Origin: a virus
Taxonomy: Duplodnaviria; Heunggongvirae; Uroviricota; Caudoviricetes
Reading direction: 5' to 3' (one strand)
Virus record (IMG/VR): IMGVR_UViG_2675903352_000013
Coordinates: 1 to 25,016 of that record
Length of the DNA: 25,016 nt
Made by a program: the position numbers and the translations under genes. Numbering within the stretch: position 1 is the first letter of the stretch; each line of letters starts with the position of its first letter. The notes beneath the pieces are model-generated. The model ran no database searches, was not told the origin of the DNA, and worked only from the letters and a program-made list of their open reading frames with translations. Below are positions 1 through 25,016 of the stretch, one piece after another.

Positions 1-285
1 TCACTTAAATAAGTGATACTGGTTGTCTGGAGATTCAGGGGGCCAGTCTATAATAGCAGTGCGGTTAACTTCCCTCACACTCACCAGAAGTGATTCCAGA
101 CGCGTAACGGTGAAACTCCCCGGCCCAAGATTATCCAGGGCCACCAGCAAACGAGCTGTAAGCTCTGCGTCGCTGTCGTTCAGCGTTTTCACCATTCTGG
201 CCGCTACACCTGTGCTATAGCGAGATATCCAGATAGCATGGGCAATCGATTCATCACGCAGCCGTTCATTCACTGTTTGCATCAT
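1..285 (-). CDS. Phage head protein, N-terminal fragment (possibly head morphogenesis/minor capsid); gene continues beyond the window start
   Basis: ATG ATG at 285..280 on the minus strand, overlapping the portal stop (266..268); position immediately downstream of portal in the packaging operon. Family assignment is by synteny only. Confidence 0.35.
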   Translation of the reverse strand: MMQTVNERLRDESIAHAIWISRYSTGVAARMVKTLNDSDAELTARLLVALDNLGPGSFTVTRLESLLVSVREVNRTAIIDWPPESPDNQYHLFK

Positions 286-1672
286 TGATTCCCATCAGCG
301 TTACGCCCTGATTTTTTAATTCATCGATCACTTCCTCTGGACGGGAATCCTGATCGATAAATTTCAACGCCTGCAACACCCGAACCGCATCAATCTGACG
401 TATATCACCACCCTGACGCAATGACTGAACAGCCAGCGCGGAGGATGAGTCAAACACCTGGGCAGATACATCCAGCTCAGTGCGCACATCCACATTGCCG
501 CCACAACTCTCTCCGATCCATTCCGCCATTATCTGGAGAATATTATCGAGGGCATCTTCGAGGGAGTTCGCCATTGTATAAAGCGGCGAGTTTTCCTGCA
601 TCCGTTCTTCATTGGTCTGATCCACAGATTTAGTGGATGTATTTTCAGCCCGAAGAAGTTTAGCGCCGGCATGACGCATCTGATTTTCCAGTTTCTCCAG
701 AGATATTTCGCCAGACTCTATCGCGGCACCGCTATGCTCAACATATTCAAGGCCATTTTTTGCCCTGTCATCAAAAATCGTCGCGGTCGATGCTCCTACC
801 GTCAGTTCTTCGTTCCTGTCCAGTCCGTAAGCCACCAGCAATGGAACCCGAGCAACATGCAGAATATTGTCCTGCTCGCTCTGGCTTTGCCAGTGCTTGA
901 TATTCAGCAAGCCAAGATTAAGCAATGGCGGTGTACCGCGCATAAACCCGATTTTCTTCGTGTAAAGCGTTACCAAGGGAATATCATCACGGCTGGTTTC
1001 CCATGACTCGTGAAGCGTCCAGACAGATTCACCATTAGTACCTTCGCTGCGTCGATAAATTTCAACGCGACGGGACATGATATGGCGGATCTGCTCCACC
1101 TTCTTCTGCCCGAAATCATCACCATCGATAATGATGACTTCTTTTATACGCAAATCTGTGAGAACAACTTTTCCTTTTTCAACTTTCGATTTCCACCCAA
1201 TAACCTGACGGGGATTCAGCATCGTAACGTATGGGCGACTACCAACCGCATTTTCATCAGCTTTTGTCCGAATCCCTTTCATATCTGTTCGAGGATAATC
1301 CACCAGCGCATGCGCCACGCCATACTGAAGCGCTAGACAGAAAAATTGCTGCGCCCATACATCCAGTCGACTCCCCTCCATGTCGATATTTTCTGCATAT
1401 TCCCTGATTTTTTCCGGCGTCTCTTCACTCAGCACTGTCGGCTCTGCAAATATGCGCCCAATATTTTGCTTAATACTTTCTTCATACACAGGAAGTAGCG
1501 TAGCCACAGACAAGCGTTTTTTATATGTATCTTCATCTTCATTAGGCCATTTAGGGAGATAATTTTTCCCCTGCCTGCGCATTTCAAGCGTGCCACCCAT
1601 CAGTGCGTCGTTAATATCCCACGCCTCCAGCATATCGTTATAGTCGAGGTTGGGTGTTGATATATCAGCCAT
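266..1672 (-). CDS. Phage portal protein
   Basis: 468-aa ORF with ATG at 1672..1670, starting 2 nt after the TerL stop (TAA 1677..1675). Size and position directly downstream of TerL are typical of portal proteins; no specific motif recognised. Confidence 0.6.
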   Translation of the reverse strand: MADISTPNLDYNDMLEAWDINDALMGGTLEMRRQGKNYLPKWPNEDEDTYKKRLSVATLLPVYEESIKQNIGRIFAEPTVLSEETPEKIREYAENIDMEGSRLDVWAQQFFCLALQYGVAHALVDYPRTDMKGIRTKADENAVGSRPYVTMLNPRQVIGWKSKVEKGKVVLTDLRIKEVIIIDGDDFGQKKVEQIRHIMSRRVEIYRRSEGTNGESVWTLHESWETSRDDIPLVTLYTKKIGFMRGTPPLLNLGLLNIKHWQSQSEQDNILHVARVPLLVAYGLDRNEELTVGASTATIFDDRAKNGLEYVEHSGAAIESGEISLEKLENQMRHAGAKLLRAENTSTKSVDQTNEERMQENSPLYTMANSLEDALDNILQIMAEWIGESCGGNVDVRTELDVSAQVFDSSSALAVQSLRQGGDIRQIDAVRVLQALKFIDQDSRPEEVIDELKNQGVTLMGINDANSE

Positions 1673-1674
1673 AA

Positions 1675-3993
1675 TTAAATCCGAAGTGATGTAACTCTTC
1701 CGGTCGGTTTGACAATAGGGAATTGCTTAACAATAAAATAACCTCCGGCATCATTCGGGTGATCGTTGCCAGATTTTTTATCAGGCTCACCCTTATCATC
1801 CCAGACCTGTTGCTCCAGAGATTCGGCATATACCGGACAACGCTTCACATTAACTTTATAGCGACGCTCACCATTGGCATTGCAGAACATTGCATTCATT
1901 GAGTTAACGCGATCTTTTACTGGCGGATTCGAACTGTTTACAACAACGTTAAAACCAGCCTGTTTAAGCTGAGCAATATCCGTCGCACTTGCGTTATTTG
2001 ATTTTCTGGAATCCCCGGATGCATCAGGATAAATATAAATTTCCCTTACTTTCCGATAATCATTCCCGTCATATAACCAGAAGCGCTCTTTAATAATACG
2101 GATCATATCTGGTGTATCGTAAGCGTTAATGATTTCAGTTACTGCGCATGGAAGCCCAAAACGTAACACATGAACGACTCCAGCCATTTTTCCGACGTTA
2201 AAATCCATCCCGATATATATCGGCTCACCTGGCTGTTCCTCTTCTTCGCAATTATTCAGTTTTCGGTCAAACTGATGGTAAACAGTACCACTTGTCAGGT
2301 TAGTAAACTGTCCTCGAAGATAGGCTTTAATCAGCTCTGGAGGATATGACTCAAGGAGCGAGGGAATGTAATCTGCTGGCAAATTCTTTTCATTATCGAA
2401 AGTAGATGCCTGCACCAGACCATACAGTGAGGCCAGCTCTGTTTTTTCACGTACGGCTTTAACAAACTGCTCGTAGACAAATTTGAATCCTTCCGGCGTG
2501 GTTGTAACGTCAATACCGTTACGAAGTCCATCAACCTTATAACGCATACGCGCAATTATCTTGCGCCACGCTGTTCTGGCTTTTTCCTTCGGCAAAATGT
2601 CCAGTTCATCCACCAGCGCATTACCAATTTTGAAACCGACGATCGTTTGCGGCTTCTCCATCGTTCTGCAGATAGTGGTTCCACGATACTGACGTCCGTA
2701 ATAAAAATGAACTTCTTTATTTCCCTCGTTAATTTTTACATTTAGCCCCCAGTCGGCAGCAACTTCTTCAACTGTAGGATAAAAAATATCGCGAATTTGT
2801 GGATATGTAGGCGCAAAATATCCCTGATTTATACCCGGATGCTCCCAAATCCCCTTACATATGCCACCACATCCAACCCATGTTTTACCGCTATTGTGAT
2901 GAATCGTCCCATCAGCAGTTACGTAGCAGTTATTATCCAATACCTGGAGGTCATAATATGGCTCGGCCTTCTGCAACAGTGTTACACTCAATATGTTGCA
3001 GGTTTCGATTAAGGAGTTTGGTTTTGACGCCTCTTGACCGTTTAATTTGTGATTTAGCACATCCAGAACGTACCGTTTCAGAAGTTGCTTCTCTGGCAGG
3101 TTGTGACCGCAGTCATGTTTATCGTTGCATATCTCGTTATGGGTTAACGCTGAAACAACACCAGAAGCCTGTCCCTCGAGAAAGTGCGAAGGACAGAATC
3201 CTCGCTCTTGCTGATGGTCACCGTACGTCGGCAGAGATCGCGGCGGAAGTTGGTTGCACAGAAAAGCACGTTCAAAATATTCTCCGAATTCACAACGCCA
3301 ACCGGCTACCCTGTGGCGCCAGAAAGGGTGAGTTGAACCCCAGCTTTCGTGGTGGTCGAATTGTTGATCTGGATGGATATGCCGTTGTTCCAGCGCCTGC
3401 TGACCATCCATATATGCGCAGAACAGGCATGATGTTTGAACATCGTTTGATCGCTGAAAAGAAGCTGGGGCGTTATCTGCTGCCATCAGAAGTTGTTGAC
3501 CATATAGACGGGCTTCATCTGCATAACACCCCAAGTAATCTGCGAGTTTTTGATTCAAACGTGGATCACCTGCGTGCAACGATTTCGGGACGGCGGCCAA
3601 ACTGGTCAGAAGAAGGTTTTGCGAAGATGCAAATACCTTCACCGATTCGTCCAGACTATCCACAGATCGATAGCTACCGTCAGCGCAAAAAACGCGGTGA
3701 TGTCCGCTTGCTACAAATTCTCCTCGCTGCGTCACTACTCGGTATAGATTCGACACACCTTTTGGGTACGCACCACCACTTAGCGAAAGCTCAAATCGAT
3801 TATTCTCATCCGACCAAGATAAAACGCGCATTGGTCGAGTTATTTCCTGAATGGGTAGAATCCCATTCTCTGTAACCACAGGCGTACTTCCCCTCAGGCA
3901 ACCAAAACCAGCAACATAGGCTTTAAATTTATGAGGCATAGAAAGAAATCGCGCCTGAGGCACATTAAGCGTCGGAGAGATCATCTTCATCAC
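1675..3993 (-). CDS. Terminase large subunit (TerL) carrying an in-frame intein within the Walker A P-loop
   Basis: Continuous 772-aa ORF. N-extein ends KAYVAGFG and C-extein begins SGKTWVGCGG, so removing residues 32..367 restores a canonical P-loop AGFGSGKT. Downstream motifs: Walker B-like NALVDELD, and nuclease-domain acidic motifs IYIGMDFNVGK and YPDASGDS. Start overlaps the putative terS 3' end by 29 nt. Confidence 0.8.
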   Translation of the reverse strand: MMKMISPTLNVPQARFLSMPHKFKAYVAGFGCLRGSTPVVTENGILPIQEITRPMRVLSWSDENNRFELSLSGGAYPKGVSNLYRVVTQRGEFVASGHHRVFCADGSYRSVDSLDESVKVFASSQNLLLTSLAAVPKSLHAGDPRLNQKLADYLGCYADEARLYGQQLLMAADNAPASFQRSNDVQTSCLFCAYMDGQQALEQRHIHPDQQFDHHESWGSTHPFWRHRVAGWRCEFGEYFERAFLCNQLPPRSLPTYGDHQQERGFCPSHFLEGQASGVVSALTHNEICNDKHDCGHNLPEKQLLKRYVLDVLNHKLNGQEASKPNSLIETCNILSVTLLQKAEPYYDLQVLDNNCYVTADGTIHHNSGKTWVGCGGICKGIWEHPGINQGYFAPTYPQIRDIFYPTVEEVAADWGLNVKINEGNKEVHFYYGRQYRGTTICRTMEKPQTIVGFKIGNALVDELDILPKEKARTAWRKIIARMRYKVDGLRNGIDVTTTPEGFKFVYEQFVKAVREKTELASLYGLVQASTFDNEKNLPADYIPSLLESYPPELIKAYLRGQFTNLTSGTVYHQFDRKLNNCEEEEQPGEPIYIGMDFNVGKMAGVVHVLRFGLPCAVTEIINAYDTPDMIRIIKERFWLYDGNDYRKVREIYIYPDASGDSRKSNNASATDIAQLKQAGFNVVVNSSNPPVKDRVNSMNAMFCNANGERRYKVNVKRCPVYAESLEQQVWDDKGEPDKKSGNDHPNDAGGYFIVKQFPIVKPTGRVTSLRI
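2893..3900 (-). other. Intein (Hint domain) inserted in the TerL P-loop, about 336 aa
   Basis: Read directly from the minus-strand translation: block A-like CLRGSTPVVTENGILPIQEI starting with Cys (codon 3900..3898); block B-like GEFVASGHHRVF; block F/G-like YYDLQVLDNNCYVTADGTIHHN followed by +1 Ser (codon 2892..2890). No LAGLIDADG or HNH motif in this frame between the blocks. Confidence 0.7.
2958..3875 (+). CDS. HNH endonuclease (HNH_3-like motif) with two N-terminal HTH-like segments, encoded antisense within the TerL intein
   Basis: Plus-strand ORF (track 2880..3875). ATG at 2958 is preceded by GGAGG at 2946..2950 with a 7-nt spacer. Motif DGYAVVPAPADHPYMRRTGMMFEHRLIAEKKLGRYLLPSEVVDHIDGLHLHNTPSNLRVFDSNVDHL matches the classic phage HNH homing-endonuclease pattern. 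Two HTH-like repeats upstream (RTVSEVASLAGCDRSHVYRCISRYGL and RTSAEIAAEVGCTEKHVQNILRIHNA). The C-terminal ~100 aa may be non-functional read-through constrained by the opposite-strand frame. Confidence 0.6.
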   Translation: MARPSATVLHSICCRFRLRSLVLTPLDRLICDLAHPERTVSEVASLAGCDRSHVYRCISRYGLTLKQHQKPVPRESAKDRILALADGHRTSAEIAAEVGCTEKHVQNILRIHNANRLPCGARKGELNPSFRGGRIVDLDGYAVVPAPADHPYMRRTGMMFEHRLIAEKKLGRYLLPSEVVDHIDGLHLHNTPSNLRVFDSNVDHLRATISGRRPNWSEEGFAKMQIPSPIRPDYPQIDSYRQRKKRGDVRLLQILLAASLLGIDSTHLLGTHHHLAKAQIDYSHPTKIKRALVELFPEWVESHSL

Positions 3994-5059
3994 TCCTCAC
4001 TCTGGCATCAACCACATTAATATTGATCGCCACAGGCTGGGGATGTTCATTACCCTCCACCGTTTCGATCTCTTTGCGCAGTTTCTGGTTTTCCATTCTG
4101 CGCCGTTCAATTTCCAGTTCCTGCAGTCGCTTATCTGCACATAATGCCCCGCCAGCGGAAAGCAAACGCAATAATTCACGCCGGGCGGCAGCTTTATTCT
4201 CCAGCAGGATCTCAACGCCGAATTTTCCGAGCTTTGCTCCTGCATACAATTGCCGCGCATTTCCATCAAGCAAAGTGGTATCAGCCATATAAAGCTGACC
4301 TGTACCTTCTCCACCGCATTTCGGACAGTCTGGATTTGGTATGGCGCTATCAACGAAACCGAGGCCACCATATTCAGGTTCTGGTTTACCATCTTTGGAT
4401 GCCTGCGCGGCAGCCCTGTCAAATTCTGCTATATCGCGCCACTGATAGAGGTGATTCTCCCCCCAGCAATAGCGACAGTTAACACGGCGAAATTGCGCAA
4501 GCTGATTGGGATCAGCCTGCACGATGGCCATCAACTGACTCACCAGTAAATCCAGGTCTGCGGTATAGCGTTTCTGGTAATGATTGCGAAAGTAGCTGAT
4601 GGCACGAAAAACCCTGGCATTTCTAAGCATACGACTGGCATTGCTGTTTGCTGTCGCACCTTGCCCCTCGTAACCAGCCAGGCGGTATGCCTCTGTCGGC
4701 TTTTTCCCCTGAGCAACCAACATGGCGAATTTTGCCTGCTGGTCAGAAATACCGAATTCATCGGGGCAAAACGAAATTTCTTCCGTGTCCCCCTCAATCA
4801 GGAGTGCATCGGATACAGCCTTTTTTTTCTGAGATTTTCCGTTTTGCTTTTGCGCAGTCTGCGCAGTTTTTTTTCGCGCACTTTTTTGCGCAGTTTTGCG
4901 CACTTCTGTCTGCGCATTTTTCGGAGGTTTCTTGATGTAACGACGGGCTGTTGCGTAATTCAGTCCCTTTGCTTCACACCACGCCACCGGAGATACACCG
5001 GAGCGGGTGTATTCAGCAATATATTCCTGCTGCAACGCCCCCCAGTCCGGTCTGCTCAT
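3965..5059 (-). CDS. Putative terminase small subunit / DNA-packaging DNA-binding protein
   Basis: 364-aa ORF with ATG at 5059..5057, immediately upstream of and overlapping TerL. N-terminal HTH-like segment (VSPVAWCEAKGLNYATARRYI), Lys/Gln-rich low-complexity linker, CxxC...CxxC pair, C-terminal coiled-coil-like tail. Assignment rests on synteny and architecture. Confidence 0.45.
   Translation of the reverse strand: MSRPDWGALQQEYIAEYTRSGVSPVAWCEAKGLNYATARRYIKKPPKNAQTEVRKTAQKSARKKTAQTAQKQNGKSQKKKAVSDALLIEGDTEEISFCPDEFGISDQQAKFAMLVAQGKKPTEAYRLAGYEGQGATANSNASRMLRNARVFRAISYFRNHYQKRYTADLDLLVSQLMAIVQADPNQLAQFRRVNCRYCWGENHLYQWRDIAEFDRAAAQASKDGKPEPEYGGLGFVDSAIPNPDCPKCGGEGTGQLYMADTTLLDGNARQLYAGAKLGKFGVEILLENKAAARRELLRLLSAGGALCADKRLQELEIERRRMENQKLRKEIETVEGNEHPQPVAININVVDARVRSDEDDLSDA
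4842..4925. repeat. Array of six (T)GCGCA(G/C)-T-rich direct repeats at roughly helical spacing inside the putative terS gene
   Basis: Sequence ttttgcgcagtctgcgcagttttttttcgcgcacttttttgcgcagttttgcgcacttctgtctgcgcattttt; GCGCA cores near 4852, 4861, 4877, 4888, 4898 and 4911. The corresponding protein segment is a low-complexity K/T/A/Q stretch. Confidence 0.6.
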
Positions 5060-5062
5060 CAG

Positions 5063-5314
5063 TTAGTCCTGATTTTTATCCACCCTGAGTAATGCACGCA
5101 GAGCAAAGGCATCCCCTTTTCTGGCAAGCTTAAACAATGCCGCCCGTAGCTCGGCTTCACCTTTCGCTCTGCCCTTACGGATGGACGCATAAAAATTTGT
5201 CATTGTTTCCCGATTTTCTTTCAGTCTGTTCAGATCAACATCCAGAACGTCAGCGATTTGTTGTGCAGTCATCCGGCATGCTGCCAGAGACTCGACTTTC
5301 GAATACGGAATCAT
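5063..5314 (-). CDS. Small HTH-containing protein directly upstream of terS
   Basis: 83-aa ORF, ATG at 5314..5312 preceded by a GGGGGTGA Shine-Dalgarno-like sequence; stop TAA is 3 nt before the terS ATG. HTH-like segment MTAQQIADVLDVDLNRL. Confidence 0.45.
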   Translation of the reverse strand: MIPYSKVESLAACRMTAQQIADVLDVDLNRLKENRETMTNFYASIRKGRAKGEAELRAALFKLARKGDAFALRALLRVDKNQD

Positions 5315-6200
5315 TTATCACCCCCATTGATATGCAGGGTGTCTTCTTCCTGTATTTTTCGTGAAGGATTTTTACTGCAGCGTTGTTCCAGGTGACCTGA
5401 TGGTGAATGCGTTTATGGCTGGCGCCCATCAGTGAGATTTTTACGCACGACGGCGCATACATGACGGAGTAAAAACTTTTAACGTAGGTACCGGAATCCA
5501 GATACAGTTCGGTCATTCCGCCGCTGTTTTTCTGCGTTTGCTTCTGCCCTAACTGGACAGCGCCAATCGTCAAAAACAATTCACCACGACGACCGAGATT
5601 CGTGTATGTATTCACATCCTCGTTAATACGCCCCATAAATGAGAATGGTCGGTCAACAGAACAAATAAAGCTGTTCATTGCTTTGCGTTTCACCCATGCA
5701 GCATGACCACCATTATCACCAAGAAAGTCTCCCCCCTGCGCCATAGCGATGGAAAGCGCAGGAATTGATTCGTAATACGCCAGCATTTCAGAAAGGATCG
5801 CGTCCAGTTTCCTTATCGGAAAATAAGCCTGGTCATAGTTGCGATCTACCCGAAACTGAAACTCGTGATAGTCGTCATCAAGCTGGATGTAGTATTTACA
5901 CCCAACCTTTTTTGCCAGGCCCAAACAGGCATTCCTGGCATAAAAGATTGAACGTCGATCGCCAAAGTTGTCGGCTTCGTCAAAACGACTGGCGATATCG
6001 GCTTTGGAAAACACCAGCACCTGCTCACCAAATTCTGCTACGTACTGATGCCGGGTTTTATCTTCATCATCAACAACGATAAAAATTTTCCCGGTATAGC
6101 CAGCACGACGCAACGTCCGGTAAGTCAGAACTTTGTCCGGTCGCCCGTGAGTCAGAATAAAGGCGCAAAAATCATCACGCATATTACTCCTCCTCGCCAT
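5250..6200 (-). CDS. Hypothetical protein with GT-A-like glycosyltransferase signatures
   Basis: 316-aa ORF, ATG at 6200..6198 with SD GGTGGAG; overlaps the ParB-like gene by 17 nt. N-terminal pattern FILTHGRPDKVL...GKIFIVVDDED and a DxD-like motif YIQLDDDYHEF resemble the GT-A fold. The fold call is tentative. Confidence 0.5.
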   Translation of the reverse strand: MARRSNMRDDFCAFILTHGRPDKVLTYRTLRRAGYTGKIFIVVDDEDKTRHQYVAEFGEQVLVFSKADIASRFDEADNFGDRRSIFYARNACLGLAKKVGCKYYIQLDDDYHEFQFRVDRNYDQAYFPIRKLDAILSEMLAYYESIPALSIAMAQGGDFLGDNGGHAAWVKRKAMNSFICSVDRPFSFMGRINEDVNTYTNLGRRGELFLTIGAVQLGQKQTQKNSGGMTELYLDSGTYVKSFYSVMYAPSCVKISLMGASHKRIHHQVTWNNAAVKILHEKYRKKTPCISMGVINDSVFESRVSGSMPDDCTTNR

Positions 6201-6963
6201 GCATGATCTCCACCATGCGCTGCGTCATCCTGACAAACCCATTTTCAATTGCCTGCTGATAATCAATGATCACCAGAGCCGATTCCTCAAAAAGGCTCTG
6301 AATTTCAGCGGGGGCGTGAGCGTAATAGTCCGCGATTCTGCTGAAATTAAACACCGTGTGACGTTCTGCCGCGCACAGAAGGAATTTCTCAATATCAGGA
6401 TCAAGGGACACCGAACGTGTCCGGCTGATCAGCTCCTGAGTTTTCGTATCGTCGTACAGTTCACAGATATCCGGTTTATCGCCTGACGGCTCATAAACAG
6501 GCGTATCAATTTTCGTCGTATACGGCTCCTCCTCATTTCCTGTACCAGGCAAAATATCCGTCAACAGTTCATCAATTTCTGTCGGGCTGAAGCCTGTCAG
6601 GGAGACATCAAAATCAGCATTAATTAGGTCCGACAGCTCCATCCGTAACAGATCTTCATCCCAGCCAGCATTCATCGGCAGGCGATTATCTGCCAGACGG
6701 TACGCCTTTTTCTGATCATCCGTCAGACCAGACAGAACGATGACCGGAACGAAATCCATTTTGAGCACTTCAGCCGCCATAACGCGACCGTGACCCGCAA
6801 TAACTTCGCCCTTTTCATCAATCAGCACCGGATTAGTCCAGCCAAATTGCTTAATGCTTTCTACCAGTTGCGTCACCTGCTCAGGGCTGTGTGTCCTGGC
6901 ATTGTGTGCATACAGAGACAGCTCTTGTAACGGGCGATAGACGATCTTCAATTTCTCGCTCAT
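6184..6963 (-). CDS. ParB-like nuclease domain protein
   Basis: 259-aa ORF, ATG at 6963..6961 with SD GAGG. N-terminal ParB/Srx-like domain (YRPLQELSLYAHNARTH, LVESIKQFGWTNPVLID, IAGHGRVMAAEVL, KKAYRLADNRL); acidic C-terminal half. Confidence 0.7.
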   Translation of the reverse strand: MSEKLKIVYRPLQELSLYAHNARTHSPEQVTQLVESIKQFGWTNPVLIDEKGEVIAGHGRVMAAEVLKMDFVPVIVLSGLTDDQKKAYRLADNRLPMNAGWDEDLLRMELSDLINADFDVSLTGFSPTEIDELLTDILPGTGNEEEPYTTKIDTPVYEPSGDKPDICELYDDTKTQELISRTRSVSLDPDIEKFLLCAAERHTVFNFSRIADYYAHAPAEIQSLFEESALVIIDYQQAIENGFVRMTQRMVEIMHGEEE

Positions 6964-7248
6964 ACAGCCTCGCTTTATTAATAAAAAAGCCCGCTATCGG
7001 CCAGTGCGCAGGGTGCGCGGCGGGTGCAGATAACGAGCTTTGACATTATCGAAGCCCCCTATCAAAGGAGCTTCTGTAATGTCAGTCCAGAACGAACGTA
7101 ACCTTTGTATTTGTCGCTCGCCGTACAAGACGCGCTGCTTCGCGTTGCATTTCATCGATAACTTTTGGCGTCATCGGCTAATGCGCATATTTACATTCAA
7201 TCACTGCAAAAAATCCCGTTCATCGTTTCGCTGTCTGGTGGGATAACT

Positions 7249-7527
7249 TCAACGTTTAATCGTGCCATTGGTTTGTGCTGCCCTGTTTTTCTCAAAAGTC
7301 CTGATATCAGCCTTATCCCTGTTGCACTGTGCTAACGCTGACAACAATGCAACATTCAGGTTAAGGCTTGCCCCCCACGTAAACGGGTCGGGTAAATCTG
7401 GCTGGGGTGTTTCAGCCGTCAGACTGGCTGGTAACGGAACCACCGGCACCGACACGTATACCGTTCGCGTATTCGTGCAACCGCTTAACTGCGCCAGAAG
7501 GAACGATACGAACAGCGCAATCATCAT
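7249..7527 (-). CDS. Rz1-like outer-membrane spanin lipoprotein, starting inside Rz in another frame
   Basis: Internal ATG ATG at 7527..7522; signal peptide with lipobox MMIALFVSFLLAQLSGC followed by a Pro-rich mature region. Starts within Rz and extends past its stop. Confidence 0.5.
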   Translation of the reverse strand: MMIALFVSFLLAQLSGCTNTRTVYVSVPVVPLPASLTAETPQPDLPDPFTWGASLNLNVALLSALAQCNRDKADIRTFEKNRAAQTNGTIKR

Positions 7528-7804
7528 CCGCAACAGCCACTTTGATATCTTTCTGGATTCTCTGTGACTCCAGTGCGATCTGCTGTTTTGCATGCTGGTT
7601 AGCCTCTATAACTGTGTTGATGATTTGCAGTGATTGCAGGACGTTACGGGTAATGGCTGTTGCTGATTCAGCATTTCGTACAGCCTCATCAGCGCGCTCC
7701 TTTTCGTGTTGATATTTGCTGTAGTAATGCCCGGCATACCAGATAAAAGAACCGATGACGGTAACAAAGAAGGCAACAATAACCAGCTTATATCTCAGCT
7801 TCAT
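7412..7804 (-). CDS. Rz-like inner-membrane spanin
   Basis: 130-aa ORF, ATG at 7804..7802, overlapping the endolysin 3' end. N-terminal transmembrane helix (LVIVAFFVTVIGSFIW) followed by a predicted coiled-coil periplasmic domain. Confidence 0.6.
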   Translation of the reverse strand: MKLRYKLVIVAFFVTVIGSFIWYAGHYYSKYQHEKERADEAVRNAESATAITRNVLQSLQIINTVIEANQHAKQQIALESQRIQKDIKVAVADDDCAVRIVPSGAVKRLHEYANGIRVGAGGSVTSQSDG

Positions 7805-8264
7805 TTACCACCCCACCAGCTTCTTTAAATCGGGCAATCAGGTCACCGATTCTATGTTCATACTGACCGTAACCAGCGCCCGGCAACGAAGCCCAGATAT
7901 TGCTGCAACGGTCGATTGCCTGACGAATATCGCCGCGGTCAATCATCGGTAATGCGCCACGCTCTTTAATCTGCTGCAGCGCTACAGCATCCTGACTTTC
8001 TGGAGAAAAATCTTTCAGGCCAAGTTGCTTGCGGTAGGCATCCCACCAGCGTGAAAGAAGCTGGTAACGTCCGGCGGCTGTTGATTTGAGTTTCGGATTT
8101 AGCGTGACAAGTTTGCGGGGGTGATCGGAGTAATCAGTGAACAGTTCGCCACCGACAATAACATCATAACCGTGATTTCTGGTTTTCTACCGTCCGTTAT
8201 CCGTTCCTTCTGACCATGCCACCATATCAAGGAAAGCTTTACGCTGGGAATTCAGTGTCTGCAT
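7788..8264 (-). pseudogene. Lambda R-like endolysin (lytic transglycosylase) with an in-frame premature amber codon
   Basis: Minus-strand translation from ATG 8264..8262 reads MQTLNSQRKAFLDMVAWSEGTDNGR, then TAG (plus-strand cta at 8187..8189), then continues in the same frame KTRNHGYDVIVGGELFTDYSDHP...KEAGGVVNEAEI to TAA at 7790..7788. Total 159 codons; closely resembles lambda R as recalled, which has Gln at this position. Confidence 0.75.
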
Positions 8265-8267
8265 TAA

Positions 8268-8627
8268 TTACTCCTTATGGGCACCAAACTTGTTACCGAT
8301 GACCCTCATTGCCGCACCACGAATAGCATCAACACCAATCAGCCCCACCCCACCACCAATGGCAACAGAAAGTGATTTAGGCCATCCGACATACTCAAGC
8401 GCGGATGCAAAAGTCAACGTCAGAGCACCACAGAGCAAAATCTCAAGCGTTTTTCGTTTCCAGCCCCCACCACCGCCAAAATAGGCGATGCGCAAACCAG
8501 CCATAACGATCGACATAATCACTGCACCCAGCGGTGTATCTCCACGCCACCAGCTCTGAAACAACTCCAGCCAGTCCGGCCAGGTATTTGGGTTATGAGG
8601 CATTTCATCATCTCTCACCTCGCACAT
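8268..8627 (-). CDS. Holin (possible dual-start holin/antiholin)
   Basis: 119-aa ORF, ATG at 8627..8625, directly upstream of the endolysin. Two Met codons (M1 and M9) ahead of hydrophobic segments; Gly-rich membrane segments. Confidence 0.55.
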   Translation of the reverse strand: MCEVRDDEMPHNPNTWPDWLELFQSWWRGDTPLGAVIMSIVMAGLRIAYFGGGGGWKRKTLEILLCGALTLTFASALEYVGWPKSLSVAIGGGVGLIGVDAIRGAAMRVIGNKFGAHKE

Positions 8628-8650
8628 ATCGCGGGTGCAAATTGAGGGAA

Positions 8651-8680
8651 TAAAAAATCCCCGAATATTCCGGGAGCGGA
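8651..8680 (-). terminator. Rho-independent terminator-like hairpin (third of three between Q and the lysis genes)
   Basis: Minus-strand CCCGGAATATTCGGGG hairpin followed by ATTTTTTATT. Confidence 0.4.
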
Positions 8681-8723
8681 AACGGGGAAAGGCGTTGCAC
8701 TAAATGGGCCTGTCTGCGGCCTT

Positions 8724-8750
8724 AAATAAAAAACCCCGGCAAATGCCGAG
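8724..8750 (-). terminator. Rho-independent terminator-like hairpin (second of three)
   Basis: Minus-strand CCTCGGCATTTGCCGGGG stem followed by TTTTTTATTT. Confidence 0.45.
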
Positions 8751-8971
8751 GTCAGTTAATCGTTGCCGCTGTTAGTGCCGCGGTGCACTATCTCTTTATC
8801 AGGCTACTTACGCGTTAAACCGGGTGCCAACCGTAACTCAGTGATGCTTTACGCTTCCTCTCCTTCACTACGTCGCCATGGGAGCCCGACCAGATTAACG
8901 CTGTCGTCACGTTGCCAAAATATGGCATCCAATGAATTCTTTTTATTTAGCTATTTCATTTTTCTATCCGT

Positions 8972-9003
8972 CAGAAACAACAAAACCCGCTCGGTGGCGG
9001 GTT
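8972..9003 (-). terminator. Rho-independent terminator-like hairpin, candidate tR' downstream of a putative Q-dependent late promoter
   Basis: Minus-strand AACCCGC-caccga-GCGGGTT stem followed by TTGTTGTTT. A promoter-like TTGCAT-17-TTCAAT lies on the minus strand around 9050..9090. Confidence 0.45.
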
Positions 9004-9100
9004 CTATTAAAGTTCAATTGCACTTGGTTCGCCTCGCGATACAGCTTTGCGAAGCGTAGCTGAATTGAATCAGTTTATTGGCAAAAATGCAATAACTTTT

Positions 9101-9643
9101 TTATTGGCTTTCTCCGCATAACGCTAATTTCATTGGTATATACAGAATGTGCTCAGCAACACTCAACCATGCGTCAATGCGATTTCTGCAAGTTTTCAAG
9201 CTCCAGCCAGGGCGATACTCATTTAACTGTTGTGCCATTTTCAGCTTACTCATCCCCCGTCCCTCATACCGTTGTCGAAGGACGCTAATCAATCCCGGAT
9301 GTTCTGTCAGCACCTCACTTATAACCCGATCAATACATAACGCCTCTGCATCAGTACAATGCGCCAGCCAGCTCTTTTGCTTCCCGTTGATCATCTCACG
9401 TAAAAATGCTTCCAGCTCCGGCTTCTCTATTCCCGCTTTTTTCATCCTGCGCAGGGCTTCATTGACGGCTGTTTTCGTCAATTTTTTGGATGCCAGCAAC
9501 TGGTTAAACATATTTCCCATCTTACCGCCGCCAATATACGACCAGCGCCCCCACATGCGCAGTTTTCCCTGAATCCAGACACTTTCCAGCGTGGTGAGAC
9601 GAAGGTGTTCCCCGCTTTTGCCTGTATTTGTTGGGTAAATCAT
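9101..9643 (-). CDS. Putative late-gene antiterminator (Q-like), by position
   Basis: 180-aa ORF, ATG at 9643..9641 with strong SD AAGGAAGG; ATGA overlap with the upstream gene's stop. It is the last gene before the terminator cluster and lysis cassette. No sequence-level family match recalled. Confidence 0.4.
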   Translation of the reverse strand: MIYPTNTGKSGEHLRLTTLESVWIQGKLRMWGRWSYIGGGKMGNMFNQLLASKKLTKTAVNEALRRMKKAGIEKPELEAFLREMINGKQKSWLAHCTDAEALCIDRVISEVLTEHPGLISVLRQRYEGRGMSKLKMAQQLNEYRPGWSLKTCRNRIDAWLSVAEHILYIPMKLALCGESQ

Positions 9644-9894
9644 AAATAACCTTCCTTTCTCCAGATTTCTTGTGTGCGAAAAACACCTTCTGCATGCATC
9701 AGGCGCAATTCTTCTTTGGTGTAATCACTGGTTTTTACCCGCCCGTCGATTAAATCGTGGCACGAGCTACAGGCAATCGCTGCCTGCATATCGTGTGGCT
9801 TTATCGCTGTTCCGCACGTTCCCGCCAGTCGGTAATGCGCCGCACGGATGTTTCGGGATTGTGATTGCAGTAGCCAGGAATTCTGACTGTACAC
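9640..9894 (-). CDS. YbcO-like (DUF1364) protein, GTG start
   Basis: Motif CGTAIKPHDMQAAIACSSCHDLIDGR...EGVFRTQEIWRKEGYL resembles the YbcO family as recalled. Track start is GTG; an in-frame stop lies 18 nt upstream, so the N-terminus appears shorter than I recall for the family. Confidence 0.5.
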   Translation of the reverse strand: MYSQNSWLLQSQSRNIRAAHYRLAGTCGTAIKPHDMQAAIACSSCHDLIDGRVKTSDYTKEELRLMHAEGVFRTQEIWRKEGYL

Positions 9895-9928
9895 ATCTGA
9901 CCTTTTGCCGCTTTACGTAAATCCACCA

Positions 9929-10528
9929 TTACGCAAACTCCAGCAGCTGCGCGGCCACATTTTCGACTTCCTCCAGAGAGGAGAATTTACGGAACAGGAT
10001 CCAGTTCCACAGGACGTTAAGTACGGCTTTATAAACCTGTTGAAATTCAGTTTCGTCCATATTCGCAAAAGCAATGGACTTCGCCCGACGCCCGCGGCTA
10101 CCGTCTGGATAAAAATGCTCGGTGTAGAAGCCGGCCTGAATGGTCACCCACTCGCGGAAAGCGTCAAATGATTTGAGCAATGCCATATCCTGGGTTCTGC
10201 GTGTCGCAACGGTATTCAGATATTGTTCCGCGGCATCACTCAGAGCTGGCGTATGTTCCCTGCCTACTGATTCACACAGGTAATCAACGAAGCCGAACAC
10301 CATTTCTCGTTCGCGAGGTGTGATCGCCCCACCGCTCGGAGTCCAGTAATCGAATCCAAGTTGCAGAAGTTTGAAAAAACGCTTGTGAAATGCATAGTTA
10401 CGCACACGCTTAAAATCAGCATGTATCCACTCGCCTATTTTGATTTGATGCAGAAAATCGCAACTCTCCGGTGTCGCCGGGAGCAGTAAGCCGGAAGATG
10501 TTTGTTTAACCAGTTGTATATGCGCCAT
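9929..10528 (-). CDS. Hypothetical phage protein (nin-region)
   Basis: 199-aa ORF, ATG at 10528..10526 with SD GGAGAA. No family recognised. Confidence 0.5.
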   Translation of the reverse strand: MAHIQLVKQTSSGLLLPATPESCDFLHQIKIGEWIHADFKRVRNYAFHKRFFKLLQLGFDYWTPSGGAITPREREMVFGFVDYLCESVGREHTPALSDAAEQYLNTVATRRTQDMALLKSFDAFREWVTIQAGFYTEHFYPDGSRGRRAKSIAFANMDETEFQQVYKAVLNVLWNWILFRKFSSLEEVENVAAQLLEFA

Positions 10529-10599
10529 CGTAGTTCTCCGCTGGCGCAGTAGAATGGGTGTTCAGCCCGTTGTGTAGTATACCAGAATCAATGCCAATA

Positions 10600-10812
10600 C
10601 TAACAGGATGCCCTGACTCGCAACTCATCTGGCAATTTATCATTTCCCATAATATCACTATTCCTCATCGGTAAAAAAATTGCCTTGCGACCATTCCGAT
10701 ACATCATTGCTTTTTGTGTATCAGGGAAATAATCCATTTCAACAATAACTGACAGATCATCACAACGTATGACTGCAAATTTAGCGCCAAAAGATTTCTG
10801 TGATTTTTTCAC
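10600..10812 (-). CDS. Small hypothetical protein, GTG start
   Basis: 70-aa ORF; GTG start preceded by GGAGG at a 5-nt spacer. Adjacent to an AT-rich tract. Confidence 0.4.
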   Translation of the reverse strand: MKKSQKSFGAKFAVIRCDDLSVIVEMDYFPDTQKAMMYRNGRKAIFLPMRNSDIMGNDKLPDELRVRASC

Positions 10813-10996
10813 GATGCCTCCAAGTCTCTAAGGAAAGAGGTTTATATCTACCTGGAGGCAAAAATATATATACACAGAATATTTATTTCATGTTGTATAT
10901 TTGATTATTTAATGTGCAGGTGCAATGACTTTTATTTATTGCCGCGCATATAATCAAATATGTGATCATCTTTCATCCTTCGTATTCGACAGACAA

Positions 10997-11022
10997 TAAA
11001 AAACCCGCCGAAGCGGGTTAGG
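10997..11022 (-). terminator. Rho-independent terminator at the 3' end of the hok transcript
   Basis: Minus-strand AACCCGC-ttcg-GCGGGTT followed by a T-run; a second perfect hairpin GGCGAGGGA-gaaa-TCCCTCGCC lies at about 11058..11081. Confidence 0.5.
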
Positions 11023-11087
11023 TGCGGGTGCGTTGAGGATGCCTGACACATCAGAGGTGGCGAGGGATTTCTCCCTCGCCAGGTCTC

Positions 11088-11243
11088 TTACTCCTCAGGT
11101 TCGTAAGCTGTGAAGACAGCGACCTCCGTCTGGCCGGTTCGGATTCGTACCTCGCAGAGGTCTTTCCTCGTTACCAGTGCCGTCACTATGACGGTTAAAC
11201 AGATGACGATCAGGGCGATTAACATCGCCTTTTGCTGCTTCAT
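11088..11243 (-). CDS. hokD: Hok/Gef-family type I toxin (HokD/RelF-like)
   Basis: 51-aa product from the internal ATG at 11243..11241: MKQQKAMLIALIVICLTVIVTALVTRKDLCEVRIRTGQTEVAVFTAYEPEE, matching the Hok/Gef pattern and HokD as recalled. The track ORF extends in frame upstream to 11360. Confidence 0.85.
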   Translation of the reverse strand: MKQQKAMLIALIVICLTVIVTALVTRKDLCEVRIRTGQTEVAVFTAYEPEE

Positions 11244-11319
11244 AGCCTGCTTCTCCTGTGTAAGTTCACAGAGATATTGCTCGCCTGGATACTGTTTCTT
11301 ATCGGTTATAGTGGTCATA

Positions 11320-11748
11320 TCACTCTCCTTTTCCCTTAAGCATTGCAGCGCGACAGGCATTCCAGCCCTTCACATAACCTACCATCATCAACTGGTCATT
11401 CATGGCGGGCAGCATTGTGCGGGACGTACTGATTTCCTCCGGCACTACCGGAACTGACGGCACAGACAGTAAAGCCTTGGCCATACACATTGCTTCCAGT
11501 CCTGTAGCCTCAGCTATACCGTCACGAATAAGTTCAAGCCCCTCTTTTGTTAACAGTTTCATTCTTTTATACATGACTGGCACCACCGGCTCTGCTTCCA
11601 GTGATGCCAGCGCGACTTTAAATGCGGTAAGTACGTTTTTAACCACATCGATTTTGAATACTATTTCATCACATACAAACGATTTATCGTCTACTACCGT
11701 TTCAATTCCGGTAATCGTGTTTTGTAGCCATTTGGTTAATTCAGTCAT
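11320..11748 (-). CDS. Hypothetical protein
   Basis: 142-aa ORF, ATG at 11748..11746 with SD AAGGG. No family recognised; its 3' end overlaps the in-frame region upstream of hokD. Confidence 0.5.
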   Translation of the reverse strand: MTELTKWLQNTITGIETVVDDKSFVCDEIVFKIDVVKNVLTAFKVALASLEAEPVVPVMYKRMKLLTKEGLELIRDGIAEATGLEAMCMAKALLSVPSVPVVPEEISTSRTMLPAMNDQLMMVGYVKGWNACRAAMLKGKGE

Positions 11749-11878
11749 TTTTCATTACCGCCCTTTCAGGCGGTCTCCTGATATTCTGAGGGTGCAGAAA
11801 TCCCTCCGGTTAAGGATTTAATAAAAATCACTTCTGATTTAAATTTTCAGTATTTTGTTGTCAGGTGGTTTATCGTCT

Positions 11879-12070
11879 TTATCTTTCAGCCTTATTTCTC
11901 AGCCATACACAAACAGGGCCATCTTCGGTGTCATATATCGAACCAATAAACCATCCATCGCCCTCTGGTCGTTCCGGTTCCCATGCAGAAATATCAGCAT
12001 CACAAGCATCAAAGTCAGCACATCCTTCGTCTCTGAAGCAGAGGACGTATTGAAGATTATTTTCCTCCAT
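11879..12070 (-). CDS. Small acidic hypothetical protein
   Basis: 63-aa ORF with ATG start. Preferred over the overlapping 86-aa GTG-start ORF on composition, but weak. Confidence 0.35.
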   Translation of the reverse strand: MEENNLQYVLCFRDEGCADFDACDADISAWEPERPEGDGWFIGSIYDTEDGPVCVWLRNKAER

Positions 12071-12176
12071 CCAGGCGTTAAACTCTTCCGTTGAAATATA
12101 TTCCCGACCATCACAGAATTTTTCATATTCAGGATGCGTCCAGCAGCCATATTCATCACGTACTACTGGTATTTCT

Positions 12177-12368
12177 CTAATTTATTTCATTTCTGTTCTC
12201 CCACGTTTTCAGACTTTCACCACAGAACGGGCAAAAACACATTGCAACACCACGACCGATATATTGCCCAGAGTGAATTTGAGCAATATCTATGCCTGAC
12301 TCGCCGGTGTTTATGTTCACACGTTCCGGGATAAATATGCCTTTACTCTTGTAATGTTGGATTTCCAT
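12177..12368 (-). CDS. Small hypothetical protein with C-terminal CxxC
   Basis: 63-aa ORF with ATG at 12368..12366; weak RBS. Confidence 0.3.
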   Translation of the reverse strand: MEIQHYKSKGIFIPERVNINTGESGIDIAQIHSGQYIGRGVAMCFCPFCGESLKTWENRNEIN

Positions 12369-12437
12369 ATTCGAGAGATTTTGCCAAAGCCGCGCACGGT
12401 TCTATCTTGTTGCCATTAACCTGACATTTTGATGCGT

Positions 12438-12854
12438 TCACAGTACCACCTCCTGAAAATTTCCCCTCCAGAAAGCCAGCACGCGCTGCATAGCTTCGCT
12501 CTGACGGCACTCGCGACAAATTATGTTCTGTCGCCTGTTGTAACGGCGTATTTCACCATCCGGCAATGAATAAATCAGGTCGGGGTCGCTCTTCTTTTTC
12601 GCTGTACCTTTCGACATTTTTTTGCAGGCCTTTATCCAGTCCTTACGCGCCTGCTCCGAAGGAAATATCCCATGCCCCGAGCCATATACTGCACCACTGA
12701 CCACCAGCTCTTTCGCCAGAACTTCTATCAGGTGTCTGGTAGCTCCGGTTTCATCTTCCAGTTGCTTACGCGTTTTCCTTCCGTCTCTGCGTACCAGTTC
12801 CACAATACGCGCCTTCAGTTGTTCCCTGTATTCAGGTGTAAAAACGTTTCCCAT
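12438..12854 (-). CDS. Hypothetical protein
   Basis: Track ORF starts at TTG 12911; the internal ATG at 12854..12852 is preceded by GAGG at a 6-nt spacer and gives a 138-aa product. Confidence 0.45.
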   Translation of the reverse strand: MGNVFTPEYREQLKARIVELVRRDGRKTRKQLEDETGATRHLIEVLAKELVVSGAVYGSGHGIFPSEQARKDWIKACKKMSKGTAKKKSDPDLIYSLPDGEIRRYNRRQNIICRECRQSEAMQRVLAFWRGNFQEVVL

Positions 12855-12861
12855 AAACGCC

Positions 12862-13377
12862 TCACTTTTCCGATACAACGCGACTGGTGGAATCGACAAT
12901 CTGTCGGACAATATCCCGGTGTTTATTCAGCTCCCGCAGTGCTGCGCAGACGCGCTCCCACTTCTGGACACGGTTTTTTGCCCGGCGCAATTCGCGGTTT
13001 GCCAGATGCAGCGATGGCAAAATCAGGTCATCGGCTTGTGTTTCGGTGAACGATGGCAGCGACTGCACAATGTCCGCCACAGTTCCTGTTTTAATTTCTT
13101 CCGGTATTGCAGCTTCCGGCGCTGGTAACGCAACACCAGATGGCTGAGGAAAGGCTTTACCACCATTTCCCGTTACCGATGCGGCTTTCGGCTCTGCTGG
13201 TAAATTATCGTCCGGCATGCAGTAACGAAATTTACCGTTCTGATTTACACGAATCAGACGCCCTTTGCTGATTGCCTGAGCCAGCGTTGAAGCCACTTTG
13301 CGTGATGTGGTACCGAACAACGTAGCCAGTTCATCCGCCGTTTGTGGTCCGCGTTGTTCAATCGTCGCGGTTAAAAT
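12862..13377 (-). pseudogene. Downstream part of a tandem winged-helix protein gene; open frame lacks an ATG and appears frameshifted from the upstream ORF
   Basis: Frame is open from the TAG at about 13377 and encodes a wH-like segment [31 protein letters not shown] before the track's TTG start at 13320. No ATG is available upstream in this frame. Confidence 0.4.
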
Positions 13378-13624
13378 CGCACTCTGAGATTTTCGCTACT
13401 GTTGCTGTGGTGGTTTCTTCCGGCAGTTCTGCCTGCATTGGCTGTTCCTGCTGAACGTTGTTATCAGCCACACGCCAGGTGTACGCGCTTTTATCAACAA
13501 AACCAGCATTTTTCAGTTCCCATAGTTCGTTAAGCACTTCTTCACGACTGATATCAAGTCGCGCCGCAAGTTCTATGGATGTGGCTTTTCCCATTGCTTT
13601 CAGTGCGTCAAAAACAGTCTCCAT
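13358..13624 (-). CDS. Winged-helix DNA-binding protein, N-terminal part of a possibly split gene
   Basis: ATG at 13624..13622 with SD GGGAGA; sequence [43 protein letters not shown]. Stop TGA at 13358 lies about 20 nt from where the downstream frame opens. Confidence 0.5.
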
Positions 13625-13646
13625 TAAATTTTTCTCCCGGTAAAAA

Positions 13647-14393
13647 TCACTTCGTGATTCCTGGCTGGACGACATTCGGGCGCCAGCTTTCCCAGTTAAA
13701 ATTCACCCAGCGTCCGCCGTTCATGGTCATGCGATCCATAATCCGCTCACCGAGCAATGTTTTCATGGCCTCATAGTTCAGGTTTGTCAGCATTCCCACG
13801 CTACGCATCGACGCTGTCCGTCGATCAATAATCTGGTGCAGTACCACCTGCTCGTTTTTCGTCTCACGCTGAATGCCAATTTCATCAAGAACCAGCAGAT
13901 CCACTTCGCACAGTTCCCGCAAAAATTTTTCGCCTGACTGCCCGTCGTCATAGCTGGCGTGCAGGGCACTCATAACATCAGCCACAGTAACCACTATCAC
14001 TGTCTGGCCGTCTTTCAGCAGGCGATTTCCGATAGCCGCCGCCAGATGGTTTTTCCCGGTACCAGGTTTTCCACTGAACGCGAAATTTGTACACCCGGTC
14101 ATCAGTTCATCGGCGATGGATTTTGCCTGGCTTAACGCGTATCGCTGACCGTCGTTCTGCACCTGGTAATTCGCAAACGAGCATTTGCGGTGCAACGGCT
14201 GGATGCCAGAGCGATTCAGGATTTTTTCAACCCGCAACTGACGATTCAGGCGGTTGATCTCCTCGCAACGTTTCTGGCCTTCAGCAAGTTGCCACTCGCG
14301 CCACTCCGCAACCGTTCTGAATGGGGCGGTTACATGTGGTGGGGTCAGTCTGCGGATACGTTCCAAGACGCCTCCTGTCGCAATATTTTTCAT
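13647..14393 (-). CDS. ydaV: DnaC-like helicase loader / replication protein (YdaV-like)
   Basis: 248-aa ORF with ATG at 14393..14391; Walker [16 protein letters not shown] and IstB/DnaC-like organisation; length matches Rac YdaV as recalled. Confidence 0.8.
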
Positions 14394-14399
14394 GGTTCG

Positions 14400-15266
14400 T
14401 TACCCCCTGAAGCCTGGCGGGATCGCACTGTCCGGCAACGAGACGGTGTTAACCTGCCGAGGCAACGTCTCCGGTCGAACGCCTTTCGGCGCGAACAAGC
14501 CCTGGTATTCGTTGGCGATGCTGTGTCGAATCACCTGCTCAGGGGTAAAACCCTGCTGGCGGAATTTTTCCAGTTCCCGTATCGCCCCGTTAGCGCCCTG
14601 CTCCGTTCGAATCGGTTTTCGCAATGCCTGCCTGAACCGGACCCACTCATGCCAGAGTGTTTCCGGCAACCAATCGGGCAACTCAATAGCCTCCGGCTCG
14701 AATTTTTTAGATGCTCGTTTTTGGCGAGGGGGATTTAGGGGGAGATCAGTATTTATATCTTCCTCTTCCTCTTCCTCTGGTAACGCTTTTTGATCCGTTT
14801 GTGTAACGCTGGCAGCGTTACCTTTTCGTTTCAGTTCGCGTATTTTTGTAACCCTCTCGTTTGTAATCGCCCGTTTTTTAGAGCTTTTTCCGTTATGACG
14901 TTCAAAGTTAGGTAGAGAAAGCCCACCGTTATTTTCGACCAGCCATCCAACCTGAATTAACGCATCAGCAAAACCAGCCATAAAAGTGATGCGATCTATT
15001 GCACTTTTTGTAACGCTGCGAGCGTTACACTCTGCGTTACCGTCTATCATTTGTTGATCCGCCCATGCCCAGAAGCGAATGACTTTCCCTAATGCGGCAT
15101 CTGGATCAATATTCAGAATCTCAGCAAGCCTGAATATTTCCGGCTTATCCGGCGTAATAACCTCGAGCTTTATCCAGTTTGAAGCCATATTGTTTTCACC
15201 TTGTAACGCTGTAAGCGTTACATTTAACTGATACCGAACAAAACAGTCCGGCACGATTAATTTCAA
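14400..15266 (-). CDS. ydaU: Replication initiation protein (YdaU-like); start uncertain
   Basis: 288-aa track ORF starting at TTG 15266, abutting the ydaT stop. Alternative ATG at 15188..15186 with SD AAGGTG gives 262 aa. Acidic Glu-run linker; contains three palindromic repeats. Confidence 0.6.
   Translation of the reverse strand: MKLIVPDCFVRYQLNVTLTALQGENNMASNWIKLEVITPDKPEIFRLAEILNIDPDAALGKVIRFWAWADQQMIDGNAECNARSVTKSAIDRITFMAGFADALIQVGWLVENNGGLSLPNFERHNGKSSKKRAITNERVTKIRELKRKGNAASVTQTDQKALPEEEEEEDINTDLPLNPPRQKRASKKFEPEAIELPDWLPETLWHEWVRFRQALRKPIRTEQGANGAIRELEKFRQQGFTPEQVIRHSIANEYQGLFAPKGVRPETLPRQVNTVSLPDSAIPPGFRG
14803..14821. repeat. 19-bp perfect palindrome GTAACGCT-N3-AGCGTTAC, copy 1 (candidate iteron/origin site)
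   Basis: gtaacgct ggc agcgttac; an additional half-site GTAACGCT at 14780..14787. Confidence 0.7.
15010..15028. repeat. 19-bp perfect palindrome GTAACGCT-N3-AGCGTTAC, copy 2
   Basis: gtaacgct gcg agcgttac; extra half-site-like tgcgttac at 15033..15040. Confidence 0.7.
15203..15221. repeat. 19-bp perfect palindrome GTAACGCT-N3-AGCGTTAC, copy 3
   Basis: gtaacgct gta agcgttac; lies between the TTG and ATG candidate starts of ydaU. Confidence 0.7.
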
Positions 15267-15689
15267 TCAATGCACTACGACAGAGTCGCCGGGCGACCCG
15301 CCGCCGCTGAAATGTGCTTTACGATAAACGGCCTGGACTGCATCATCATGCGCATCAATTGCCGTACTCAACGCTTCCTGCGCCGCCAGTAATGCACGGC
15401 GTTCCAGGGTATCGAAGATGCAGAGTCGGTGACGCAGCTCGCGCGGAAGAATTGCCAGAACCGCAGGGATCAGTTTCTGAATTTTTTCCCTTTGGGCTTT
15501 CGTTTCACCTTTCAACCAACGGTGATAGATATTCTGCTGATTGTTCCAGTCCTTGCCAGGCACCAGGGGCAATTCGCCGCCCCCCTGGCGCAGATATTCT
15601 TCAGTAATTGCATTGGCAACCCATGCCTGCCCTTTTTCAGATGCCATGGCCAACAACACTGATTCGATATGCTCATGCCTGATTTTCAT
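15267..15689 (-). CDS. ydaT: YdaT-like protein (putative toxin of the Rac YdaS/YdaT pair)
   Basis: 140-aa ORF, ATG at 15689..15687 overlapping the ydaS stop (ATGA). Sequence MKIRHEHIESVL...QAWVANAITEEYLRQGGGELPLVPGKDWNNQQNIYHRWLKGETK closely matches Rac YdaT as recalled. Confidence 0.75.
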   Translation of the reverse strand: MKIRHEHIESVLLAMASEKGQAWVANAITEEYLRQGGGELPLVPGKDWNNQQNIYHRWLKGETKAQREKIQKLIPAVLAILPRELRHRLCIFDTLERRALLAAQEALSTAIDAHDDAVQAVYRKAHFSGGGSPGDSVVVH

Positions 15690-15928
15690 GAATCAACCGC
15701 TCCTATGCTGTTTTCGCTATGCTTACCGTCTGGGGGGAATACATCGTCAAGTCCACAATGAGCGCCAAGCCGATTAAGGGTAGAAACAATTTTTCTGCAC
15801 TCCTCTAGTCCAGGGGTACGAAAATTTGCTTCGTAATTTGCCAGTCGGCTTTGTATCCACCCTAACTGAACAGCGAGTTGTCTTTGAGACAGACCAAGCT
15901 GTTTTCGATATGTTGAAATTTTGTTCAT
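15686..15928 (-). CDS. ydaS: Cro/YdaS-like HTH (XRE-family) regulator
   Basis: 80-aa ORF, ATG at 15928..15926 with SD GGAGG at a 7-nt spacer; HTH segment LGLSQRQLAVQLGWIQSRLANYE; divergent from the repressor gene. Confidence 0.65.
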   Translation of the reverse strand: MNKISTYRKQLGLSQRQLAVQLGWIQSRLANYEANFRTPGLEECRKIVSTLNRLGAHCGLDDVFPPDGKHSENSIGAVDS

Positions 15929-16024
15929 TGAAAACCTCCGATGACAATTTTAAACACACATTGTGTTATACGATCAAGCTGTTTTGTGTTTTATATAAAT
16001 CACGAATCGTGATACAAGGATGCA
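15929..16024. promoter_or_regulatory. Divergent promoter/operator region between the cro-like and repressor genes
   Basis: Contains ACACA-T-TGTGT inverted repeat (15956..15966), a TTTTGTGTTTT half-site, and a 15-bp perfect palindrome ATCACGAATCGTGAT at about 15999..16013. Confidence 0.5.
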
Positions 16025-16444
16025 ATGGAAAAAGAAAACGAAAAAATTGCCGCTAGTAGGCTCAATGACAAAATTGCAATGCGTCTTAAAGAGCGCAGGC
16101 AGAAGCTCGGTTTATCTCAAGGAAAACTTGCTGAAATCTGCGGATGGACGCAATCGCGTATAGGTAACTATGAGGCGGGCAGCAGAAATGTTGGAGTGCA
16201 TGATGCTGTCGTATTGGGAAAGGCACTTGGCATATCTCCTCCTGAGCTCCTCTTTGGAGAACAGGAATCTTCTGAATTGTGGTTAAATGAATCCCAACGA
16301 AAACTTCTTGAGTTGTTTAACCAGCTACCGGGCTCAGAACAACAACGAATGATTGAGCTATTTGAAGTCCGGCTAAAAGAAATCGATGAGTATGTAGAAA
16401 AATATTTGAGAGGCAGGCTTAAAGATAATCCCCCACCGGAGTAA
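16025..16444 (+). CDS. Prophage repressor, XRE-family HTH (RacR-like position)
   Basis: 139-aa ORF, ATG at 16025 with SD AAGGA; HTH LGLSQGKLAEICGWTQSRIGNYE; no peptidase S24 domain. Confidence 0.7.
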   Translation: MEKENEKIAASRLNDKIAMRLKERRQKLGLSQGKLAEICGWTQSRIGNYEAGSRNVGVHDAVVLGKALGISPPELLFGEQESSELWLNESQRKLLELFNQLPGSEQQRMIELFEVRLKEIDEYVEKYLRGRLKDNPPPE

Positions 16445-16473
16445 TGATCTTGATATCACAGTAATATGCCAAT

Positions 16474-16497
16474 CAGCCCGCTATCAGCGGGCTTTTT
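16474..16497 (+). terminator. Rho-independent terminator downstream of the repressor gene
   Basis: AGCCCGCT-atc-AGCGGGCT followed by TTTTTTGT. Confidence 0.7.
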
Positions 16498-16526
16498 TGT
16501 ACCATCATCATATGACATCCACCACA

Positions 16527-16570
16527 AAACACATTTCGTGTTGACACACGAAAACACATTGTGTTTAATA
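16527..16570 (+). promoter_or_regulatory. Candidate promoter with operator half-sites upstream of ydaF/ydaG
   Basis: AACACA-T-TGTGTT inverted repeat at 16553..16565 and AACAC-N5-GTGTT at about 16528..16543; TTGACA at 16542..16547 with TTTAAT about 17 nt downstream. Confidence 0.4.
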
Positions 16571-16745
16571 AGCATATCCAAACAACGCCCCACCAGAGAA
16601 CGGCAGGACAATACCTTGAGTTATCCAGCCACTGAACAGGGCTAAGTAGCCAGCCTGAGGCATACGAACATGACGGCTGTTGTTGATTGATACAAAGCGC
16701 AGTAGATAAAACGTTCCGCTACCCGGCGTTAATGGGAGAGATAAG

Positions 16746-16880
16746 ATGGTGCATTACGAAGTAGTTCAGTATTTGATGGATTGTTGCGGTATCACTTACA
16801 GCCAGGCTGTGCAGGCTTTACGTAGCAACGACTGGGATCTCTGGCAGGCAGAAGCCTCTATCCGCAACAACAAGATGTGA
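16746..16880 (+). CDS. ydaF: YdaF-like small protein
   Basis: 44-aa ORF below the track cutoff: MVHYEVVQYLMDCCGITYSQAVQALRSNDWDLWQAEASIRNNKM. Confidence 0.55.
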   Translation: MVHYEVVQYLMDCCGITYSQAVQALRSNDWDLWQAEASIRNNKM

Positions 16881-16891
16881 GGGTTTCCAAA

Positions 16892-17047
16892 ATGCAAAAA
16901 ATCGACCTCGGCAACAACGAATCCCTGGTGTGCGGCGTGTTACCCAACCAGGACGGTATGTTCACCACGATGACGTATACCAAAAGCAAAACGTTTAAAA
17001 CCGAAGCTGGTGCCAGCCGATGGTTGGAGAAGCACACAGTAAGCTAA
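16892..17047 (+). CDS. ydaG: YdaG-like small protein
   Basis: 51-aa ORF: MQKIDLGNNESLVCGVLPNQDGMFTTMTYTKSKTFKTEAGASRWLEKHTVS. Confidence 0.55.
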   Translation: MQKIDLGNNESLVCGVLPNQDGMFTTMTYTKSKTFKTEAGASRWLEKHTVS

Positions 17048-17493
17048 CGATTAAAACCTCTACTCCTGCTGTTCCAGAATAACTTCATAAAATGGGAGTA
17101 TTTTTCGGTGACGAGATAATAAGAACAGTTTGCGCTATCACTCTGATGTTGAATGATGCCCTTCCGTTCTAATTTTTTCATAACCGGGTTACGGCAAGGA
17201 GAAATGATAATAAGATTTCCTGTTTTAAGGAAATCTTTAAATACAGCGATTTCTTTCTCAGATAAACGAAGCAATACTCGTTGCTCTGGTAGTAATGAAT
17301 AATGCTTTTGAATATGCGCTCGCAATCTTGAGAAGGAAATGGCGACCACAAAAGAAAAGGCAAAAACGATAATCTGAAACAACCAAGGTATTTCAGTATA
17401 AGTATTGAATGCGACAACAAACTCTTTCGGCATCAACCAGAGAGTGAGGCCAAAAATAATAATCGTGTACATAAGTCTTTCGATGTGGCTCAT
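17044..17493 (-). CDS. sieB: Superinfection exclusion protein B (SieB-like)
   Basis: Track ORF starts at TTG 17499; first in-frame ATG at 17493..17491. Sequence SHIERLMYTIIIFGLTLWLMPKEF...FQIIVFAFSFVVAISFSRL with two transmembrane segments matches SieB as recalled. Confidence 0.7.
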   Translation of the reverse strand: MSHIERLMYTIIIFGLTLWLMPKEFVVAFNTYTEIPWLFQIIVFAFSFVVAISFSRLRAHIQKHYSLLPEQRVLLRLSEKEIAVFKDFLKTGNLIIISPCRNPVMKKLERKGIIQHQSDSANCSYYLVTEKYSHFMKLFWNSRSRGFNR

Positions 17494-17972
17494 TAGCAAA
17501 AAGTTTCAACAATGGAGTAAATACATCCAACATATCAATAACTCTCGACTGTAAGGGTATTGAAATGTTAACACAAGCTCTCGCTGTAGGGGTATAGCAG
17601 AGACCACCGAAGCCCGGAGGTGGTGAAATAAAACCGGGCACAACACGAAGGCGCATTTCCGGTATCCATAAAGAGTCGGTCTTGTCTGTTAAATTTAAAT
17701 GGTGGGAGTGCGCCTCCGGTTGTAAATAACGACATTGCTGTGTGTAGTCCTGGCGGCATCAGTTTTTTCTTGAAGTTTGGCTGATGTCCGCCCTTTTTAA
17801 AGTGAATTTTGTGATGCGGTGAATGCGGCTAAGCGCACGCGGAACAGTTAAAGCTAAAAACAGTGTTATGGGTGGATTCTCTGTATCCGGCGTTAATTGT
17901 TAACTGGTTAACGTCACCTGGAGGCACCAGGCACCGCATCGACAAAATTCATTTGTAAAAATGGAGATAATT

Positions 17973-18194
17973 ATGATTACTCATCACTTCGGAACTGATG
18001 AAATACCACGTCAGTGTGTAACTCCTGGCGATTATGTTCTTCATGAAGGCCGGACATATATCGCCTCGGCAAACAATATAAAAAAGCGAAAACTTTATAT
18101 TCGTAGCCTGACCACAAAAACATGCATTTCTGACTGCATGGTTAAAGTCTTCCTCGGTAGTGATGGTTTACCTGTAAAAGCAGAGTCATGGTGA
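17973..18194 (+). CDS. racC: RacC-like small protein
   Basis: Second ATG at 17973 is preceded by GGAG at a 6-nt spacer; product begins [26 protein letters not shown]. Confidence 0.5.
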
Positions 18195-18364
18195 TGGATA
18201 AGAAAATAAAATGTGCTTACCACCTTTGCAAAAAAGACGTTGAAGAAAGCAAAACTATTGAAAGAATGCTTCATTTCATGCACGGAACTTTATCAAAAGA
18301 CGAACCGAGAAAATATTGCAGTGAAACTTGTGCCGAAAAAGACCAGATGGCACACGAACTTTAA
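18194..18364 (+). CDS. ydaE: YdaE-like zinc-binding small protein
   Basis: 56-aa ORF not in the track: [56 protein letters not shown]; its ATG overlaps the racC-like stop (TGATG). Confidence 0.65.
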   Translation: MDKKIKCAYHLCKKDVEESKTIERMLHFMHGTLSKDEPRKYCSETCAEKDQMAHEL

Positions 18365-18438
18365 TTAACTGACTATTCGAAACTGAATTTATGCCAGCAA
18401 TGGCAGGGATTCGCTCAACCTTAATTAAGGAGAAAAAC

Positions 18439-18714
18439 ATGATTACCAATTATGAAGCCACTGTTGTAACTACTGATGACATTGTTCACGAGGTCAATCT
18501 GGACGGAAAGCGTATTGGCTACGTGATTAAAACAGAAAATAAAGAAACCCCATTCACTGTGGTTGATATCGACGGCCCATCAGGCAACGTTAAAACACTT
18601 CATGAAGGCGTCAAAAAAATGTGCCTGGTGCACATTGGAAATAATCTGCCAGCAGAAAAAAAAGCTGAGTTTCTGGCAACTCTGATTGCAATGAAATTAA
18701 AAGGTGAAATTTAA
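18439..18714 (+). CDS. kilR: KilR-like cell-division (FtsZ) inhibitor
   Basis: ATG at 18439 preceded by AGGAG at a 7-nt spacer; MITNYEATVVTTDDIVHEVNLDGKRIGYVIKTENKETPFTVVDIDGPSGNVKTL... matches Rac KilR as recalled. An upstream in-frame ATG at 18391 lacks an RBS. Confidence 0.75.
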   Translation: MITNYEATVVTTDDIVHEVNLDGKRIGYVIKTENKETPFTVVDIDGPSGNVKTLHEGVKKMCLVHIGNNLPAEKKAEFLATLIAMKLKGEI

Positions 18715-18814
18715 AAAAAAGAAAGCCTGCACAGTGTACAGGCCTGAGTGAAAAACCTGGGACATTTATTCATCACTCGCACTAAATTTTAATCTGAGTT
18801 GAGGTTAAAAAACA

Positions 18815-21800
18815 ATGAGCACTGACAAACAAAATTTTGCGTTACATTGCGACGCGAAAAATGAGGGCGCAAGAAAACGCCTCGGCATCAAAGGCGGCTT
18901 CTTCTGGACAGAGGCAAAAAAACTTTCTGTTGCGGTTTCACGCTGCATTGCTGCAATGGACGATGCAGGCTACGACGAAGATGATTTTAAAAAACCTGTT
19001 CGCGTAAATTTGCCCGTTGTTGATGACCTTCCGCCAGAAGGCGTATTTGATACGGAATTCTGCAACCGTTACGAAAAAGGCGGTGAAGATGGCATTACAA
19101 TGGTATTTATCGCGCCATCACACTCTGTTCAGGACAAACCAGCCAGCACTGACAACACCAACGTCAACGGCGAAGATATGACTGAGATTGAGGAGAATAT
19201 GCTACTCCCGATTTCAGGTCAGATTCTGCCTGTTCGCTGGCTGGCACAGCACAGCAGCGAAAAACCGGTAACGCACGTTTCACGGGAAGAACTGCGCGCA
19301 TTACATAACGCACAGGATGAAAAACTTCCCGCAGTTACAGCGCTGGCCATCTCAAATAAAGCAGCGCAACTCGAACCGCTGGAGATTCGCGATCTCCACA
19401 AACTGGTTCGTGACACTGACAAAGTTTTCCCTAATCCTGGTAATTCAGATCTGGGACTGATGACTGCTTTTTTCGAAGCATACCTGGGCACCGACTACAC
19501 CGATCGAGGTCTGCTGACAAAAGAGTGGATGAAAGGGAATCGTGTTTCACGCATCACCCGCACGCCCTCCGGTGCTAATGCTGGCGGCGGGAACAAAACT
19601 GATCGCGGTGAAGATTTCGTCCACGATCAGGCTTCGCTGGCACGCGATGTTGCGACTGGCATTCTGGCCCGTTCAATGGATGTTGATATTTATAACCTTC
19701 ATCCGGCACACGCTAAACGTATTGATGAAATCATCGCAGAGAATAAGCCGCCCTTTTCTGTTTTCCGTGACATATTCACTGCTATGCCTGGGGGATTGGA
19801 TTATTCCCGCGCCATCGTGGTTGCATCCGTGAAAGAAGCACCTATCGGTATTGAGGTTATTCACGCGCACGTCACTGAATATCTGAACAAGGTGCTGATT
19901 GAAACCAATCACGCCAATCCTGATCAGGAAATCGTGGATATTACTTGCGGCCGTTCCTCAGCCCCAATGCCACAGCGTGATACAGAAGAAGGAAAACAAG
20001 GTGAAGAAAAACCACAACCATCTGGCGCAATGGCAAATGAACAGGCAACGCCTGAAACAGTGGAACCGGATACAACTGAACATCATCAGAACACGCAGTC
20101 GATGGATGCTCAGCCACAGGTAAATTCTGTTGATGCGAAATATCAGGAACTGAGGGCAGAACTCCATGAAGCCCGGAAAAACATTCCGCCCCAAAATCCT
20201 GTCGATGCAGACAAATTACTGGCTGCCTATCGCGGAGAATTTGTTGAAGGGATTAGCGACCCGAATGATCCGAAATGGGTTAAGGGGATCCAGACTCGCG
20301 ATTCTGTGTACCAGCATCAGCCAGAAACGGAACAGAACGACCAGAAAGCTGAACAGAACAGCCCAAATACGCAACAAAACGAGCCAGAAACGAAACAGTC
20401 TGAGCCAGTAGTGCAACAACAGGAAACGGAGAAAGTTTGCACCGCCTGCGGTCAGGCTGGAGGAAATAGCTGCCCTGACTGTGGTGCAGTGATGGGAGAC
20501 GCAACGTATCAGGAAACCTTTAATGAAGAAAATATGGATGAATCTCAGGAAAAAGATTCGGAGAAAATGGAAGACGATAAACATCCGCACAAGGAAAACA
20601 CTGGCAACCATCCGCATCACAATTGCAGTGATGAAACTGGTGAAGCGTCAGCTCCTGTAGCAACTGAAATCATGTGGCCGTCATATTTCGAGCCTGGTCG
20701 CTATGAAAACCTCCCGAACGAGGTTTATCACGCCGCCAACGGAATAAGCAGCACGATGCTGAAGGATGCCCGTATCAGTTTGATGTATTACCACGGGCGG
20801 CACATTGCCGGAACTATTCCGTGTGAAGAAAGTGATGCATTGCTACGTGGGCGGATCATTCACAGCTATGTTCTGGAAACGGATAAATTCTCTGATGAAT
20901 ATGCCATTCCGGTACCGGTTCCTGAAGATGTGGTTGCCACTTCTCAAGAACTGATCGCCATTATTAAAAAACACAATGCCAGTTTGCCAGCACTGATGAC
21001 GCCAGAGCAGATAAAAGAGTGGATCGAAAACTACAACAGCACTCTTATTCAGCCACTGTCGGTAAGTGCTGGAGCCGAAGAAACAGGCATTCTTTACGGC
21101 TCGCTCCCGGAGGAATTCCGGCGTATTCCAGAAGGAGAAAAACACACTGCATCAGCAATGAAAGCCTGTATTAAAGAATACAACGCAAGCCTCCCCTCTC
21201 TACTGAAAACCAGTGGAACACGGGAGCAACTTCTGGAGCAAATTGAAACTGTAGATCCAGAACTGGCAAAAAAGAACGGGCTAAATCTTTGCCTTACAAC
21301 ATCAGTGGTACAAAAGAGCAATTAACCGAAATCGCCCGGAAAATTCGCCCGGAACTGGTAACACTGGAGGACTGGCAAAAACGCCAGCAAGAAGAAAATG
21401 CAGGAAAAACGTTTATCAGTCCAGATATGTATGAACAGGCAAAAAATATTCACGCGGCACTGCAAAACAATACTGACGCGGCAAGACTACTCAACCACCC
21501 GGATCGCAAATCTGAAATCAGCTATTTCGGGTTTGATGAAGAAACCGGGCTGGAAATCAGGGTCCGCCCTGATATCGAAATCCGACTGCCATACGAAAGC
21601 ATCTGCGCCGACGTGAAATCAGTAAGCTTCGGTTATGTGCGGCAAGAACGACTAAAAGATCGCTTACACCGTGAAATTATTGAACGTGATTATCACCTGA
21701 GCGCCGCAATGTACTGCGATGTGGCAAACCTGGATAAATTTTTCTGGGTCTTCGTCAATAAGGATGCTGGCTATCACTGGGTGGCAGTTGTGGAAGCTTC

Positions 21801-21960
21801 GCAGGAACTCCTTGAACTTGGTCGCCAGGAGTATCGCCGGACGCTACGCCAGATAAACGAAGCTCTGGAGACAAACAACTGGCCAGCACCAATTACCGAA
21901 AGTTATACCGACGAATTAAACGACTTTGATCTTCGTCGTCTTGAAGCACTGAGCATCTGA
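18815..21960 (+). pseudogene. recE: RecE (exonuclease VIII) homologue, apparently split by a frameshift into 836-aa and 223-aa ORFs
   Basis: N-terminal and central regions strongly resemble Rac RecE as recalled. The nuclease domain begins in ORF1 ([15 protein letters not shown]...[12 protein letters not shown]) and continues in ORF2 (RPDIEIRLPYE...DVKSV), which has no ATG (TTG at 21289); the frames overlap at 21247..21325. Confidence 0.7.
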
Positions 21961-21971
21961 GGAAGGACACA

Positions 21972-23024
21972 ATGAACGAATTAACTCAACAAGAAAATAT
22001 TAACTCTAACGTTGCGGTTTTCAGCCCTCAGTCCCTGGCTGCAATTCAGACATTTTCTCAGGTAATGGCTTCCGGCATGGCTACTGTACCGGAACACCTC
22101 CGGGGAAATCCATCAGACTGTATGGCCATCACCATGCAGGCGATGCAGTGGCAAATGAACCCTTACGCAGTAGCTCAGAAAACTTTCGTTGTGAATGGTG
22201 TGCTCGGATATGAAGCGCAACTGGTTAATGCCGTAATCAGTACCCGTGGACCGCTAACCGGGCGTATTGAATATGACTGGTTCGGACCGTGGGAAAAAAT
22301 TATCGGGAAATTTGAAATCAGGAAGAACGATAAAGGGAAAGAATATCGCGTACCTGGATGGAAGCTGGCCGATGAAAACGGGATCGGAGTTCGTGTCCAG
22401 GCAACGCTACGTGGAGAGAGCAAACCACGCGTACTTGAGTTACTTCTGGCGCAGGCCAGAACACGTAACTCAACGTTATGGGCCGATGATCCTCGCCAGC
22501 AACTTGCCTATCTGGCACTAAAACGCTGGGCACGCCTTTATTGCCCTGAAGTGATTCTTGGAGTGTACACCCGGGACGAACTGGACGAACCACAGGAAAA
22601 AATCATTAATCCGGTTCAGGAACATAAAAACACATCCGCCTGCCGTGCGGAACGTGAAACAACAATTATTGAGCAGGATGCCGGGGAAAACTGGATCGAT
22701 GCTTTCCGTGAACGTATTGAGCAAGCACAAAGCACCGAAGAAACAACGGCACTTCGCCAGGAAGTAGAAGCTCATAAAAATACACTTGGTGCTCTCTACA
22801 CAGAACTTAAAGGAAAAGTGGTTCAGCGTCATCACCGTCTTAATGCTATTGCCCGTATTGAGAAGATGATAAATGACCTGCCTTCATCAGGTGATCCAGA
22901 AGCAGAACAAAAATTTACGGCTCTGGAAAACACGCTGAATGCTGTACGACCACATTTAGGAGAATTATATGAGGCGTATAAAACGACACTGACAGACCTG
23001 AAACCAGAATATATCGGCTCCTGA
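21972..23024 (+). CDS. RecT/Bet (Redbeta)-family single-strand annealing protein
   Basis: 350-aa ORF immediately downstream of recE, RBS GGAAGGA. Segment TLWADDPRQQLAYLALKRWARLYCPEVILGVYTRDE parallels the conserved GPW...ARLAFGFAGIYDKDE region of lambda Bet. Confidence 0.7.
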   Translation: MNELTQQENINSNVAVFSPQSLAAIQTFSQVMASGMATVPEHLRGNPSDCMAITMQAMQWQMNPYAVAQKTFVVNGVLGYEAQLVNAVISTRGPLTGRIEYDWFGPWEKIIGKFEIRKNDKGKEYRVPGWKLADENGIGVRVQATLRGESKPRVLELLLAQARTRNSTLWADDPRQQLAYLALKRWARLYCPEVILGVYTRDELDEPQEKIINPVQEHKNTSACRAERETTIIEQDAGENWIDAFRERIEQAQSTEETTALRQEVEAHKNTLGALYTELKGKVVQRHHRLNAIARIEKMINDLPSSGDPEAEQKFTALENTLNAVRPHLGELYEAYKTTLTDLKPEYIGS

Positions 23025-23088
23025 TATTTACCATGGCGGTGTAGCCTCGCCGCCATCGCAAAATTATATATTTATGAGAGAAAAGACA

Positions 23089-23283
23089 ATGCGATATGAA
23101 AAAGTTAAGCCATGTCCGTTTTGTGGTTGTCCATCTGTAACAGTGAAAGCCATTTCAGGGTATTACCGGGCAAAATGCAACGGCTGCGAATCCCGAACTG
23201 GCTATGGTGGAAGTGAGAAAGAAGCCCTCGAAAGATGGAATAAACGAACCGCTGAAAATATTAATGGAGGCATCTATGTATAA
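23089..23283 (+). CDS. ralR: Restriction alleviation protein RalR (Lar)
   Basis: 64-aa product from the second ATG: MRYEKVKPCPFCGCPSVTVKAISGYYRAKCNGCESRTGYGGSEKEALERWNKRT..., matching Rac Lar as recalled. Confidence 0.8.
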   Translation: MRYEKVKPCPFCGCPSVTVKAISGYYRAKCNGCESRTGYGGSEKEALERWNKRTAENINGGIYV

Positions 23284-23464
23284 AATTACCGCCACAATTG
23301 AAAAGGAAGGTGGTACTCCTACTAACTGGACAAGATATTCAAAATCTAAACTAACGAAATCAGAATGCGAAAAAATGCTCTCAGGGAAAAAAGAAGCAGG
23401 CGTTTCCAGAGAGCAAAAAGTAAAACTGATGAATTTTAATTGCGAGAAACTTCAGTCCTGGTAA
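23276..23464 (+). CDS. ydaC: YdaC-like small protein
   Basis: ATG at 23276 preceded by GGAGG at a 6-nt spacer; overlaps the ralR stop; product MYKITATIEKEGGTPTNWTRYSKSKLTKSECEKMLSGKKEAG... Confidence 0.6.
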   Translation: MYKITATIEKEGGTPTNWTRYSKSKLTKSECEKMLSGKKEAGVSREQKVKLMNFNCEKLQSW

Positions 23465-23563
23465 GTTGCATTGTATTCAAATTAAAACTTCATAGCTGAT
23501 TATTAATAATCAACGCCGGGCGTCAATTTCTGTCTAATATTGTCGCCCGCCAGAGGTGATGCG

Positions 23564-23779
23564 ATGGCACAAGTGATCTTTAATGAAGAGTGGATGGTTG
23601 AATACGGTCTGATGCTTCGTACTGGTCTGGGGGCCAGACAAATTGAAGCATATCGCCAGAACTGTTGGGTGGAAGGCCTCCACTTCAAACGAGTATCTCC
23701 TTTAGGTAAGCCAGACAGCAAGCGAGGGATTATCTGGTACAACTATCCGAAGATAAATCAGTTTATCAAAGACTCATAA
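23564..23779 (+). CDS. xisR: Excisionase (XisR/YdaQ-like)
   Basis: Track ORF starts at TTG 23540; ATG at 23564 is preceded by AGGTG. 71-aa product [44 protein letters not shown]...; stop abuts the integrase ATG. Confidence 0.75.
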
Positions 23780-23780
23780 T

Positions 23781-25016
23781 ATGTCTAAATTACCAACAGG
23801 TGTCGAGATTCGAGGTAAATACATTCGCATCTGGTTCATGTTTCGAGGGAAACGATGTCGGGAAACATTGAAAGGCTGGGAGGTTACTAACAGTAACATT
23901 AAAAAGGCCGGGAGTTTAAGAGCATTGATAGTTCACGAAATAAATTCCGGCGAGTTCGAGTATTTAAGACGTTTTCCCCAGTCCAACACCGGGGCAAAAA
24001 TGGTGACAACGAGGGTCATAAAAACATTCGGAGAGCTTTGTGATATCTGGACAAAAATTAAAGAGACAGAGTTAACAACAAACACAATGAAGAAAACAAA
24101 ATCACAATTAAAAACCCTCAGGATAATCATTTGCGAGAGTACCCCAATATCACATATTCGTTATAGCGATATCTTAAGCTACCGAAATGAACTGCTGCAT
24201 GGAGAAACGCTTTACCAGGATAATCCAAGAGTCAACAAAAAAGGAAGAACCGTGCGCACAGTTGATAACTATATCGCCCTGCTATGTTCGTTGTTACGTT
24301 TTGCGTATCAGTCGGGATTTATATCAACCAAACCATTTGAAGGAGTAAAAAAATTACAGCGAAACAGAATAAAGCCTGATCCGTTATCTAAAACAGAATT
24401 CAATGCATTAATGGAAAGAGAAAAAGGACAGAGTCAAAACTTGTGGAAATTTGCTGTTTACTCCGGGCTTCGTCACGGGGAACTGGCAGCCCTGGCGTGG
24501 GAGGATGTGGATTTCGAGAAGGGAATTGTGAATGTCAGAAGAAACCTGACGATACTTGATATGTTCGGTCCTCCAAAAACAAATGCCGGGATCCGAACGG
24601 TAACATTACTGCAGCCTGCTCTTGAAGCACTGAAGGAGCAATACAAACTGACCGGACATTATCGCAAAAGCGAAATCACCTTTTATCATCGGGAGTATGG
24701 CAGAACCGAAAAGCAAAAACTGCATTTTGTTTTCATGCCCAGGATGTGTAACGGAAAACAAAAACCTTATTACTCGGTAAGCAGTTTGGGGGCGAGATGG
24801 AATGCAGCAGTAAAACGTGCTGGTATTCGCCGCCGTAATCCGTACCATACGCGACATACTTTTGCCTGTTGGCTGTTGACGGCAGGAGCGAACCCGGCAT
24901 TTATAGCCAGCCAGATGGGGCATGAAACTGCGCAGATGGTGTATGAAATTTACGGTATGTGGATTGATGACATGAACGACGAACAGGTAGCCATGTTGAA
25001 TGCGCGGTTATCGTAG
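23781..25016 (+). CDS. intR: Tyrosine-recombinase integrase (IntR-like), complete, ending at the window edge
   Basis: 411-aa ORF with ATG at 23781 and TAG at 25014..25016. N-terminus MSKLPTGVEIRGKYIRIWFMFRGKRCRETLKGW and C-terminal catalytic region HTRHTFACWLLTAGANPAFIASQMGHE match Rac IntR as recalled. Confidence 0.9.
   Translation: MSKLPTGVEIRGKYIRIWFMFRGKRCRETLKGWEVTNSNIKKAGSLRALIVHEINSGEFEYLRRFPQSNTGAKMVTTRVIKTFGELCDIWTKIKETELTTNTMKKTKSQLKTLRIIICESTPISHIRYSDILSYRNELLHGETLYQDNPRVNKKGRTVRTVDNYIALLCSLLRFAYQSGFISTKPFEGVKKLQRNRIKPDPLSKTEFNALMEREKGQSQNLWKFAVYSGLRHGELAALAWEDVDFEKGIVNVRRNLTILDMFGPPKTNAGIRTVTLLQPALEALKEQYKLTGHYRKSEITFYHREYGRTEKQKLHFVFMPRMCNGKQKPYYSVSSLGARWNAAVKRAGIRRRNPYHTRHTFACWLLTAGANPAFIASQMGHETAQMVYEIYGMWIDDMNDEQVAMLNARLS

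Follow-up and report, generated by a model that had tools for sequence, protein, structure and literature searches.

The closest described systems are the immunity regions of the prophages CP-933P of E. coli O157:H7 and Rac of E. coli K-12. In CP-933P, PaaR2 and YdaS each repress the leftward promoter PL933P, which carries OR-like operators; the operator consensus is GTTTAGTAA, and the repressor mRNA is leaderless (PMC8630535). In K-12 Rac, RacR operators are present at OR (PMC9638921), and lowering RacR raises ydaG and ydaF 40- to 70-fold (PMC11014345); we found that two RacR-type operators also flank a TTGACA after racR. Another group consists of the DicA (Qin) and Gifsy GfoR-type repressors, which are about 130-140 amino acids long and combine an N-terminal HTH with a C-terminal domain of the LLELFxxLPxxEQ type (bioRxiv 10.1101/2023.04.14.536235). 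They lack both the Ala-Gly cleavage site and the S24 domain and have a divergent cro-like partner, and in Qin a PL-like promoter (dicBp) drives a DUF1391 gene. The repressor described below resembles this group in these features, with a putative PL ahead of its own DUF1391 gene.

We examined a 25,016-bp stretch of viral DNA, hereafter the window. Judged from its sequence, the locus is a lambdoid immunity region of the Rac/CP-933P kind, in which ydaS (cro-like) and ydaT (CII-like) lie on one strand and a 139-aa HTH repressor gene, a terminator, ydaG and ydaF follow in this order on the opposite strand. The cro-like gene, a ydaS homologue (15686..15928, minus strand), encodes an 80-aa protein with an HTH_3 domain (Pfam, E = 6.7e-10). 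The divergent repressor gene (16025..16444, plus strand) is separated from it by a 96-bp spacer, and its product also contains an N-terminal HTH_3 domain, followed by a DicA-like C-terminal domain. The two HTH domains are 45% identical over 42 aa, and their recognition helices are GWIQSRLANYE in the cro-like protein and GWTQSRIGNYE in the repressor (helix 3, WIQSRLANYE and WTQSRIGNYE, respectively). When the repressor was searched against Pfam, only HTH families were matched and the S24 peptidase domain was absent. The NCBIfam DicA subfamily model NF007257 aligned residues 15-133 of the repressor with model positions 4-131 of 135 at 57.2 bits (E = 1.4e-15), which is below the curated cut-off of 101 bits, so that the predicted protein is a full-length DicA homologue outside the curated DicA subfamily. 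Since its recognition helix is unlike that of DicA, its operators are expected to differ from those of DicA. The repressor transcript is predicted to end at an intrinsic terminator (16475..16499, plus strand) with an 8-bp stem (16475-16493) containing 6 G-C pairs and followed by TTTTTT, and an equivalent hairpin and T-run is also found in relatives. Further downstream on the plus strand are the ydaG homologue (16746-16880; PHROG 14709, E = 2e-37) and ydaF/DUF1391 (probable start 16892, end 17047; PHROG 751, E = 1e-31; Pfam DUF1391, E = 1e-25).

CP-933P belongs to the same prophage family and shares the gene order ydaT, ydaS, spacer, repressor and PL with a spacer of 97 bp, whereas its operator consensus is different and its paaA2-parE2 toxin-antitoxin pair after PaaR2 is absent in the window. 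K-12 Rac shares the flanking genes, with ydaV, ydaU, ydaT and ydaS on one side and ydaG, ydaF and sieB on the other, as well as a YdaT box over the ydaT start codon and the same conserved leader before ydaG. However, RacR has 158 aa and is not homologous to the window repressor (BLASTP E = 2.0), and no match to TAGGCNNNGCCTA, the TAGGC-N3-GCCTA operator of RacR type, was found in the window at up to one mismatch. The shared backbone of the window thus contains an immunity cassette other than that of Rac.

The first-pass annotation had reported AACAC/GTGTT half-sites on both sides of the repressor gene, and every motif it described is in place. The ACACA-T-TGTGT sequence of the cro/repressor spacer corresponds to ACACATTGTGT at 15956-15966, inside AACACACATTGTGTT at 15953-15967, and the perfect 15-bp palindrome of the same spacer to ATCACGAATCGTGAT at 15999-16013. 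On the downstream side, AACACATTTCGTGTT (16528-16542) and AACACATTGTGTT (16553-16565) bracket TTGACA (16541-16546). While the presence of the half-sites stands, their register and number had to be corrected: ACACA-T-TGTGT is not the unit, and AACAC-N5-GTGTT takes its place, and the count becomes three at OR (the middle one weak) plus two at OL. The predicted operator unit is a 15-bp dyad, A(A/T)CAC-N5-GTG(T/A)T, that is, a 5-N5-5 register. One helical turn separates its CAC core from its GTG core, a distance that fits a dimer of a helix-turn-helix protein. Exact AWCAC-N5-GTGWT occurs 3 times in the window against 0.10 expected, and none of 100 shuffled sequences reached 3, indicating that the sites are not there by chance; all three matches fall in the two spacers flanking the repressor gene, with a one-mismatch copy at 16551. 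Exact ACACANTGTGT was found twice in the same window against 0.05 expected. The operator centres are at 15960, 15983 (the weak site) and 16006 at OR, and at 16535 and 16558 at OL, with 23-bp steps throughout. When a weight matrix built solely from sites in other genera was run over the 25-kb window, the site at 16528 ranked first (23.5 bits) and that at 15953 second (20.9 bits), while those at 16551, 15976 and 15999 ranked 3, 5 and 8; the 95th percentile of the best score in shuffled sequences was 16.1.

A different reading would make the 6-1-6 palindrome AACACA-T-TGTGTT the true element, the N5 dyads and ATCACGAATCGTGAT being unrelated or the sites of another protein. ACACATTGTGT does occur exactly twice in the window, once per spacer, against 0.05 expected, but we regard this reading as very improbable. 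First, relatives with the same recognition helix hold AACAC and GTGTT ten bases apart around middles that read ACAAT, AAAAT, GCGTC, ATAAC, GTTAT or ATGAT. Second, the site AAAAC-AAATT-GTGTT of the close relative L129 breaks the 6-1-6 symmetry and retains the 5-N5-5 pattern. Third, only the 5-N5-5 register explains the uniform 23-bp spacing together with the sites at 15999 and 16528. The 6-1-6 register was dropped in favour of 5-N5-5 as the middle bases vary among relatives, and the 6-1-6 look arises because the spacer in the lineage of the window reads ACATT.

At OR, the OR1-like operator AACAC-ACATT-GTGTT (15953..15967) is an exact dyad conserved in relatives, and its centre is 65 bp upstream of the repressor ATG. 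It covers the spacer and the -10 of the putative PR, the promoter of the cro-like gene (15947..15977, minus strand), which is composed of a -35 TTGATC (15977-15972), a 17-bp spacer and the -10 region TTTAAAAT (15954-15947); the GGAGG ribosome-binding site of the cro-like gene follows at 15939-15935. The corresponding promoters of relatives read TTGAC(A/T/C)-17-TTTAAT/TTTAGA, with the operator occupying the spacer. The OR2-like operator AAGCT-GTTTT-GTGTT (15976..15990), centred 42 bp upstream of the ATG and overlapping the PR -35, is weak: it scores 9.7 with the matrix, and the right half-site alone (GTGTT, 15986-15990) is intact. This is the least secure of the five predicted operators. The OR3-like operator ATCAC-GAATC-GTGAT (15999..16013) is an exact dyad and a perfect palindrome centred 19 bp upstream of the ATG. 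It overlaps the -10 of the putative PRM, an extended -10 element TG-a-TACAAG (16010..16018, plus strand), and its right half supplies the TG. The pattern TG-n-TA(A/C/T/G)(A/G)A(A/T/G/C), 6-7 nt and ATG is kept in all relatives examined and in phage mEp213. Only 6 nt separate the PRM -10 from the ATG, which predicts a repressor mRNA with little or no leader; leaderless repressor mRNAs have been reported for lambda cI, PaaR2 (PMC8630535) and RacR (PMC9638921). A YdaT-box-like sequence at 15987-16002 overlaps both OR2 and OR3, and from this overlap a third protein may also act at OR.

Beyond the repressor terminator, the OL2-like operator AACAC-ATTTC-GTGTT (16528..16542) is an exact dyad and the top matrix match in the window, and its right half-site overlaps the -35 of the putative PL (16541..16571, plus strand). 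The predicted PL contains the -35 TTGACA, a 17-bp spacer and the -10 TTTAAT (16564-16569), or alternatively TAATAA (16566-16571), and is directed as the repressor gene is, toward ydaG, ydaF and the recE/recT region. The OL1-like operator AAAAC-ACATT-GTGTT (16551..16565), with one mismatch, lies 23 bp from OL2 and covers the PL spacer and -10; its core is the same as that of OR1, and its register matches that of AACAC-GAATA-GAGTT and comparable sites of relatives. The PL design is kept in the related loci L001-L003, L014, L016, L018-L021 and L027, and across relatives PR and PL follow a common design of -35, 4-6 nt, operator and -10. We looked for a third OL operator 23 bp on either side of the pair and found none, the sequences centred at 16512 and 16581 not fitting the motif.

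We also considered that the downstream palindromes might be terminator structure or chance symmetry of A+T-rich DNA, with ydaG and ydaF expressed by readthrough or from some other promoter. A simple consensus promoter scan calls neither PR, PRM nor PL; the -10s of PR (TTTAAA) and PL (TTTAAT) are imperfect, and PL is missed because its -10 has no A at position 2. A scan further found a terminator-like hairpin on the minus strand (16553-16534). However, relatives conserve the two dyads and the intervening TTGAC(A/T) but not this hairpin (TCGTGT/ACACGA), and we rejected it as a by-product of adjoining half-sites. Moreover, more than 100 related loci with many operator types have their own dyads flanking a -35/-10 pair at that position, and a repressor-controlled leftward promoter is supported in both K-12 and CP-933P (PMC11014345, PMC8630535). 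An origin of these palindromes outside a repressor-controlled promoter is thus highly unlikely, and the earlier proposal that ydaF and ydaG lie behind such a promoter is supported by the putative PL, its conserved dyads and the precedent of the two prophages.

In order to compare the sites among relatives, we collected 15 distinct loci whose repressor has the helix GW[AT]QSR[IV]GNYE. They span at least six genera (Salmonella, Citrobacter, Serratia, Klebsiella, Enterobacter and Dryocola), and their repressors are 57-85% identical to that of the window. Exact AACAC-N5-GTGTT is present at -65/-66 from the repressor ATG in 15/15, and so is a variant site at -19, AACAC-N5-GTGGT or ATCAC-N5-GTGAT (15/15). 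A third site at -42/-43, with 1-2 mismatches, is usual, and all of the loci have an exact dyad 91-125 nt past the repressor stop codon, while the N5 spacer differs among these same-helix loci. When homologous loci with another recognition helix were examined, other half-sites were found at the same positions: the helix GWSG(A/S)SR(V/I)ANYE pairs with TTCAC or CTCAC half-sites, and GWATASRVGNYE with GACAC half-sites. In the Salmonella locus L025, a cro helix identical to that of the window stands beside TTCAC-type operators and a different repressor, suggesting that Cro specificity may come mainly from the shared CAC/GTG core or that the locus may be a recent mosaic. The functional phage mEp213 (JQ182733) provides another comparison. 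The N-terminal DNA-binding domain of its cI is 58% identical to that of the window repressor over 69 aa, with the helix GWASQSRIGNYE, and the phage carries A(A/T)CAC-N5-GTG(T/A)(T/A) dyads, three at OR and three at OL/PL; a literature search for mEp213 operators returned nothing. In contrast to the window, mEp213 cI is a 213-aa LexA-type (S24) repressor, a classical nutL and N follow PL, and lambda-type cII is found instead of ydaT.

These comparisons bear on which protein recognizes the dyads. They might be bound solely by YdaS or the CII-like YdaT, the 139-aa protein regulating something else, and YdaT does bind the racR-ydaS spacer in K-12 (PMC11879457). The YdaT-box-like pattern TGATT-N6-AATCA is over-represented in the window, with 7 occurrences against 1.57 expected, and one copy, at 15987-16002, lies in the cro/repressor spacer. 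Nevertheless, the YdaT box and AACAC-N5-GTGTT are different motifs, the half-site follows the repressor helix across loci, and helix 3 is common to the repressor and Cro. In addition, the half-site is kept in mEp213, which has no ydaT and shares the DNA-binding domain alone with the window repressor. Given these points, we find it scarcely credible that the repressor takes no part.

We suggest that the dyads very probably serve as operators in an immunity switch of the lambda style, carried by a lambdoid prophage similar to Rac and CP-933P. The OR/OL-like arrangement recognized in the first-pass annotation is supported by the conserved site positions, the tracking with the recognition helix, mEp213, K-12 Rac and the published relatives, and the predicted immunity specificity is a new one within a known kind (Rac, CP-933P, DicA-like). 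As in lambda, repressor and cro are divergent, and the spacer between them contains three dyads about 23 bp apart. Relative to the predicted promoters, their placement would also be that of lambda: the cro-proximal one on PR, the middle one near -42 of a leaderless PRM, and the remaining one on PRM. Again as in lambda, extra operators lie over a putative leftward promoter past the terminator of the repressor operon, in the same orientation. Unlike lambda, the window has a different operator sequence and two OL sites rather than three, its repressor of 139 aa has no S24 self-cleavage domain, and a YdaT-family protein holds the role of CII. Furthermore, neither an N gene nor nutL is recognisable in the window, and a conserved structured leader follows the putative PL.

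We infer the promoters, the order and partners of binding, cooperativity and the route of induction as follows. The repressor would turn off PR by occupying OR1 and OR2, and PL by occupying OL1 and OL2; occupancy of OR2 may aid PRM, and that of OR3 would limit it. Because the recognition helices are nearly identical, the cro-like protein presumably uses the same sites, where it would turn off PRM and later PR and PL. As the short DicA-like repressor has no self-cleavage domain, induction probably depends on an antirepressor and not on RecA-stimulated cleavage.

The region between PL and ydaG contains a conserved sequence (16577..16745, plus strand), which would be the non-coding leader of the PL transcript, in its V1 variant. 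It includes the core block AAGTAGCCAGCCTGAGGCATACGAA (16644-16668) and a second module, GCGCAGTAG...GTTCCGC with a hairpin, at about 16696-16730. A conserved leader follows more than 100 PL-like promoters of lambdoid prophages of many immunity types. The V2 core of about 70 nt shows two strongly covarying helices and an invariant GGCAUAYGAA loop. With default filters the V2 covariance model matched neither the window nor other V1 loci, and with filters off it gave a partial match in the window at 16644-16675 (E = 0.17). The V1-V2 link is therefore based on shared sequence blocks and position, not on the model score. RNAalifold found a weak consensus in a mixed V1/V2 alignment, and thermodynamic folding gave no signal for the window leader (z = -0.02) and z = -1.78 for the K-12 leader. 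A coding sequence was rejected, the reading frame shifting between L001 and L020. A search of window positions 15200-17600 against Rfam returned a sub-threshold Trp-leader match on the terminator as its sole match, a V2 leader returned nothing, and a literature search for the sequence words of the leader found unrelated primers alone.

The position of the leader is like that of putL of phage HK022, an RNA element of about 70 nt whose start falls in the first ~20 nt of the transcript from PL (PMC9378689), and in relatives with HK022-type operators a window-type leader stands exactly at the HK022 putL position. However, putL consists of two side-by-side stem-loops, while the leader has a closing stem around two hairpins, and a leader profile run against the HK022 early region (nhmmer) showed no similarity to put, whose RNA antiterminates independently of protein by way of the zinc-binding domain of the RNA polymerase beta-prime subunit. 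We tentatively propose, as a possibility with the odds against it, that the leader acts in cis on elongation or antitermination, in place of nutL/putL, so that release of the repressor from OL would both initiate transcription and let it run through the long recE/recT/int operon. The cro gene, OR, the repressor gene and OL/PL would then form a swappable immunity module upstream of a common leader.

The operator result leaves the understanding of such switches unchanged. It does define, by sequence, the operator and promoter layout of one widespread immunity type, which occurs in Rac-like prophages of Escherichia, Salmonella, Citrobacter, Klebsiella, Serratia and Enterobacter, and it links this operator specificity to the DNA-binding domain of mEp213 cI. 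Inside one repressor family, the half-site flanks shift with the recognition helix. The layout helps to predict superinfection immunity groups and which prophage genes are silent (kil, recET and the sieB region). If it holds up, the leader matters more than the operators, being a covarying RNA at the position of lambda nutL and HK022 putL that is absent from Rfam 15 and the searched literature. If its proposed role is true, the leader could explain how the long early-left operon is transcribed in Rac-type prophages that lack N.

The region belongs to a Rac/CP-933P-like lambdoid prophage. The minus strand carries the DnaC-like gene ydaV (13647-14393), ydaU (14400-15266), a YdaT/CII-like gene (15267-15689; Pfam PF06254, PHROG 163 'CII-like') and a cro-like HTH gene of 80 aa (15686-15928). 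On the plus strand, an HTH repressor gene of 139 aa (16025-16444) is followed by an intrinsic terminator (16475-16493 plus a T-run), ydaG (16746-16880), ydaF/DUF1391 (ending at 17047), recE-like and recT-like genes beyond ydaF, and a putative integrase ORF (23781-25016); sieB lies on the strand opposite to the ydaG/ydaF/recE/recT side. The closest complete E. coli genome match to the window showed 96.9% identity, and the same genes are annotated in those records.

The first-pass annotation had described AACAC/GTGTT inverted repeats on both sides of the repressor gene and read them as an OR/OL-like arrangement. Every motif was found where it had been placed, and the operator reading was supported once the operator was redefined: the repeating unit is a 5-N5-5 dyad instead of the proposed 6-1-6 palindrome, a register that stems from ACATT, the spacer of both OR1 and OL1. 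The operator unit is AACAC-N5-GTGTT, the form common to four strong sites and one half-site: OR1 (15953-15967, AACAC-ACATT-GTGTT), the weak OR2 (15976-15990, AAGCT-GTTTT-GTGTT), OR3 (15999-16013, ATCAC-GAATC-GTGAT), OL2 (16528-16542, AACAC-ATTTC-GTGTT) and OL1 (16551-16565, AAAAC-ACATT-GTGTT), with centres in 23-bp steps in each cluster. When the 25 kb were scanned for AWCAC-N5-GTGWT, three exact copies (starting at 15953, 15999 and 16528) were found against 0.10 expected, all confined to the two spacers flanking the repressor gene, with a one-mismatch copy at 16551; ACACANTGTGT occurred twice in the window against 0.05 expected. These motifs are not due to chance. A 14-nt direct repeat, GA(C/T)CAAGCTGTTTT, was also observed (13 of 14 positions agree). 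Its copy at 15892-15905 covers the opening codons of the cro-like gene, its copy at 15972-15985 the PR -35 and OR2, and it may be either chance or an additional weak site.

The predicted PR reads on the minus strand as TTGATC (15977-15972), 17 bp, TTTAAAAT (15954-15947), GGAGG and the cro ATG, and the predicted PL, on the plus strand 3' of the terminator, as TTGACA (16541-16546), 17 bp and TTTAAT (16564-16569). In both, one operator occupies the spacer and the -10 and another overlaps the -35, a design found again in relatives. The putative PRM has an extended -10, TG-a-TACAAG (16010-16018), 6 nt upstream of the repressor ATG, and its TG is provided by the right half of OR3. When the PRM start is placed at the repressor ATG, the operator centres fall at -65, -42 and -19, just as OR1, OR2 and OR3 of lambda are placed with respect to PRM. 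Every inspected relative, and mEp213 too, kept TG-n-TAnnnn with the ATG 6-7 nt beyond it. With this placement the repressor mRNA would be leaderless, which is also reported of the lambda cI mRNA. Leaderless repressor mRNAs have also been reported for PaaR2 (PMC8630535) and RacR (PMC9638921). A simple consensus promoter scan of the window called none of PR, PRM and PL.

We then compared loci collected by a genome scan, exact-protein look-ups, annotated phages and a viral-contig scan. Repressor homologues were present throughout Enterobacterales, and the GWxQSRIGNYE segment at the recognition helix position was highly conserved among them. The repressor carries GW[AT]QSR[IV]GNYE in 15 distinct loci, and every one of them has an exact AACAC-N5-GTGTT with its centre at -65/-66 relative to the repressor ATG, a dyad of variant form (AACAC..GTGGT or ATCAC..GTGAT) centred at -19, and an exact dyad 91-125 nt 3' of the repressor stop codon. 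A site with one or two mismatches at -42/-43 was usual but not universal in this set, a second downstream site was often present 23 bp beyond the first, and the N5 bases varied from locus to locus. Homologues with the helix GWSG(A/S)SR(V/I)ANYE had TTCAC/CTCAC-N5-GTGA(A/G) at equivalent positions, and those with GWATASRVGNYE had GACAC-N5-GTGTC. When a weight matrix trained on sites from other genera only was scored over the window, the top two hits were 16528 (23.5 bits) and 15953 (20.9 bits), against a 95th percentile of 16.1 for the maximum in shuffled sequences; 16551, 15976 and 15999 ranked third, fifth and eighth. The functional phage mEp213, whose LexA-type cI shares the N-terminal domain only (58% identity over 69 aa), carries three AACAC-type dyads in each of OR and OL/PL, then a classical nutL and N. 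Citrobacter phage Chris1 shares this layout and has the short repressor.

The cro-like protein is 45% identical to the repressor over the HTH, with a nearly identical helix 3, and Cro and repressor of phage 434 likewise have nearly the same helix 3. This similarity argues that both proteins would bind the same predicted sites. A mosaic Salmonella locus (L025, 2380-2500) was observed when compared with the window and with the Salmonella AACAC-type locus L016: its cro gene and ribosome-binding region match those of L016 and its cro recognition helix is that of the window, but its operators (TTCAC/CTCAC-N5-GTGAG) and repressor (helix GWSGSSRIANYE) belong to another type. Recombination seems to have joined the two parts within the spacer. 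With such a locus, one may ask whether the CAC/GTG core common to both operator types is all that Cro reads. Separately, an Enterobacter locus (L024, 2925-4082) has an inserted HsdR-N-domain gene of 385 aa that separates the repressor gene from the PL/leader region and looks like a moron at the immunity-region boundary.

Homology of the window repressor to K-12 RacR was rejected by sequence comparison, and no RacR-type operators were found in the window. The repressor resembles DicA over its full length, with a score of 57 bits where the cut-off is 101, and a domain search found no S24 domain in it. Antirepressors inactivate DicA and the repressors of Gifsy (bioRxiv 10.1101/2023.04.14.536235), and by analogy the window repressor may be inactivated in the same way.

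In CP-933P, the 97-bp spacer was footprinted by PaaR2 and YdaS, and PL has similar operators and is repressed by both proteins (PMC8630535). In K-12 Rac, three RacR operators have been described at OR (PMC9638921), and genes including ydaG, ydaF and kilR went up 40- to 70-fold when RacR was depleted (PMC11014345). Downstream of racR we found two exact or near-exact RacR-type operators flanking TTGACA; a keyword-level search of the RacR papers returned no description of this PL/OL arrangement. These operators, TAGGCATAGCCTA and TAGGCATTACCTA, overlap TATAGT (MG1655 Rac locus L026, reverse strand, genome ~1419595-1419660). Based on these precedents, the window immunity type is a further specificity within a known architecture, and its operators are ordinary for a lambdoid prophage.

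Other repeats were observed. A YdaT box (15678-15695, cTGATT-TTCATG-AATCAA) has the minus-strand ydaT start codon inside its spacer, as described for K-12 Rac and CP-933P (PMC11879457, PMC9986795). TGATT-N6-AATCA with up to one mismatch occurred seven times in the window (1999, 13241, 15254, 15680, 15987, 19896 and 23497) against 1.57 expected. The copy at 15987-16002, TGTTTT-ATATAA-ATCA with one mismatch, lies between OR2 and OR3, overlapping both, in an A+T-rich stretch specific to the lineage of the window; the CII-like protein may tune repressor expression from here, by analogy with the action of YdaT in the racR-ydaS spacer of K-12. Exact 17-bp palindromes, TAACGCT-N3-AGCGTTA, were found three times against 0.01 expected (14804-14820, 15011-15027 and 15204-15220), about 200 bp apart inside ydaU and just upstream; two of them extend to 21 bp (TGTAACGCT-N3-AGCGTTACA), and three comparison loci (L080, L116 and L134) each have a pair separated by about 400 bp. 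These palindromes may serve this replication module as initiator or origin sites.

The stretch from PL to ydaG, a non-coding leader of about 170 nt (16577-16745 in the window), was conserved at the nucleotide level regardless of immunity type, in K-12 Rac, Salmonella, Citrobacter, Klebsiella, Kosakonia, Enterobacter, Sodalis and others. Its most conserved block was found in at least 120 loci of the viral-contig scan, and these and the earlier loci together gave at least 118 unique variants. Nearly all copies lie directly 3' of a -35/-10 pair flanked by the dyads of their own locus, whether RacR-type, CP-933P (PaaR2)-like, HK022-type, AACAC-type or many more. The position of the leader is that of putL/nutL, and relatives whose operators are HK022-type have it where HK022 has putL; no similarity between the leader and HK022 put was found. 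There was no match to the leader in Rfam 15, and its sequence was absent from the searched literature.

In 31 diverse sequences of the V2 variant, a core of about 70 nt folds so that the 6-bp stem P1 closes it and, inside, a small hairpin is followed by the 5-bp stem P3 around an invariant GGCAUAYGAA loop. Pairing is seen in 92.9% of the cells of this core, and sliding the partners gives 41.5% at best; double-change cells number 90 against 6-17 in the slid controls, and the core has a covariation score of 0.475 where the controls reach no more than 0.092. Compensatory changes occur in five of the six P1 pairs, and G-U pairs are consistent with the PL-sense strand. Several V2b loci have a hairpin and a canonical boxA, CGCTCTTTAACAA, within about 30 nt 3' of the core, which is a nut-like context. 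The window leader is a V1 variant with extra helices; it has two elements in common with V2, the block AAGTAGCC(A)GCCNGAGGCATAYGAA (16644-16668) and a further module made up of GCGCAGTAG...GTTCCGC and a hairpin. The V2 covariance model gave only a partial match to it (E = 0.17) and its minimum-energy fold was unremarkable; some V1 stems covary, as judged by eye, when the window type is set beside those of K-12, Salmonella and L042. Because of the leader position and the boxA association, the leading idea, still a tentative one, is that the leader could be an elongation or antitermination element, and it is the leader that is worth following up.
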